A stretch of DNA of 64,000 nucleotides from Candidatus Kapaibacterium sp. (GCA_015490805.1 WFXC01000033.1:5347-69346), one strand, 5' to 3'. Numbered from the stretch's first letter, positions 1 through 64,000 are shown. Program-made: numbers and translations. The notes: generated by a model not told the origin, from the sequence alone.

Positions 1-582
1 AGGACCAAAGGTGCGATCTCCCATCAACACCGAGAATTGATTTCCTTCGGAAACGCGACACAGAAAGCGGGTCAGAGAGCGATCCTGGACGATAGATCCT
101 TCAAACGTCTGAGGCAGCGGCACTGTTTCCTTCTGCTTCCATTCTCCATCAGCAAATTGAAACCGGACCAGCTCCTGTTGTCCGCCAATATACCCAACGA
201 CGCTGGCAGTCAGCCCATCGTCAGCAAATTGCAGATCATACGCAATGGTATACGCCAACTCCAGCGTTTGTCCATCCAGCAGCACCGACACCGTATTTTG
301 AAAATAGGTCACCGTTCCCCAATGCAGCCCATCGGGTGAAAAAACGGGGCGCATAATATACTCTGCTTCAGCAGACTTGTACCCATTCACATAAAGCCGC
401 ATATACCGCTCATAGGGCTGGGTCAAAATCCACCAATTCGAGGTTGAATCCAAACCGAATCGCAAAACCGTCTCCTCCCCTCCAAATACCTGGCGTTCCT
501 CCATTCCCTGCGCATATAGCCACGGTGGGATCACAAGGAATATCAGGAGGAAACTCCCTACGCTCCCGATTACAGATCGCAT
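1..582 (-). CDS. Secreted protein with WD40/PD40-like beta-propeller signature (3'-truncated by window edge)
   Basis: Not in ORF track. Manual translation gives MRSVIGSVGSFLLIFLVIPPWLYAQ (signal peptide) ... RPVFSPDGLHWGTV ... LQFADDG, open to position 1. Confidence 0.7.
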   Translation of the reverse strand, partial: MRSVIGSVGSFLLIFLVIPPWLYAQGMEERQVFGGEETVLRFGLDSTSNWWILTQPYERYMRLYVNGYKSAEAEYIMRPVFSPDGLHWGTVTYFQNTVSVLLDGQTLELAYTIAYDLQFADDGLTASVVGYIGGQQELVRFQFADGEWKQKETVPLPQTFEGSIVQDRSLTRFLCRVSEGNQFSVLMGDRTFGP

Positions 583-740
583 TCCGATCTCATTGTATTC
601 AGACTCGCCACTTCCAGAACCAATCTCTTGCCAGCTCGGCACCGAGCCTGACACTCCTCAGTGCACATTCACTCAAAGCCTTCTCTCTCCACCGCACCTC
701 GATGCCGCTTTACTTCTCTCTCGTGCTAAAAAGGAATCCC

Positions 741-1994
741 TTACGCCACAGCTTCAGCCTGTCGAATCGCCTCCGTTACTTTTTCTGCTGCTTCTTTAAA
801 GGTCTTTGCTACCGTAAACCGGAGTCCGGCATTTTCCAGAATACGCCGTCCCTCTTCAGCATTGGTTCCTTCCAGTCGCACAATCACCGGGACTGTGACT
901 TCCACCTGCTGCAACGCCTGCACAATGCCCTGAGCAACGCGATCGCAGCGGACGATACCACCGAAAATGTTGATCAGCACCGCCTTCACGTTGGGATCAC
1001 TCATCATAATGCGGAAGCCATTGGCAATCCGTTCAACATTCGCGCCTCCACCCACATCTAAAAAGTTTGCAGGCTCACCGCCGGCTAATTTAATCAGATC
1101 CATCGTTGCCATTGCCAGTCCAGCACCATTGACCATACAGCCGACATTCCCATCCAGCCGAATGTAGTTCAATCCATATTTCGCTGCCTCCACTTCCAGC
1201 GGATCTTCTTCGGCAATGTCTCGCAACTGCTGATAGTCCGAATGTCGGTACAGCGCGTTATCATCAAAATTCATCTTGGCATCTAACGCCAGCAACTGTC
1301 CATCGTGGGTGGTTACCAGCGGGTTGATCTCCAGCAGGCTACAATCCAGCTCTTCATAGGCTTTTGCCAGATTCAGCGCCAACCTCACAAACTGCTTGAG
1401 CAGATTGCCGGAAAATCCCAATCGAAAGCCCAGCCGGCGTGCCTGAAACGGAAAGAGGCCATAAGCAGGATGAATGGCTTCTTTAAAAATTTTCTCCGGA
1501 TGTTCCCTTGCCACTTCTTCAATTTCCACTCCTCCCTCTGAGGATGCCATCATCACATTCTGCCCGCGTTTCCGATCCAGCGTAATACCCAGATAGTATT
1601 CTCGATCCAGAGCAACTCCCTGCTCGATCAGCAACTTATGGATCACCTTGCCCTCTTTCCCCGTCTGGACCGTCACCAGCTTGTTGCCCAGAATTACTTT
1701 CGCCAGTCGGTATGCTTTATCGGCGATATTTCCTCCAGATACGACCATCACTCCCCGCACCTGCTTTCCTTCGTATTCAACCGGCTGTCCCGTTTCCCGG
1801 TCGACCACTATTCCCTTGCCCCGCCCTCCGGCGTGCACCTGCACCTTCAGCACAATCGTGTCAATCCCATTGAGCACAAATTCCCGGTAGGTAATCGCTC
1901 CTGCCTCTTCCGCGGAAAACACGACTCGACCAAACGGCACCGGAATCTGAAAACGCGACAGCAGCTCTTTAGCCTGATACTCGTGAATCTTCAT
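741..1994 (-). CDS. sucC: Succinyl-CoA synthetase beta subunit (ADP-forming)
   Basis: MKIHEYQAKELL, VHAGGRGK, EINPL, GCMVNGAGLAMATMD, NFLDVGGGA, NIFGGIVRCD; start set at ATG 1994. Confidence 0.97.
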   Translation of the reverse strand: MKIHEYQAKELLSRFQIPVPFGRVVFSAEEAGAITYREFVLNGIDTIVLKVQVHAGGRGKGIVVDRETGQPVEYEGKQVRGVMVVSGGNIADKAYRLAKVILGNKLVTVQTGKEGKVIHKLLIEQGVALDREYYLGITLDRKRGQNVMMASSEGGVEIEEVAREHPEKIFKEAIHPAYGLFPFQARRLGFRLGFSGNLLKQFVRLALNLAKAYEELDCSLLEINPLVTTHDGQLLALDAKMNFDDNALYRHSDYQQLRDIAEEDPLEVEAAKYGLNYIRLDGNVGCMVNGAGLAMATMDLIKLAGGEPANFLDVGGGANVERIANGFRIMMSDPNVKAVLINIFGGIVRCDRVAQGIVQALQQVEVTVPVIVRLEGTNAEEGRRILENAGLRFTVAKTFKEAAEKVTEAIRQAEAVA

Positions 1995-2018
1995 TCTCAC
2001 TCCCTCTCAAATTTTTTG

Positions 2019-2026
2019 TAACTTTG
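2019..2026 (+). promoter_or_regulatory. Bacteroidota-type sigma70 -7 element upstream of phnD
   Basis: TAACTTTG matches TAnnTTTG, ~70 nt before the phnD start. Confidence 0.55.
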
Positions 2027-2093
2027 CGTTTCGGATACTGTAAGCGAATTGCAAATTAACGAAATTATGGCGAGTTACCGGGAACGATAAGAA

Positions 2094-3020
2094 GTGCGAT
2101 ACGCAAAATTCTACATTCCGCTGCTGGTGTTGATTCTGCTCAAACTCTCTTTCCAGCCATTGTTTGAATCGCAAGAGCTGGGGTCTGCTGCCAATCCCAT
2201 CAAGATTGCGCTCACGCCATCGGTCGACGCACAAAAAATCACGCTCAGTGCTGACGAACTGGTTAACTTCCTGGAACAGTACACCGGTTATCACTTCACC
2301 TATATGGTACCTGCCAGCTATATCGCCGTCGTTGAAGCACTGGGAAGTGGCAAAGCCGATGTTGCCATTATGAACACCTTCAGCTATTTGTTAGCGCACG
2401 AGAAATACGGCGCACGGGCGGTTCTGAAAGTTGTCCGCCGCTACGGAGAAACAACCTACAAAGGGCAATTCATTACGCGCGTTGATTCCGGTATCGATTC
2501 ACTCCAGGACATTGCTGGCAAACGCATCGCTTACGTCGATCCTGCTTCAACCTCAGGGTACCTGCTCCCCAAAGCAATGCTGGATTCCTTAGGGATCAAA
2601 CCCGCCGAAGAAGTTTTTGCAATGAAGCACGATAACGTTGTTACAATGGTGTATCAGGGACAGGTCGACGTCGGCGCTACGTATTACTCCCCGCCGGATA
2701 CTGCGACTGGAGAATATCTGGACGCACGCGCGCGTGTGAAGCAGCAGTTCCCCGACGTGTTTGAAAAAATCAAGATCATCGGGTTCACTCAGGATATTCC
2801 AAACGATCCGGTCGTAGTGCGCAAAGATTTACCAGAAGAAATGGTGCGCAAAATTGTCGAAGGATTGCTGGCTTTCCAGTCAACGCCGGAAGGGCGGAAA
2901 GCACTGTACGAGATTTACAGCGTGGAAGGCTTTGCACCCGCTACCGATGCAGACTACGATGTGCTCCGGAACATTCTTCGTAAACAGGGAATATCGCTGG
3001 AGAAATTGGTGAAGAAATAA
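2094..3020 (+). CDS. phnD: Phosphate/phosphite/phosphonate ABC transporter substrate-binding protein (PhnD/PtxB family)
   Basis: N-terminal hydrophobic signal, YVDPASTSGY, KHDNVV, IPNDPVVVR; first gene of an SBP-ATPase-permease operon. Confidence 0.9.
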   Translation: MRYAKFYIPLLVLILLKLSFQPLFESQELGSAANPIKIALTPSVDAQKITLSADELVNFLEQYTGYHFTYMVPASYIAVVEALGSGKADVAIMNTFSYLLAHEKYGARAVLKVVRRYGETTYKGQFITRVDSGIDSLQDIAGKRIAYVDPASTSGYLLPKAMLDSLGIKPAEEVFAMKHDNVVTMVYQGQVDVGATYYSPPDTATGEYLDARARVKQQFPDVFEKIKIIGFTQDIPNDPVVVRKDLPEEMVRKIVEGLLAFQSTPEGRKALYEIYSVEGFAPATDADYDVLRNILRKQGISLEKLVKK

Positions 3021-3022
3021 CG

Positions 3023-3787
3023 ATGGCACTGATCGAACTGCGAAAACTGAACAAAATCTACCCCAATGGAGTCCACGCACTGGTCGACGTTGATTTGACG
3101 GTACAGGAAGGCGAATTCCTTGTCGTGATCGGCCTGAGCGGTTCTGGCAAATCCACCTTACTGCGGTGTATCAACCGCCTAATTGAACCCACTTCCGGAC
3201 AGATTTTATACCGTGGGCAGGACGTTACGCACATTCAGGGAAAAGAGCTTCGGCAGTACCGCAAGAAAATCGGGATGATCTTTCAGCAATTCAACCTCAT
3301 CAAGCGCCGGACCGTGCTCCTCAATGTCCTGACTGGCGCTCTGGGCTCTTTACCCGTACTCCCGTCGATTCTGGAGCGATTTCCGGACAACCTGCGACAG
3401 GAGGCGATGGAAAAGCTGCGCATTGTGGGACTGGAAGACAAGTGGAACGTTCGGGTCGATGCCCTCAGCGGCGGTCAGCAGCAGCGGGTTGCCATCGCCC
3501 GTTCCCTGATGCAACACCCCGAAGTGCTCTTAGCCGATGAGCCCGTTGCCAGTCTGGACCCGGCAACTTCCCACTCTGTGATGAAATACCTGAAACAGCT
3601 CAATACCGACTATGGGATGACCATCATCTGCAACCTGCACTTCCTGAGCCTGGTCCGTACCTATGGCACACGCGTCGTAGCCCTGAAACAGGGCAAATTG
3701 ATCTTCCGGGGCAAGCCGGAAGAAATCACCCAGGAATGGTTCAAAGAAATCTATGGAGAAGAAGCAGAAGAAGTGGAAATAGCATGA
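3023..3787 (+). CDS. phnC: Phosphonate ABC transporter ATP-binding protein
   Basis: Walker A GLSGSGKS, LSGGQQQRV, LADEPVASLDP, CNLH. Confidence 0.93.
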   Translation: MALIELRKLNKIYPNGVHALVDVDLTVQEGEFLVVIGLSGSGKSTLLRCINRLIEPTSGQILYRGQDVTHIQGKELRQYRKKIGMIFQQFNLIKRRTVLLNVLTGALGSLPVLPSILERFPDNLRQEAMEKLRIVGLEDKWNVRVDALSGGQQQRVAIARSLMQHPEVLLADEPVASLDPATSHSVMKYLKQLNTDYGMTIICNLHFLSLVRTYGTRVVALKQGKLIFRGKPEEITQEWFKEIYGEEAEEVEIA

Positions 3788-3796
3788 CACGGCTGA

Positions 3797-4837
3797 ATGG
3801 GCACTGAAACAAAATCGCAAACGACAACGGCACAGAAATTCCAGGCACTGATCCTGGACATTTTCTTCGGCATCTACTTTGTCGTTACCCTGCACCGCGT
3901 TTTTTACTACCAGGTGCTCCTCTCGCTGCGCAAGTTGCCACCGGTCACTGTGGAGATTGTGCTGCTCTATATTGGGATCGGCACTATTCTGGGATTGGCT
4001 CTCTTTTTCCTCAACGCTTCGCCGGGCAAACTCATTTTCCGACAGTTGCCGGATGTACCGTGGAAAAAAGCGGTAGCGGAACATTTTCTGTGGATTATCG
4101 GCGTGCTGACAATTGCTACCGGGTGGGTTGTGACCAGAGTCTCTATTCTCGATTTCTTTTCTCAGGAAGGTCTGGCGGGAGCAAAACGGATCTTTTCTGC
4201 CCTGCTATCCCCTGAATGGTCTATTCTGCCTCAGGCACTGCTGGCAATTGTGGAAACGATTTATCTGGCACTGATGGCAACGCTCTTTGCCCTCCCGGTT
4301 GCTTTCATCCTGAGTTTTTTCACTGCCCGCAACCTGATGCGTCAAAGTCCTATTACGCTGGGCATCTACACCGTCCTGCGGGTGTTGGTAAACTTTACCC
4401 GCTCGATCGAACCGCTGATCTGGGCAATCATTTTCACCGTATGGGTTGGTATCGGTCCCTTTGCTGGAACACTAGCGCTAATGGTTCACACCATCGCCTC
4501 TCTTACAAAGCTATACTCAGAGCAAATTGAAAATGTGGACCCTGGGCCCATCGAAGCAATTGAAGCAACCGGCGCCCACCCAATGCAGGTCATCTGGTTC
4601 GCCGTCGTACCCCAAATTGTGCTTCCTTTCCTGAGCTTTACCATCTATCGATGGGACATCAACGTTCGGATGGCAACGATCATCGGACTGGTCGGCGGTG
4701 GTGGAATCGGAACGCTCCTGATGCAATATCAGGGGCTGGCGCAATGGCACGAAGTTGGACTGCTGGTGCTTATCATCGCAATCGTCGTCTGGATTATGGA
4801 CTACCTCTCTGCTCGAATTCGGGAAGCACTGGTGTAA
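3797..4837 (+). CDS. phnE: Phosphonate ABC transporter permease (N-terminally extended)
   Basis: RSIEPLIWA, KLYSEQIE, GPIEAIEATGA, RWDINVR..IIGLVGGGGIG. Confidence 0.92.
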   Translation: MGTETKSQTTTAQKFQALILDIFFGIYFVVTLHRVFYYQVLLSLRKLPPVTVEIVLLYIGIGTILGLALFFLNASPGKLIFRQLPDVPWKKAVAEHFLWIIGVLTIATGWVVTRVSILDFFSQEGLAGAKRIFSALLSPEWSILPQALLAIVETIYLALMATLFALPVAFILSFFTARNLMRQSPITLGIYTVLRVLVNFTRSIEPLIWAIIFTVWVGIGPFAGTLALMVHTIASLTKLYSEQIENVDPGPIEAIEATGAHPMQVIWFAVVPQIVLPFLSFTIYRWDINVRMATIIGLVGGGGIGTLLMQYQGLAQWHEVGLLVLIIAIVVWIMDYLSARIREALV

Positions 4838-5012
4838 ACCGGGAAGCACGTACATAAATCGACATCTTAAAAACCGTAGCGGCTGGTTCTTATCAGGAAG
4901 TCCTGGTTGAACTGAACCCTGACTGTTCATTTCCTTCCCGGAAACGCTCATTAAACGTTTGAGACCAGAATTGGCTCTAAAGGGACACTGTTGCAGAAAT
5001 TGGGGCATTCCG

Positions 5013-6695
5013 ATGGCACGGCAAATGCATCGACGTTCTTTTCTCCGAACGCTCACATCGCTTCCCTTTGATCAGCATCCTGCGCTGCAAAAAGCGTTTA
5101 CTCCCCAACCGTTGAACCTGACAACAGGATTGGAGCCGTACCAGCCCAATAGCAAACTCTCTGCGGAGGATGCTCGGCACCTTCTGCGGCGTACCTGCTT
5201 TTCACCCACGCCAGCAGAACTGGAAACGGCGACGAAAATGACGCCTGCAGAGGCAGTCGACCATTTACTTCGTCCTTTGCCATCCCCTCCAATTCCTGAG
5301 TGGTACGATACCGATCCCCTCTCTCCCAGCGAGCTCCGCCGACTCACCGAGGAAGAACGGCGTGCCTATCGCCAGCAGCAATTCCAACAAATCTTTGAGC
5401 TAATCCGGTGGTGGTACGACCTGATGATTGCCACCGATTTTTCACTGCGAGAGAAAATGGTCTTTTTCTTCCACAACCATTTCACCTCTGGATTTGTTGA
5501 AGTGAAAGTACCTCATTATATGCTCACGCAAAATATGCTCTTTCGAGAATATGCATTCGGGAACCTCAAAGAGCTTACGGAAAAAATTGTTTACGATCCG
5601 GCAATGCTGGTGTATCTGAACGGCAATGTGAACACTCTGCGCCGACCCAATGAAAACTTTGGTCGTGAATTGCTGGAACTGTTTACGATGGGCGAAGGGA
5701 ACTACACCGAGTGGGATATTGTCGAAGTTTCCCGCGTTTGCACTGGATGGTTTAACACGTTCCGCAAACCCTACTACGATTTCGATCCTTTTCCGAAAAA
5801 CCCGCGACTTCGCCGCCACGACTATCTGTCGAAATCCATATTTGGTGAGATCATCGATCCTCAGGTCAATGATGATATGAGCACTGCGGAAATTCGAGAG
5901 CGCGGGATGGCGGAAATTCCACAACTGATCGATCTGATTTTTCGACAGCAATTTGACGAATCACGAGGCTACGACGCCAGCCATCCCTACTATGGTAAAT
6001 CCGTCGCAGCCGTTTTCTTCGCAGCAAAACTCTACCGAACCTTCGTATACGAGATCGTAGACCCCACGATCGTTGCTGCTTTAGCAGACTTGCTGGTTGA
6101 AAACAACTTCCAGCTAAAACCCGTGTTAAAAACTCTCCTGCAAAGTGCTCATTTCTTCGATCCCCAGTTGCGGGGAGCGCAGATCAAAAGTCCTCTGGAT
6201 TTTACCGTCGGATTGCTCCGAATGTACCCTTTCGTGGAACTCTACAGAAACAACCAGCGCACCTGGAATTCCATCTTACGCTCTGTTACTAGCGTCAACA
6301 CGATTCTGGGACTCCGGCTGTTGCAACCTCCCGATGTATCAGGGTGGCCCGGACATCGGGACTGGCTGAACACGTTTACCTATCCTTACCGCAATGCGGT
6401 CTCGGACCTTGCTATTCAAACCCTGCTGCAACAATCCCCCCTGGTGCTCTATCAATTTGCTCAGCAATTTCCCTCTTTCCAGAGCAATGTCCGCACCTTT
6501 GTCTCAGAAGCAACTTCCTATCTGCTGGCATTTCCTCCGCTTGAAAGCGAATTTGACAACCTGGTCGAAACACTCTTAGATGGAGCGCCAGAATATGAAT
6601 GGAGCGACATTGCGCAAAATGCGCAAACAGTGATTCCCCGACTTCGGGCTTTCTTCCAGGCAACGATGAAACTACCGCAATTTCAATTGACGTAA
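5013..6695 (+). CDS. DUF1800 family protein
   Basis: HLLRR..F, LREKM..FFHNHF, DPAMLVYLN, PNENFGRELLELFTMG, PPDVSGW; followed by DUF1501. Start placed at ATG 5013. Confidence 0.9.
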   Translation: MARQMHRRSFLRTLTSLPFDQHPALQKAFTPQPLNLTTGLEPYQPNSKLSAEDARHLLRRTCFSPTPAELETATKMTPAEAVDHLLRPLPSPPIPEWYDTDPLSPSELRRLTEEERRAYRQQQFQQIFELIRWWYDLMIATDFSLREKMVFFFHNHFTSGFVEVKVPHYMLTQNMLFREYAFGNLKELTEKIVYDPAMLVYLNGNVNTLRRPNENFGRELLELFTMGEGNYTEWDIVEVSRVCTGWFNTFRKPYYDFDPFPKNPRLRRHDYLSKSIFGEIIDPQVNDDMSTAEIRERGMAEIPQLIDLIFRQQFDESRGYDASHPYYGKSVAAVFFAAKLYRTFVYEIVDPTIVAALADLLVENNFQLKPVLKTLLQSAHFFDPQLRGAQIKSPLDFTVGLLRMYPFVELYRNNQRTWNSILRSVTSVNTILGLRLLQPPDVSGWPGHRDWLNTFTYPYRNAVSDLAIQTLLQQSPLVLYQFAQQFPSFQSNVRTFVSEATSYLLAFPPLESEFDNLVETLLDGAPEYEWSDIAQNAQTVIPRLRAFFQATMKLPQFQLT

Positions 6696-6723
6696 TCAAG
6701 TTCCACAAAAAGGATAGATTCAG

Positions 6724-8292
6724 ATGAAACGCCGGTCATTCCTCAAAGCAATGGGTGTGACCCTTGCCAGCCTTCCCATCATCGGTAATCGCCCCTTAGC
6801 TGCGCTATCTTCTGCACCGACTTTTGACAACCTGCGGCGACTAACAGCCGGAACGGATAAAATTTTTGTGCTAGTCCAGCTTCGTGGTGGCAACGACGGG
6901 CTGAATACCTTAGTACCCAAAGAGAATCCGTTGTACTATGAACGACGCCCCACTATCGCCATTCCCAAGGAAAATACTTTACCCCTGACCGACACCTTAG
7001 GATGGCATCCCTCTTGCGAAGGACTCCGAATTCTGTTCGATGAAGGACGCTTAGCGATTGTCCAGGGGGTCACGTATCCCAATCCGAATCGATCCCATTT
7101 CCGGGGAACAGACATCTGGATTACAGCAACTGATGCAAATGTCTTTGAGAGTACCGGCTGGGTTGGACGGTATCTGGAGCTGACGCACCCCGAATATCCC
7201 GACACCTTGCCCACTGATCCGTTAGCCATTGAGATCGGCGGATTCTCCTCTCGCATTTTCCAGACTTCCAAAGGGAATGTAGCCGTTACCTTCAGCGACC
7301 CTGAAGAATTCTACCAGCTGGTCGGTGAATCTCCTACTCCTGCTTTTCCTCCAGCACCGGATACACCGGCAGGCAAAGAACTGGAATTTGTACGCACGAT
7401 CGCAACCGCCTCGAACATTTACAGCAAACGGGTCAAGGAAGCAGCGGACAAAGGACACAACGCTGTCGAGTATCCGGAAGACAATGACTTAGCCCAGAGC
7501 TTGAAAATTGTTGCCCGCTTGATTGCCGGCGGATTGCAAACTCCCATTTATCTGGTGTCTATCCGGGGCAATGCTTTCGATACGCACGCCAATCAAGGCG
7601 GTGTTGAGGGCGAGCACGCTGCGCTGCTTGCCGAAGTTTCATCGGCACTGCGCCTCTTTCTGGACGATCTTCGATCGCTGGGACTGGAAGACCGGGTTGC
7701 CGGAATGACGTTCTCTGAATTTGGGCGACGCGTTCAGGAAAACGGCAGTCTGGGAACTGATCACGGCACCGCTGCGCCGCTCTTTGTCTTCGGCGGGAGT
7801 GTCAACGGTGGAATGATTTTCGGAGAAGATCCGGATCTGGAAAATCTGGACAATCGGGGCGACCTTCTGATGCAGTACGACTACCGACAGGTCTACAGCT
7901 CCGTCCTTGCACAGTGGTTCCAGGCACCGGAGACGCAAATTGAACAAATCCTGTTTCGCGACTTTACGGAACTACCACTCTTTAAGATCACTGGCGTTAC
8001 AAATGAATCTTCGCCTTCTCCTACCACTGTGCCATTGCAGTTGCTCCAGATGTTTCCCGCGCCCGCTAATGGATCTGTCACCCTGCGGTACCGCGTGCAG
8101 CAACCCGGCTCTCTTGCTATTGCTGTCTATAACCTCAAAGGGCAGCATATTCTGACCCTGCTGCAACAGTTTGCAGCTACCGGGGAATATCAACGAACAT
8201 TTGACACAACGCCGCTCCGCTCTGGAACCTATATCCTCCAGCTTCAACTGGATCGTTATCAAACCTATCACCGGCTGGACATTGTCCATTAA
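6724..8292 (+). CDS. DUF1501 family protein with Tat-like signal and T9SS-type C-terminal domain
   Basis: MKRRSFLK, LRGGNDGLN, NRSHF, FDTHANQ, FSEFGRR..NGSLGTDHG; C-terminal FPAP...VYNLKGQ...SGTYILQL. Confidence 0.9.
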   Translation: MKRRSFLKAMGVTLASLPIIGNRPLAALSSAPTFDNLRRLTAGTDKIFVLVQLRGGNDGLNTLVPKENPLYYERRPTIAIPKENTLPLTDTLGWHPSCEGLRILFDEGRLAIVQGVTYPNPNRSHFRGTDIWITATDANVFESTGWVGRYLELTHPEYPDTLPTDPLAIEIGGFSSRIFQTSKGNVAVTFSDPEEFYQLVGESPTPAFPPAPDTPAGKELEFVRTIATASNIYSKRVKEAADKGHNAVEYPEDNDLAQSLKIVARLIAGGLQTPIYLVSIRGNAFDTHANQGGVEGEHAALLAEVSSALRLFLDDLRSLGLEDRVAGMTFSEFGRRVQENGSLGTDHGTAAPLFVFGGSVNGGMIFGEDPDLENLDNRGDLLMQYDYRQVYSSVLAQWFQAPETQIEQILFRDFTELPLFKITGVTNESSPSPTTVPLQLLQMFPAPANGSVTLRYRVQQPGSLAIAVYNLKGQHILTLLQQFAATGEYQRTFDTTPLRSGTYILQLQLDRYQTYHRLDIVH

Positions 8293-8490
8293 CAAAGCAG
8301 TGCTTCCGTTCGCAGCATCCTGAATCTCGAAACCCGAAATCAGCGCAAGTGCTATCTTCAGGCTTTGGAAGTGCGCCTGCTGGAAACAGGGGGCACTTCC
8401 ACTTCCCCTTTGCAGGGGACCTCAAGAGGCTCTAAGACACCCCGTGATTCTGGTCACCATATCGGCACTCTGGACTCTTCCCCCTCGACT

Positions 8491-8518
8491 TAAAGTTTCA
8501 CCTTGCGGTCGCCGATAC
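8491..8518 (+). promoter_or_regulatory. Sigma28 (FliA/SigD)-type promoter
   Basis: TAAAGTTT...GCCGATAC (TAAA-N16-GCCGATAC) ~80 nt upstream of motB. Confidence 0.8.
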
Positions 8519-8600
8519 CACCAATGAACAAACTAAAAGTCCGATCGCTGGCGTCAAATAGGATACCAGCGATGTACAATGAGCAGCAGGGGCAATACAA

Positions 8601-9383
8601 ATGAGTCATAAACCGCAATTTTCTGAAATGCGAGATCCGAACAATCCGGATCGGTATCTGGTGACCTATGCCGATCTGATCACTCTTCTCTTGGGATTGT
8701 TCGTGATTCTGTACGCCACCGCTCAGGTCGATGTTGGCAAATATCGGGAATTTGCTGCTGCATTGGGTCAATACTTTAAAGCAACACCTGATAGCACGTT
8801 GATCGGCGGCGGCGCTATCCTCCCCGCAGCAAAGCGAACTCTACCACAACCCATTTTGCCAACAGCAGAACGCCGTTCGCTGGATCAAATTTCTCAGGAG
8901 TTAGAAAAAACGTTTCAGCAGCAGATCCAGAGCAACCTGATTGAACTGGAACGCACTCCCTCACAGGTTCGTCTCCGCCTGCGGGATAAACTCCTTTTCG
9001 AGTCTGGCAAAGCCGATCTCCAGGTTACAGCCGCAGCGGTATTGGACTCCTTAGCTACCATCTTAGCAGGTCTACAAAAACAGATCATCGTTGAAGGACA
9101 CACGGACAATGTACCGATTTCCACCTTTCGGTACCCCTCCAACTGGCATCTTTCGGTCGATCGCGCCCTGACGGTTGCCTACTACCTGATGCAACGGGGA
9201 GTGCCAGAGCGTTTCCTGACCGTTTGCGGCTATGCGGATCAACGACCTATTGCTTCGAACGCAACACCGGAGGGACGAGCCCGGAACCGGCGAGTCGAAA
9301 TTGTCATCGAGGAACCAGAAGCCAACATTCCAACAACCGAAGGATATATTCGCAGCAGTATCACAAACAAACCCGCTTCGTAA
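8601..9383 (+). CDS. motB: Flagellar motor stator protein MotB (OmpA-like C-terminal domain)
   Basis: TM segment YLVTYADLITLLLGLFVILYA with conserved Asp; VEGHTDN, SNWHLS..RA, NRRVEI. Confidence 0.88.
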   Translation: MSHKPQFSEMRDPNNPDRYLVTYADLITLLLGLFVILYATAQVDVGKYREFAAALGQYFKATPDSTLIGGGAILPAAKRTLPQPILPTAERRSLDQISQELEKTFQQQIQSNLIELERTPSQVRLRLRDKLLFESGKADLQVTAAAVLDSLATILAGLQKQIIVEGHTDNVPISTFRYPSNWHLSVDRALTVAYYLMQRGVPERFLTVCGYADQRPIASNATPEGRARNRRVEIVIEEPEANIPTTEGYIRSSITNKPAS

Positions 9384-9827
9384 ATGCAGCAGCAAGCAAT
9401 TATGGAACAGCAATCACAACCATCGGACGTTATCACACTCCAGACTGCTCAATTTGGGACGTTGCAGATTCAACCCCATCACATTTTCCACTTTCCTCAG
9501 GGGATTATTGGGTTCGAGCATCTCACACGTTTTGTCTTAATCAGCGATGAGAAAACACAGCCAATCAAATGGCTGCTTGCTGTTGATGATCCTACCGTTG
9601 GTTTTCCTGTTGTCAACGTTTTGCTAGTACGTCCCGATTATCCTCTCGTTCGGAAGCTTAATTCTCGAAAAAGTGTTATATTAACAATTCTAACGCTGGG
9701 TAAAGACAAAAACATAACGGCAAACTTGCGGGCGCCGATTATTTTAGACATTGAACAACAAGAGGGAAAGCAGATTGTCTTAACCTCTGACGAGTTTTCG
9801 TTTGAATACGTTGTGCTGCAGCAATAA
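9384..9827 (+). CDS. fliW: Flagellar assembly factor FliW
   Basis: FG......IFHFPQGIIGFE, TANLRAPII, GKQIVL; directly upstream of csrA. Confidence 0.92.
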   Translation: MQQQAIMEQQSQPSDVITLQTAQFGTLQIQPHHIFHFPQGIIGFEHLTRFVLISDEKTQPIKWLLAVDDPTVGFPVVNVLLVRPDYPLVRKLNSRKSVILTILTLGKDKNITANLRAPIILDIEQQEGKQIVLTSDEFSFEYVVLQQ

Positions 9828-9842
9828 AGTCTTAGCATACGA

Positions 9843-10115
9843 ATGTTAGTCTTAACACGCAAAGTTGGCGAAGAAATCATTATCGGACATTCTATTCGAG
9901 TGTCCATTCTGAGTTGCGACCGGGGCTACGTAAAGATTGGCATTGAAGCACCCCGCACTGTACCAGTGTACCGCAAAGAGATCTACGACCGCATTATGGA
10001 ATACAATAAAAAAGCGGCACAAATCGAAATACAAAAGCTACGGGAAGTGCTGCAAAGCAACTCCCTGAAAGTAAACCGGCTGCATCAACAAGGATCAAAA
10101 AAATCTTCGACGTAA
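9843..10115 (+). CDS. csrA: Carbon storage regulator CsrA
   Basis: MLVLTRKVGEEIIIG...VKIGIEAP..V.VYRKEIY, with the C-terminal extension seen in FliW-regulated CsrAs. Confidence 0.96.
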   Translation: MLVLTRKVGEEIIIGHSIRVSILSCDRGYVKIGIEAPRTVPVYRKEIYDRIMEYNKKAAQIEIQKLREVLQSNSLKVNRLHQQGSKKSST

Positions 10116-10747
10116 TGGAATCTGCAACGCAACAACAATTTCCCATCTTAGTAGTGGATGATGATATCTGGATCCAGCGGATTTTGTCCAAAGTATTGAG
10201 TCACTTTGGATTTTATCCGCTGACCGCTTCCAATGGTTTTGATGGTGTGGCTTTAGCCATTGAACATCAACCAATGGCGATTTTCCTGGATCTTATGATG
10301 CCAGAACTATCAGGGCACTTAGTGCTGAAGCTACTCAAGCGTATCAAACTAACGCGTGATATTCCGGTCCTGGTGGTGACTGCACTTTCCGACACCGAAA
10401 ATCTGAGTTTGGCAATTAAAGAGGGAGCTATTGGCTTTGTGAGCAAACCCTTTACCCGGGCGACGATTTACGACAAATTGCTATCCATTTTTGGTTCTGA
10501 AACCTTAGAAGTCATCGCCAAACAAACCAAACTGCCACCGGCGCAGGAAACCACTGTTGACACAACAACATCCCAGCCTTCCTTTACCTCTTCTCCTGAA
10601 TCATCAGTTTCAGCAACACCGCCGGAACAACCACCGGCATATTCACAAACTGTTGTTGAGCGGTACAAAGAAGAAGAAGCACCTCCGGAAGAAGAACAAC
10701 TGGAAATTATCCGCAAGATCTTAGAGCAACATCGCGGAACGCAATAA
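10115..10747 (+). CDS. Response regulator: receiver domain plus low-complexity tail, no recognisable output domain
   Basis: ILVVDDD, IFLDLMMPELSG, VTA, SKPF, then a Ser/Thr/Pro/Glu-rich tail. Confidence 0.88.
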   Translation: MESATQQQFPILVVDDDIWIQRILSKVLSHFGFYPLTASNGFDGVALAIEHQPMAIFLDLMMPELSGHLVLKLLKRIKLTRDIPVLVVTALSDTENLSLAIKEGAIGFVSKPFTRATIYDKLLSIFGSETLEVIAKQTKLPPAQETTVDTTTSQPSFTSSPESSVSATPPEQPPAYSQTVVERYKEEEAPPEEEQLEIIRKILEQHRGTQ

Positions 10748-11605
10748 TTACCACCGTACTTTGCGTTGCGAACGATAGCGCAAGAAAATAGCAATTCCGT
10801 TCAGTCCCAACACCAAAACCAGAAGCACGATAATAGCAGCAGCAGCATTAATCACAAAGCCGTGCTGCGGGCGGGATACCCAGTTAAAGATCTGAATCGG
10901 CAGCACGGTAAATTCATCCATTGGCGACCGGGGAATAAAAGGAACATACGTTAACGCTCCAACAACGATCAGGGGTGCAGCTTCACCGATGGCACGTGCC
11001 AGGGCTAAAATAATACCCGTCAAGATATTGCCAAAAGCAGCAGGCAGCACCTGTTTCCAGATCGTCTGCCACTTCGTCGCACCCAACGCATACGCTGCTT
11101 CTCGAATCGAGGACGGAACAGCACGCAACGCTTCACGTGCTACTACAATGACCACTGGAAGTACCAGCAATGCTAAGGTCAAACTACCAGCGATCAAACT
11201 CTGTCCCATTTGTAGTGTCCGTACGAAAATTTCCAATCCCAGAATTCCATAGATGATGGAAGGAACACCTGCCAAGTTTGCAATGTTGATTTCCAGCACA
11301 TTTGCCAGCCACGACTTTTTCGCATATTCTTCCAGATAGATGGCGGCACTCACTCCCAGCGGAATGGCAAAGAAAGCAGTACCCAGAAAGATCCAGAGAC
11401 TTCCGACAATAGCCGGATAAATGCCTGCTTTCTCTGGAAACCTCGATGGAAAAGAAGTGAGAAAGTCCCACGAAAGTCGAGCAATGCCTAACTTGAAAAT
11501 GCTCACAATGAGTGCAACAAGAAACAACAACCCAATGAACGCCGCCGCCAGCCCAAGCATTCCCACCAGCCGGTCAAGGAGATATGCCCGCCACCGCTTA
11601 CTCAT
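10748..11605 (-). CDS. pstA: Phosphate ABC transporter permease PstA
   Basis: [43 protein letters not shown]; start at ATG 11605. Confidence 0.95.
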
Positions 11606-12479
11606 ATTGCTGTCGAAAGCGCCGGTTGACAAAAAAGCTAATCGTGCTCAAAACCACCGTGAAAAGAAATAAAACCATCCCGGCAGCGAAAATAGTTCGA
11701 TACTCCAGCGATCCGTGCGGGACATCCCCCAGGCTCACCTGCACAATGTATGTTGTCACCGTTTCAATCGGCACCAGCGGATTGAGCGTTAATCGAGGCT
11801 GTTGCCCAGCAGCAATCGCTACAATCATCGTTTCTCCAATTGCCCGTGCCAGTGCCAGCACCACTGAAGCAAGGATACCCGACGAAGCCGCAGGAATCAG
11901 CACCCGAAAGAGTGTCTGCACCCTGGTCGCTCCCATCCCATACGCTGCTTCCCGCAGTGATCGCGGAACTGCGTGGAGCGCATCTTCACTTAATGATGAA
12001 ATGAAAGGAATGATCATAATTCCCATTACAATGCCGGGCGACAAAGCATTAAAACCTGCCAATCCCGGAATGATCTGTTGAAGAGCCGGAGTCACAAACA
12101 CCAGCGCAAAATATCCGTAAACAACCGTTGGAATTGCCGAGAGCAGTTCCAGAATCGGCTTGACAATACTCCGCAACCGCGGCGAAGCATACTCATTCAA
12201 AAAAATCGCAGTCAACAACCCAATAGGCAGCGCAACGGCAATCGCAATGGCAGTCGTTAGAAAAGTCCCACTTAAAAGCGGCAAGATACCAAAATGCTTC
12301 TGCGCAAATAACGGGGTCCACTGGGTATCCGTCAAAAACTCCCAGATGGAAACCTCCCGAAAAAATTGTATCGTCTCTGTAATCAACACAGCAACGATGC
12401 CGATCGTGGTGGCAATGGTCAGTACTGCCGACAGCCGCAGCCCACTTTCGACAGTTCGTTCTATAAAGCGCCGCAACAT
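11598..12479 (-). CDS. pstC: Phosphate ABC transporter permease PstC
   Basis: [47 protein letters not shown]. Confidence 0.95.
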
Positions 12480-12481
12480 CG

Positions 12482-13507
12482 CTACGGTTGTTCTGCTTGC
12501 TCCAACAATGCTTCAACCCGAACCCCTACCTGTGAGCCGTGTGCGCCGAAGATCGAGCCGGTGATTCGCTGCTGAAAACGCTGTTTGACCAGTTGATAGG
12601 CTTTTTCAGACAAAGGAACGTATCCCACATCAGGGGCTAAGGCTGGCATATGCTCGATATAGAAATTGACAAATTGCTCAACGGCTGACCGATCTGCCGA
12701 CTGGCGATTGACGTAAATGAACAAAGGTCGAGACAGCGGTTGATAGGTCCCGTCACGAACCGTTTCTGGTGATGGCATAATAGGACCAGCACCATTTTGA
12801 TCATTGCCATCGTCGATCGGTACAATCTTAACCCGATCTTTATTGTTCAATGCATAGGCTAAACCAACAAACGCCAGGGCATAACGATCGCTGGCAACTC
12901 CCTGGATAATCACATTGTCATCCTCACTGGAGGTATAGTCTCCCCGACTGGCGTGTTCTTTGCCAACAATGGCTTTGGTGAAGTAATCGTACGTTCCAGA
13001 TTCCACTCCCGGTCCATACAGGTGCAACTCTTCGTGGGGCCACTCAGGGCGAATCTGATCCCAGTAGAGAATCTTTCCCTGCGCTTCCGGCGACCAGATT
13101 TTACGGAGCTCCTCGACGGTGAAGTAGTCGACCCAATCATTCTGCGGATTGACCAGCACACACATTGCATCGTAGGCTATCGGTAATTCGATGTACGCAA
13201 TGCCATTAGTGCGGCACAAAGAATCCTCAATTGCCCGAATAGGGCGAGAAGCATCATTGATATCCGTCTCGCCTCTGACAAATTTCTTAAATCCTCCCCC
13301 GGTGCCCGACACACCAATAAGCACGTGGATATCCGGTGCGACCTGACGAAATTCCTCTGCCACTGCTTCCGAAAGTGGATAGACCGTACTGGATCCATCA
13401 ATGCGAATCACCGCACGCTGAGATTCTGCTGACTGTTGCGACTGCTTCCCGCAGCTACTCAGCAATACCATCAGAAAAACGCCGAAGAGGAAAAATCCAT
13501 ACCGCAT
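12482..13507 (-). CDS. pstS: Phosphate ABC transporter substrate-binding lipoprotein PstS
   Basis: Lipobox [48 protein letters not shown]; start at ATG 13507. Confidence 0.95.
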
Positions 13508-13651
13508 CACGATGCTCCATTTATGAACATAAACGCCTGGGAACAAAGAGGGAAGGTGCTGCGGCAACACCGCAGTATGCCCCGGAGTATCGCCATCTCC
13601 ACAGTGCAGCATCATACCGCTGGCAGGCATTTTATGGATTCAAAAAGATCG

Positions 13652-13659
13652 CAAATATA
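13652..13659 (-). promoter_or_regulatory. Bacteroidota-type -7 element upstream of pstS
   Basis: TATATTTG on the minus strand. Confidence 0.45.
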
Positions 13660-13921
13660 GGGAAAACGCTCCACTTGGCAATCACCATCCTTCTCGCTCT
13701 GTTCTCCTGGATTATCATCGGTTTTCTCAGAACCCTGAGGCACCAAGTATTGCAAAGCTCCATCGTCGTGTGGACCGATCAGAACCTGTATTTCTTATTT
13801 TCCTTCACAAAGTCTCCTTTGCCTTAGCCAGCAAAGCCAATTCTCCTGACAGTTATGCGTTACCTTATTATTTTCCAGCTTTCAGCGAGGCAGAAATTGT
13901 AGAACAGCAGATACAGACTCA

Positions 13922-16900
13922 ATGCGCTTTGAGCCGTTACCTGATAAGCTGTCCTATCCAGAAATCGAAAAAGAAATTCTCCGCTGGTGGGAAGAGCAGC
14001 AAATTTTCCAAAAATCCTTAGAACAGCGGCAGGGAGCCCCACGATTTGTTTTCTATGAAGGTCCGCCAACCGTTAATGGACAGCCGGGGATCCACCACTT
14101 AATGGCGCGCACCCTGAAAGACCTGGTGTGCCGATATAAAACGATGCGCGGCTTCTATGTCTATCGCAAAGCAGGATGGGACACCCACGGACTTCCTATC
14201 GAAATAGCAGTCGAAAAAAAATTAGGACTGACCTACAAAAAGCAGATCGAAGAGTACGGAATCGACCGATTTAACGCGGAATGTAAAAAGCTGGTAGAAT
14301 ATTACATCGAAACTGACCAGGGATGGCGGGCTTTGACCCAGCGAATGGGCTATTGGATTGACTTAGACAATGCTTACATCACCTGTTCCAATGAGTACAT
14401 TGAATCACTGTGGTGGGCAATTAAAGAGTTCCACAAAAAGGGACTGATTTACAAAGACTTCAAAATTGTCCCTATTTCCCCAACGATCGAAACGCCGCTC
14501 AGTTCCCACGAATTAGCGCTGGGTTACAAAGAAGTTCGGGATCCCAGTGTGTTTATCAAAGTAGCGGTGACTGAGCCAGTTCAGCCAGAGCTGCACAATG
14601 CATTTCTCTTAGTGTGGACGACTACCCCGTGGACACTTATCGGCAATGCAGCAATCGCCGTCGGTCCTGACATCGACTATGTCCTGGTACGCAACCGACG
14701 AACAATTAAAGAAAAAGGAAAAGATCCCATTACGGTGGAAGAGCATCTCCTGTTAGCAGAGGCACGGCTGGAAGTCCTGGACGGTGATTATGAGATTCTT
14801 CACCGGTACAAAGGAACCGATCTGGTTGGAACGCGCTACGAACAGATTTTTCCCTACGAGAAAATCGATCTTGCGGCGCACCCCAATGCCCTTTCCGTGC
14901 TTCCAGCAGATTTCGTGTCGACAGAAGAAGGAACCGGACTGGTCCATATTGCTCCTGCTTTTGGCGCAGACGATTTTGAACTGGGCAAAAAATACAACCT
15001 TCCTCTGTTGCAGCCGGTTCTACCCAACGGGCGATTCAAGGATTATGTCACAGAGTTTGCCGGCAGACCGGTCAAAACGTTTCAATATGCCGATGGCCAT
15101 ATTGAAGAAGGAACGGATAAAGACCTGGTGCGAATGCTCAAGCGGATGGGCAAACTTTATAAAGCCTCCTTCGACTATCTCCATACCTACCCCCATTGCT
15201 GGCGTACTGGAAACCCCATCATTTACTATGCCCAGGACTCGTGGTTTATTAACTCCCCCGCCTACCGGGACCGGATGGTGGAACTCAATCAGCACATTCG
15301 ATGGCAACCACCGGAAATTGGCTCCGGTCGTTTTGGCAACTGGCTCGCAGAAGCAAAGGAATGGGCACTATCACGCACTCGCTACTGGGGAACTCCCCTG
15401 CCGATCTGGATTAGCGAGGATGGTGAGGACATTATCGTCATTGGCTCGATTGAAGAATTGATGGAAGGATGGTACGAAGAGCCTGATGGGACGCGGGTTC
15501 CAATGAGTGCAAAGAAAGAAGAAATTGACCTCCACCGTCCATTTGTCGACCGCATTATCTTTGAACGCAACGGGAAAATTTATCGTCGGGTTCCGGAAAT
15601 CATTGATGTCTGGTTTGATTCTGGTGCGATGCCTTTTGCGCAGTTCCACTATCCTTTTGAAAATCGCGACCTCTTTCGTGAAAACTTCCCCGCTGACTTT
15701 ATTGCGGAAGGCGTGGACCAAACTCGTGGATGGTTCTACACACTCCATAACATTGCAACAGCACTTTTCGACCAGTCGGCTTATAAAAGCGTAATCGTCA
15801 ATGAGCTGATCCTGGATAAACACGGCGTCAAGATGTCAAAGTCTCGCGGCAACGTCGTCGATCCTTTCCAGGTAATGGAAGAATTCGGTGCTGACGCTGT
15901 CCGCTGGTACTTTATGGTCAACAACCCGCCGTGGAAACCGACGCTGTTTAACAGCGAGGATATCCGCCGGACGGTACTTTCCGACTTCTTCCGTGCACTC
16001 ACCAATACCTATGCTTTCTTTGCGCTCTATGCAAATATTGACGACTTTGATCCCACTACCCCTCCAATTCCTGTAGATCGGCGACCAGAGATCGACCGAT
16101 GGATTCTCTCCCGTCTCCACTCACTGCTCAAAGCGTATGGCGAATTGATGGATGCGTACGAAGTTACTCGAATTGCACGAATGATCCAGCATTTTACCAT
16201 CGATGATCTCTCCAACTGGTACGTACGGCGGAACCGACGTCGATTCTGGAAAGGAGACAAGGATGAGGATAAACTAGCAGCGTACCAGACCCTGCATACC
16301 CTTTTGCTCACCCTGAGTATGCTGATCGCCCCCTTTGCCCCATTTCTCGCTGAATACCTGTACCGGAAACTCCGAACGGACGACCTGCCCGAATCTGTCC
16401 ACCTCTGCCTGCTCCCTTCTCCGGATTCTTCGCTAATTGATGAACTCTTAGAGCAGCAGATGCGGCGTGCTCAAATCATTGCTTCATTGGGGAGAGCGCT
16501 GCGCGAAAAAGCCAAAATCCGGGTGCGGCAACCGCTGCGCCGCATTCTGGTCGCTGTGCGTTCAGAGGAAGAAAAACGTCAGATTCAGCACGTTGAAGAT
16601 CTGATCAAGGAAGAGTTGAACATCAAGCGCATTGAATACATCTCCGACGATTCCCCGGTTGTCCAGCGTGAAATCAAGCCGAACTATGCAACCTTAGGAA
16701 AACGCTTTCGGAAACTCACCAACGCCGTCGCCAACGCTATCCGCCAGTTGAGCGATGATCAGCTCAGAATCTTAGAAGATGAGGGCAAACTGGAACTTAC
16801 CGTCAACGAAACCACCGTGGAAATTTACCCCGAAGATGTGCAGGTGTATTACAAAGACATTGAAGGGTGGATGGTCGCTGCTGAACAGGGAATAGTGGTC

Positions 16901-17212
16901 GCATTAGATACAACCATCGATGAGCAATTGCGGCAAGAAGGATTTGCGCGCGAACTGATCAATCGTATCCAGAACCTTCGCAAAACCTCAGGGTTCAACG
17001 TAACAGACCGCATTGTACTGCGGTATAATGCTCCGGAATCCATACGAAGCATTATCGAAGCGCAACGTTCAACCATTGCCCAGGAAGTCTTAGCTCACCG
17101 TATCCTCTTCGATCCCCAGATTACGGATGGAACTGAGATTACCATTGATAACCTTACACTTTCCGTAAAACTTGAACGTATTCTGCCAGAATCAGAGACA
17201 ACGGAAGGGTAA
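13922..17212 (+). CDS. ileS: Isoleucine--tRNA ligase (IleRS2 type)
   Basis: FYEGPP..NG.PGIHH, GWDTHGLP, WTTTPWTL, DVWFDSG, EGVDQTRGWF, KMSKS; no C-terminal Zn finger. Confidence 0.98.
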   Translation: MRFEPLPDKLSYPEIEKEILRWWEEQQIFQKSLEQRQGAPRFVFYEGPPTVNGQPGIHHLMARTLKDLVCRYKTMRGFYVYRKAGWDTHGLPIEIAVEKKLGLTYKKQIEEYGIDRFNAECKKLVEYYIETDQGWRALTQRMGYWIDLDNAYITCSNEYIESLWWAIKEFHKKGLIYKDFKIVPISPTIETPLSSHELALGYKEVRDPSVFIKVAVTEPVQPELHNAFLLVWTTTPWTLIGNAAIAVGPDIDYVLVRNRRTIKEKGKDPITVEEHLLLAEARLEVLDGDYEILHRYKGTDLVGTRYEQIFPYEKIDLAAHPNALSVLPADFVSTEEGTGLVHIAPAFGADDFELGKKYNLPLLQPVLPNGRFKDYVTEFAGRPVKTFQYADGHIEEGTDKDLVRMLKRMGKLYKASFDYLHTYPHCWRTGNPIIYYAQDSWFINSPAYRDRMVELNQHIRWQPPEIGSGRFGNWLAEAKEWALSRTRYWGTPLPIWISEDGEDIIVIGSIEELMEGWYEEPDGTRVPMSAKKEEIDLHRPFVDRIIFERNGKIYRRVPEIIDVWFDSGAMPFAQFHYPFENRDLFRENFPADFIAEGVDQTRGWFYTLHNIATALFDQSAYKSVIVNELILDKHGVKMSKSRGNVVDPFQVMEEFGADAVRWYFMVNNPPWKPTLFNSEDIRRTVLSDFFRALTNTYAFFALYANIDDFDPTTPPIPVDRRPEIDRWILSRLHSLLKAYGELMDAYEVTRIARMIQHFTIDDLSNWYVRRNRRRFWKGDKDEDKLAAYQTLHTLLLTLSMLIAPFAPFLAEYLYRKLRTDDLPESVHLCLLPSPDSSLIDELLEQQMRRAQIIASLGRALREKAKIRVRQPLRRILVAVRSEEEKRQIQHVEDLIKEELNIKRIEYISDDSPVVQREIKPNYATLGKRFRKLTNAVANAIRQLSDDQLRILEDEGKLELTVNETTVEIYPEDVQVYYKDIEGWMVAAEQGIVVALDTTIDEQLRQEGFARELINRIQNLRKTSGFNVTDRIVLRYNAPESIRSIIEAQRSTIAQEVLAHRILFDPQITDGTEITIDNLTLSVKLERILPESETTEG

Positions 17213-17217
17213 AGCAA

Positions 17218-17916
17218 ATGGCAACGAAAAAGAAGACAACAGCAGCGTCCAGCAGCAAGAGTACGAAAGCAAGCAAGAGTAAAGCAACGAAAACAACAAA
17301 GAAAAGCAAGCAAACAGCGAGTACAAAGTCCAGCACACAGAAAAAGAAGAAAACAGCTACAAAAAAACCGCAAACAAGTAGATCCCAAAAGACAACAAAG
17401 AAAAGTAGCAGCAAAAAAACAGCAACGCAGAAGAAAGTTACAAAAAGCTCTAAAAGCACAACTGCTACAAAGAAAACCCAAAAACCACTGCGATACTCTG
17501 ACAAAGAGTTAGAGATGTTTCGCAAACACATTGAGAAAATTCGAGCCCAGACACTGGAAGAATTCCATATGCTGAAGGAACGATTAGAAGATATGAACAG
17601 CGACGAAATGGTTCCTGAAACTGCTGCTTATTCTGTTCATATGGCAGAAGAAGGCACGAACGCTCAGGAAAAAGAAAAGCTTTTCACCCAACTTCAACGA
17701 CTCAGCGATTATCTGAAAAAATTAGACGAAGCACTGGAACGCATCAAAAATAAAACGTATGGCATTTGTCGCGTCTGCGGTATCCTTATCGCAAAGGAAC
17801 GGCTGCTTGCTGTTCCCATCACAACGCTCTCAGCTTCCTATAAAATTCATAAGAAGTGTCCCCCTGATGGGGTTGATCGGATCCATCCTCCCGAAGAACT
17901 GGAAGAACCAAAGTGA
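17218..17916 (+). CDS. dksA: TraR/DksA family protein with Lys/Thr/Ser-rich N-terminal extension
   Basis: LRYSDKELEMFR, ALERIKNKTYGICRVCG.LI.KERL.AVP; downstream of ileS as is common in Bacteroidota. Confidence 0.85.
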   Translation: MATKKKTTAASSSKSTKASKSKATKTTKKSKQTASTKSSTQKKKKTATKKPQTSRSQKTTKKSSSKKTATQKKVTKSSKSTTATKKTQKPLRYSDKELEMFRKHIEKIRAQTLEEFHMLKERLEDMNSDEMVPETAAYSVHMAEEGTNAQEKEKLFTQLQRLSDYLKKLDEALERIKNKTYGICRVCGILIAKERLLAVPITTLSASYKIHKKCPPDGVDRIHPPEELEEPK

Positions 17917-18182
17917 AACTAAGATCCGTGGAAAGCATTTTCACATGATTTCTTCTACGAACGGGAATGGCCTTTCTGTACATCGCCGAATTCCCGACAG
18001 CTTCAGCGATTGCGACGAAAGAGTATCAACTGATTCTGGTAATCCCTCTTATGTACTCATCTGACCCCATAATCGCTTCGGGAACTCCACCAGTAACAGA
18101 AACGCTGTAACACTTTCCTGCGCATAGCATTATTACAGTTGTGCTTGACAAAAGGGAGTTTCACTAAATCAAGAGGCAAACT

Positions 18183-19085
18183 ATGAAACGCTTTGTATCC
18201 TGGCTTTTTGTTTTCAGTGTGATTGGTATCCTAATCTCTGCTACATCCTGTGACTCTCGTGCTCCTATTTCTGTCGATTTTAATCCTCTTGATAGCATTG
18301 ATCATCGTCGTGATAGTACAGGCTCTGGAGGATCCGGAGGAAATGATTCAACGATCTGTTTCGAACGCGATATCCTTCCAATCTTCCTTGCCAACTGCGC
18401 AATGAGTGGCTGCCACGACGCCCAGAGCCACGAAGACGGATATATCTTAACCAGCTACGAAACCATTACCGCTAAAGGAATCGTTCCATATGAACCCAAC
18501 CGAAGCGAAATTTACAAAGTTCTTATCGGTCAAGGGGAAAACACTATTGGCGTTTCCCCGTGGCTTACACTTCGCCGCGACGACGATGAAGAAGACGACG
18601 AAGACGATGATGGATATGACGACGAGTACGACGACGATGGCGATGATGAAGGTGATGATGATTACCGAATGCCCCCTCCTCCATATCCACCACTGTCCCA
18701 AGACAAAATTGATTTGATTTATCGATGGATTGCTGAAGGAGCTCAAAATACCCAATGTGATTCCACTGGTGGAGACAGCAGTGGTGATGATTGCGATACA
18801 CTGAACATGAGTTATGCTCAAGACATTCAACCGATCCTTTCTACTAACTGCGTGGGTTGCCATTCCTCCAGCGCACCGTCAGGTGGTATCGTACTGGATA
18901 ACTACAACAGTGTCAAGAGTGTTGCCAGCAGTGGACGTCTCTATGGAAGCGTTGCTCATTTAGCAGGATATAAGCCTATGCCTCCTGAGGAACAATTGGA
19001 CAATTGTTCGATTCTCAAAATCAAAGCCTGGATCGACCAAGGAACACCTCCAATGTCATTTCATTTTGTCCACGATCCAGAATAA
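18183..19085 (+). CDS. Putative lipoprotein diheme c-type cytochrome (two planctomycete cytochrome c-like repeats)
   Basis: SATSC lipobox-like; repeats FERDILPIF..NCAMSGCH...MPP...WIAEGA and YAQDIQPIL..NCVGCH...MPP...WIDQG. Confidence 0.8.
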   Translation: MKRFVSWLFVFSVIGILISATSCDSRAPISVDFNPLDSIDHRRDSTGSGGSGGNDSTICFERDILPIFLANCAMSGCHDAQSHEDGYILTSYETITAKGIVPYEPNRSEIYKVLIGQGENTIGVSPWLTLRRDDDEEDDEDDDGYDDEYDDDGDDEGDDDYRMPPPPYPPLSQDKIDLIYRWIAEGAQNTQCDSTGGDSSGDDCDTLNMSYAQDIQPILSTNCVGCHSSSAPSGGIVLDNYNSVKSVASSGRLYGSVAHLAGYKPMPPEEQLDNCSILKIKAWIDQGTPPMSFHFVHDPE

Positions 19086-19128
19086 CGCTCTTGTGGACAT
19101 CTGTGCCCTGTACCTCCGGAATTTCAAG

Positions 19129-19162
19129 AAAAGCGGTGGAAGTGTTTTCCACCGCTTTTTTT
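19129..19162. terminator. Probable bidirectional intrinsic terminator
   Basis: AAAAGCGGTGGAA / TTCCACCGCTTTT inverted repeat with T-tract, between convergent cytochrome and TonB receptor genes. Confidence 0.85.
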
Positions 19163-19197
19163 GTCTTAGGAAATCGTAAAGATTCACTTCCAAAAAT

Positions 19198-21432
19198 TTA
19201 CTGCATAGACATTTGCACCCTTCCCCGAACAGTCACGTAAACGTTCCGACCAGGCGCGGGAAGATCGTTCCAATCAGAAAACCGATGATACTGCTGATCG
19301 AAAACATTCGCAACGCCCAAAGCGACGTACATTTCTCGTAACATTTGCCAGCCTGCCTCCACATCCCATACCATATAACCAGGATCCGGGGTCTCCCCTG
19401 CCCACCGAGCAACTTGCCTGTTTGCTACAGCCATTTCTCCCTGTACTTCAATCCACCAGGGCTTAGGCTGATAGCGCACAACTGTTCGCAATGTCCACGG
19501 AGACATTGCAGGCAATGGCAGTCCATCGCTCCGCTGTCCTGTTTCTGCCTTGAGAATGCAACCAGTAGTGAGCCCTGACAGCACCTCAAACCAACCTGCA
19601 AGACTCAAGCCCAGGTTCCACGCTGTTCCTGCATTCCTATACTGTTTCACACCCTTGGATCCGATCGTCATTGGCGGTATATCAATTCGGGATGCAGCAA
19701 CGTATTGCATAAACCAGTTTCCATAGATCATAGCGACCACTGTTCCATTTTTTCGAGCATAGGAAACGTGTGCGTTCAGATACCACCGCTGCTCTGGTTG
19801 CAATCGGGGATTCCCAAGATAATCATATCCATCTTGTGACTGGAACAGATAAAAGCCGTACAACTCGCTTTGATGCAATAGGCGTTGCTGATAGAGCAGT
19901 TGCAATGAAGTCTCTACAGCTTCGAGAATTTTACCCTCCAGAGCAATGCCTCCGCTCCAGGCATACTGGAAACGCTCTGGCGAAAAATCCCCGACCAATC
20001 CCTGCAACACTGCGATTTCATCCGCTCGTTGCAACCGGGTTTGTGCCACTGAAATTTCTACGTGGGGAATGAACGTTCCCCAGCTAGCAATGGGCACGTA
20101 GGATTGTCCCACCACACTCCAGACAGAACGCGACATCTCGGGCCACGTTGGCATCCACATCGGCGTTGCATCCGGGGCATACATTACCATTTCAGCGTGC
20201 ACGTATTCTGACCGGTACTCGGTCGCAACCTTTGTCGGGATTCCGGCGATGGTTGAATGGAGGGTCAATTTACCACCAAGCACCCGGGTATGTCCCGGCA
20301 TATCCATATGAACAGGCACTTGGCGCTTCCAATCATCCATATAATGATCGACCCGGCTGCCAAAGACCTGGAAAACTGCTTCCCGCAACCAGGTCTGGTG
20401 GACAGGCTTGTACTGCAAAGCGAGATTTCCCAATCGCAATCGGTCGTACCGGGTATCCATTGGCAACGCTGCAAATCCAATATCATAACCGTCATCCCCG
20501 ATGAAAACGCCGGACAGTCTGAACTGAGGACTCAGTTGTGCAATACCGTGAATGCGGTAATTCCACTTGCGGAATCCTGAGGGATCGATCAATTCTCCCC
20601 CACCGGCGCGATAATTCGCCGCCCGGCGATAGGTTCCATCAACAATGAAACCCAGTGTCGGCGACTGATATTGCGACCGAACGTACGCTCGCACCTCGCG
20701 ATTGACACTCCCATACGACAGTTGCCCTGTCCACATCGTCTGCTTCGGTCCCATCCGTGGAGAATCTGGAATGAAATGGACCATAGCAAATTCCCCTCCA
20801 GACTGTGCAAACTGCACAGCAACATTTTGAAGCGCCTCTGGCTCAACATACGTATTGGCTGGATCCATATGATCCGTACAGGCTGGTAACACCGGTACAT
20901 CCGCAATGCGGAATTCATACCGCTTCATTCCCATTCCCTGAACCAGCGGTTCACCTGCCATTGCAGCTCGCCGCTGAATGGAAATCTGTGGCAGAAATGC
21001 CAGATATTGATCAATAGACCGAGGACTCAAACGAAGCAGGTTTTGCTCGTACTGCTCGCGGGCTGAGCGGTAGCTGCTGATTACTATGTTTTGCAATAAC
21101 AGCGGTTGACTCACCAGAGACACTGACACCCAAAGCGTATCTCCAGTGACCGTCACCTGCGATTGCCACGGACGGTATCCCAGTTTCCGCACAGCAAGCA
21201 AGAGTTGCGGTCGCCGGGGCGTGTAACGAACTATTAGCTTTCCATGGCTATCCGTCACCCCAACCGCAATAGAATCAACGGAACAAATGGCGCCGGGAAC
21301 CGGTCGTTGTGTCTCAACGTCCTGAACCTGCCACACAATGGAAATTTGCTGAGCCGATGTTGTAACTGATAGTACCACACTGAACACCGTTATTATCATC
21401 CCCACCTTTTGCATCATCCTTTCCCTCCGCAT
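19198..21432 (-). CDS. TonB-dependent receptor, copper-receptor (OprC/NosA)-like
   Basis: Signal peptide and N-terminal extension domain; plug ACTDHMDP (CxxxMD); Met/His-rich HMDMPGH, HAEMVMY, PMWMPTWPEM; GNPRLQPE; C-terminal PGRNVYV. Confidence 0.85.
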   Translation of the reverse strand: MRRERMMQKVGMIITVFSVVLSVTTSAQQISIVWQVQDVETQRPVPGAICSVDSIAVGVTDSHGKLIVRYTPRRPQLLLAVRKLGYRPWQSQVTVTGDTLWVSVSLVSQPLLLQNIVISSYRSAREQYEQNLLRLSPRSIDQYLAFLPQISIQRRAAMAGEPLVQGMGMKRYEFRIADVPVLPACTDHMDPANTYVEPEALQNVAVQFAQSGGEFAMVHFIPDSPRMGPKQTMWTGQLSYGSVNREVRAYVRSQYQSPTLGFIVDGTYRRAANYRAGGGELIDPSGFRKWNYRIHGIAQLSPQFRLSGVFIGDDGYDIGFAALPMDTRYDRLRLGNLALQYKPVHQTWLREAVFQVFGSRVDHYMDDWKRQVPVHMDMPGHTRVLGGKLTLHSTIAGIPTKVATEYRSEYVHAEMVMYAPDATPMWMPTWPEMSRSVWSVVGQSYVPIASWGTFIPHVEISVAQTRLQRADEIAVLQGLVGDFSPERFQYAWSGGIALEGKILEAVETSLQLLYQQRLLHQSELYGFYLFQSQDGYDYLGNPRLQPEQRWYLNAHVSYARKNGTVVAMIYGNWFMQYVAASRIDIPPMTIGSKGVKQYRNAGTAWNLGLSLAGWFEVLSGLTTGCILKAETGQRSDGLPLPAMSPWTLRTVVRYQPKPWWIEVQGEMAVANRQVARWAGETPDPGYMVWDVEAGWQMLREMYVALGVANVFDQQYHRFSDWNDLPAPGRNVYVTVRGRVQMSMQ

Positions 21433-21495
21433 TTGAAACTATCTGCCTTCTCCCGAGAACTGCCCTGCCAGGTACCGAGAGGGCAGCCTTAACTT

Positions 21496-22305
21496 TTAAA
21501 AGGTCACAGGAAAATCGACTTTGCCAATGTGAACGCCATCCCGATAAAATGCCGTGTGAATCACCCAATCGCCGGTCATTGTAAAGTTGACCTTGCCCTG
21601 ATACCGACCCTTCCGGATATGGACCGGATTCTGATTATTCGGCGATCCATGGCCCATCGAAGGCATCTCTGGCTCAATCTCAATGGATAAATCCGTAACA
21701 GGCTCAAAACGGTGCATCACCTTCCGATACACAAACAGATCGAAATCATTCAATCCTACCTCTGGATTGGATATATGTAATGCAGCGATAATTTTCGCAC
21801 TGTCCAGGGCAGAAATAAAAGCTTTGACCCGTTCGGCATAATACACTTCTATCGGTAAAGTCAGGTCCAGCGTATCCTGTCCAATGGTTCCAGTGAGATG
21901 GACTGTCCAATCGCCCATTTTATCGCCGCCCGGACTGTAAGTCGCCATTACCCATACGAGGTGCACCTGATACCCCTGGAGCTGAGCATCCCAGAATAGC
22001 GTATCGATGGGGGTGGAATGCGACATTCCACCTTGCATCGCCATTTCAGGCTCAAACTGCAAATTCGAAACCTGAACATATTGCCCGTTGTGCTTGACCG
22101 TGATTAACAATTCCGCATATCCAGCACGCAATGTATCGTGAGCATAGATGGCTACCTCACCCCACGCTGTCTGCTGGCGAGCCACCACCAGCGAAAAAGA
22201 TTGCCCCTGGTCATTCTGATCATCCGGTGTTGTGGGATTAGAGGTCTCGCACCCACTCTGGATCAACAACACAAAGATTGCCAGGAGGAAAATCGTATAT
22301 TTCAT
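21496..22305 (-). CDS. YtkA/FixH-like lipoprotein with two Met/His-rich repeats
   Basis: Lipobox IQSGC; PEMAMQGGMSHSTP...WVM...GDW and PEMPSMGHGSPNN...FTMTGDW. Confidence 0.8.
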   Translation of the reverse strand: MKYTIFLLAIFVLLIQSGCETSNPTTPDDQNDQGQSFSLVVARQQTAWGEVAIYAHDTLRAGYAELLITVKHNGQYVQVSNLQFEPEMAMQGGMSHSTPIDTLFWDAQLQGYQVHLVWVMATYSPGGDKMGDWTVHLTGTIGQDTLDLTLPIEVYYAERVKAFISALDSAKIIAALHISNPEVGLNDFDLFVYRKVMHRFEPVTDLSIEIEPEMPSMGHGSPNNQNPVHIRKGRYQGKVNFTMTGDWVIHTAFYRDGVHIGKVDFPVTF

Positions 22306-22394
22306 TGTTGGTTTCTCCAGATTTTGTGGAACTTTCTCTTACCATTTTAGAATTTTTGAGAATCCTCATCGTTAAGAATTCTGCTGCTACCGGC

Positions 22395-22520
22395 ACTTCA
22401 GGACAGAACACTGCTCCGCCCTGAAGTCCTGCATACTTACCTTCAGGCTCCCTTCTTCCAGCGCATCATTGCGCTGCCGCACTTTGTCAGTGCACTATAA
22501 AGGGCAGCACCCAAATGCTG
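22395..22520 (-). promoter_or_regulatory. Structured intergenic leader (four hairpins) upstream of the Cu-uptake genes
   Basis: 15-bp stem at 22395-22427 with three G-U pairs that form only in the minus-strand RNA; further stems at 22459-22476, 22479-22493, 22505-22520. Confidence 0.55.
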
Positions 22521-22563
22521 CTGAGAGTATCAGTGGATAATTTTGCTCTGGCAGTGAGTCTTT

Positions 22564-22938
22564 TTAGAAATTTGGAGGATGGTCAATTCCCGGGGGGTGT
22601 CCCTCAAGGAGGGCATATATTTCGGCAAACAACATCGCTACCACTATCTGCACAAGCGGTTGGAACGCCTTCAACCTTTCCACTATAGCGATGATCTGCT
22701 CCAGATTCTGGAGGAAATGGACAACGGTTCTCGACTGCGTATCCACAGGATCTGGCGGCTGCGTAATTTTCCGCACAAAACATTTGCCGTGGCAACTGGG
22801 ATCCTTAACAGTATTTACACAATAGGTCCGGGCAATCTGATCTTCCCACACCCAATAGGCAACCCATCCCAACGATGGCGCCAGTAAATACACCGCTACA
22901 TTCACTAAGATAGCACTATGGAGCAAGCGGCGTCCCAT
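22564..22938 (-). CDS. Small membrane-anchored Cys-motif protein with C-terminal HPP motifs (candidate regulatory upstream ORF)
   Basis: Hydrophobic N-terminus, YCVN...PSCHGKC, ends EGHPPGIDHPPNF; ATG immediately follows the nosY stop. Confidence 0.7.
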   Translation of the reverse strand: MGRRLLHSAILVNVAVYLLAPSLGWVAYWVWEDQIARTYCVNTVKDPSCHGKCFVRKITQPPDPVDTQSRTVVHFLQNLEQIIAIVERLKAFQPLVQIVVAMLFAEIYALLEGHPPGIDHPPNF

Positions 22939-23727
22939 TTAAAAATCCCGATGGGCAAATCGTTTCAATCCCACAAAAACAGGAATGCTGACCCACAACA
23001 ACAAGGCGCCTAAAGCCAGACTGATGCCCAATGATGTTCCGAAAAATTCCCGAAATACCGCCCCTGTATACCCCATCAATGCAGACACATCCAGTTGGAG
23101 CAACAAAGCAACCCGTCCCAGATCCACAGGATTCAAAAACATTGCAGCAATGAGCGGTTGTTCCAGTGGATAATCCCGAAAAACCGTTGCTAAGTAAAGC
23201 ACCACTGCATCATAGACAACGGTGAGCGCCAGCCACAGCAGCAATGCAAGGCTCATCCCCACCGTCCGCTCTTCAGCGAAAATAGCAAACATCATCCCCA
23301 GCGACAAAAAGATCAGGATCAGCGCTGTTCCGACAATAAACAACGTTCCAAAAGCGCCGGCATAGCCTGCCCAACTACCAAAGACAAGGAAGGGTAAAAG
23401 CACGCCCAGAACAAAAGACGCGACAAATGGGGCTACAATACCCAACCACATCCCTCCATACAGCTCTGATCGGTAGATCGGTTGAGTCAACATCAACTCA
23501 ATAAAGGAAGTGGCATTATACACATAAAACACCCCAAACAGCACGCTAAGGAGAGGAAGGAATATCAATGTGACGTTGAGCAAACTGACCAAAACCTTTG
23601 CCTCATTCTCTCCAAAATAAAACAATACAGCGGTCAGGAAGAAGAACAACGCAAAGACGACAAATACCCACCGAGTTCGCAAAACATTGAAAAATTGATA
23701 TTTGGCAATTTTCAACGTATTGCTCAT
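22939..23727 (-). CDS. nosY: ABC transporter permease NosY
   Basis: Multi-TM; FIELMLTQPI.R, NPVDLGR, ALMGYTGAVF; position in nos operon. Confidence 0.9.
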   Translation of the reverse strand: MSNTLKIAKYQFFNVLRTRWVFVVFALFFFLTAVLFYFGENEAKVLVSLLNVTLIFLPLLSVLFGVFYVYNATSFIELMLTQPIYRSELYGGMWLGIVAPFVASFVLGVLLPFLVFGSWAGYAGAFGTLFIVGTALILIFLSLGMMFAIFAEERTVGMSLALLLWLALTVVYDAVVLYLATVFRDYPLEQPLIAAMFLNPVDLGRVALLLQLDVSALMGYTGAVFREFFGTSLGISLALGALLLWVSIPVFVGLKRFAHRDF

Positions 23728-24440
23728 CCTTCTACGCCGCTATATTGCAACACTTCAGCAATTGCTTCTTCCAGATTTTTCGTCCCGGTACGATCGATCA
23801 ACACTTGTTTTGCTTCCTTGAACAATAATTTCCCATCCAGCAAGAAAATCACATCGTCGGCTAAAGCAGCAATCTCCGGTAGAATATGAGAAGTAAAAAT
23901 GATTGTTTTACCCTGTTGTTTTTCTTTTTGGATTTTCTTCTTCAAAATCAAACTAGCAACTGGATCCAGCCCCACCGTCGGTTCATCCAGCACATAAATT
24001 TGCGGTTGAAATAAGAACGCCAGATAGGCATTCAGCTTCTGGCGCGTTCCCCCGGACAATTCCTTGCTCTTTTTTGTTAATTCCCGGTCCAGGTGAAATT
24101 GCTCGAACAACTCTTCATCGTAATGCGTCACATCGGAGCGAATATCTTTCATCATTCGGATGATCTCCCCAACAGTAAGATGCTCCGGGAACTGAGCAAT
24201 TTGGGGCATATACCCTATTTGTTGCCGATACTCTGGATGTGCATTCACCCGATGATCGGCAAGAAGAATATCGCCTGAATCGGGATGGACCAATCCCAGT
24301 AAGCATTTCAACAATGTCGTCTTCCCCGATCCATTGGGTCCCAAAATTGCTGTAATCCGTCCCGCCTCAATTGAGACCGTGATATCTTTTAATGCGTGAA
24401 GCTGTCCATAGCGCTTCGATATGTTGAGAAACTGGATCAT
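23724..24440 (-). CDS. nosF: ABC transporter ATP-binding protein NosF
   Basis: GPNGSGKTT, IGYMPQ, LSGGTRQK, LDEPT.GLDP; between nosD and nosY. Confidence 0.9.
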   Translation of the reverse strand: MIQFLNISKRYGQLHALKDITVSIEAGRITAILGPNGSGKTTLLKCLLGLVHPDSGDILLADHRVNAHPEYRQQIGYMPQIAQFPEHLTVGEIIRMMKDIRSDVTHYDEELFEQFHLDRELTKKSKELSGGTRQKLNAYLAFLFQPQIYVLDEPTVGLDPVASLILKKKIQKEKQQGKTIIFTSHILPEIAALADDVIFLLDGKLLFKEAKQVLIDRTGTKNLEEAIAEVLQYSGVEG

Positions 24441-25691
24441 TCAGAACACCACTTTCTGCAACAATGGATACCGGTCCACTAATGTTTCAGGAGTTAAGAC
24501 GGGGAATACTTGCTCAGCGATTTCAAGCAGATCGATCAAGAAACCGCGAAGCAAAATAAGTAATGGGGGATTTTGCTGCACCAGCAATGAAAATAGGCGG
24601 ACTGGATGATATGGAACATCTCCGATACCATCCCCATCTAAGTCATATCCCTTGTACTGATCCCAGAAATTATATGCAAAACGATTAAAATTCTGCCGGC
24701 TATTGGTACTGACATCAAAGCTATTGCCGATAAACGAATTGTGGTGGATGTACAAACCTTCCGAATTTGCCATCACGATCATTGCCCACCCATTTTGCTG
24801 GAAGAGATTACTGTCAATTTCAATCCGGGAAGATCCCTCACTATGAATCCCTACAGTATTGCGAATAAATCGATTAAAGCGAATGCGACTATCGGAAATT
24901 TCTTTCAACAGCAATCCATACGACGAAGGTCCCCAATTATACGCAAAAACATTCCGTTCCATCAAGACTCGCCGGGTATACATTACAGCAACACCAGCAC
25001 CGTTTCGCCGGAAGGTATTCCACCGGTACTGGCAGGAATCGGAAAACATAAAGTGTAATCCATATCGCAGGTTTTGTTCACTGAGATTGTGTTCAATAAG
25101 AGAACTTTGCACAAACTCAAAATAAATTCCATCCCGATGTCCTCGGATACGATTATTCCGAATGATCATTCCCTTGCAATACCATAGGTGAATTCCATTG
25201 CCAGAAACCGCTTCTCGCACACTATGCGCAATCAGCGTGTTGTTCTGAATGATACAGAAAGCCGACTCTGCGGCATAGATTCCGAAGAAGTTATCCAGCA
25301 AAATGCAAGAATCCACAACACAATGTTGCACCTTCTCCAGCCGAATGGCAGCATTGTCCTGCATAAAACTCACCCCAGCACGCTGTACCACGATCTTTCG
25401 GATCACCACAGAGTCGGCTTCAACGACAAACACTTCTGTTTGCCCTGCGCCATCGACCACAGGATTACCTTGCCCAACGATCGTCAATCGCTTCTTTACG
25501 TGAATAGGACCTTCAGCGTAATGACCAGCCGTAATGAGGATCGTATCTCCGGCTGCCGCCGCTGCGATAGCAGCTTTGATACTGGAATACTCTTCACCTA
25601 CCACTAGCCGGGCAGCCTGTGCACTTTCTGGCGCTAACGCGATCAACAATGCTATGGAAAAAAGCCATCTCACCGTTGTTCCAACTTCCAT
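24441..25691 (-). CDS. nosD: Nitrous oxide reductase maturation protein NosD
   Basis: Beta-helix repeats, GNGIHLW, RDGIY, LRYGLHFMFS, YDLDGDGIGD.PY; start at ATG 25691. Confidence 0.95.
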   Translation of the reverse strand: MEVGTTVRWLFSIALLIALAPESAQAARLVVGEEYSSIKAAIAAAAAGDTILITAGHYAEGPIHVKKRLTIVGQGNPVVDGAGQTEVFVVEADSVVIRKIVVQRAGVSFMQDNAAIRLEKVQHCVVDSCILLDNFFGIYAAESAFCIIQNNTLIAHSVREAVSGNGIHLWYCKGMIIRNNRIRGHRDGIYFEFVQSSLIEHNLSEQNLRYGLHFMFSDSCQYRWNTFRRNGAGVAVMYTRRVLMERNVFAYNWGPSSYGLLLKEISDSRIRFNRFIRNTVGIHSEGSSRIEIDSNLFQQNGWAMIVMANSEGLYIHHNSFIGNSFDVSTNSRQNFNRFAYNFWDQYKGYDLDGDGIGDVPYHPVRLFSLLVQQNPPLLILLRGFLIDLLEIAEQVFPVLTPETLVDRYPLLQKVVF

Positions 25692-26146
25692 TGTTCTGCG
25701 ACCAATGCAACGACCTGGGGCCACTGGAGAATTTCCCCATCATATTGTTTTTGCAGTCGCAATGCCTGTGCTTCTGTCGATACCGCCAACAGCGACATTC
25801 CCATTGGACTTCGAATCTGCGGCGAATGGAGATAAAATGCACTTTCTGCTGGAACAAACTTATCAAGTTCCTCAAAATCCACTACCCACATTGATTGGAT
25901 CTGATCTTTTGGAATTTTGTTGGTATAAACAAACGCCGCCAGACATTCAATCGCATCAAAAGGATAAATTTTCCCTTTTGTGGTAATGAGCTCAGCCCCA
26001 AACTTGGGATCACTCACCACCATTGAACAATAGGCACATTGCTCCTGTCCCAACTGGAGCGGGCGGGGCTTATGAGCACCACAGCCAGCGAAAAGCAATG
26101 CCAAAATCACCAAGCTAAAACCATATAGCCTGAGTGCCCGCATCAT
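25670..26146 (-). CDS. nosL: Copper chaperone lipoprotein NosL
   Basis: Lipobox LFAGC, CAYCSM, FDAIEC, SPMG; start at ATG 26146. Confidence 0.93.
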   Translation of the reverse strand: MMRALRLYGFSLVILALLFAGCGAHKPRPLQLGQEQCAYCSMVVSDPKFGAELITTKGKIYPFDAIECLAAFVYTNKIPKDQIQSMWVVDFEELDKFVPAESAFYLHSPQIRSPMGMSLLAVSTEAQALRLQKQYDGEILQWPQVVALVAEQWKLEQR

Positions 26147-26150
26147 TGTC

Positions 26151-26807
26151 TCACGCCACTTTCGCTGTCGCTGCTGAACGCTGCGTTGGAAAATTCCGGG
26201 ATATCCCTGCCGTTGCCGCTGCACGCTTTCGATCGATAAGCAATGCGAGCACCCCAAGGAGTATACCAGCGATGATCAGATAAGTACCCCAATATGGCAG
26301 CGACGTAGCAGTAATATTGAGCAATTGTTTGGTGCCAAGCAGTGGCGGCTGGTAACTCATTCCCGGAATCTTGATGGGGGCGTTCGGATTCAAATTATGT
26401 CCGTAATCATACTCCCATTTCCAGAAATCGTAGATACCTAAAATCGCAGCAACCAGCGTCAAACCGATCCAGGTTGCTACCAACTTTCGATTGCCAACAA
26501 TTGCCGCTATGAGTCCCAGCACAACTAATGCCACAACAATCCAGGGCATAATATCAAATTCCGGAATTGCATGAGGATCAATTTTATCCATCCCGATATA
26601 GTGATTCAACGTGTTGATATTTTCCAGATCGTTCGGCTTTTCCCCCGTAATATGATTGACCCAGATATACATCCCCAATCCTTCAGGGTACTGCGGGGCA
26701 TCCAGGCTGATTTTCCAGATGGGCAATATGAATACTCCAAGGTATAACAATGCTCCAACAGCAACCAGAATTCGGCTTCCTATTCCCATTTTTTGTTGTC
26801 CTGCCAT
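26151..26807 (-). CDS. nosB: Clade II nos membrane protein (NosB-like)
   Basis: PIW.I.L.APQYPEGL, NTLNHYIGM, W.YDYGHNL.P.API, YQPPL.G.KQL.N; 4 TM; directly after nosZ. Confidence 0.88.
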   Translation of the reverse strand: MAGQQKMGIGSRILVAVGALLYLGVFILPIWKISLDAPQYPEGLGMYIWVNHITGEKPNDLENINTLNHYIGMDKIDPHAIPEFDIMPWIVVALVVLGLIAAIVGNRKLVATWIGLTLVAAILGIYDFWKWEYDYGHNLNPNAPIKIPGMSYQPPLLGTKQLLNITATSLPYWGTYLIIAGILLGVLALLIDRKRAAATAGISRNFPTQRSAATAKVA

Positions 26808-26846
26808 CGCTCTGTCCTTTCTTTCCATCCACATTCATACTCTCAG

Positions 26847-26879
26847 AAACAAAGGGGGTGCCGCAGCAGGCGACACCCC
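26847..26879 (-). terminator. Intra-operon hairpin/attenuator after nosZ
   Basis: Minus-strand GGGGTGTCGC-CTGCT-GCGGCACCCC followed by CTTTGTTT. Confidence 0.65.
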
Positions 26880-26891
26880 AAATTTACGAGC

Positions 26892-28868
26892 TTACTGCCC
26901 TGACTCGCCTTCCTTATAGGTCCCATACGAAATCTTGACACTGGCATTCCGCGGCGAGACCCGGATATATCCCTGCATTTCCTGGTGTAATGCAGAGCAG
27001 AAATCGGTACAATAGAACGGATAGACACCCGGTTTCTTTGGCTCCCACACCAGAGTCTTCGTTTGCCCTGGCATTACCAATATCTCCGCATTATTTGCTC
27101 CGATGATTGCAAATCCGTGTGGGATATCCCAATCCTGTTCCAGATTAGTCACGTGGAAATACACTTTATCGCCTACTTTGACTCCCTCGATATTATCAGG
27201 AGTAAAGTGGCTGCGGATAGCGGTCATATAAATATGGACTTCGTTTCCCTGCCGCTCAACACGGGCTTCCTTCTCACTCTTTGCCGCATATGGGTGTTGA
27301 TTTTCTTCCAGCTTAAAAATCTTTGCGGATCTTTTCATTAGGATTTCCGCTGGAATCGCCTGAGCATAATGAGGTTCACCCAGTGTTGGAAAGTCCAACA
27401 GCAGCTTCATCTTATCTCCACTAATGTCAATCAACTGTGCTGCGTGGCACAGCTCCGGTCCGGTAGGTAGATAGCGGTCTTTCGTAATTTTGTTTAATGC
27501 GATAACATATTTTCCCCAGGGCTTCCTACTATCACCACCAGGGATGCACAGATGACCAACTGAGTAATAAACTGGGATACGGTCCACGACTTCCCAGGTT
27601 CCCAGTTTCCACTTCACAATTTCAGAAGAAATAAACGCGGTTGTATAAGCGTATCCCTTCCCATCAAACTCAGTGTGCAGGGGTCCCAGTCCTGGATTTT
27701 CTACTTCACCCGCGATTATCGCTTCATACTTCAAAACAGGAATACCATCAACCTCTCCTTCGAACTCCTGATTCTCAATCGCCTTCAGCATCTTAGAAAA
27801 GGAGTGCACAGGAATCACGGTCGCTAACTTTCCACCGGCGACAATGTACTCGCCACTCGGATCCACGTCAACACCGTGTGGTGACTTTGGCGTGGGTAGG
27901 TAATAAATCAGTCCCGGGCAGTCCTTGGGATACAGAACCTTAACTTTGGTTCGCTTATGCGCTGTTGCTGTATGTGTCTTATCATCATACTCGTTGTTGT
28001 AGTATACAACCTCTTCCTCTACATACTTACCCTGCTTGAGGTACTCTTCTGCTTTCTTCCAATTCACTGCTGCAATAAAGTCTTTGTCTTTCCGCGAGGC
28101 GTTGATCTCCAGCAAGGAATACGCCTGCTCGGTATTATAGGACGTGAAGAAAACCCATCCGTGAGACGGTCCCTTTCCAGCATGCGCCAGGTCATAATCA
28201 TATCCCGGTACTCGAATCTGGAATGCCAAATCCATATCACCCGTTTCTGGATCAACGGAAATAAAGCTGATAGTAGCCCCAAAGTGCTTTTTGTACTCAG
28301 AAATCGGAACATCACGCTGGGGAATTGGCACTGCAAAACGGGTCGATGCAACCACGTACTCTGTGTTCTGTGTTACAAACGGTGAAGCATGATTTCCTGC
28401 TGAATTCGGCAACTCAATAATTTCCACAGTTTCAAAAGTCCGGAGATCGATTCGAGCGACCCGCGGCGTATTGTTAGCATTGATGAAAAGCCACCGTCCA
28501 TCTGGCACCCCATCGGTCTGAGAAAGTTCCGGGTGGTGCGAATCATCCCAGGGAACAAATCCGTGAGAAGTCATCAACATCGGTTTGGTTTCTTCGGAAT
28601 AACCATACCCATTCTCCGGATATTGCGAAAATACTGGGATGATCTTGAACAACCGACCGGAAGGCAATCCATGAACAGCAACTTGTCCACTAAACCCTCC
28701 TGACATAAACGCATAAAATTCATCGTATTGGCCAGGCGGCACATAGACCCGCGAAGCGACGTCACTGGAACTCTTCGTTACTTGCTGCTGCTGTGAACAA
28801 TAGCTAAGTCCACCAACCAGCGCGATGATAACGCCCAAACCCATCAGGATGCGGAAGGAACGTTTCAT
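26892..28868 (-). CDS. nosZ: Sec-dependent (clade II) nitrous-oxide reductase
   Basis: No twin-Arg signal; SGGFSGQ, DDSHH, GNH, KSPHG, GPLH, VGH, EPH (CuZ His); CuA HGF...YCTDFCSALHQEM. Confidence 0.98.
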   Translation of the reverse strand: MKRSFRILMGLGVIIALVGGLSYCSQQQQVTKSSSDVASRVYVPPGQYDEFYAFMSGGFSGQVAVHGLPSGRLFKIIPVFSQYPENGYGYSEETKPMLMTSHGFVPWDDSHHPELSQTDGVPDGRWLFINANNTPRVARIDLRTFETVEIIELPNSAGNHASPFVTQNTEYVVASTRFAVPIPQRDVPISEYKKHFGATISFISVDPETGDMDLAFQIRVPGYDYDLAHAGKGPSHGWVFFTSYNTEQAYSLLEINASRKDKDFIAAVNWKKAEEYLKQGKYVEEEVVYYNNEYDDKTHTATAHKRTKVKVLYPKDCPGLIYYLPTPKSPHGVDVDPSGEYIVAGGKLATVIPVHSFSKMLKAIENQEFEGEVDGIPVLKYEAIIAGEVENPGLGPLHTEFDGKGYAYTTAFISSEIVKWKLGTWEVVDRIPVYYSVGHLCIPGGDSRKPWGKYVIALNKITKDRYLPTGPELCHAAQLIDISGDKMKLLLDFPTLGEPHYAQAIPAEILMKRSAKIFKLEENQHPYAAKSEKEARVERQGNEVHIYMTAIRSHFTPDNIEGVKVGDKVYFHVTNLEQDWDIPHGFAIIGANNAEILVMPGQTKTLVWEPKKPGVYPFYCTDFCSALHQEMQGYIRVSPRNASVKISYGTYKEGESGQ

Positions 28869-28926
28869 TGGGACACCCCATTGAACTTGTTAAACATACA
28901 ATCCATTTCCCCCGGCAACGGGGCTT

Positions 28927-29448
28927 TTATTTTTTCTGTTGATGTACCCATCGTAAATACTCTAGAACAGCCCGTGCATCTTCAACACTAAGATTCTGGA
29001 ATGTCATAACTGTAAGATACTCTGCTAACAACTTCTTGGCTACCGGATGCCGCTTGATCATCTCATCTGGATTCAGCATCATATTCATTACAAACTCCGG
29101 AGTTCGGTGCTCCAGCACATCTCGCAGTGGTGGTCCGACTCGCCGACTATCCAACTCGTGGCACGCACTGCACTTCATCTCAAAAATTTTCTTTCCTTTT
29201 TCTACTAGTTTAGGATCAATCTCTCCCAAGGTAAGCTTTTCTCTAATAGGACCAATACCGTGCTTCAATTCAAACTCGGACAATCCCTCTGAATTTGCTG
29301 CATCTGATAGGTCACTCTTTTGTGCGCCTTGCTGTACCATCTGAGATTTCGCTCCTCGCTCTCCTGCTGGCGTAGCATCGTTACTACATCCGCTCCACCA
29401 AAGCCCTCCAAGAAGCAACAGAACAATAAACACAACAAATCGACTCAT
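28927..29448 (-). CDS. Monoheme cytochrome c lipoprotein of the clade II nos cluster
   Basis: WSGC lipobox-like, CSACH, VGPPL, NMMLNP; ATG overlaps the rrf2 stop (TGATG). Confidence 0.9.
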   Translation of the reverse strand: MSRFVVFIVLLLLGGLWWSGCSNDATPAGERGAKSQMVQQGAQKSDLSDAANSEGLSEFELKHGIGPIREKLTLGEIDPKLVEKGKKIFEMKCSACHELDSRRVGPPLRDVLEHRTPEFVMNMMLNPDEMIKRHPVAKKLLAEYLTVMTFQNLSVEDARAVLEYLRWVHQQKK

Positions 29449-29888
29449 CAGATATTCTCCTCTTTTGTTTGAACTGCTCCACGTTTCCATTGTTTCGCTA
29501 TCTCTGCAATACTTGTTTTTTGAAACAACCTAATCAGTTGCTCGCGAATCTTCAAATACCGCTTGTGAAATGTGCATCTCTCAAACTCTTCACACTGCGG
29601 TAATCCCAGAATGCACTCTACAAACCGCTTATCACCCTCAAAAGCCTGAATAATATCGTAAAGAGAAATCTGCGTCGGCGGTTTCCGAAAACGCATACCG
29701 CCCTTAATCCCGCGAGAAGTATCTACGATCCCGCTGCGTACCAGGCGCTTCACAATTTTCGAAAGAAAATATACCGGTAATCCCAGCTCTGCCCCGATTT
29801 TACGGACTGGAAAGTATTGACTATTCTGCTTCTGACTTGCCATATATGCCAGCATCTGAATAGCATACAGCGTTGCTTTTGAGAACAT
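29448..29888 (-). CDS. Rrf2 family transcriptional regulator (probable Fe-S binding)
   Basis: MFSKATLYA, FLSKIV..L...GIV.TSRG..GG, CILGLPQCEEFERCTFH. Confidence 0.93.
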   Translation of the reverse strand: MFSKATLYAIQMLAYMASQKQNSQYFPVRKIGAELGLPVYFLSKIVKRLVRSGIVDTSRGIKGGMRFRKPPTQISLYDIIQAFEGDKRFVECILGLPQCEEFERCTFHKRYLKIREQLIRLFQKTSIAEIAKQWKRGAVQTKEENI

Positions 29889-29918
29889 TTTATCCTCTTC
29901 ATTTGATTAACTTAATTG

Positions 29919-30029
29919 CAAATTTAAGAATTAAAACTATTAAATACAAGTTTTAAATCCGTAAATGAACAGTTTTTCATTGTTTTGTCATATCATTTTT
30001 TGATCTTTTGATCTAATTCTATATATTTG
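29919..30029. promoter_or_regulatory. Divergent promoter region (rrf2-nos / sqr) with palindromic candidate operator
   Basis: Minus-strand TAAATTTG 29919-29926; plus-strand TATATTTG 30022-30029; inverted repeat TTAAAACT-N10-AGTTTTAA 29931-29956. Confidence 0.65.
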
Positions 30030-30074
30030 TAATTGAGTTTATCGATTCTTGTAACTCAAACGGGAGTTGGAAAA

Positions 30075-31232
30075 ATGGCAGCAAAAATTTTGATCCTGGG
30101 TGGTGGAAGCGGTGGATTAGTTGCCGCTAACGCTTTAGCACGGACATTAAATGGATCTGGTGAAATTACTTTGATCGACCGAAATCCCTATCACGAGTTT
30201 ATGCCCAGCTACCCCTGGGTTGCTTTTGGATTTAAAGAGCCTGACCAAATTCGGCGCCCCCTTAAGCTCTTAGAGAAAAAAGGTGTTCGGGTCGTCCAGG
30301 ATACCATTACTGAAATTTTACCATCGCAACAGACAGTCAAAACGGAAAATGACAGCTTCGATTATGATTTTCTCATCGTCTCTCTGGGTGCAACCATTGA
30401 CGAAAACGCTATAGAAAACTTTGCAACAGAAGCCTACCACCCCTGGACACTACAGGGTGCTTTGCGGCTACGAGAAGCGATCCATAACTTCAAAGGTGGA
30501 GACGTCGTTGTTGGTATCGCAGGACAATATTACCGATGTCCGCCTGCACCGTTTGAAATTGCGGGACAACTGGACTTTTTGCTGAAAGCCAAACGCCTGC
30601 GTGATCAATCAACTATTACCATCTTCCACTTAACTCCCGGTCCCTTATCCAATATGGGTCCAGCGATTAGCCGGGTTATCGCTGAAATTCTCCAGAGCAA
30701 AGGGGTTCGCTTCGAAGGGTCATTTGAATTAGATCGCATTGACAAAGACAGCAAAAAGGTCATAGCAAAAGATGGTCGTGAACTCCACTATGACCTCTTA
30801 ATTATGACCCCTTTCCACAAAGTGAATCCTGTGGTAGCCAAAAGTGAACTGTCGGGACCAAAGTTCCCACTGATTGACCCCAAGACGTTTCGTTCCCAGA
30901 AATTTGATAATGTTTTCATCATTGGCGATGTCGTCAACCCATTGATCAATCTTCCTCCTGCTGGAGTCGTGGTTCACTTTCAGGCAGAATTCGTCGCTGA
31001 CCAAATTACTGCTGAAATCAAAGGTGGATATGTCGGCGAAAGCTTCTCTCCAGTGGCAATGTGCATTATGGACTTTGGGGACGACGCAGTATTGCCAATG
31101 TGTGAATTCTCCAAGACCTACATTGACCTTTCTGGGCCACCCAGTTGCGGAGTACTGGGACGCGGGAAGGAAATTCGCCTAGTCAAAGCAGGATTTGAAG
31201 CGCTCTGGTTCTCATTATACCTTACTCGATAA
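30075..31232 (+). CDS. FAD-dependent oxidoreductase, sulfide:quinone oxidoreductase / FCSD family
   Basis: ILILGGGSGG, YDFLIVSLGA, YRCPPAPFE, NVFIIGD, distal AMCIMDFG; no signal peptide; start at ATG 30075. Confidence 0.85.
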   Translation: MAAKILILGGGSGGLVAANALARTLNGSGEITLIDRNPYHEFMPSYPWVAFGFKEPDQIRRPLKLLEKKGVRVVQDTITEILPSQQTVKTENDSFDYDFLIVSLGATIDENAIENFATEAYHPWTLQGALRLREAIHNFKGGDVVVGIAGQYYRCPPAPFEIAGQLDFLLKAKRLRDQSTITIFHLTPGPLSNMGPAISRVIAEILQSKGVRFEGSFELDRIDKDSKKVIAKDGRELHYDLLIMTPFHKVNPVVAKSELSGPKFPLIDPKTFRSQKFDNVFIIGDVVNPLINLPPAGVVVHFQAEFVADQITAEIKGGYVGESFSPVAMCIMDFGDDAVLPMCEFSKTYIDLSGPPSCGVLGRGKEIRLVKAGFEALWFSLYLTR

Positions 31233-31265
31233 CCAAGGTTGTTTCACTAAGGAAAGGATAGCCTC

Positions 31266-31757
31266 ATGACAACGAACAATCTCAACGAACACGACGAAGC
31301 ATTACAACGCGTGATCGATGTTGCCCACGCCTTGCACAAAAACGGCGTTCTGGATTTTCTGGAGCAAATTTCCCATCTGACGCCAGAACTGCTGTCCTAT
31401 CTCACAGATCCCCGCATCCTTAAAATTGGAGCAAACATCTCTTTTTTGCTCCATTTGCTGGAGCTCTTAGATCCTACGATGATCACGGTGATGTTCGACA
31501 ACTTCAACAAAGCACTCTCCCAGAATCTCACGCCGGAGGTCTTTAAAAATCCTCCACGCGTCGGGCTCAGCGGACTGATCCGAATGTTAGGTGACCCGGA
31601 CGTCCAGCGGGCTTTGGGCTTCATTTTTCTGCTTCTCAAATCCTTTGGCCAATCCATTCAGCAGTCTGGCAAGGAACTGACATCCTTAATGGAACAAATG
31701 GAAAAACAATTCAAGCTCTTTAAAGAACAACGCAAAGCTCTGGGATTAGAGGTATAA
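31266..31757 (+). CDS. DUF1641 domain protein
   Basis: L..NGVLDFL; PPRVGLSGLIRMLGDPDVQRALGF...LLKSFG. Confidence 0.85.
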   Translation: MTTNNLNEHDEALQRVIDVAHALHKNGVLDFLEQISHLTPELLSYLTDPRILKIGANISFLLHLLELLDPTMITVMFDNFNKALSQNLTPEVFKNPPRVGLSGLIRMLGDPDVQRALGFIFLLLKSFGQSIQQSGKELTSLMEQMEKQFKLFKEQRKALGLEV

Positions 31758-31915
31758 CTGCCTGATCGAAACGCATTGGGAAGAGGTAATTCCCTTTCCG
31801 CTGTTTCTTCAAGTCTCAGAGAGGAAGGTGTGCATCCTCTACAGGAAGTAAGATCTTCTACCGTGACAACTCTTTTTACCACCTCCAACTGAACTCACCG
31901 GTGTTCTTCTGAAGC

Positions 31916-31943
31916 GCAACCTTTTCTTCTGGTCGCACGTTAT
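31916..31943 (+). promoter_or_regulatory. Possible ECF-sigma promoter upstream of sppA
   Basis: GCAAC-N17-CGTTAT (AAC...CGT pattern). Confidence 0.45.
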
Positions 31944-31988
31944 AGTGAACAACAATAGGAGTTGAGAACTTCAAGAAAGGGTTGCGCA

Positions 31989-34436
31989 ATGAAAAGAGTC
32001 TACAGTTTCTTCGCAGCAGTCGTGTATAGCCTCACTATCGTCTCTCTAACTGCTCAACCATTCCTCCCTCGCCAGGAACAATGGTTTTTACCTATCGGCG
32101 AATCCGTTTTCCGCTATGGTTTCGGTGGCTGGCAGAATCCAGCGGTAATTGCCATACATCCTGGTTTTGAACTCTTAGGTTCGCTAAGCTACGAATCCGG
32201 AGATTCCCGATTCCGCCAATGGGGGCTGAGTATTATTACAGCCAATACCAGCTTTACAAAAATTCAAACTCGTTACGACTCCGTCCTTATCAGTGATTAC
32301 GCTGTGAGTTCGGCTGTTGGCAACCAAACACTTGCTGCAGGACTGAGCTATCGCTGGTCCAGCGGAAGCGCGACTCTTCGTTCCCCCTACAAAGCAGTGA
32401 CGGCTGGATTACTTCTTCGACCGATTCCCGAACTCTCTACAGGCATTGCTTATACCCAGGCACTCAATGCCAATACAGGCAGCGGGAACATTGAAATTGC
32501 CATTCGTCCCTTTGCAGATCCAACCCTGGCACTATTCAGCAACTACACCCTGAACACCAACCAGCGATTGCGCGACGGTTATTGGCAGATTGGTTTGATC
32601 ACTGAACCCCTGGATGGTTTTCGTTTCTTTGGATCCTGGAATACACATCAGCAATTCCAAGTAGGCATTCAGCTTAGCATTACCAACGGCCTCGGCATTC
32701 AGACAACCATTACCACTGACCAACAATTCCGTCATCAGGTCAGCACTGCCGGATTCCGCCTGGGTGGATACGACCGCAATCTCCGCTCCTGGCTATTTCC
32801 TCCTGCCTATGTTTACACCTTAGACATCCCCAAAACAATTGCATACCAAACACCTCAACTGTTGAGTAAGGCAACACCGTGGCGTCCATTTCTGACCCGA
32901 ATTGAAAAAGCAGCAGCAGATCCAACGATTCGTGCAATTGCTTTGAATTTATCCACACTCCAATTGAACCATGCAATGGCGTGGGAATTACGGCAGGCGC
33001 TTCAGCACTTTCGGGATCGCAACAAGAAGGTCTTCGTTTACATCACCAACGCTTCTTTCCCTCATCTCCTCGTTGCAGCCGTTGCCGATGTTGTTGCAAT
33101 GGATCCCTATGGCTTCATTGGGATTCCGGGATACGTGGCAGGACATACGTACTACAAAGAACTGCTTGACTCCTTAGGACTCCGCATCGAAGAGTTCCGC
33201 TTATTCAAATACAAATCAGCGCTGGAACCTCTGGCACGCTCTTCAATGTCTGAAGGCGAGAAGGAGCAACTCCGCACCCTGATTCAGGATTGGTATCGTA
33301 CTACTTTAGAAACCTTAGCAAAAGACTCTCATCTTTCCCAACGCCAGGTCGATTCACTCATCGATAATGTCGCATTCTTCAACGCCCAACAAGCCTATGA
33401 AATTGGATTGGTAGATACAATTGCACGGTACGACGTGCTGGATTCTTTGGCACAGCAGCAATTTCCCGAAGCAACGAAAATATCACACTATAACAGCACA
33501 CTGGTGGAATTGCAAAATCGGGATAAGCGGTGGCAGAATCCTGCAAAAATTGCCGTCATCTACGCCATTGGCATCTGTGCTATGGATGAGGGAATCAAAG
33601 CCCGGAGTTTAGTCAAAGATGTGGAAGCGGCGGTAAGCGACGAATCGGTGAAGGCCATTGTGCTGCGTGTCGATTCTCCCGGTGGCGATCCCTTAGCCTC
33701 CGACTACATTGCAACCGCTCTGAAAAAGGCAAAAGGCAAAAAACCGGTGATCATTTCGCAGGGATACGTCGCTGCCTCCGGCGGCTACTGGCTTTCAATG
33801 TATGGCGATACCATCATTTCAACCCCCTATACCATCACTGGATCCATTGGGGTAATCGGCGGATGGATGTATGATGTGGGACTGAGCAAGAAACTTCATC
33901 TCCATCTGGACTTCGTCCAGCAGGGCAAACACGGAGACTTAGGCTTCGGCTACACCTTGCCGTTGCCAATCATTGGCAACATTACGATCCCCCATCGTCC
34001 GCTTTCTGCGGATGAAAAACAGCGCGCTTTTAAAGAAATCCGCCAGTTGTACCAGCGATTTCTGGACAATGTTGCGGATGGGCGTGACACAACAGCGGAT
34101 TATATCCACACCATCGCCCAGGGTCGCGTCTGGAGTGGTGTTCGAGCTCAGCAGATTGGGCTGGTGGACGTCTTAGGATCCCTTACCGATGCCATCCGGG
34201 TTGCTAAAAAGCGGGCAGGATTAAGCGACGATATCCCCGTCCAGATCGTCGAATACCCCCAACCACCTTTGTTCGATATCGCCAGCTTCGCTCCCACTCC
34301 ACGGCTTACTCAGACCTCGTTGGGTTTTGCTGATTATCTGCGCTTTCGACTTCAACATCAGGGGAAACCGCTCCTTTTGCTCCCGCTGGAGTATCTCGAT
34401 TCGGTTATGCTAGAACTGTTGCGATATCATCCATAA
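31989..34436 (+). CDS. sppA: Signal peptide peptidase SppA (S49) with extra N-terminal domain
   Basis: KYKSA.EP, LRVDSPGG, VAASGGY, TITGSIGV, AQGRVWSG..A...GLVD; start at ATG 31989. Confidence 0.9.
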   Translation: MKRVYSFFAAVVYSLTIVSLTAQPFLPRQEQWFLPIGESVFRYGFGGWQNPAVIAIHPGFELLGSLSYESGDSRFRQWGLSIITANTSFTKIQTRYDSVLISDYAVSSAVGNQTLAAGLSYRWSSGSATLRSPYKAVTAGLLLRPIPELSTGIAYTQALNANTGSGNIEIAIRPFADPTLALFSNYTLNTNQRLRDGYWQIGLITEPLDGFRFFGSWNTHQQFQVGIQLSITNGLGIQTTITTDQQFRHQVSTAGFRLGGYDRNLRSWLFPPAYVYTLDIPKTIAYQTPQLLSKATPWRPFLTRIEKAAADPTIRAIALNLSTLQLNHAMAWELRQALQHFRDRNKKVFVYITNASFPHLLVAAVADVVAMDPYGFIGIPGYVAGHTYYKELLDSLGLRIEEFRLFKYKSALEPLARSSMSEGEKEQLRTLIQDWYRTTLETLAKDSHLSQRQVDSLIDNVAFFNAQQAYEIGLVDTIARYDVLDSLAQQQFPEATKISHYNSTLVELQNRDKRWQNPAKIAVIYAIGICAMDEGIKARSLVKDVEAAVSDESVKAIVLRVDSPGGDPLASDYIATALKKAKGKKPVIISQGYVAASGGYWLSMYGDTIISTPYTITGSIGVIGGWMYDVGLSKKLHLHLDFVQQGKHGDLGFGYTLPLPIIGNITIPHRPLSADEKQRAFKEIRQLYQRFLDNVADGRDTTADYIHTIAQGRVWSGVRAQQIGLVDVLGSLTDAIRVAKKRAGLSDDIPVQIVEYPQPPLFDIASFAPTPRLTQTSLGFADYLRFRLQHQGKPLLLLPLEYLDSVMLELLRYHP

Positions 34437-34509
34437 TTTCGTGCAAAGCTGCTGGCTGTACTTTGATGATTCACTGGTGAACAGGAGCAATAAGTTCAGT
34501 ACTGCTGAA

Positions 34510-37347
34510 TTAGCGAACGATCCAGACAACTTTTCTTACTGCGCCGACGCGCAGTATATAGGCACCGGGCGGTATTCTTTCTACGTCTAACAGATACCGT
34601 CCTTTCGTTGCATGCACCGTATACTTAGTAGTCGGAACAACCTGTCCTTGCAAGGACCAGAGTTCGATAGGGACGCGAGGCTCAGCGTGTTCAACAACCA
34701 GCCACCGGGCTGTAGGAATCGGGTATATTCGTATTCTGGACTGTTGCTGTTCAGCGACAGTTGAGACTGCCTGAATGCGGATATCATCCAGATACCATCC
34801 CTCATCATTCCCAATGACCCCTGCTTTGAAGCGAAACCGGACAAACAGCAGGGAATCCTGAGCTGTGGGAGGTACAACGACCAGCGTTTCTTCTTTCCAA
34901 TCGCTGGCATCCATCACACCGTCTTTCCAGGCAGGATAATCTTCCCGGTTCGTTCCCAGTAGCTTTTCCCACCGCTCCAGTGAATTCCACGCAATTTCAA
35001 CAAATCCGGTATCGGTGTGATGAATCAATGCTGCATGCCAAAACCGAATCTGGACACCCTCTCCCGACCGAACTTGAACAGGAAACAGAATGAGCGTATC
35101 CTTTGCACGGCGCTCATACCGCTGTCCCGGCGATTCTGTCAAAGCAAGCGGAGGCGAGTGGGCAAACTCTCCACTGCGCTCCCATCCAGCGTTGAAATAC
35201 TTGGGGAGATCCGCATCAAAGCTTTCATTCAGTGTGGAAACCGGGGTACCGACAAACAGCAGCATTCGGGGCGTTGGATCACTCACATTGGGCGGATCCA
35301 TAGCATCCGCCACAGCCGCCGCATAGGTATAGAATCCCGGCTGGGACACAGTATCTCGAATGCGGATCGCTGAGCCTGTATCCGTCGGAGCTACAGGAAT
35401 CGTTTTGAGCAACTCCCCATCGCGATACAGCCAAACGGCTGCCAAATTGGCTAATGGTGTCTGCAAATCTGCGCGCCGAGTTGGAAGACGAACTTCAAAC
35501 TCTACGATCTCAGAGCCAGACACAACAAGCTGCATAGTTGGCGGTGCCGGCTGTCGGGCGCCGCCGGGATAGCCAATGGTATGCACTGATTTGCTGGTAT
35601 CCTCCCCAGCAACAACCTGGAGCTCATACAAGACGGTATCAAAAGGAACTAAGCCCGTATCTAGATACTGAGGCTGTGATCCCGGAAGAACAGCAATGAT
35701 CTCCGATCGACGCCTGAGTACATACTGGATCTCCTCTTCTGAGAGTGGCTGTCCAAACACGCGGGAGCGGACCGTGTCCCACGACAACAGCAAAGCTGTT
35801 GGATTTTGCGGCAACACTGTAGCAATGAGAGTATCAGGCGATGCTGGAGATCGAACGTTCACAATAGCAGTGTACACATCATTATCCAGCACACTGGCCA
35901 CTGTGTGGCGCATATCGACCCAAGAAGGATATATTTTCCCATCATAAAAGGCACATCCACTATAATCTCCAGCAAAAGAATTGCCTTGAAAAGGATTACG
36001 GCGAATATCAGATCCAATATCTGCAACGCGACGATCAATCCAAGTCAATCCTCCGTCAGTCGATACGCTCACATAGGTATAGGTCAAAATATTATTTGGA
36101 TCATCGCGGCTGTCCAGATACATAATTGCCAGATATCCGGTCACCGGGTCCTGACTCATCCAGGGCCAAAACTGATCATTCGTTGCATCGGAGTGCACGA
36201 CGATGGGCGTTGACCAGGTTTGGCCACCATCAGTCGAGCGAGAAAAATACACGGAAGGAATCGAGTCAGCAGCCCAACACAGATACAAATACCCATTCCG
36301 TTCGCCCGGCAATGTATCGCATACCAGCACTGGATATGTTTCTGCTCGCACCTTTCCTTTCACCGTGTGTCGTACTCCTTCCGGGATCTCCCGTGCCGTA
36401 CCTAATGGCTGATAGCGAATGATAATTCGTGGCTCTGAAAAGCTCCGTCCTCCATCGGTGGATTTCGCAAACCCAATGCCGTGTTCCGGGCCATAATTCC
36501 ACACCACATACACTTCTCCATTTGGGCCTGTTGCTGCCAGCGGGAAGCTCTGTCCAAACGTTGTATCCTCTGAAGAATGCGGAAGTCGATGACTCACCGG
36601 TACAGGCGTAGACCAGGTTAATCCCCCATCTGTTGAGCGTGCCAATACAATCTGCGTCGAAGAATCCCGCGCAATGACCCGCTTCCACGGGATATAAGCG
36701 GTAAGCCGATACGGTGAAGTGGAACAGTTGTCAACAGTGATGTAGTATTTGTCCTCGAAGGCGGAATCCGGTGTTTGGGGACCCGTATGGAGAATCACGG
36801 GAATGTGCGCCTGCCAGGTTTGCCCGTTGTCGGTCGTAATCGCAACGAATACCCCATTTTCACCCGTCCGGGGTTGCGAGACATTAAAGCCACCATAACA
36901 CAGATAGCCTCTACCGGTTGCATCAAATGCCACGGAAGGATCATTACTGGAAACCCAGTTCGGAAAAGGCTTACCCAGATTTTTGTTGATCCACGTTCGT
37001 CCCCCATCGGTCGAAATATAGACCCAAGTTGAAGAATTTCGCCGATAATCCACGGCAGATGCGATCAGGACCGAAGGATTCACAGGATTCACGGCAATGG
37101 AGGACTCGTTCTGTACCGGCACTGGATCATTTTCCGGCGACACGATGAGATTCACATTGTGAAAATACGATGGGAGAGGATTTTCCTGCAGTGGAATCTG
37201 AAAAGGGATTGTCTCTGTCACAGCCGGCTCTGGATGTGCCCAGCGTGTCCACCGCTCCTGCCAGAGCGTATCGACTTCAGCAATCGCTCCTAATGTCATC
37301 CAGCCATTGACCCAAATAGACCAAACGAAAACATATCGGCTCTTCAT
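34510..37347 (-). CDS. Secreted BNR/Asp-box (sialidase-like) protein with T9SS-type C-terminal domain
   Basis: Six S/T-T-D-x-G-x-T/S-W/F Asp boxes, QNESSIAVNP, C-terminal IYPIP...PGAYILR. Confidence 0.85.
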   Translation of the reverse strand: MKSRYVFVWSIWVNGWMTLGAIAEVDTLWQERWTRWAHPEPAVTETIPFQIPLQENPLPSYFHNVNLIVSPENDPVPVQNESSIAVNPVNPSVLIASAVDYRRNSSTWVYISTDGGRTWINKNLGKPFPNWVSSNDPSVAFDATGRGYLCYGGFNVSQPRTGENGVFVAITTDNGQTWQAHIPVILHTGPQTPDSAFEDKYYITVDNCSTSPYRLTAYIPWKRVIARDSSTQIVLARSTDGGLTWSTPVPVSHRLPHSSEDTTFGQSFPLAATGPNGEVYVVWNYGPEHGIGFAKSTDGGRSFSEPRIIIRYQPLGTAREIPEGVRHTVKGKVRAETYPVLVCDTLPGERNGYLYLCWAADSIPSVYFSRSTDGGQTWSTPIVVHSDATNDQFWPWMSQDPVTGYLAIMYLDSRDDPNNILTYTYVSVSTDGGLTWIDRRVADIGSDIRRNPFQGNSFAGDYSGCAFYDGKIYPSWVDMRHTVASVLDNDVYTAIVNVRSPASPDTLIATVLPQNPTALLLSWDTVRSRVFGQPLSEEEIQYVLRRRSEIIAVLPGSQPQYLDTGLVPFDTVLYELQVVAGEDTSKSVHTIGYPGGARQPAPPTMQLVVSGSEIVEFEVRLPTRRADLQTPLANLAAVWLYRDGELLKTIPVAPTDTGSAIRIRDTVSQPGFYTYAAAVADAMDPPNVSDPTPRMLLFVGTPVSTLNESFDADLPKYFNAGWERSGEFAHSPPLALTESPGQRYERRAKDTLILFPVQVRSGEGVQIRFWHAALIHHTDTGFVEIAWNSLERWEKLLGTNREDYPAWKDGVMDASDWKEETLVVVPPTAQDSLLFVRFRFKAGVIGNDEGWYLDDIRIQAVSTVAEQQQSRIRIYPIPTARWLVVEHAEPRVPIELWSLQGQVVPTTKYTVHATKGRYLLDVERIPPGAYILRVGAVRKVVWIVR

Positions 37348-37411
37348 CCGAACCTCTCTACTTTGCAACACCTATGAGATTCAAAATTACAAAAAGTAGA
37401 ACACAACAGGA

Positions 37412-38632
37412 CTACCTTAGAACCCTTTGTTGTTCGGCTCCATCTCCAACAACGTGATCGTTTCCCCCCATTATTTCTTCATACAGAGTTCGGATTTTTT
37501 GAGCAACGGCTTCCCCAGAAAACAGGTGGAGAGCACGGCGATATCCTCTCTCAGCTATTTCGTTACGGCGCTGGGAATTCTCAATAAGAGAGCGCAACTG
37601 CTGAGCCAATGCTTCGCTATCATTTTCGGGAAAAACCAGACCAGCATCTCCAATGACAACGGGAATTTCCCCCGACGACGATCCGATAACAGCCGTACGG
37701 CACGCCATTGCTTCAATGAGCACCCGACCAAATTGCTCTTTACCTTCTTGCGTTGTTCGGGATGGCAACACCAGCACATCCAGTGCATTCATAATCTCAG
37801 GGATACGTTCAGGGGGAACGACGCCGAAAAACCGGATCCGGTGTGTCAGCCCTGCTTCTTCAACCATCTGCCGCAGCCATTGTTCATCCCGACCGCTCCC
37901 TACAAGCACTGCCTGCCACGGCAATGAACGAAGCATCGCCAGTGCCCGAATCAGCAAATCAACACCTTTCAAAGACCACAATCGCCCGACATATCCAATT
38001 GTGACAGTGGCTGGATCGCCCAGCAGCTCTGCTTTGAGTGCCCGCCGCCGCTCCGGTGAGTAAGGAAAAAATTGCTTCGTATCAATAGCGTGGTGAGGCA
38101 AATAGGTAATTGGTCCCACATACCCTAAGGCTCGAAAAATAGCTTCTCCTTCACGAGTGCCCGTACACAAATGATCAATGCGCCGGAGAGTCCACTGCGT
38201 CAGCCGTGGATACAAATATCGTTGAATCTGCCATCGGCGCCAGAGCTGGTAGTAATCGGGCAAATTCCGCCACGATACCAGCAGGATTTTTGGACGTTTC
38301 GGAAACTGTCGAACGATGCTAATGGCTTGCAGGGTCACCAGGCTTTCCGGTTCCTCGTGCAAATGTAAAATGTCTGGCTGCAAATGCCAGAGTACGGGAT
38401 AAAGGCGTTTATAGAAATGCAGATTTTGTCGGCCGCTTTTTCCAAAAACCACGGGCAATGGCACCACCTGATAGCTCCCATCACCTCGATATGCCGTTAT
38501 GAGGTGTCCTGCTTCCTTATACTGCTCCGGGGTAATCAGGATAAAATCAATGCCGGGAGATTGTGCCAGCGGTGCAAAAAACGTGTGATAGGTAGGAACC
38601 ACGGCGGAGTGTGAAATGTAAACGATGCGCAT
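37412..38632 (-). CDS. Glycosyltransferase family 4
   Basis: IGYVGRL...KGVDLL, LVLPS, EQFGRVLIEAMA. Confidence 0.93.
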   Translation of the reverse strand: MRIVYISHSAVVPTYHTFFAPLAQSPGIDFILITPEQYKEAGHLITAYRGDGSYQVVPLPVVFGKSGRQNLHFYKRLYPVLWHLQPDILHLHEEPESLVTLQAISIVRQFPKRPKILLVSWRNLPDYYQLWRRWQIQRYLYPRLTQWTLRRIDHLCTGTREGEAIFRALGYVGPITYLPHHAIDTKQFFPYSPERRRALKAELLGDPATVTIGYVGRLWSLKGVDLLIRALAMLRSLPWQAVLVGSGRDEQWLRQMVEEAGLTHRIRFFGVVPPERIPEIMNALDVLVLPSRTTQEGKEQFGRVLIEAMACRTAVIGSSSGEIPVVIGDAGLVFPENDSEALAQQLRSLIENSQRRNEIAERGYRRALHLFSGEAVAQKIRTLYEEIMGGNDHVVGDGAEQQRVLR

Positions 38633-38763
38633 ATGAACCTTTACAGCCTTCCTTCCGCATTGTTGCTCGCCAGTGACGCCGGTTGATCCCCGGATATTTT
38701 ACTGTTGTTGCCAGTATGTTCGTTTCTATATTCTACAAATGTCGCACGAAAGGATCACACCTG

Positions 38764-40218
38764 ATGTACATTCTAATAGCCGACGACGAAATCGAGTTCT
38801 GTGACACCATTGCGACCCTTTTGCGATCGGAAGGCTGGGAGACAACGATTGCTACCTCTCCTCCCGAAGTCTTACAAACCATCACAACAGAGGGAGACCA
38901 CATTCACGCTGTCTTACTGGACTTAGATTTTCGCCATCCTGAAATGAACGGGTTGGACATTCTGCAAAAGATTCGGAGATCCTATCCGACACTGCCGGTG
39001 CTCATTCTGACTGGTGCTGGGACTATCGACACTGCCGTCCAGGCAACGCGCCTGGGAGCAATGGCATTTCTTCAGAAAAGCGAGCTTACTCCGGAAAAGA
39101 TCCGCAAGGAGCTGTACGAGATCGCAGAAAAAGTACGGCAGGAAAATGCGGAGATCCTCCGGCAATTAGCAGCATTCGGTGTTGTGGGGCGCTCTCAGGC
39201 AATGCAAGATGTTGCTCGGATTATCTACCTGTTCGCTCAAACGGATCTTAACATTTTGATCACCGGAGAAACGGGAACCGGTAAGGGACTGATTGCCAGA
39301 GCCATTCACGAACTCAGCCCTCGCCGTAAACATCCATTTGTACATATTGATCTGCCGAATATTCCGCGAGACCTTTTTCAGAGCGAGTTGTTTGGACACA
39401 AAAAGGGTGCTTTCACTGGGGCAGATCGGGACAAGCAGGGGCTGTTCCACAAAGCAGACAAGGGGACTATTTTTCTGGACGAAATTGGAGACTTAGATCC
39501 CGAACGACAAGCAGGGTTGTTAATTCCCATCGAGCAGAAGCGAATTCACCGTCTGGGAGACACAAACTGGATCGACATAGATGTCCGGTTCATCGCAGCA
39601 ACCGACAAAGATCTGGAAGCAGCGATCCAGCGAGGAGAATTTCGCAGTCAGCTTTATTATCGTTTGAATGAAGCCCGGATTCACCTGCCACCGCTTCGGG
39701 AACGTCCGGAGGATATTCGCCCGATCGTAGAGTACTATGTGCAACAGTTCAACCGACAGAGAAACCAGGAGAAATTTTTTGAACCTGCGGCACTGGAACT
39801 TCTGGAGCAGCAACCGTGGCAGGGCAATGTTCGGGAGCTGGTTCAATTCGTCAAGCGCTGTTATGAAATCTTCGAAGGACCTGCTATTCGCCTCTCAGAT
39901 GTTGCCTTGCTACTGCGCCAGCAGAGCTTACTGAGTAGTTCATCTCCCCCTACTCCGCAACCGTCGCCACAGCCGGGAACCTCCACTCCCACACCTTCTC
40001 CGCAAGTGCCATCCGAACCAGAGCCGGACAGCACGTTATCAGACACGGTACAATCGGTGATAAAGGAAAAGCTGGAAAAGTTACTGGAAAAGCACCGTGG
40101 GAACATCACAAAAACGGCGCGCGCTTTAGGGGTCAGTCGGGAAACTGTCTACCAGTATCTTCGCAAATACAACATTGATCCCAACCGATATCGAAAAGGC
40201 AATAACAAACACTCATAA
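38764..40218 (+). CDS. Sigma-54-dependent response regulator (NtrC family)
   Basis: REC (ADDE...LLD), GETGTGK, SELFGHKKGAFTGA, FLDEIG, WQGNVREL, Fis-type HTH. Confidence 0.93.
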   Translation: MYILIADDEIEFCDTIATLLRSEGWETTIATSPPEVLQTITTEGDHIHAVLLDLDFRHPEMNGLDILQKIRRSYPTLPVLILTGAGTIDTAVQATRLGAMAFLQKSELTPEKIRKELYEIAEKVRQENAEILRQLAAFGVVGRSQAMQDVARIIYLFAQTDLNILITGETGTGKGLIARAIHELSPRRKHPFVHIDLPNIPRDLFQSELFGHKKGAFTGADRDKQGLFHKADKGTIFLDEIGDLDPERQAGLLIPIEQKRIHRLGDTNWIDIDVRFIAATDKDLEAAIQRGEFRSQLYYRLNEARIHLPPLRERPEDIRPIVEYYVQQFNRQRNQEKFFEPAALELLEQQPWQGNVRELVQFVKRCYEIFEGPAIRLSDVALLLRQQSLLSSSSPPTPQPSPQPGTSTPTPSPQVPSEPEPDSTLSDTVQSVIKEKLEKLLEKHRGNITKTARALGVSRETVYQYLRKYNIDPNRYRKGNNKHS

Positions 40219-40242
40219 AGCTATAGCAGCAGCAAAGCAAAT

Positions 40243-41562
40243 ATGCGTATTTTAAGCCGCTATGTCCTCCGGCTCCTATTGCCGCCGTTCCTTCTGGGCG
40301 CTGCGACGGTTGTCTTTTTGTTCCTGTTGCAGTTCCTAATGAAATACATCGATCAGCTGGTTGGAAAAGGACTCACTACCTGGATCATTGCACAGCTCAT
40401 CGCACTGAACTTAGCCTGGATGATCGTTTTGGCTGTTCCGATGGGCGTCTTAGTAGCAACATTGATGGTCTATGGCAATCTGGGCGCTACGCACGAACTG
40501 ACCGCCGTCAAAGCCGCCGGTGGCAGCCCCTGGCACTTGCTCCGCGCTCCCTTCATCATTTCGATCTTTCTGGCTTTAGCGCTCTTTTGGTTCAATGACC
40601 GAGTCCTACCAGATGCAAATCACCGCGCCAAAGTTCTGCTGTATGACATCCAGCGAAAAAAGCCAACATTTGCCCTCACCCCCGGTCAGTTCTACCAGGG
40701 CATTGAAGGCTACAGTATTTTAGCCCGCAGCATCGATTCTGTCACCAACTGGCTCTACGGAGTAACGATTTATGAAAATCGGTTTCCGGGGCAATCCGCA
40801 GTGCTTTCTGCCGACAGTGCCCTGGCACAATTTACCGGAGATTTTCGATACATTGTCTTGCAGCTTTACAATGGTGAAATCCATCAATATCACCGTTCTG
40901 CGTCTCACCGAATCCGCAAAATTGTTTTTGCCCAGCACAAAGTCTACCTCGATGCTTCGGGATTTCTCTTTTCACAGACCGACGAAGAGCGATTTGTCCG
41001 GGGCGACCGCGAACTCAGCATTGCGGCGATGGAGCAGATCGTACAAGCAGCAATGGAAGAACACCGCAAAGCGATGCAAAAGTTTCTGACAGCCATCGAT
41101 CAGCATCTGGACTACCTGTTGCTGGGAATACCGCCGGCTGATACGCTGGATTCCGGTGTTCGCAAGCCAGTAGTGCAGCAAATCGATCGAGATCTCAACC
41201 AGCTCCAGTTACAAATTCTGAGTCCTGCAAGCCAGGCTCACGCTGCAGTTCTCCGAGCAAACCGCTATCGAGTCGAAATCCAGAAAAAGTATGCCATTCC
41301 TGCCGCCTGCATTGTCTTTGCCCTTATTGGTGGCTCCTTAGGAATGCTGACCCGCCGTGGCAATTTCGGTATCAGCGCTGCTATTAGTCTGGGATTCTAC
41401 ATCCTCTATTGGGCATTGCTCATTGGCGGAGAAAAATTAGCGGATCGGGGGATCATTCCCCCGTGGATTGGAATGTGGAGTGCGAATATACTGATCGGCA
41501 TTGGCGGTATTGCCACGCTCTGGCGGGTGATGAATGAACACTGGAAATTTCGCTCAGGATAG
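40243..41562 (+). CDS. LptF/LptG family LPS export permease
   Basis: ILSRY, DQLVGKG, LAVPM.VL..TLM.YG.L....ELTA.KAAG, EIQKKYAIP.AC. Confidence 0.9.
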   Translation: MRILSRYVLRLLLPPFLLGAATVVFLFLLQFLMKYIDQLVGKGLTTWIIAQLIALNLAWMIVLAVPMGVLVATLMVYGNLGATHELTAVKAAGGSPWHLLRAPFIISIFLALALFWFNDRVLPDANHRAKVLLYDIQRKKPTFALTPGQFYQGIEGYSILARSIDSVTNWLYGVTIYENRFPGQSAVLSADSALAQFTGDFRYIVLQLYNGEIHQYHRSASHRIRKIVFAQHKVYLDASGFLFSQTDEERFVRGDRELSIAAMEQIVQAAMEEHRKAMQKFLTAIDQHLDYLLLGIPPADTLDSGVRKPVVQQIDRDLNQLQLQILSPASQAHAAVLRANRYRVEIQKKYAIPAACIVFALIGGSLGMLTRRGNFGISAAISLGFYILYWALLIGGEKLADRGIIPPWIGMWSANILIGIGGIATLWRVMNEHWKFRSG

Positions 41563-41584
41563 AGATTTTTTGTCCAGCACTTCT

Positions 41585-41592
41585 TAAATTTG
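41585..41592 (+). promoter_or_regulatory. Bacteroidota-type -7 element
   Basis: TAAATTTG ~43 nt before ATG 41635. Confidence 0.55.
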
Positions 41593-41634
41593 CAATCAGC
41601 ATAGAGGTTTTGTCGAACAAAAATTGAGGCTCCT

Positions 41635-43488
41635 ATGCGCTCGATTTCCATCTTTTTCCTGATCTTTGGATTTCTTAGTATCGCCCACTCTCAGCAATGG
41701 TACGAACCGGTTGTTCCTGGAGAAACACAACCATCTGTAGCCCTTGCTCCTGCACCTATATCGCCGTTACAGCTACAATACGCTATTTTCGATTCCTTAG
41801 TCAACGCCTATTCCTATTTTAGTTGGCGGCAGCAGCCCCTATGGTACGATCCTGATGCCGATTTTCTGGTGACCATCAAACGTGGTGACCTCAACGGCAA
41901 CGAAATCTATTATCGCTACTCCGGCGACCGGGGAGAAAGCTGGGTACCGCCGATAGGACCAATCCAACTATCCAGCAGCGACATTCCTCGATACCCCAGT
42001 ATTGCCGCAACGATTTTGTCAGACGGAGCTATCAGCGACACCATTTTTGTTTACTTCTTCCCCATTGTGCTGAACAATTCTTGGGGATCTATTCAATCTG
42101 GAATGGCAGTTGGATCTGTGTTCTCAACTCAGCAAGTGAATGGAATCACCGCTGACAATGGGCAAACTTACCCCATCGGTACCTCATCGAAATTACGCAT
42201 CCTCGGTGATGGTGAAATGGCTTTGATTGTCGTTCAACTTTTCCCACCTCAGGGAGCTCCAACCAGTGAAAACAATGCTCTAGGCGCAATTCTATTTGAC
42301 ATCTTCAACGAAGAAGTTACCGCTTTTATCCCACCACAATGGGCGTCAACAGTCTTTCTGGATCCCGGCAACCCCAACTCTCGAACTTCCACCATTGTCA
42401 ACGTTGACACAGACCCTGATGGCAATCTGTATTTCGGCGCTTTTGGTGTCTTTGCCAACGCTTCGGTTCTCAGGGCAGTGCCTGCGGTCTCCAAATCCAC
42501 TGACGGTGGAGAAACCTGGAGCGACTTCGATACGTTTCCCTGGTCCGTGCTGGAAGAGTATCTACTGGAAGAGGGCGCTGAGCCCGATAGCTCGTTTATT
42601 TCTTTCGGACCAAAAGACTTTACTGTCACTGGCACAGACCAGTACACCTTCATTGTCCAGTGCTTTGAAGTGAATGCAAACAAGCGACAAAGTGGTCAGC
42701 CAGAACTCCGGCGCCTGCTGGAAATCAGCAAGGAGAATGGCGAATGGAAAGTGCGAACGGTAGCAGATATTTCTGGCTTCGTTATCGCATACGAGGACAC
42801 CGATTTCAATCAAACCGGTAGTGAGGTCCAGGTCGCCCGAACCCCGGATGGATCAACGATTATGGCAAAATGGCTCGACTTTGTCGGTTACATTTCTCAG
42901 GATGACTTCGACGGAGATGGAAATGCGCCGGACACTGTGTTTACAACCGATGTTTTTGTCGCCTTCCGATCGGCAAATGCTACGACCTGGTCAGATCCGA
43001 TCAATGTCACTCAGTCTTTGCTGCTGGATCGCATTACCCATATTGCGCCATTGTTACCGCCGGATCTCCAGAACATTCCTCTGCTCAACGTTATCTCCGT
43101 ACCGGGACCAAACGAAACAACGCCGGAAGCGCAAGCCATTACGGCGCAGCGGCAATTACTCCGCAAGCAATGGGTCACCATCACCCATTTTGCTCTGAAT
43201 CCGACATCCGTTCCTGCAACCACGCCAGCACCATCACAACTGGATCTTCACGCTACAATCCGAGCTGACCAGCGGCTGTGGATTTCCGTCCGGATGCCGC
43301 AGCCAGCCTCTGTGACGCTTGATCTCTACAGCCTGACCGGACAGCATATTGCCCGCGTCTTTGATGGAAACGTCGCCGGCTATCGTGAACTGATGTACAA
43401 CGTGCAATCGCTACCGCCAGGCGCCTATCTCCTGCGACTGCAAACGAATGGACAAACAGAAGCAGCTAAAGTCGTTGTGAAGTACTGA
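41635..43488 (+). CDS. Secreted acidic protein with Asp boxes and T9SS-type C-terminal domain
   Basis: Signal peptide; SGDRGESW, STDGGETW; C-terminal LYSLTGQ...LPPGAYLLRL...KVVV. Confidence 0.8.
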   Translation: MRSISIFFLIFGFLSIAHSQQWYEPVVPGETQPSVALAPAPISPLQLQYAIFDSLVNAYSYFSWRQQPLWYDPDADFLVTIKRGDLNGNEIYYRYSGDRGESWVPPIGPIQLSSSDIPRYPSIAATILSDGAISDTIFVYFFPIVLNNSWGSIQSGMAVGSVFSTQQVNGITADNGQTYPIGTSSKLRILGDGEMALIVVQLFPPQGAPTSENNALGAILFDIFNEEVTAFIPPQWASTVFLDPGNPNSRTSTIVNVDTDPDGNLYFGAFGVFANASVLRAVPAVSKSTDGGETWSDFDTFPWSVLEEYLLEEGAEPDSSFISFGPKDFTVTGTDQYTFIVQCFEVNANKRQSGQPELRRLLEISKENGEWKVRTVADISGFVIAYEDTDFNQTGSEVQVARTPDGSTIMAKWLDFVGYISQDDFDGDGNAPDTVFTTDVFVAFRSANATTWSDPINVTQSLLLDRITHIAPLLPPDLQNIPLLNVISVPGPNETTPEAQAITAQRQLLRKQWVTITHFALNPTSVPATTPAPSQLDLHATIRADQRLWISVRMPQPASVTLDLYSLTGQHIARVFDGNVAGYRELMYNVQSLPPGAYLLRLQTNGQTEAAKVVVKY

Positions 43489-43650
43489 CAAATCAAAAGC
43501 AGCGAACACCGCTTTTCTTTGTGCAGGGGCATCTTAGCCTCGCACTTATTGGTAAAGCTCTCACCCGGACATTGCTCAGTACGGTCGTTTCTACTGAGGA
43601 TGTCCGGGTTTTTTCGATACTCGCCTTCAGGAGAAGTGTCTTCCGTCAGG

Positions 43651-44211
43651 CTACTGCTGTCGCTTTTTGTGGCGATCCGGTAGAATCACTTCTTCAAACC
43701 AGCGTCGAGCATATACTGCAAATGAAAAGATCAGCAGTGCAGAACTTAAGGAGAGAAAAGCATTAACGATCACTGGTTTGGATTGCAGCACCATTAGCAC
43801 CAGGGTTGCAGCAACCGAGGTAACGGCTGCTCTGCCAACTGGCAATGACTGCAACACCACTCCTTTGCGATACTTTGCATAGAGTCCACCCAGAAGAATC
43901 AATCCATCCCGGATCACAATAATTCCCAGATACCAGCCGGGCACAACGCCCTGAAAATAGAGCGTTAGCACTACAGCGGCAACAAAAATTTTGTCCACCA
44001 GCGGATCCAGAATTTTCCCCCATTCACTCTGCTGATGGAATTTCCGGGCAATCCAGCCATCCAGAAGATCCGAGACATAGGCAGCGACGCCCAGCGCAAC
44101 CGCTACCTCCGGATAATGATTGAGCAACGCCCAGAGCGTCGGGAACAACAGCACGAATCGCACGAGCGTCAACATATTGGGTATGGTCAGCAGCTTTTCT
44201 GCTTTTGCCAT
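43651..44211 (-). CDS. CDP-alcohol phosphatidyltransferase (PgsA-like)
   Basis: TIPNMLT..R, SDLLDGWIAR......GKILDPLVDK. Confidence 0.92.
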   Translation of the reverse strand: MAKAEKLLTIPNMLTLVRFVLLFPTLWALLNHYPEVAVALGVAAYVSDLLDGWIARKFHQQSEWGKILDPLVDKIFVAAVVLTLYFQGVVPGWYLGIIVIRDGLILLGGLYAKYRKGVVLQSLPVGRAAVTSVAATLVLMVLQSKPVIVNAFLSLSSALLIFSFAVYARRWFEEVILPDRHKKRQQ

Positions 44212-44218
44212 CCTGCTT

Positions 44219-45625
44219 TCATCCTTTCCACTGACTCCACAACCATTGATACCCCAGCGTACACACTGCGGCGAACAAACCAACGAGCATCGGTTCAATG
44301 TCGTGCACAATAGGGACATTCTCCCCCATACTCTTCTGCAATCCGATCCACACCGATGCGGCTACCGATCCCATCAGCATCACGCGTTTTGCAACATCCG
44401 GCGAGATTGAGCGCTCTGGCACATAGCTCAGTAAGAGGGGCAACAGCAATCCCGATACCGCAATGGAAGCGCTGTAGTAGATGAGCTGTACAATAGAGGG
44501 CAAGAGTAAGGCAAAGGCGATACAAAAAGCAGCAATAACACCTAAAGCAGCGCGGGTCAGCGCCACTTCCGAGATCTGCCACCGAAGTTTCCGGAGTAAT
44601 GCCGGTAGAATATCATAGCTCAGGGTCATCGCACTAATAAAGCCATAGCTGTCCAGTGTGGACATAATCGTTGCCAGCAATGCCACGATAAAGAAACCTT
44701 TCAGGGCGACTGGCAACACAGTATCTGCCAGGACAGGATAACTCAGAAGCGGATCCGAAAGGTTCGGGAAATACGCGCGGGCATACAATCCGCAGGACAA
44801 CGTCATCAGATCGAACAGGAACCAGAACACCACGGCAATGCGAATCCCTTTTCTGGCAATCTCTGGGCGGCGCACCGCTGCACATCGTTGATGGAATCCG
44901 GGATCAACGAAGGTTTGCAAAGCGATAATGTACCACACCAGCAGAAACTGCCACGAGTACGGACCCGGCAAATGCGTATGGGTTTCCGGCAATAACTGCC
45001 ACATTGCGGCTGGCGATCCAAAGTGATCGAAGGTAAAAATAGTGAGCAGAACGAACCCTGCATACATCAGCAGGAACTGCACGACATCCGTCCACACGCC
45101 GGCGCGAAATCCCCCGGTTACCAGATACCCCATAGAAAAAAGCGTTCCGATGACAATTGCCACCCACCGTGGTAAATCGGCAAACACAGAGATCAGGAGC
45201 CCAAAGGAAAGCGCATACGAAACAGGTAATGTTAAAACAACGATGAGTACCGCCCCAATCAACGCAGCGGTGTTCCCATAGTGGCGTCGCAACTGCTCCG
45301 GAATCGTTCGTGCTGGCTGCTGCCGGATCGGCACTGCCATCACCGAAGCATACAGCAGCGCAACGATGTAATAGGGAAGAGCAAAAGCGAACCATTCGGC
45401 AATGCCAGCATTATATACAAACTCTCCCACCCCCAAGATCGCCCCATACCACGTTGCAACTAAGGTAGCCACAAAAAGCGGGAGAGTCAAAGAGCGTCCA
45501 GCCAGCAAAAAATCCTCTACTTCATCAGCAGCCTTTCTCCGACGCCGGGCTGTCAGGATTGCGATGAATCCCAGAGCTGCAAAATAGAGAAAGATCCAGC
45601 CATAATCAACCCATTGCAGCCTCAT
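44219..45625 (-). CDS. Sodium:solute symporter family protein
   Basis: FLLAGRSL, ATWYG, GG......TD.VQ, QR..A, ATIMST.DS. Confidence 0.9.
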   Translation of the reverse strand: MRLQWVDYGWIFLYFAALGFIAILTARRRRKAADEVEDFLLAGRSLTLPLFVATLVATWYGAILGVGEFVYNAGIAEWFAFALPYYIVALLYASVMAVPIRQQPARTIPEQLRRHYGNTAALIGAVLIVVLTLPVSYALSFGLLISVFADLPRWVAIVIGTLFSMGYLVTGGFRAGVWTDVVQFLLMYAGFVLLTIFTFDHFGSPAAMWQLLPETHTHLPGPYSWQFLLVWYIIALQTFVDPGFHQRCAAVRRPEIARKGIRIAVVFWFLFDLMTLSCGLYARAYFPNLSDPLLSYPVLADTVLPVALKGFFIVALLATIMSTLDSYGFISAMTLSYDILPALLRKLRWQISEVALTRAALGVIAAFCIAFALLLPSIVQLIYYSASIAVSGLLLPLLLSYVPERSISPDVAKRVMLMGSVAASVWIGLQKSMGENVPIVHDIEPMLVGLFAAVCTLGYQWLWSQWKG

Positions 45626-45631
45626 CGGCAG

Positions 45632-46498
45632 CTATGGATTCGGCACCTGAACCAGAAGATTATCAATGAGGCGAGCGGAGGGCAAACGGGCAGCTACTAA
45701 TAGGACTACGCGTGCACCCGGCGAGAATGCTTCCGGTTGCTCCAGCGTCTCCGCCAATGCCGCCGCTGCATAGTCAATGCGCAGCTCCGGAACGGCTGAG
45801 AGTACCTCCTGCATCCGTGCTTCAATGACTGACCGTCGTCGTTCACCCTGCAGTATCACTGACTGTCCAGCTTGCAATGCCCGGTACAATGACAATGCTT
45901 TCTGCCGCTCCTCTGCGGACAGGTAGACATTGCGAGAGCTGAGCGCCAATCCATCGGGCTCTCGCACGGTGGGCACCATTACCACTTCGATGGGAAAATT
46001 CAAGTCGCGTACTAACTGCCGAATCACCAGAAGCTGTTGATAATCTTTTTGCCCAAAATACGCTCGATCGGGCTGAACGATGTTGAACAATTTACTCACG
46101 ACCGTAACAACGCCATCGAAATGCGTGGGTCGAAAAGCACCCTCAAACTTTTCGGTAATTCCACGAATGGACACCGTCGTTGCAAATCCCTCTGGATACA
46201 TTTCTTCGACCGAAGGTGCAAACAGCACGTGGCTGCCTGCCTGCTCAGCTACCTGCAGATCCCGTTGCAGATCACGCGGATACCGTTCAAAATCCTCGGT
46301 TGGCGCAAACTGCGTTGGATTCACAAAATCCGAGGTCACAACGTATTCACATTCCTGCGCCGCCAGCCGAATCAAAGCGGCGTGCCCTTCGTGCAAATAG
46401 CCCATCGTCGGCACGAAGCCTATTCGCTTTCCCGCCGTTCGCTGCGCCTGCACCTGCTGCCGCAACTCCGCAATTGTCCGGGCAAGAACGATTGCCAT
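45632..46498 (-). CDS. panC: Pantoate--beta-alanine ligase
   Basis: GFVPTMGYLHEGH, FVNPTQF, RPTHFDGV, FGQKDYQQ, LALSSRN, RLIDN. Confidence 0.97.
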   Translation of the reverse strand: MAIVLARTIAELRQQVQAQRTAGKRIGFVPTMGYLHEGHAALIRLAAQECEYVVTSDFVNPTQFAPTEDFERYPRDLQRDLQVAEQAGSHVLFAPSVEEMYPEGFATTVSIRGITEKFEGAFRPTHFDGVVTVVSKLFNIVQPDRAYFGQKDYQQLLVIRQLVRDLNFPIEVVMVPTVREPDGLALSSRNVYLSAEERQKALSLYRALQAGQSVILQGERRRSVIEARMQEVLSAVPELRIDYAAAALAETLEQPEAFSPGARVVLLVAARLPSARLIDNLLVQVPNP

Positions 46499-46514
46499 CC
46501 ACTCCGACGCTCAA

Positions 46515-47681
46515 TTAACAATGAAAAGCCTGAATACCGGTGATGTCTTCACCCAGAATCAGCGTATGAATATCGTGTGTTCCCTCATACGTTTTGACTG
46601 TTTCCAGATTCGCCATATGCCGCATCACCGGATACTCGTTGATAATGCCGTTTGCGCCAAGGATATCGCGAGCCAGCCGGGCACATTCCAGCGCCACTGC
46701 GACATTGTTGCGCTTGGCAAAGGAAACCTGTTGATACCGGCTCTTGCCGCTATCCTTAAGTTGCGCCAGGCGGTAATTAACCAACTGCGCTTTAGTAATT
46801 TCGGTGAGCATCCACACCAGTTTGTTTTGCACCAACTGAAACGACGCGATCGGGCGATCAAATTGAATGCGCGTTTTCGCATACTCCAATGCCACCTCAT
46901 AACATTCCATCGCAGCCCCCACAGCACCCCAGGCAATCCCATAGCGCGCCTGTGTCAGACAGGACAGCGGTCCTCGCAATCCTTTGACCTGCAGAATGCT
47001 ATCCTCTGGCACAAAACAATCCTGAAAAATCAACTCCGAGGTTACCGACGCCCGCAGCGAATGCTTTCCCTTCATTTCCTGTGTCGTAAACCCCGGCGTT
47101 CCTTTCTCAACCAGAAATCCGTGCACCACCCCATCGAGCTTCGCCCAGACGACAGCAACATCGGCGATCGATCCGTTGGTAATCCACATTTTTGCTCCGT
47201 TCAACACGTATCCCCCATCAACCTTAGTCGCTGTTGTTTTCATCCCGCCGGGATTGGAACCGTAGTCCGGTTCTGTCAAGCCGAAACACCCAATGGCTTT
47301 GCCTGTTGCCAGCTTTGGAATCCACTTCTGCTTTTGTTCTTCAGTCCCGTAGGTCAAAATGGGATAAATCACCAGAGAATTTTGCACGGAGCAAAAGGAG
47401 CGTACGCCGGAATCTCCGCGTTCCAATTCCTGCATCGCAATGCCATACAACAAATAACTGGCACCACTTCCTCCATACTCCGGCGGCGCCGTGATTCCCA
47501 GCAATCCCAGGTCTGCCAGTTTCGGCACCAGCTCCATCGGGAACGTTCCTGCCATATAGTGATCTTCGATGATTGGCTTGACCTCCTGCTCCACAAAATC
47601 CCGCACCGTCTGGCGCAACAATAATGCGTCTTCGCTCAGCAGTTCGTCGATTTGAAAATAGTCAACACCGTGAAAAGCCAT
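46515..47681 (-). CDS. Acyl-CoA dehydrogenase (glutaryl-CoA dehydrogenase-like)
   Basis: ELERGDSGVRS..SVQ.SL, GCFGLTEPD.GS, NGAKMWITNG, ARYGIAWG, TYEGT.DIH.LI.G. Confidence 0.93.
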   Translation of the reverse strand: MAFHGVDYFQIDELLSEDALLLRQTVRDFVEQEVKPIIEDHYMAGTFPMELVPKLADLGLLGITAPPEYGGSGASYLLYGIAMQELERGDSGVRSFCSVQNSLVIYPILTYGTEEQKQKWIPKLATGKAIGCFGLTEPDYGSNPGGMKTTATKVDGGYVLNGAKMWITNGSIADVAVVWAKLDGVVHGFLVEKGTPGFTTQEMKGKHSLRASVTSELIFQDCFVPEDSILQVKGLRGPLSCLTQARYGIAWGAVGAAMECYEVALEYAKTRIQFDRPIASFQLVQNKLVWMLTEITKAQLVNYRLAQLKDSGKSRYQQVSFAKRNNVAVALECARLARDILGANGIINEYPVMRHMANLETVKTYEGTHDIHTLILGEDITGIQAFHC

Positions 47682-47724
47682 TTGATAATCCCTTTATTCC
47701 TTTCTGAACCCTTTGTGCAAACTG

Positions 47725-47732
47725 CAAATTTA
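47725..47732 (-). promoter_or_regulatory. Bacteroidota-type -7 element
   Basis: TAAATTTG on the minus strand, ~44 nt upstream of the acyl-CoA dehydrogenase start. Confidence 0.55.
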
Positions 47733-47941
47733 GGCAATTTCTCCGGGACAATGACCGGGCTGCGTCTCTTAGGTTCAACCGCAGTGGCTTGATTTGCGCT
47801 TCAGCAGCGTTTAGTCCGGCTATTGTCACCAGCTTCGCATCGGGCATAGGACTGCTTTCTCTCTGGAACGAGGACTACGATAAAATGTCGGGACGGCTGT
47901 GCTGTATCGGGCCACAGGAATGCTCCCTCCAGCATTCCCTT

Positions 47942-50900
47942 CTACCGTCTGCTCCGTGCCCGCTGCAATCGATCCCATACCAACTGGCACACCGTCCGGT
48001 ATACAGCACTGCGTTCTTCGGCACTCAATTCCAGGGCATCAAACAGGATCTGATCGAAAACCAGGCGATCCAGGAGGGGATCGGGATCCTGGCGAGCAAT
48101 CGGAACCGATGACCGCGGATCAATTCCACATTCGACAAACACCGACTGCACCTTTCGAGCTCGCAGTGGAAGCGAAGAAAGCCGTGCTGGAGCATCTTCG
48201 AGCAGCACAATCCACGTATGTCGATATTCTTGCGGATCCACTTTCAGCAACCCTCCTCCCATCGAACTCCGTCCCAGTAGCTCCAGAAAGAGCCATCCAA
48301 CAGGATGATTCAGCGTCCAGAAAATCGACCATTGCACAATGGGATCACTGGTGTGGATTTCGACAAAACTATTGCTCACCATCGCTTTCGCAGTATTTGC
48401 TGCGCACCAAAAGCGATCCCCATAGCCACACGGGGCGATCAATGGCGCTGCCGGACGTGGAGGCAAATACCACCATCGTTGTTTTGCCCGAAGTGTGCGG
48501 CTGTGCGGAACGACAGTCTCTGTGCCATACTGCACGTATCGCGCAACGCTGGCATCCTGCCAGTGAACAACATCTTTCGGCAGGAGCAGCAGTGCACGAT
48601 CCACGGCTGCATCATTCAGTTCCAGCGTTGCCCTGCCCCGCGTCTTCATCACCGCCGGCTGCAAATACTGCTGTTCGATCTGAAATGCTGCAACCGTCCG
48701 GGGATGGACGAAGAAGAAATTATTTGCTCCTGTAGCATACCCTTCCCGGACTTCTGCCATTGTTCCCAGCGGATGGAGTTTCTTCCGTGCTTTGGTCCAG
48801 AGGTCAAAGAAAATCTTCGGCGCTTTTAAATACCAGCTTCCCCACTTCCCTGCCGTGTACCCCGAAGATTCCGACTGTCCACCGGTTGTTAACAACGCTT
48901 CAACCGTAACAGAGCGCACCCGCACCTCCTCCCATTCCGCCGCTTGCGTAATCATTTGAAAGTCCCTCCACATTCTTCCTGACATTGCCGTGGCAAAGGA
49001 ATGCCGGAAAGAGAGGAACTGGATGGAGTGCTCCAGTGGCACAGCCGGCTGCGGTGCTCCGGCAATAGTAATGACCGTATTGACCTCCGCCTGCTGAAAG
49101 GATCGCTTCGTTTTACTTTCCAGCACCCAGTACAGCGGTGCTGCCCGGAGGAAAAATTCCTGAAGGTGCGTCCCATACTGCGTGTTGAGCCACGAATTTG
49201 CACAAATAAACGCTAAGACTCCCCGATCGTTCAACAGCCGCAAAGCCCGCAGATAAAAGTACGTGTAGAGATCCGACCGTCCGTTGAGCTTCCGCTGCGT
49301 TAGAGACTGCTTCTGGCGTTCACCGAAAAACGCTGGAAAATCCAGTGCTGCAACCTGCGCCAACGCTCGACGGTACTCCATCGCTGAAAGCTGACTGGCG
49401 GGATCACCAATGCGCTCCCGCCGCAGATACGGAGGATTTCCGATGACAATGTCAAAACCGCCGCGACCGAAAAAAACCTCTGCAAATGCGATACTCCACA
49501 CAAACGGTTTATCGAGCTCCCTGTTCTCCAGATGCTGTACAACCCGGCGCAGTGTTTCCACTTGCAATCGCCTTTCCTCTACATCAATGCCATTTGCACA
49601 AACTGGCCGCCCCGCTGGTTCTTGCCAGTGCCGAACTACGCTCTTCACCGTTTGCACTGCTGCATCGATGACCTCTTTCTCGCTGCGGCAGCGATGCTCA
49701 AAAAATGCCCGCTTTTTCTGTTCCAGCGTTTGGCAATACTTCGCAACGGACGCTCCCCCAGCATCTTTCCAGACAGGTAGTACGTGCTTTCCCAACCGCT
49801 GCACCAGAGCATCCGCCCTTTGCACAACGAAGCGCAAATCCGGCAAAAGTGGCTCTGCCGTGGTTTGCACAGTATCCGGTAACGCTGGGAAAAGGAACAA
49901 CCAGAGTCGCAACTGGCAAATCCAGACCGCCCACGGGTCAACATCTACGCCATACAGTGAGCTTCCCAGAACGTGCCTCTTCCACGCGCCAATCGTAAAC
50001 TTTTTCCGATCAGTGGCAACGGCTGGATAGGTGTACAGTCGGTGCAGCAACCGTACCAGCAACTGCCCCATTCCAACCAGAAAGGTGCCAGCTCCAACCG
50101 CTGGATCGCAAATGGTGATCCGTTCCAGCAACTTTCTGACCCGCCACACCTGATCAGCGTCCAGCACCGCAGCATCCTCCTCAAAAACAAGCGTGCACAG
50201 GCGCTCGCGTGCTACGGTGCTATTTCGTTCCAGCCACTTCAGCACAGCCAGGCGGCACATTAGATCCCGCTCTTCCAGCGGCGTGTAGACAGCCGTTCGA
50301 TGTTCTGCAACGTCGCGTTCGCACACCATTTCCAGAAAGCCGGGCGTAATTGCCAGGGTACGATCTTTGGCTTCATCTTCTTCCAGTTCGAATTCGTACC
50401 GGGAAAGAAAAGTCACAAAATCCACCACCGCTGCATCGGGCAACCACAGTCCCCGATCATCCAGCGACGGAAAGCGCTGAAAGAGATGAGGATGCAAATA
50501 GGGCGTTGAGTGTACAAGGGTCACCATTGCTGCTGGTAGTTTTTCGCCAGCTTCCACTATTTGCTTCGATGGAGGGCGATTGAATGTCTGAAAAAACAAC
50601 GGTTCAAACCAATCTCGATACAGCCGGGCTGTCTGTCCCGTCCCCTGATATGCAGCAACGAGTGTACGCAGAAAGTTCCGATCTCCACCGAACCATCCCT
50701 TCCGCTGCACAAATCCCAGAAACAGCGTTCGGAGAGTGAACAGCAACGCAAAGCGGCGGCGGATCTCCACATCGGCGGATCCTTGCACAGACTGTGTCAA
50801 GCGATCCAGTTGCCGCTGCCATTGCTGATAAAAACGGCGGAGCATCACCTGACTGGAGAATGCCTCTACTATTCCGGCGAGGCGGGAAAAATCTGCTGAC

Positions 50901-51337
50901 TGAAACTGTTGCTGGAAGATCCCATACGGTGCCGTGGGATTCAGTACAAATGTTGCCCGTTCAAAAATCCTTCCCCATCTTGTATGCTGAGCGGTCACCA
51001 GTGAAAGCCGAACGCTGCCAGCCGTGTCATAGAATGCCATCAACACTGCTTCAGCGTCCGATTCGCGAACAAGGCGTCTGGCAACCTCGAATTGCTCCTG
51101 CCGGCTGCGCTCGCAGTGTAAATCGGTGGTAGCAGCCGCTGCAACCAGCACTGGAGCGGTATCAGTGCAATGAATCCTCCCTACTTGCTCCACTGTTTGC
51201 ACATATTCCAGATCTGTTGGAAGGGACGTCACCCGCTGCCGCTGCGTTTCCCATCCCTGGCAGAGCGCTTGAAGCACCTGCCGAAAGCGATCGACCGAAA
51301 AATCGGTCACTAAAGCCTCCAGATGACTTCCTTTCAT
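47942..51337 (-). CDS. Large N6-adenine DNA methyltransferase, type IIG/Eco57I-like (divergent)
   Basis: Motif I CDPAVGAGTF, LYGVD, motif IV FDIVIGNPPY, SDLYTYF, NSWL...YG, C-terminal TRD-like region. Confidence 0.85.
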   Translation of the reverse strand: MKGSHLEALVTDFSVDRFRQVLQALCQGWETQRQRVTSLPTDLEYVQTVEQVGRIHCTDTAPVLVAAAATTDLHCERSRQEQFEVARRLVRESDAEAVLMAFYDTAGSVRLSLVTAQHTRWGRIFERATFVLNPTAPYGIFQQQFQSADFSRLAGIVEAFSSQVMLRRFYQQWQRQLDRLTQSVQGSADVEIRRRFALLFTLRTLFLGFVQRKGWFGGDRNFLRTLVAAYQGTGQTARLYRDWFEPLFFQTFNRPPSKQIVEAGEKLPAAMVTLVHSTPYLHPHLFQRFPSLDDRGLWLPDAAVVDFVTFLSRYEFELEEDEAKDRTLAITPGFLEMVCERDVAEHRTAVYTPLEERDLMCRLAVLKWLERNSTVARERLCTLVFEEDAAVLDADQVWRVRKLLERITICDPAVGAGTFLVGMGQLLVRLLHRLYTYPAVATDRKKFTIGAWKRHVLGSSLYGVDVDPWAVWICQLRLWLFLFPALPDTVQTTAEPLLPDLRFVVQRADALVQRLGKHVLPVWKDAGGASVAKYCQTLEQKKRAFFEHRCRSEKEVIDAAVQTVKSVVRHWQEPAGRPVCANGIDVEERRLQVETLRRVVQHLENRELDKPFVWSIAFAEVFFGRGGFDIVIGNPPYLRRERIGDPASQLSAMEYRRALAQVAALDFPAFFGERQKQSLTQRKLNGRSDLYTYFYLRALRLLNDRGVLAFICANSWLNTQYGTHLQEFFLRAAPLYWVLESKTKRSFQQAEVNTVITIAGAPQPAVPLEHSIQFLSFRHSFATAMSGRMWRDFQMITQAAEWEEVRVRSVTVEALLTTGGQSESSGYTAGKWGSWYLKAPKIFFDLWTKARKKLHPLGTMAEVREGYATGANNFFFVHPRTVAAFQIEQQYLQPAVMKTRGRATLELNDAAVDRALLLLPKDVVHWQDASVARYVQYGTETVVPHSRTLRAKQRWWYLPPRPAAPLIAPCGYGDRFWCAANTAKAMVSNSFVEIHTSDPIVQWSIFWTLNHPVGWLFLELLGRSSMGGGLLKVDPQEYRHTWIVLLEDAPARLSSLPLRARKVQSVFVECGIDPRSSVPIARQDPDPLLDRLVFDQILFDALELSAEERSAVYRTVCQLVWDRLQRARSRR

Positions 51338-51534
51338 TTGCCGCTCAATAATTTCGCCCGCTGAATTTCAACGCTGCCTATCGTCAGACTGCACCGAACC
51401 AGTCCTCTGAGAACAACGACGCCTTTCTGTGCTCGCACGCGATCCACAGCTCACCAGCAGCTGCTGACGCAACGGTACTGCTACCGTTCACATTGCACAT
51501 CCTATCTGGGATCGCAACGTGTGCTGTTTCTGGT

Positions 51535-52440
51535 TCAATCAAACTGTCGGACGGAAAACGCCTCCCCCGTCGCCGCTCTAAGGGTATTGGTCAGCAACAT
51601 TGCGATGGTCATTGGCCCAACGCCACCGGGCACTGGCGTAATCGCCGCAGCCTTCGGCGCCACACTGTCAAAATCTACATCGCCGACCAACCGGTATCCC
51701 TTTGGAGCTGATGGATCTTCGATGCGGTTAATGCCAACATCGATAACCACCACTCCTTCCCGAACGTAGTCACCGGTAATAAGCTGCGGTCTTCCGGCTG
51801 CGACGATCAGGATATCAGCGCTGCGGGTATACTGTGCCAGATCCTGAGTAGCGGTATGACAGATCGTCACGGTCGCATTTGCGTACGCAGACTTTTGATA
51901 CAACAGGTTTGCGATCGGCTTGCCAACGATGTTGCTGCGTCCCAGCACGACTGCGTGTTTCCCCACCGTTGAAATGTTATACCGTCGCAAAATTTCGATA
52001 ATCCCCGCCGGTGTACACGGGACAAAGCCGGGCAATCCTTCCACCAATCGCCCCATATTTTCCGGATGAAATCCATCCACATCTTTACGCGGGTCAATTG
52101 CCAGCAAGACCGCCTGCTCATCAATGTGCGCGGGCAGCGGCAACTGTACTAAAATCCCGTGGATTCGGGGATCAGCATTCCACCGGGCAATGAGCTCCAG
52201 TACTTCCTCCTGTGTTGTTTCAGCAGGACGTTTCTCAACAATGGAAAAAATGCCAACTTCCGCACACGCTTTAGCTTTCGAGCGCACATAGACCTGCGAC
52301 GCAGGATTATCTCCAACCAGCAGCAGTGCCAGCCCCGGCGTAATCCCGCTGGATTTCAGCTCCGCTACCTTCTCTTTGAGCTCTGTACGAATTGTTCTGG
52401 CTAACTGCTTGCCGTCCAGAATCTCCGCCATCGCCATCAC
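51535..52440 (-). CDS. folD: Methylenetetrahydrofolate dehydrogenase/cyclohydrolase
   Basis: GILVQLPLP, KDVDGFHP, PCTPAG, GRSNIVGKP, TPVPGGVGPMT; exact start among GTG/ATG codons uncertain. Confidence 0.97.
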   Translation of the reverse strand: MMAMAEILDGKQLARTIRTELKEKVAELKSSGITPGLALLLVGDNPASQVYVRSKAKACAEVGIFSIVEKRPAETTQEEVLELIARWNADPRIHGILVQLPLPAHIDEQAVLLAIDPRKDVDGFHPENMGRLVEGLPGFVPCTPAGIIEILRRYNISTVGKHAVVLGRSNIVGKPIANLLYQKSAYANATVTICHTATQDLAQYTRSADILIVAAGRPQLITGDYVREGVVVIDVGINRIEDPSAPKGYRLVGDVDFDSVAPKAAAITPVPGGVGPMTIAMLLTNTLRAATGEAFSVRQFD

Positions 52441-53390
52441 CTTTCTTTTGTTACAACCTCTGCGACCGGATCATTGTCCGGTGCTGTCACATCAAAGTCG
52501 GCAGCAACGGGACAATGATCAGAAAGTTTTTCCAGCACTTCAGGATCGTACTGTGCATAAATATCGATCATTCGAGCACTCCCCTTGCGATACCGTTTCC
52601 GGGCACTGGGTGAAACCAGGATGTGATCAATGGACCCTTTACGGCGATACTTGCAACTTTTCAAGTTGAACGTCACAAAGCGCAGCACTGTATCCTGAAC
52701 AATCGGCTGCAATGTTCGATCCTTTCGGCTCTGCGGCGAGGCATTGAAATCTCCCACCACGATCAGATCCATTTCATCTCCCTGCTCGAGCACCTCGTGC
52801 GCCCACTCCACAATTTTCCGGGCTTGCTGCTGCCGAATTTTCCGACTCAGCCGTCGTTTCGCCGGTGTTCGCTCCCAGCGGGAAGAGGACTTCAGGTGAA
52901 CAATCATCATCAGCCAATCGAAATTGCCGGAGCGGCAGCGCACCAGCAATCCCGGTCGATCCCGCTCAGGACGAATTGCCAGCGGAAGATATACCGCAAC
53001 AAATCGCACGTCAACAGAAGCAGGGCGATAGATCACTGCCAGATTCTGCTGTCCCCGGTGTGTGCCAACAAATCCTTCGTAACCCGGCAAATACTTCAGC
53101 AAACTGTCTAAGGCTGCCTGATTCTCCACTTCCTGCAATCCCAGCACATCAAATTCCGCCTGCCGAATCACCTCAGCAATGCGCTGGTAGTCCTGACTGG
53201 TTCGATCGATCCGATCGCGCTGCCCATCGCCCAGCCACTCGATATTAAACGTGCCAATCCGCACAAAATCCCTGTGAACCGCTGCTGTATCAGCCTGTGG
53301 TATACGGCCTGGCGTCCCCGACCGCTGCCTGCCACACTGTACAAAAACAACAGCGATCAGCACCACTGCAAGCACAGATCTGTACCTCAT
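52437..53390 (-). CDS. Endonuclease/exonuclease/phosphatase family lipoprotein
   Basis: FVQC lipobox-like, TFNIEW, LQEVE, VHLKS, GDFN, IDHI, SDHCPV. Confidence 0.9.
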   Translation of the reverse strand: MRYRSVLAVVLIAVVFVQCGRQRSGTPGRIPQADTAAVHRDFVRIGTFNIEWLGDGQRDRIDRTSQDYQRIAEVIRQAEFDVLGLQEVENQAALDSLLKYLPGYEGFVGTHRGQQNLAVIYRPASVDVRFVAVYLPLAIRPERDRPGLLVRCRSGNFDWLMMIVHLKSSSRWERTPAKRRLSRKIRQQQARKIVEWAHEVLEQGDEMDLIVVGDFNASPQSRKDRTLQPIVQDTVLRFVTFNLKSCKYRRKGSIDHILVSPSARKRYRKGSARMIDIYAQYDPEVLEKLSDHCPVAADFDVTAPDNDPVAEVVTKER

Positions 53391-54565
53391 CCGGCTCCCT
53401 CCAGATTTTTCAACCGACGCTTTGCACGGCTATAGGAAGACCGAAACTCTGGCAGTTCCAGAACCTGTTTGTACCATTGCACCGCTTCTTTCTTTTTCCC
53501 CAACCGCATATACGCATCTCCCAGCTTGAGCGCTGTTTCAACCCAGAATCCCGACGGCTCATCGTCATCGATAACCCGACTAAATTCCAGACTTTTGCGC
53601 AAATATTTGATCGCCATTTCATACTCACCCCGCAGGAGCAAAGCATAACCGATGTAGTACGTTGCCTCTCGCACCAGGTAGCTATCGCAACCATAGTGCC
53701 CAGCCATACACTCCAGCAAAACCTTCCGCCACTGCTGCTCCATTTCCTTTCGCTTGCCAAGGCGCACCAGTGCGCGCCCCAGATACTTGCGAACAAACAG
53801 ATTCTCTGGATAGAGTGCCAGTAGTTCTCGAGCCAGCTTTTCTGTCCGCTCTGGAGCGTTTTCAAATTGGTAGTAGATTTGCAGCAACAGCATCTTGGCT
53901 TCTATCCGAACATATCGGGCATGCTGCGCCACATATTCCAGCTCCTGCAGTCCTCCTTCTCGACTACCGGGTGGCAAAAAGGTCATCAAAGGCTTCAGTA
54001 AAGGATATTTTTCCGGAAAAACGGCGGCAAAGTAGTGGTAAATCGCAATGCCCAGCAGAATGTCTGAGTTCCCTGGCGCCAGCTTCCACAGCTTACTGAT
54101 AATGTCAAACCCTGCTTTCCCATCGATCAGGGCTTGAATCCACTGTTCTCGAATCACGTAGTATCGTCCCCGATACCCACGAGCGGCGCCGGCAAAGAAC
54201 AGCCCAACGATGTCATAAGGATTTTTTTCGAGCAAACGGTCAGTAATTTCCAGCGTGCGCTCGACCTTTTCCAGAAATCGCTCGTCGTAGCGATGCACCC
54301 GCTGGTGGAGATAAATGCGCCACCAGTCCACCAGAGCATCCAGGAAATAGCCTACAGGATGATCCGGGAACTGTTCCTGAAGAACAACTGCAAGGTGAGC
54401 TGCGGAATCAAACCGCTGATGGTAGATATGCTCCAGGGTAATTTGTGCCAAGGAATCCGCCTGCCGGGTCAACAAAACCCACTGTCCCCATAATGGCGTA
54501 ACAATCAGCAACCACGCCCATCCCCACTGACAAAGCCTGAAGCACCAGCGTCTATGCAACTTCAT
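53387..54565 (-). CDS. Exported tetratricopeptide repeat protein
   Basis: Signal-like N-terminus; helical repeats, e.g. YYIGYALLLRGEYEMAIKYLRKSL, LGDAYMRLGKKKEAVQWYKQVL. Confidence 0.8.
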   Translation of the reverse strand: MKLHRRWCFRLCQWGWAWLLIVTPLWGQWVLLTRQADSLAQITLEHIYHQRFDSAAHLAVVLQEQFPDHPVGYFLDALVDWWRIYLHQRVHRYDERFLEKVERTLEITDRLLEKNPYDIVGLFFAGAARGYRGRYYVIREQWIQALIDGKAGFDIISKLWKLAPGNSDILLGIAIYHYFAAVFPEKYPLLKPLMTFLPPGSREGGLQELEYVAQHARYVRIEAKMLLLQIYYQFENAPERTEKLARELLALYPENLFVRKYLGRALVRLGKRKEMEQQWRKVLLECMAGHYGCDSYLVREATYYIGYALLLRGEYEMAIKYLRKSLEFSRVIDDDEPSGFWVETALKLGDAYMRLGKKKEAVQWYKQVLELPEFRSSYSRAKRRLKNLEGAG

Positions 54566-54580
54566 CGTCAGCGTGCCATC

Positions 54581-54814
54581 TCATTCATAAGGCGAAGACG
54601 CCGTTCCGTTCTGTTTCGCCTCCAGATCTCCTGTATCCTGCTGGTGCTGGCGCAAATACTGCTGGATTCGCTCTGCCATTTTTGCTTCTACCTCTTCGTG
54701 GGATGATCCCTTCACCATTATCCGTAGTTGTGGACAATACGCAGCGTATTGGGTTGGTCCCCAGCGGCGCACTAAAATTTCAAAATCTTCAGGCTTTATT
54801 GGGTGATGCTCCAT
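54581..54814 (-). CDS. Small protein resembling the HicB N-terminal domain
   Basis: FEILV......YAAYCPQL.....GSSHEEV...M; 77 aa from ATG 54814. Confidence 0.55.
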   Translation of the reverse strand: MEHHPIKPEDFEILVRRWGPTQYAAYCPQLRIMVKGSSHEEVEAKMAERIQQYLRQHQQDTGDLEAKQNGTASSPYE

Positions 54815-55170
54815 TGCTCTGTATGCCCTTATTCTGCAACCTAAAAGCTGAAAGACGGACGCTGTTATCCCGTAGTGAACAACCGGTAAGGCTCGGAGAT
54901 CCGTCCGCACTTCCAGAACCTGTATGATGTTGGATCGATCATCACCTGCGTCCTAATCGCGATGCGAGAGACCTCTCCTCCTGTACCTCCATCGTGTGGA
55001 TCCGCTTGCACTATCAATGTACCGTCGCGCCCATTCCATCCGAATGAAAAACCACCTGATATGTTTTCTGTGCTGCCGGCAATGTTATTGCTATTCTGGC
55101 ACTGCTTACTTTTCCCATTCGTCGCTTTTTCGTAATTTCGTGATAGGCGACAAGAGCTGGTGCGGAAAGA

Positions 55171-56160
55171 ATGAATCGAATAGTATCCGATCCTTCAACA
55201 CCCTCACCCAAAGAGACAGCCGTCATTGATCTCTACGTCGGGCTCACCGATCACTCCGGGATTCAGATTCTGCTGTTCACCCTTGCTGTTCTCCTTGGCG
55301 GCTGGTTCTGCTTTCACTTTCTCCTGCTTCCTGCCCTCCACTGGTTTTTTCACCAGACCTTAGAAGCAACGATTGTTTACGGCGACTCCCTCTGGAGCCG
55401 CTACACGAATTGGGAAGTCATTCTGGAGCAAGAAGGAGGAGGGGAAACGCATTACTTTTTCAACCCGCTCCTCAGCTTCCTGCCCTTCATTGTTCTGGTG
55501 GGCTTCGCTATTGCCTTTTTTGTTACAACACTCCTGCCCCCGAAAATCGGCTTTATGCGGCAGAAAATTCGTCGGGAAGTGATCAATATGCTGGATCGCA
55601 TTGTGCGAGTGCTGGGTCTTCACCATCAGGACAATGCCCATACTGCCCTGGAGCAGCAACTGCTGCAAATGGATCTTCGCTCCCTCCACGCTTTTGCCGT
55701 CCACAATGGCATCCCGTTCAACGATCTGGAAGATTTGCAAAAAGCACTGCGGTGGGAACATCAACCCGTGTGGAAAAAAGTTCTTCGGATTAACGATGCC
55801 ATCCGCCTGTATATGCGATCGTATTTTACGGTCGAATACGGCAACCAGATGCTGGGGTTTGTCTACATTGGAGCAGCCGTTTTGATCATTCTCATCGGGC
55901 TCCGCGGACTGAAATTTATTCCACCCACCAAACCCTCGGTCATTATTTTTGCTCTCTTCCTGGAATTTGTCCTCCTGCTGCTTTATGCGATCACTGTGAT
56001 CTACACTCGCAGTGAAGACGAAGAGCGAAGCTGGGGAACGACTCCCGAACCTTCCCGAAATACTGCCCAACTGCCGGAATCCGAGGCTGAGCAGATGCGT
56101 TCGCAAGCCCGGCAATTGTTAGAAACCTTCCTGTTAAACTCATCCCGACGACAGCAATGA
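55171..56160 (+). CDS. Uncharacterised integral membrane protein
   Basis: 329-aa ORF with about four hydrophobic segments around a soluble helical region; ATGA overlap with next gene. Confidence 0.75.
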   Translation: MNRIVSDPSTPSPKETAVIDLYVGLTDHSGIQILLFTLAVLLGGWFCFHFLLLPALHWFFHQTLEATIVYGDSLWSRYTNWEVILEQEGGGETHYFFNPLLSFLPFIVLVGFAIAFFVTTLLPPKIGFMRQKIRREVINMLDRIVRVLGLHHQDNAHTALEQQLLQMDLRSLHAFAVHNGIPFNDLEDLQKALRWEHQPVWKKVLRINDAIRLYMRSYFTVEYGNQMLGFVYIGAAVLIILIGLRGLKFIPPTKPSVIIFALFLEFVLLLLYAITVIYTRSEDEERSWGTTPEPSRNTAQLPESEAEQMRSQARQLLETFLLNSSRRQQ

Positions 56161-58169
56161 GTGCTCCGGTGTTCCCACAGGTCTTTGCTGGACGGACAAC
56201 GCTGCTTCAGCAGCTTGCAACCTCCGTCGCTTCGCTCTCTTCGAATCCTTCTCCCCGCCTTGTTCTTCTTGCCGGCATCCCTGGCATTGGCAAATCCACC
56301 ATTCTGCAACAATTTGCCAGGCAACACGCAGAAAACACGGCGATAACGATCCTCTCTGCGGCTGCCATTCCCCCGTCTATTGGTGGTATTGCCCCGTCGC
56401 AACTCCGCCCTTTTGGGCTGCTCCAATCGCTGGTCGAGGCACTGCAGACGGTGCAACAGAAAAAAGCGAAGAAAAAACTCTGGATCAACATCGGGCTGAC
56501 CCTACTGACAACCCTCCCTTTTGCCGGTGACCTGGTTTATGCCATCAAAGAGATCTCACGGGATATGCGGGAGTATAAAAAAGAAGCAGAAGCAACGCCG
56601 ACAGCAGAAAAACTTCAGGAGGAATACTGTGCCCTTTTTCAAAAAGTTGCATCGGAAGTTCCCCTGGTGATGCTCTTAGACAACCTGTCGTGGAGCGATG
56701 CAGAGTCCATCCAGACGCTGCAACAATTGCTCAGCACACCCTCACTTCCCCTGCTGGTTGTTGCTGCCTACCAGCCGGATCAGGGGGAGGTCAAGATGAT
56801 CGAAACGTTACGGAATGCGGTACTGGCTGCTACCGTAATAGAAGTTGAGGCGATGACGGAAGCGGAGATTCAGGAATGGCTGGACAAAATTTTCCCTGAT
56901 GCTTCCATCGATCCAGCGGTTGTCCCCTGGCTCCAGACCCATACCGGCGGCATTCCCATCATCATCGAAGAATACCTGCGAATGGTATGGATTGCCCATC
57001 ACGGCGCGCCGCAGTCCCTGACCGTAGCCGACTTTGAACGCTATGGGGCAACGCCTTCAGTCGCAGCACACCTCCACCGCCTGCTTGCCGAGTTACCAGA
57101 AGAAGACCAGCACCTTCTCCAGCTTTGTAGCGCTGAGGGCAAAGAAGCCACTGTTTTCTTGCAATCGCAGTTGCTCCAAACAGACCTTCTCACGACCGTA
57201 CGCCGTCTCAAAAGAATTCAGAGACGCACCGGCATTCTCCGCAGCCGCGGCGTAGAACGCCGCTATGGCGTCCAGACGACCGTGTTTGCCTTCACCCACC
57301 CTCTCTACCACAAATTGCTTTTTGAGAGCCTGGAATACGAAGAACGTCAGGCTATTTACTCCCACATCGAATCGATTCTCCGCTCCCGGCTGGAGCAGTG
57401 CACAACAGCGGCGGAGCGAATGGAAATTCTTCCTCATCTCTGGCAATATACTGCCAGCGGTAGTGGGGACAATGCTTCGACGCTGCTCACATCACTGGCT
57501 GAAGACATTACAGCACAGGGTGGTAGCTTCACAATGGCAAAACTCATCGAACAGGCGGACGCCAGCGGCGTTGCGTTGCCATCCCTGATGACCGCCGACA
57601 CCCTTCCCGATCCTGCAGCGGTGGCGCCAGAGCAATGGTCTTTGCTGGTCCAGTCGATCGCTTCTGATCCAGCCAGACTGAAAACACTCTGCCTTCGATT
57701 GCTCCATACCCGTGATATGGAGCATCTTCAAACGCTGGTGGACACCCTGCGCAACCTGCCAGCTTTACCAGAAGATTCGACAGCATTGCTGACCCTATGC
57801 GAATTGCACACTGCCGAGCAGCTTACTCCAGATGATTTCGTGGTGGGTGAACAGCAACTCCAGAATACGGCTGATCCAGAAATCCAACTCCTGTTAGTAG
57901 CAACGCTGATTCAGCGAGGAATGGAAGATTCTCAGTTGCACGACCACATTGAGCCGCTGCTGAAATTCGCAGCAGAAAAAGCGCGCCACCTTGCCCTGCC
58001 GTATCAACTGCTGGCTCTTTTGTTGATCGCTCAATGGTACTTCGTCACCGGCAATCCTCAGTTTCAATCCTACTGGGATCAGGCGCTCCAATTGGGCCAT
58101 TTTCTGCAACTTCCCAGAACACTTTTAGAAAACGCAGTGTTTCAAAACAATAGAGGAGCAGCAGTATGA
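56157..58169 (+). CDS. AAA_16/STAND-like P-loop ATPase with helical C-terminus
   Basis: FAGR, Walker A GIPGIGKS, Walker B VMLLDNLSWSD.ES, TGGIP..I.E, F.F.H.LY..LL. Confidence 0.8.
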   Translation: MSAPVFPQVFAGRTTLLQQLATSVASLSSNPSPRLVLLAGIPGIGKSTILQQFARQHAENTAITILSAAAIPPSIGGIAPSQLRPFGLLQSLVEALQTVQQKKAKKKLWINIGLTLLTTLPFAGDLVYAIKEISRDMREYKKEAEATPTAEKLQEEYCALFQKVASEVPLVMLLDNLSWSDAESIQTLQQLLSTPSLPLLVVAAYQPDQGEVKMIETLRNAVLAATVIEVEAMTEAEIQEWLDKIFPDASIDPAVVPWLQTHTGGIPIIIEEYLRMVWIAHHGAPQSLTVADFERYGATPSVAAHLHRLLAELPEEDQHLLQLCSAEGKEATVFLQSQLLQTDLLTTVRRLKRIQRRTGILRSRGVERRYGVQTTVFAFTHPLYHKLLFESLEYEERQAIYSHIESILRSRLEQCTTAAERMEILPHLWQYTASGSGDNASTLLTSLAEDITAQGGSFTMAKLIEQADASGVALPSLMTADTLPDPAAVAPEQWSLLVQSIASDPARLKTLCLRLLHTRDMEHLQTLVDTLRNLPALPEDSTALLTLCELHTAEQLTPDDFVVGEQQLQNTADPEIQLLLVATLIQRGMEDSQLHDHIEPLLKFAAEKARHLALPYQLLALLLIAQWYFVTGNPQFQSYWDQALQLGHFLQLPRTLLENAVFQNNRGAAV

Positions 58170-59116
58170 GCAAACCGTTTGTATTCTTTGGAACTGCAAC
58201 AGCGCTGGTTACGCCGTTTACTGCCGATGGCGCTGTCGATTTTGAGGCGCTGGATCGCCTGCTGGATTACCAGCTGGAAGGTGGAATCGATGGGTTAGTA
58301 CCAACGGGATCGACGGGTGAAAGTGCAACCCTGTCAGTGAAAGAAAAACTCCGCATTTTCGAGCACGTGCTGCAGAAAGTCAACGGCAGAGTACCGGTGA
58401 TTGCCGGGACAGGGTCAAACAACACACAGGCAACCATCGAACTGACAAAGGAAGCAGCTCGACTGGGCGTCAACGCAGCACTGATCGTTTGCCCTTATTA
58501 CAATAAGCCGACGCAGGAAGGCATTATTGCTCACTACACAGCCATTGCGGAAGCAGTGGATCTGCCGATTATTCTCTACAACGTTCCGGGACGCACCGCT
58601 GTGAATATGACCGCTGAGACGCAGCTCCGGCTGGCAGAAGAGTGTGAGAACATCATCGGCACCAAAGAGGCTTCGGGCAATCTGGAACAAATGATGGAAA
58701 TTATCCGCTCCGCTCCCAGTGGATTTGTTGTTCTCTCTGGCGATGATGCGTTAACGCTTCCGCTGATCGCCGTCGGCGGCAAAGGTGTGATTTCCGTTAT
58801 CTCTAACTACGCTCCCAAAGCTTTCAGCGATATGGTGCGGTTTGCCCTGGAGGACGATTTCCACCGGGCTCGCACTATCCACTGCCATCTGCTGCCATTG
58901 ATGCGGTTAAATTTCATTGAATCCAATCCAATTCCGGTCAAAGCAGCACTGGCAATGATGGGATTGATTCAGGAACAGTATCGATTGCCGCTCACCCCGA
59001 TGAAGCCAGAAAATCGGCAGAAGCTCCAGCAAGCCCTCATTGCCGCAGGGTATCTACCGGCGGATACTCCGCAATCACCATCGCCTCCGCTACCGAGCGG
59101 TTGTGGGACAGACTAA
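58166..59116 (+). CDS. dapA: 4-hydroxy-tetrahydrodipicolinate synthase
   Basis: ALVTPF, GSTGES, PYYNKPTQ, YNVPGRT, KEASG, SGDD, ESNPIPVK. Confidence 0.96.
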   Translation: MSKPFVFFGTATALVTPFTADGAVDFEALDRLLDYQLEGGIDGLVPTGSTGESATLSVKEKLRIFEHVLQKVNGRVPVIAGTGSNNTQATIELTKEAARLGVNAALIVCPYYNKPTQEGIIAHYTAIAEAVDLPIILYNVPGRTAVNMTAETQLRLAEECENIIGTKEASGNLEQMMEIIRSAPSGFVVLSGDDALTLPLIAVGGKGVISVISNYAPKAFSDMVRFALEDDFHRARTIHCHLLPLMRLNFIESNPIPVKAALAMMGLIQEQYRLPLTPMKPENRQKLQQALIAAGYLPADTPQSPSPPLPSGCGTD

Positions 59117-59429
59117 CCGTATAGCGGAGATGTCCCCACCGCTGCTTCATTTTGCCATAGAGCACAATATACGGTTGCTCACCGGGGCGGCGCTCGATGG
59201 ACACTTCGCGCCAAATGAACTGGCGACGCCAGCCCGTCCCAATCGCTTTGCTGAATGCTTCTTTTGCCGCAAATCGGGCAGCAAAGTGTTCGTAGGGACT
59301 GCGCCACCACAGGCAATACCACTGCTCGGCCGGCGAGAAAATTCGATCTAAAAAGCGCTGTCCATACCGCTCAATGGCAGCAGCAATCCGATCGATCTCG
59401 ATAACATCGATCCCAACGCCGAAAATCAT
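59037..59429 (-). CDS. acpS: Holo-ACP synthase
   Basis: GVGIDVIEI.RI, AARFAAKEAFSKAIGTG, VSLSH. Confidence 0.93.
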   Translation of the reverse strand: MIFGVGIDVIEIDRIAAAIERYGQRFLDRIFSPAEQWYCLWWRSPYEHFAARFAAKEAFSKAIGTGWRRQFIWREVSIERRPGEQPYIVLYGKMKQRWGHLRYTVSLSHNRSVAEAMVIAEYPPVDTLRQ

Positions 59430-59441
59430 TCTGCACCGCTC

Positions 59442-60224
59442 CTATAAATTCCGGATCGTTTTCAACAGCTCCACCAGTGCCGGCAATGCTCTGGCAGCCG
59501 GAAGGCGAAGAATCAAATGAGCATATTCTGAGATCAGGCTCGGCTCTGGATTCACCTCAACAACCAGCGCGCCGTGCGTTCGTGCCAGCATCGGAATCTG
59601 CGCCGCAGGAAATACTTCCCCCGACGTACCAATGCTGAACAGAACATCTGCCTGCCGGGCTGCTGCCTCCGCAGTTGCAAAAGCACCTTCCGGGAGCATT
59701 TCCCCAAACCACACAACCGCCGGGCGGATCAGTCCACCACAGCGAGGACATCGCGGCACCTGCTTACTGCTCAAATCAATCTCCTCAGTGTATGGCGCTT
59801 TGCACTGGAAACAATAATTTTCCTCCAGATTTCCGTGTAATTCTACCACGTTCTGCGATCCTGCCCGGTGGTGTAACCGATCGACATTCTGGGTAACAAC
59901 CAGAAAATCCGCAAACAGCGCTTCCATCTCGACCAGCGCATAATGGGCGGGATTGGGCTGCACCTCGCTGAGCACTTTCCGACGATGCTGGTACCATTCC
60001 CACACCAATTCCGGGTTTGCCAAAAATCCCTCGACGCTGGCAAGCTCCTCAGGACGAAACTTTGTCCATAGTCCCTCCTTCCCACGGAACGTTGGAACGC
60101 CACTTTCTGCCGAAATGCCAGCCCCGGTAAATGCAACCGCCGATTCAGCTTCCCGGAATCGCTGCTGAACAAATGCCGGCAGATCGGCAATTGCTTCAAC
60201 GTCACTTATGACAAACGCTTCCAT
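59442..60224 (-). CDS. cobB: NAD-dependent protein deacylase (sirtuin)
   Basis: TGAGISAESGVPTFRG, WY..RR, TQNVD.LH, ELHG, CxxC...CxxC, RP.VVWFGE, GTS. Confidence 0.94.
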   Translation of the reverse strand: MEAFVISDVEAIADLPAFVQQRFREAESAVAFTGAGISAESGVPTFRGKEGLWTKFRPEELASVEGFLANPELVWEWYQHRRKVLSEVQPNPAHYALVEMEALFADFLVVTQNVDRLHHRAGSQNVVELHGNLEENYCFQCKAPYTEEIDLSSKQVPRCPRCGGLIRPAVVWFGEMLPEGAFATAEAAARQADVLFSIGTSGEVFPAAQIPMLARTHGALVVEVNPEPSLISEYAHLILRLPAARALPALVELLKTIRNL

Positions 60225-60456
60225 CCGCAATCAACAGGAGATCACACTCACAGGTTCGCTGCTCCGTAAAACTTTTTTCGCGCACATATTCAAAATCCTG
60301 CGTCAAATTGTATATCCCCAGGCGTTCCAGATCCGGAATAACAAACTGCATCTGGGCTAAAATCTGCGGAAGCTGCCTGCCAACCGGCTGCTCCGGATCT
60401 ATCTTCACTCGATAAATCTGCCCGCTAAAACCCTTGCACACAAATACTTCCATCAC
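60202..60456 (-). CDS. Small protein with ubiquitin-like (beta-grasp, YukD-like) pattern
   Basis: 84-aa ORF overlapping the cobB start; beta-beta-alpha-beta pattern ending SFTE...DLLLIADG. Confidence 0.5.
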   Translation of the reverse strand: MMEVFVCKGFSGQIYRVKIDPEQPVGRQLPQILAQMQFVIPDLERLGIYNLTQDFEYVREKSFTEQRTCECDLLLIADGSVCHK

Positions 60457-60814
60457 CTCGCTGTCAACGCTATCCTACAATCCTGCTAAAAGACGTGCTG
60501 TCAGGTCCTCCAGTGAAATTTTGGAAATATCACCAGCCTGGTGCTCTGGATATTCTGATGTCACATGCTTCCCGTCCTGCGATGAACGGTTGCTCTTTGC
60601 CTTTGCCAGCAAACCGCTGTTTCGGCTTTTCCTTCTGTAGCACGCACTCCTTAGCAGTTCCAGCATCATACCACACTTATCTTTGCTTTCCTCCTTTGGA
60701 ACAGGGTGGAGTGCGATTTATCAGGTTCTAATATGCAGCGGTATGATATGCCGAACGATCTTCTTGGGAATGGCGCACAATTCATCAGGTTTCCGTTTTT
60801 CTCCCGGTTTCTTG

Positions 60815-60822
60815 TAAATTTG
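60815..60822 (+). promoter_or_regulatory. Bacteroidota-type -7 element
   Basis: TAAATTTG ~40 nt upstream of the DUF4412-like gene. Confidence 0.55.
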
Positions 60823-60863
60823 CAAAACGTTCAACGGCATATTCACAAATGTGGAGCAATCCT

Positions 60864-61601
60864 ATGCGGCGATGGATCATCTGTGGCATTTTCTTATTTC
60901 TTTTCCTCCTCTCCGCCGGAGCAAAAGGAAAATTCTTTGAAGGGAAAGTAGTCTACGACATCACAACCGGCGATGAGCACTACGAACTGGCGGTGTTTAC
61001 CAAAGGATCACACCTTCGTCTGGATCTCAAAGATCTGAACACAAACCAGCGTTCGACGCTGATTTTCTCTGACGATGGCATTGCCGTCGTTGACCACAAG
61101 CAAAAACTGGCAATGCATCTTCCCGCTCTGCCACCGCAATTTCAACAGTTGCTCCAGCCTTCCAATCCCAAACTGTTCTATTTCCCGGATCTACCGGCCT
61201 CTTCGCTGGAAGTTCTGGAAAAAGGCGGAAAGGTTATTCGGCGTCTTCCGAATGGAGTTCGACTCAGCATTGATCAAGCTGGTATGAAAAGTGTCAGGGG
61301 TCGACAGTGTCAGCGCTGGATTTTCCAGAATCTGGACACAAAAGAGCGGGTCGAGGTGTGCCTGGCACGGGGACTGGGATCATTCTTTTTAACACCAGAT
61401 CTCACCCGGCAAATGCTCAAAGAGTTGAAAAATTCTCCGATCGCGCAACGCCTCTTCCCGCTGGAAATGGTGTACTACCGCAACAACCAGAAGGAAACCA
61501 CGATCATCGTGACAGACATTGACACGACACCTCCGCCGGCATCGGTGTTTCAAATTCCCCGGAGCTACCGCATCCAGCAACCGTATGGCGATGATCATTA
61601 A
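60864..61601 (+). CDS. Exported DUF4412-like protein
   Basis: Signal peptide, FEGKV.Y, G.K.V.G..C..W, FPL, F.IP.SY. Confidence 0.7.
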   Translation: MRRWIICGIFLFLFLLSAGAKGKFFEGKVVYDITTGDEHYELAVFTKGSHLRLDLKDLNTNQRSTLIFSDDGIAVVDHKQKLAMHLPALPPQFQQLLQPSNPKLFYFPDLPASSLEVLEKGGKVIRRLPNGVRLSIDQAGMKSVRGRQCQRWIFQNLDTKERVEVCLARGLGSFFLTPDLTRQMLKELKNSPIAQRLFPLEMVYYRNNQKETTIIVTDIDTTPPPASVFQIPRSYRIQQPYGDDH

Positions 61602-61633
61602 CTCTGCACGGTTTCATAAAAACAGCAAAGGCA

Positions 61634-62521
61634 ATGGAAACACAACAAACGGAGCATTCCAAACCTTTCATTGGAACACAGATCGAGTGCCTCAACGGCG
61701 GGTTTGTTCGCCTGGTTGACTATATGGGCAATGATGCTGCCATTGTTCAGGCGGCACGGGTTTCATATGGTGCGGGAACAAAACAGGTGCGACAGGATCG
61801 AGCGCTGATCCGCTATCTGATGCGTCACTGGCACACTTCCCCCTTCGAAATGGTAGAATTCAAATTCCACGTGAAACTCCCCATATTCGTTGCTCGCCAG
61901 TGGATTCGCCACCGAACGGCGAATGTCAACGAGTACAGCGGACGCTACTCGATCCTCCGCGAGGAGTTTTACCTCCCCGAACCGGAGCAGGTACGGTTTC
62001 AAAGTCCGACAAATAAGCAGGGACGGGCGGACCAATCCTTGCCCGCTGAGGAAGTTGCAGCGATTCTGGATGAAATTGTCGAGCAGCAAAAAGAGCTCTA
62101 CCAATCGTATCAACGCCTGCTGGAGAAAGGCGTTGCCCGCGAGCTGGCTCGCATTAATCTTCCCGTTTCGTTGTACACCGAGTGGTACTGGAAAATTGAC
62201 CTGCACAACCTATTCCACTTTCTGCAATTGCGGATGGATGTCCACGCGCAATATGAAATCCGGGTTTATGCCAACGCCATTGCAGAGATTATCAAACCGA
62301 TCGTTCCAATGGCGTGGGAAGCCTTTGAAGATTATCGCCTCAATGCCCGGTCTTTTTCCGCCAACGAACTGAAGCTCTTAAGCCAATGGCTGCCAGATCC
62401 GGACCAACTTTCAGAATCAGCAACAGCAGCGTTCAATCTGAGTAAACGAGAGGTGCAGGAACTCAAAGAGAAGATTGCTTTTGCAAAGTCCTTAGCGGCA
62501 CAGCTCACGCAACACCAATGA
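61634..62521 (+). CDS. thyX: FAD-dependent thymidylate synthase
   Basis: AARVSY, HTSPFE, ARQWIRHRTANVNEYSGRY (RHRx7S), ELARINLP, HAQYEIR. Confidence 0.97.
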   Translation: METQQTEHSKPFIGTQIECLNGGFVRLVDYMGNDAAIVQAARVSYGAGTKQVRQDRALIRYLMRHWHTSPFEMVEFKFHVKLPIFVARQWIRHRTANVNEYSGRYSILREEFYLPEPEQVRFQSPTNKQGRADQSLPAEEVAAILDEIVEQQKELYQSYQRLLEKGVARELARINLPVSLYTEWYWKIDLHNLFHFLQLRMDVHAQYEIRVYANAIAEIIKPIVPMAWEAFEDYRLNARSFSANELKLLSQWLPDPDQLSESATAAFNLSKREVQELKEKIAFAKSLAAQLTQHQ

Positions 62522-64000
62522 GCAAAACGCTCGTTCTGGATGGCAATTCCTTGACTGTTGAGCAATGCTACACCGCTGTGACACAGCGCTGGAGCGTGAA
62601 GCTATCACCACAGGCAGAGGAACGCGTTCGTCGGAGCCGCCGCATCGTGGAACAGTGGATCGATCAGGGGGAAACGATCTACGGCGTTACAACAGGATTT
62701 GGCGATCTGGCTACCCACCGGATTTCAGCAGCGCAGGTCGAAACGCTGCAACAGAATCTCATTCTCTCGCACAGTGCCGGGGTTGGCGACTGGATCCCGC
62801 CCAGCATTAGTCGCGCCATCCTGCTGCTTCGAATCAATGCATTAGCCAAGGGTGTTTCGGGTGTTCGGTTGGAGCTCTTACAGCAACTACTCTCGCTGCT
62901 CAATACCGGCTATGTCCCCGCTATTCCCGGCAAAGGATCCGTCGGCTCCAGCGGCGATTTAGCGCCGTTAGCCCATCTGGTCAGCGCTCTGCAGGGATAT
63001 GGCTGGATGTGGTCACCTGCCGATCAATTGCTGCCGGCACAGGAAGCACTGGCACAGCTTTCCTTTGTACCGCTTTCCCTCGCTGCCAAAGAAGGACTGG
63101 CGCTGATTAACGGAACGCAGATGATGAGCGCCTACGGGGTGTTTGCCGTAATGCACGGGAAACGACTCTGCCAACTGGCGGATCTTATTGGTGCACTGAG
63201 CGTGGACGCGCTCCGTGGCTCGGACACCCCCTTTGCTCCCTTTATCCACCAAATGCGCCCTCATCCGGGACAGCAACAATCCGCTACCAATCTCCGCACC
63301 CTTTTAGCCGGTAGCCAGATTCGCGAGTCTCACCGACAGGATGATCCACGAGTTCAGGATCCGTACTCGCTCCGCTGTATGCCACAGGTGCACGGAGCTG
63401 TACGCGATACTCTGGCATTCGCTGAATCCGTTCTGAACCGGGAAATCAATGCGGCAACGGACAACCCGTTAATCGATCCTGAAACGCAACAACACTTCGA
63501 AGGGGGAAATTTCCACGGCGAACCCATCGCTTTTATTCTGGACTACCTGGCAATTGCACTGGCAGAGCTGGGCAGTATCGCTGAGCGGCGCATTGCTCAG
63601 ATGATGATGGGTTATGGCGGCATCCCCAGATTTCTCACTGCTGCTGGCGGCTTAAATTCCGGGCTGATGATTGCGCAATACACTGCTGCAGCACTGGTTG
63701 GAGAAAACAAAATTTTTGCTCACCCTGCCAGCATCGATTCCATTCCCACCTCCGCAAATCAAGAAGATCACAACTCTTTTGGCAGCATTGCCGCCCACAA
63801 AGTGTGGCACATCGTGCAGAACCTCTACCGGATTTTTGCCATCGAACTGCTGTGCGCAACACAAGCGCTGGAATACCATCGCCCGCTGCGCAGCAGCCCG
63901 GCTTTAGAAGTGGTGTATGAAACTGTTCGGGAAATTGTTCCCCCCTATACCTCTGATCGCTACCTTGCCGACGACATTGCGAAGCTGGAGCAACTGCTGT
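62518..64000 (+). CDS. hutH: Histidine ammonia-lyase (3'-truncated by window edge)
   Basis: Not in ORF track. ATG 62518: IYGVTTGFG, NLILSHSAGVG, GSVGSSGDLAPLAH, KEGLALINGTQ, QDPYSLRC.PQVHG, GGNFHG, SANQEDHNS. Confidence 0.93.
   Translation, partial: MSKTLVLDGNSLTVEQCYTAVTQRWSVKLSPQAEERVRRSRRIVEQWIDQGETIYGVTTGFGDLATHRISAAQVETLQQNLILSHSAGVGDWIPPSISRAILLLRINALAKGVSGVRLELLQQLLSLLNTGYVPAIPGKGSVGSSGDLAPLAHLVSALQGYGWMWSPADQLLPAQEALAQLSFVPLSLAAKEGLALINGTQMMSAYGVFAVMHGKRLCQLADLIGALSVDALRGSDTPFAPFIHQMRPHPGQQQSATNLRTLLAGSQIRESHRQDDPRVQDPYSLRCMPQVHGAVRDTLAFAESVLNREINAATDNPLIDPETQQHFEGGNFHGEPIAFILDYLAIALAELGSIAERRIAQMMMGYGGIPRFLTAAGGLNSGLMIAQYTAAALVGENKIFAHPASIDSIPTSANQEDHNSFGSIAAHKVWHIVQNLYRIFAIELLCATQALEYHRPLRSSPALEVVYETVREIVPPYTSDRYLADDIAKLEQLL

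What the first reader, a model, noticed from the sequence alone, without database searches (positions are those of the whole stretch)
19198..22938. Candidate copper-sensing arrest-peptide switch hard-wired to the end of a clade II nos operon
Seen: the 124-aa ORF at 22564-22938 starts on the base after the nosY stop. It has a TM helix, C40-x8-C49HGKC53, a linker and a terminal GHPPGIDHPPNF. It is followed by a 258-nt hairpin-rich gap, a Met/His-rich YtkA-like lipoprotein and a TonB receptor with a CxxxMD plug motif and Met tracts. Known: DUF2946-type upstream ORFs (Bordetella CruR, Rhodobacter CutF) use TM + Cys motif + C-terminal Pro-rich/RAPP segment to control downstream copper genes post-transcriptionally; OprC uses CxxxM for Cu; NosZ is a multicopper enzyme. 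Inference: a Bacteroidota-type analogue with HPP in place of RAPP that expresses Cu-import genes only when nos is transcribed AND periplasmic Cu is low, i.e. an AND gate.
Basis: partly seen in the sequence, partly recalled or inferred. Interest (0 to 1): 0.85.

Follow-up and report, generated by a model that had tools for sequence, protein, structure and literature searches.

The report
Candidate copper-sensing leader peptide after nos
A small membrane-anchored gene at the end of a nitrous-oxide-reductase operon belongs to a widespread, unnamed Bacteroidota family that looks built to pause the ribosome and so switch on neighbouring copper-uptake genes, much like the known CruR and CutF copper sensors of Proteobacteria.

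Summary
On the minus strand, a 124-aa ORF (22564-22938) starts on the base after the nosY stop. A 258-nt structured gap follows, then a YtkA-like lipoprotein and an OprC-like TonB receptor.

The ORF is a real gene of a large Bacteroidota family (151 of 401 sampled genomes) that matches no Pfam or NCBIfam model. In 63 members from 61 loci, C40, C49, G51, C53 and P121-P122 are invariant. The unconserved linker from the last Cys to PP is 62-74 residues (median 67). PP lies 2-7 residues before the stop in 62 of 63.

Downstream genes are TonB receptors, MbnP/MbnH, YtkA-TonB, PepSY and Sco, the repertoire found behind DUF2946 CruR. The family shows no detectable homology to DUF2946.

In about 40% of loci the ORF's 3' end is complementary to the next gene's initiation region (5.7 versus 1.9 expected pairs in swap controls).

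Best reading (0.55): a cis-acting, co-translationally exported copper-sensing pause peptide. Stalling, copper binding, polarity and the nos "AND gate" are untested. The zero-base fusion to nosY was seen only in this genus.

The concept is published, and a 2023 survey of "CutF-like" proteins may already include this family. I rate it a new variant of a known kind.

The parts
22939..23727 (-). nosY (ABC-2 permease), last gene of the nosZ-?-nosL-nosD-nosF-nosY cluster. Its TAA stop directly abuts the small ORF's ATG.
   Evidence: PF12679 E=1.6e-9; junction TTTTAAATG; same junction in two congeneric MAGs L099 and L100
22564..22938 (-). 124-aa small ORF (P0001), the candidate copper-sensing leader or pause peptide. 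It is a member of an unmodelled Bacteroidota family.
   Evidence: no Pfam or NCBIfam family
22846..22914 (-). N-terminal hydrophobic segment (residues 9-31), preceded by MGRR. Probable N-in signal anchor.
   Evidence: sequence; AF2 helix 2-30 with pLDDT about 90 or more. Orientation is inferred from the positive-inside rule.
22780..22821 (-). Three-Cys motif C40-x8-C49-H-G-K-C53, the candidate Cu(I) site.
   Evidence: C40, C49, G51 and C53 invariant in 63 of 63; motif lengths tabulated
22573..22602 (-). G113-HPPGIDHPP122: the conserved pre-stop motif G-[YF]-x3-[IV]-[FD]-[HRQ]-P-P. Here it carries an extra internal PP (P115-P116). This is the proposed ribosome pause site; NF and the stop follow.
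   Evidence: P121 and P122 invariant; position counts; PP is 2-7 residues from the stop in 62 of 63 members
22306..22563 (-). 258-nt structured untranslated gap.
   Evidence: z = -2.95 for 22290-22600; 88% mean column identity with indels among three Kapaibacterium sequences, and the last ~60 nt nearly invariant
22568..22577 (-). 5' arm of a candidate long-range helix (CUCCA.AUUU, covering codons P121-F124).
   Evidence: present in the MFE structure, but only 0.61 expected pairs in the ensemble. No covariation is available, because the bases are invariant in A6.
22315..22324 (-). 3' arm of that helix (AAAU.UGGAG), 10-19 nt upstream of the ytkA ATG. It includes an SD-like GGAG.
   Evidence: SD-like motifs occur upstream of 11 of 45 long ORFs of the window, against a 9% background.
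22504..22521 (-). Terminator-like hairpin GCAGCA-loop-UGCUGC followed by CCUUUAUAG (weak U tract).
   Evidence: The stem is not conserved in L099 or L100, so its function is doubtful.
21496..22305 (-). YtkA/CtaK-like lipoprotein (269 aa) with two EPEM..M.H/G.S motifs. Candidate periplasmic Cu chaperone.
   Evidence: PF13115 at 56.3 bits, above the 25.9 cutoff; motifs. YtkA = CtaK is implicated in CuA assembly (PMC13344008, passages read).
19198..21432 (-). OprC/NosA-like TonB-dependent receptor (744 aa).
   Evidence: PF00593; best NCBIfam TIGR01778 TonB-copper, but 75 bits against a 472 cutoff; only OprC chains hit in the PDB
20866..20880 (-). C185-TDH-M189. It aligns with OprC C143...M147.
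   Evidence: phmmer alignment to 6fok_A
20335..20349 (-). D-H363-Y-M365-D. It aligns with OprC H323-I-M325.
   Evidence: phmmer alignment to 6fok_A. The ligand identity of these OprC residues is recalled from the OprC paper, which I did not read here.

Best explanation
The 124-aa ORF is a cis-acting regulatory leader. It works like the copper-sensing upstream ORFs CruR and CutF, but belongs to a different, unmodelled Bacteroidota family.

Proposed mechanism:
1. The peptide is inserted co-translationally through its N-terminal anchor.
2. The ribosome pauses at the conserved C-terminal [IV]-[FD]-[HRQ]-P-P, 2-7 codons before the stop.
3. At that moment the invariant three-Cys loop, 62-74 residues upstream, would lie at about the periplasmic exit of the translocon.
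4. Whether the loop holds copper changes the pull on the nascent chain, and so the length of the pause.
5. A paused ribosome covers the 3' end of the ORF. This either keeps that end from pairing with the initiation region of the next gene, or shields the long untranslated gap from termination. The downstream copper-supply genes are then expressed.

Here the downstream genes are a YtkA/CtaK-like chaperone and an OprC/NosA-like receptor. In this genus the module is joined base-to-base to nosY, so it is probably transcribed with the nos maturation genes and supplies copper for NosZ.

Shown by the calls: the family, its invariant residues, the length ruler, the synteny, the RNA complementarity statistics and the OprC ligand alignment.

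Inferred: pausing, copper binding, topology, polarity (I favour ON at low copper, about 60:40) and co-transcription with nos.
For: 1. Family and invariants.
- Profile A1 matches 151 of 401 sampled genomes of the phylum.
- In 63 members from 61 loci, C40, C49, G51, C53, P121 and P122 are invariant at 20% mean column identity.

2. Ruler.
- The last Cys to PP is 62-74 residues, median 67, sd 2.6, across a linker without sequence conservation.
- The tail after PP is 2-7 residues in 62 of 63 members.
- DUF2946 shows the same logic: CXXC to RAPP spacing conserved within 1-2 residues, and RAPP three residues from the end (PMC9426467, section 9).

3. Conservation rises again just before PP: G at -8 (22/63), Y/F at -7 (28), I/V at -3 (45), F at -2 (42), H/R/Q at -1 (50). 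This is what is expected of residues sitting in the exit tunnel.

4. Position.
- A same-strand ORF of at least 150 aa starts within 700 nt downstream in 61 of 63 cases; the median gap is 104 nt.
- Forty upstream neighbours hit 101 different Pfam families with no recurrent one.

5. Downstream genes.
- +1 genes (61 scanned): Plug 25, TonB barrel 21, MbnP 11, YtkA 11, OMP_b-brl_3 7, Phenol_MetA_deg 4, SCO1 1.
- +2 genes (40 scanned): TonB barrel 11, CCP_MauG 10, PepSY_TM 2, SCO1 2, AhpC-TSA 2.
- This is the repertoire reported behind CruR (PMC9426467, section 10).

6. RNA.
- I measured expected base pairs between the window [PP-9 .. stop+6] and the next gene's [-20..+6].
- The mean is 5.69 in 59 loci, against 1.57 (sd 0.25) in 12 shuffle sets and 1.92 (sd 0.18) in 8 cross-locus swap sets.
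- 26 of 59 loci exceed all 8 swaps, against 6.6 expected. The non-conserved tail alone gives 4.16 against 1.02.

7. The receptor keeps the residues that align with OprC C143, M147, H323 and M325. YtkA/CtaK is implicated in CuA assembly (PMC13344008). NosZ is a copper enzyme.

8. The same nosY|ORF-gap-YtkA-receptor layout occurs in two other Kapaibacterium MAGs. One of them has DRPP instead of DHPP.

9. No fused longer form was found (weak evidence). AF2 gives no secondary structure for residues 91-124.
Against: - No experiment or expression data exist for any member.
- The motif lacks the Arg of RAPP/RGPP, which is the class with demonstrated arrest (PMC12992588, passages read). Plain PP pauses are normally resolved by EF-P.
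- CutF's own proline motif was not a strong staller by itself (PMC9973294, section 8).
- For the window's own locus the arrest-site/initiation-region helix is weak: 0.61 expected pairs in the ensemble, although it is in one MFE structure. The gap is long (258 nt) and there is no covariation to test.
- About half of the family loci show no such helix: 31 of 59 have fewer than 4 expected pairs.
- Control junctions between other genes in the same loci also show a mild excess: 3.33 against swap-set means of 1.65-2.46, and 15 of 60 beat all 6 swaps against 8.6 expected. The family signal is therefore stronger, not unique.
- AF2 models helices 52-59 and 64-90 with pLDDT about 68-84. A small stable membrane protein is therefore not excluded.
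- The conserved F-H before PP might serve the protein (His as a ligand). It might instead serve the RNA, since UUUCAU is the complement of AUGAAA.
- Start codons of downstream genes were chosen by a heuristic.
- The loci are related to each other and were picked from a ranked list, one per genus. They are not a random sample.
Confidence: 0.55

Rival explanations
1. The ORF encodes a stable, single-pass membrane-anchored periplasmic copper or thiol protein. It works in trans with the neighbouring receptor, chaperone or MbnP, for example by relaying Cu(I) at the inner membrane. The conserved C-terminal F-H-P-P would then be a binding or ligand motif rather than a pause site.
For: - Three invariant Cys sit next to the membrane.
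- His is the commonest residue before PP, in 33 of 63 members.
- AF2 gives a helical model with mean pLDDT 78.
- Co-location with copper-handling genes fits a partner as well as a regulator.
Against: - The 62-74-residue linker has no sequence conservation but a fixed length.
- Residues 91-124 are modelled without secondary structure, and pTM is 0.45.
- PP always lies 2-7 residues from the stop in 62 of 63 members, and the ORF is always 5' of the cassette on the same strand.
- The ORF tail is complementary, locus by locus, to the next gene's initiation region. A trans-acting partner does not explain this.
- The downstream partners are heterogeneous (TonB receptor, MbnP, YtkA, MetA-type porin), which argues against one specific protein contact.
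Confidence: 0.22
2. The ORF is a regulatory leader, but the pause is read out as in CruR. A paused ribosome shields the long untranslated gap from Rho-dependent (or other) transcription termination, rather than unmasking the initiation region. This may apply particularly to the window's own 258-nt gap.
For: - CruR acts this way with a 162-nt gap (PMC9426467 abstract; PMC9973294 discussion passage).
- The window's gap is long and its arrest-site/initiation-region helix is weak in the ensemble.
- 31 of 59 loci lack a predicted helix.
Against: - The gap is strongly structured (z = -2.95), which is not typical of a Rho loading site. That point rests on general knowledge.
- The one terminator-like hairpin is not conserved among congeners.
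- Nothing here tests Rho.
Confidence: 0.15
3. The module senses something other than copper, such as periplasmic thiol-disulfide state or another thiophilic metal. The link to nos would then be incidental.
For: - Cys-only motifs also respond to redox state.
- The CutF model itself invokes disulfide formation (bioRxiv 10.1101/2025.02.05.636593, discussion passages).
- CutF-like clusters are reported not to be all copper-specific (PMC9973294, section 11).
Against: - Downstream genes are overwhelmingly of copper-linked families: MbnP/MbnH, YtkA, SCO1, PepSY_TM and OprC-like receptors with conserved CxxxM/HxM.
- The module recurs next to nos clusters.
Confidence: 0.08

Closest known systems
CruR (Bp2923) of Bordetella pertussis, DUF2946/PF11162 (PMC9426467; arrest shown in vitro in PMC12992588)
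   Same: - Small ORF with an N-terminal export signal or TM, a Cys metal motif, and an unconserved linker of conserved length.
- A C-terminal xxPP a few residues before the stop.
- A long untranslated gap.
- It heads cassettes of TonB receptor, PepSY_TM, MbnPH-like, Sco and AhpC genes for copper acquisition.
   Different: - No detectable sequence homology: 0 of 63 hit PF11162, and hhalign probability is 0.8%.
- The motif is Cx8-10CxGxC placed directly after the TM, instead of CXXC.
- The C-terminal motif is [FD][HRQ]PP instead of RAPP.
- The ruler is about 67 residues instead of 45.
- Here the ORF is not first in the operon but abuts nosY.
- The Rho-dependent read-out of CruR is not tested here.
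CutF of Rhodobacter capsulatus and the 'CutF-like proteins' survey (PMC9973294; bioRxiv 10.1101/2025.02.05.636593)
   Same: - A co-translationally exported copper sensor whose C-terminal proline motif pauses the ribosome. This melts an mRNA structure that masks the next gene's initiation site.
- The window ORF meets the survey's operational filters: under 150 aa, PP within the last 15 residues, and a same-strand downstream gene within 1000 nt. For the fourth filter, the N-terminal signal, I saw an N-terminal hydrophobic TM segment but ran no signal-peptide predictor.
- The survey reports many Bacteroidota members, TonB-like neighbours and some nos links.
   Different: - CutF controls a detoxifying multicopper oxidase and is ON at high copper. 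Here uptake and assembly genes follow, so the opposite polarity is expected.
- CutF has CxxxC and PPP.
- The nos-linked CutF-like genes described there overlap nosZ or nosR at their 5' side. They do not follow nosY.
- Whether this exact family is in their list D or SSN clusters cannot be seen, because the supplements are closed.
RAPP/RGPP arrest peptides and monitoring substrates (SecM, ApdA/ApdP and others; PMC12992588, and bioRxiv 10.1101/2023.09.02.556018 seen in the listing only)
   Same: C-terminal Pro-Pro pause site near the stop, an upstream export signal, release proposed to depend on pulling force, and regulation of the next gene.
   Different: - The defining Arg at -2 and Ala/Gly at -1 are absent. 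Here -2 is F in 42 and D in 7 of 63; -1 is H, R or Q.
- That survey reports that RAPP/RGPP uORFs of copper-related genes were not found in Bacteroidota (passage read).
OprC of Pseudomonas aeruginosa / NosA of P. stutzeri (PDB 6fok; NosA known only from a reference title in PMC12914433)
   Same: TonB-dependent copper receptor. The CxxxM and HxM positions align. NosA is an outer-membrane protein required for copper-containing N2O reductase.
   Different: Only about 42 bits to OprC. The TIGR01778 score of 75 is far below its 472 cutoff. An N-terminal CarboxypepD_reg-like extension, as also seen in 15 of the 61 other family-locus +1 genes, is present weakly (E = 0.0027, below the cutoff).

Membership tests
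DUF2946 (PF11162; CruR/CutF family) | Match to the Pfam model | tested here: not met
   P0001 has no hit even at E <= 10. 0 of 63 members hit at E <= 0.1. There is no match in the whole genome G000. The PF11162 matches found in the phylum (75 of 401 genomes at E <= 0.1, 4 over the cutoff) lie at other places.
DUF2946 (PF11162; CruR/CutF family) | Profile-profile similarity to bona fide DUF2946-like proteins | tested here: not met
   hhalign of A5 (63 sequences) against A7 (9 Bacteroidota DUF2946-like sequences): probability 0.8%, with only the PP dipeptide aligned.
DUF2946 (PF11162; CruR/CutF family) | CXXC / CxxxC metal motif | tested here: not met
   The motif here is C-x(8-10)-C-x-G-x-C. 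Its total length is 15 residues in 53 of 63 members.
DUF2946 (PF11162; CruR/CutF family) | C-terminal RAPP or proline-rich motif a few residues from the end | tested here: inconclusive
   PP is invariant and lies 2-7 residues from the stop in 62 of 63 members. However, R-A is replaced by [FD]-[HRQ].
DUF2946 (PF11162; CruR/CutF family) | Conserved spacing between the metal motif and the PP motif | tested here: met
   62-74 residues, median 67, sd 2.6. The value differs from the 45 residues reported for CruR (PMC9426467, section 9).
DUF2946 (PF11162; CruR/CutF family) | Precedes copper-related genes (TonB receptor, PepSY_TM, MbnPH, Sco, ...) on the same strand | tested here: met
DUF2946 (PF11162; CruR/CutF family) | Copper-dependent translation arrest controlling the downstream gene | not testable with these tools
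   This needs toeprinting and reporter assays. No RNA run was listed.
'CutF-like protein' as operationally filtered in PMC9973294 | [quoted passage not shown] | tested here: met
   124 aa; PP is 2 residues from the end; N-terminal TM at residues 9-31 (no signal-peptide predictor was run); YtkA gene 258 nt downstream. Retrieval by their jackhmmer step could not be tested.
RAPP/RGPP arrest peptides | Arg-Ala/Gly-Pro-Pro at the arrest site | tested here: not met
   D-H-P-P here. Across the family, -2 is F in 42 and D in 7 of 63; -1 is H in 33, R in 9, Q in 8 and P in 8 of 63.
YtkA/CtaK-like (PF13115) | Pfam match above the gathering score | tested here: met
   56.3 bits against a 25.9 cutoff.
OprC-type TonB-dependent copper receptor (TIGR01778) | Equivalog score above the cutoff | tested here: not met
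   75.3 bits against a 472.45 cutoff.
OprC-type TonB-dependent copper receptor (TIGR01778) | CxxxM and HxM copper-ligand positions | tested here: met
   C185/M189 and H363/M365 align with OprC C143/M147 and H323/M325. The ligand role of those OprC residues is recalled, not read here.
Clade II (Sec-type) nos cluster | NosZ without a twin-arginine signal; nosL, nosD, nosF and nosY present | tested here: met
   The NosZ N-terminus MKRSFRILMGLGV... has no RR motif. No phylogenetic clade assignment was made.

The most novel reading that the evidence does not exclude
This is an independent family of metal-sensing ribosome-pause peptides, not detectably related to DUF2946. It is found in about 38% of sampled Bacteroidota genomes. 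It uses a non-RAPP [IV]F[HRQ]PP pause site and a ~67-residue molecular ruler. The ruler places a three-Cys Cu(I) loop at the translocon exit at the moment the ribosome reaches PP. Copper occupancy is thereby turned into mechanical pull, and then into unmasking of the next gene's initiation region, including in lineages that do not rely on Shine-Dalgarno pairing. In Kapaibacterium the switch is chained base-to-base to nosY. Copper import and CuA-type chaperoning would then be produced only when the nos genes are being expressed and copper is short.
Probability: 0.33. Interest if true: 0.8.

Novelty: new variant of a known kind. Interest (0 to 1): 0.6.

Why it matters
NosZ is the only known biological sink for N2O, and its activity is limited by copper supply. 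How non-proteobacterial (clade II) N2O reducers obtain and ration copper is poorly known.

If this module works as proposed, it would show three things:
- Nascent-chain copper sensing is not confined to DUF2946 proteins. It would have arisen in, or diverged beyond recognition into, a second large family.
- There would be a new pause motif and a sharply defined length ruler, both open to biophysical tests of force-sensitive arrest.
- There would be a direct genetic link between nos expression and copper uptake.

It would also give a name and a testable function to hundreds of 'hypothetical proteins' of Bacteroidota. All 120 listed relatives carry no Pfam domain, and every source name given is 'hypothetical protein'.

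Tried and rejected
- Known-family assignment. Pfam and NCBIfam scans of P0001, of 4 distant relatives and of all 63 members gave only noise. My recollection that an NCBIfam small-protein family might fit was not borne out.
- Homology to DUF2946 is rejected at the sensitivity available. The protein atlas gave only unnamed Bacteroidota and Chlorobiota clusters at 0.95. DUF6769 and DUF6660 clusters scored 0.91-0.92 with few shared features, so they are leads only.
- Fused or longer forms: none among the 8000 scored candidates (weak evidence).
- Structure: the AF2 model has mean pLDDT 78.3 and pTM 0.45, and is helical with a coil tail. I ran no fold search, because a TM helix plus short helices would give meaningless matches.
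- Promoter or terminator in the gap. The sigma-70-type scan found no promoter-like site in 22306-22563 on the minus strand. One weak site (9 of 12) lies inside the ORF at 22795-22766. The total is 2 sites against 3.3 expected. The scan does not cover Bacteroidota-type promoters. One terminator-like hairpin (22521-22504) is not conserved in congeners.
- Expression data: no RNA holder was listed for window:21300-24000.
- Covariation in the window's gap: the three available sequences are too similar (88% mean column identity) and the candidate helix arms are invariant.
- Supplements of PMC9973294 (Fig. S6 logos, File S1) and of PMC9426467 (Table S1) could not be seen. They may show that this family is already in the 'CutF-like' list.
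- Literature searches that found no description of this family's motif:
  - (CruR, copper, upstream open reading frame);
  - (DUF2946, Bacteroidota, Bacteroidetes, Flavobacterium, MbnP);
  - (CutF-like, CruR, DUF2946, CutF);
  - in-text searches.

Full report
**What is there.** On the minus strand the window carries this gene order:
- an Rrf2-type regulator (29448-29888);
- a c-type cytochrome (28927-29490);
- NosZ (26892-28868);
- a 227-aa ORF without a family (26151-26834);
- NosL (25670-26257);
- NosD (24441-25724);
- NosF (23724-24440);
- NosY (22939-23727);
- the 124-aa ORF of the finding (22564-22938);
- a 258-nt gap;
- a YtkA-like lipoprotein (21496-22305);
- a TonB-dependent receptor (19198-21432).

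The junction reads TTT TAA ATG, so the small ORF starts on the base after the nosY stop. The NosZ N-terminus has no twin-arginine motif, which fits a Sec-type (clade II) enzyme.

**The organism.** Two close relatives of the ORF (94% and 92% identity) lie in MAGs titled Candidatus Kapaibacterium sp., phylum Bacteroidota. Both have the same layout:
- nosY stop directly followed by the ORF's ATG;
- a gap of 266-271 nt;
- a 269-aa YtkA-like gene;
- a 744-746-aa receptor.

One of them encodes DRPP instead of DHPP.

**The ORF is a member of a large unnamed family.**
- A single-sequence search of 1.84 billion representatives gave 29 hits at E <= 1e-3, all 102-142 aa.
- A profile of these matched 151 of 401 sampled genomes of the phylum, often 2-3 times per genome.
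- A profile search of the 5.8-billion-protein collection gave 512 proteins at E <= 1e-5. All 120 listed have no precomputed Pfam domain, and every name a source gives is 'hypothetical protein', from Bacteroidota genera.
- None of 63 members hits a Pfam or NCBIfam model beyond noise.

**Anatomy of the family.** I fetched 60 loci, about one per genus, chosen from the ranked list without regard to context. With the window they hold 63 members.
- In their alignment, C40, C49, G51, C53, P121 and P122 are invariant, while mean column identity is 20%.
- The consensus runs as follows: an N-terminal basic residue or two, then a hydrophobic helix, then ...Y..N...IA..LC.NK..P.L.C.GKC.L.K. A linker with no conserved residue follows, and the sequence ends G-[YF]-x3-[IV]-[FD]-[HRQ]-P-P plus 2-7 residues.
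- The distance from the last Cys to PP is 62-74 residues (median 67, sd 2.6).
- The tail after PP is 2, 3 or 4 residues in 54 of 63 members and 2-7 in 62 of 63. One member has 17.
- The His of 'HPP' is the commonest residue but is not invariant: H 33, R 9, Q 8, P 8, K 3.
- AF2 on this alignment models helices 2-30, 32-39, 52-59 and 64-90. Residues 91-124 have no secondary structure. Mean pLDDT is 78.3 and pTM 0.45.
- No longer fused form was found (weak evidence).

**Neighbours.**
- A same-strand ORF of at least 150 aa begins within 700 nt downstream in 61 of 63 cases. The median gap is 104 nt.
- Of these 61 +1 genes: Plug 25, TonB barrel 21, MbnP 11, YtkA 11, OMP_b-brl_3 7, Phenol_MetA_deg 4, SCO1 1.
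- Of 40 +2 genes: TonB barrel 11, CCP_MauG (MbnH-like) 10, PepSY_TM 2, SCO1 2, AhpC-TSA 2.
- The window's YtkA-like protein has relatives in 12 of 61 loci and its receptor in 23 of 61, counting the window itself.
- Forty upstream neighbours hit 101 different families with none recurrent. The ORF therefore normally opens a cassette, and the base-to-base fusion to nosY was seen only in this genus.
- Even so, nos clusters lie within 7 kb on the same strand in two other sampled loci from other families (L073, L069).
- I compared by eye the listed coordinates of the family and of NosZ (135 of 401 genomes). A family ORF lies within about 12 kb of nosZ on the same contig in 8 genomes: G000, G083, G397, G286, G090, G158, G265 and G208. 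This is a lower bound, because 40 family matches were not listed.

**The copper link.**
- The only PDB sequences the receptor hits are OprC chains. Its C185...M189 and H363-x-M365 align with OprC C143...M147 and H323-x-M325. That these are the OprC copper ligands is my recollection of the OprC paper.
- The receptor's best NCBIfam model is 'TonB-dependent copper receptor', though far below the cutoff.
- YtkA is CtaK, implicated with Sco in CuA-centre assembly in Bacillus subtilis (PMC13344008, passages read). NosZ carries a CuA centre (general knowledge).
- NosA of P. stutzeri, an outer-membrane protein required for copper-containing N2O reductase, is a precedent. I saw it only as a reference title in PMC12914433.

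**Comparison with the known systems.**
- CruR of Bordetella (DUF2946) has an export signal, a CXXC motif, a 45-residue spacing conserved to within 1-2 residues, and RAPP three residues from the end. A long gap follows it. It heads operons with TonB receptors, PepSY_TM, Sco, PCuAC, MbnPH-like and AhpC genes. Copper relieves arrest and allows Rho termination (PMC9426467: abstract, sections 9 and 10). Its arrest was later shown in vitro, with the two Pro codons in the P and A sites (PMC12992588, passages).
- CutF of Rhodobacter stalls when copper binds the exported nascent chain. This melts a stem-loop that masks the cutO ribosome-binding site (PMC9973294 abstract and discussion passages; bioRxiv 10.1101/2025.02.05.636593 abstract and discussion passages).
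- The present family has the same architecture and the same kind of neighbours. It fails every sequence test for membership:
  - no PF11162 match in 63 of 63 members, or in the genome;
  - the PF11162-like ORFs of Bacteroidota (ending SRAPP or HRGPP, with His-rich and DCxxC motifs) lie at other loci;
  - hhalign between the two sets gives 0.8% probability, with only PP aligned.
- It therefore works like a CruR/CutF, as far as sequence can tell, but is not a recognisable member.

**An RNA clue.** For 59 loci with gaps of 25-350 nt, I computed base-pair probabilities over the stretch from 30 nt before PP to 30 nt into the next gene.
- I counted expected pairs between [PP-9 .. stop+6] and the next gene's [-20..+6]. 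They average 5.69.
- Shuffling the first window gives 1.57 (sd of 12 set means 0.25). 24 of 59 loci beat all 12 shuffles, against 4.5 expected.
- Swapping in the same window from another family member keeps FHPP and composition. It gives 1.92 (sd 0.18). 26 of 59 loci beat all 8 swaps, against 6.6 expected.
- The non-conserved tail plus stop alone gives 4.16 against 1.02. The 9 nt before PP are not locus-specific (1.18 against 0.70; 7 of 59 against 6.6 expected).
- The position profile shows two arms. The codons just before PP (often UUUCAU, the complement of AUGAAA) pair with the start codon. The tail and stop pair with -20..-8. The PP codons themselves are left open.
- A ribosome held on PP would cover both arms.
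- Controls temper this. Other same-strand junctions in the same loci also show a mild excess: 3.33 against 1.65-2.46, with 15 of 60 beating all 6 swaps against 8.6 expected. Nine of 60 have at least 8 pairs, against 21 of 59 for the family.
- About half of the family loci show nothing.
- For the window itself, a 9-bp helix (22568-22577 with 22315-22324, including an SD-like GGAG) appears in one MFE structure. It carries only 0.61 expected pairs in the ensemble.
- SD-like motifs precede 11 of 45 long ORFs of the window, against a 9% background. An SD may therefore matter in this lineage.

**Most likely mechanism, and what is not shown.** I commit to a cis-acting, co-translationally inserted copper-sensing pause peptide (confidence 0.55).
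- Shown: the family, the invariant residues, the ruler, the position, the neighbours, the complementarity statistics and the OprC ligand alignment.
- Inferred:
  - that the ribosome pauses at PP;
  - that the three Cys bind copper;
  - N-in/C-out topology;
  - that a 67-residue ruler puts the Cys loop at the translocon exit (tunnel plus channel lengths from general knowledge);
  - that low copper means ON (by analogy with CruR and with the uptake nature of the cargo);
  - that the module is co-transcribed with nosDFY.
- The 'AND gate' is a reasonable reading of the zero-base junction conserved in three genomes. No expression data could be found to test it.

**Rivals.**
- A stable membrane copper or thiol protein acting in trans (0.22).
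- The same leader read out through transcription termination, as for CruR (0.15).
- A ligand other than copper (0.08).

**Novelty.** The principle is published.
- A 2023 survey of 'CutF-like' proteins used operational filters that this ORF meets. It reports 5,334 proteins, 19% of them from Bacteroidota (40% after normalisation). TonB-like genes are the second commonest neighbour, and some members overlap nosZ or nosR (PMC9973294, sections 10-12).
- Its main text does not describe this family's motif. The supplements that would settle the overlap are closed.
- A 2025 survey restricted to RAPP/RGPP reports no such uORFs before copper-related genes in Bacteroidota (PMC12992588, passage).
- What appears to be new here:
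  - the delineation of this family as separate from DUF2946;
  - its CxGKC and [FD][HRQ]PP motifs;
  - the 67-residue ruler;
  - the MbnPH, YtkA-TonB and MetA-porin cargo;
  - the tail/initiation-region complementarity;
  - the fusion to nosY.
- I rate it a new variant of a known kind, with interest 0.6.

Noticed in passing
L101-L110 (e.g. L101:1390-1782, L104:1492-1824, L109:1489-1848): Bacteroidota also carry a separate set of small ORFs that weakly match DUF2946. They have His-rich stretches, a DCxxC motif and C-termini SRAPP or HRGPP plus 2-5 residues. They lie at loci other than those of the CxGKC...FHPP family.
   Followed up: partly
L046, L051, L067, L068, L079, L087, L089, L094 (+1 genes after the family ORF; starts listed): Eight downstream genes encode about 300-370-aa proteins. 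Their signal peptide is followed at once by a Cys-rich motif (ACDFCGC or variants such as QCACCAG in L094). 4 of the 61 +1 genes hit PF13557 (Phenol_MetA_deg), an outer-membrane channel family. This may be a Cys-lined copper porin class.
   Followed up: no
L054:6998-7366 and 9475-9837; L063:6989-7372 and 10433-10801: Two family members lie within 2-4 kb of each other, each before its own cassette. The coordinates suggest the same in G299, G242 and G067.
   Followed up: no
window 26151-26834 (-): A 227-aa ORF between nosZ and nosL has no Pfam family. In L073 and L069 one ORF of about 346 aa matches both this protein and NosL, so the two are fused there.
   Followed up: partly
window 29448-29888 (-): An Rrf2-family regulator (TIGR00738, E = 1.7e-28; weaker NsrR, IscR and RirA matches) sits at the head of the nos cluster, just upstream of the cytochrome c gene.
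   Followed up: no
window 22766-22795 (-): A weak sigma-70-like site (TTGCCA-18-GAAAAT, 9 of 12) lies inside the small ORF. The region's count of such sites is at chance level (2 found, 3.3 expected).
   Followed up: no
G090:C23:531384-531749 versus 532442-534328 (coordinates): In this genome a family ORF lies only about 0.7 kb from nosZ on the opposite strand (divergent), a different kind of nos linkage.
   Followed up: no
family-wide, codons -2/-1 before PP: The frequent F-H before PP is encoded by UUUCAU in the loci printed. This is the exact complement of AUGAAA (Met-Lys), the usual start of the exported downstream proteins. The protein-level conservation of F-H could therefore partly reflect RNA pairing.
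   Followed up: partly
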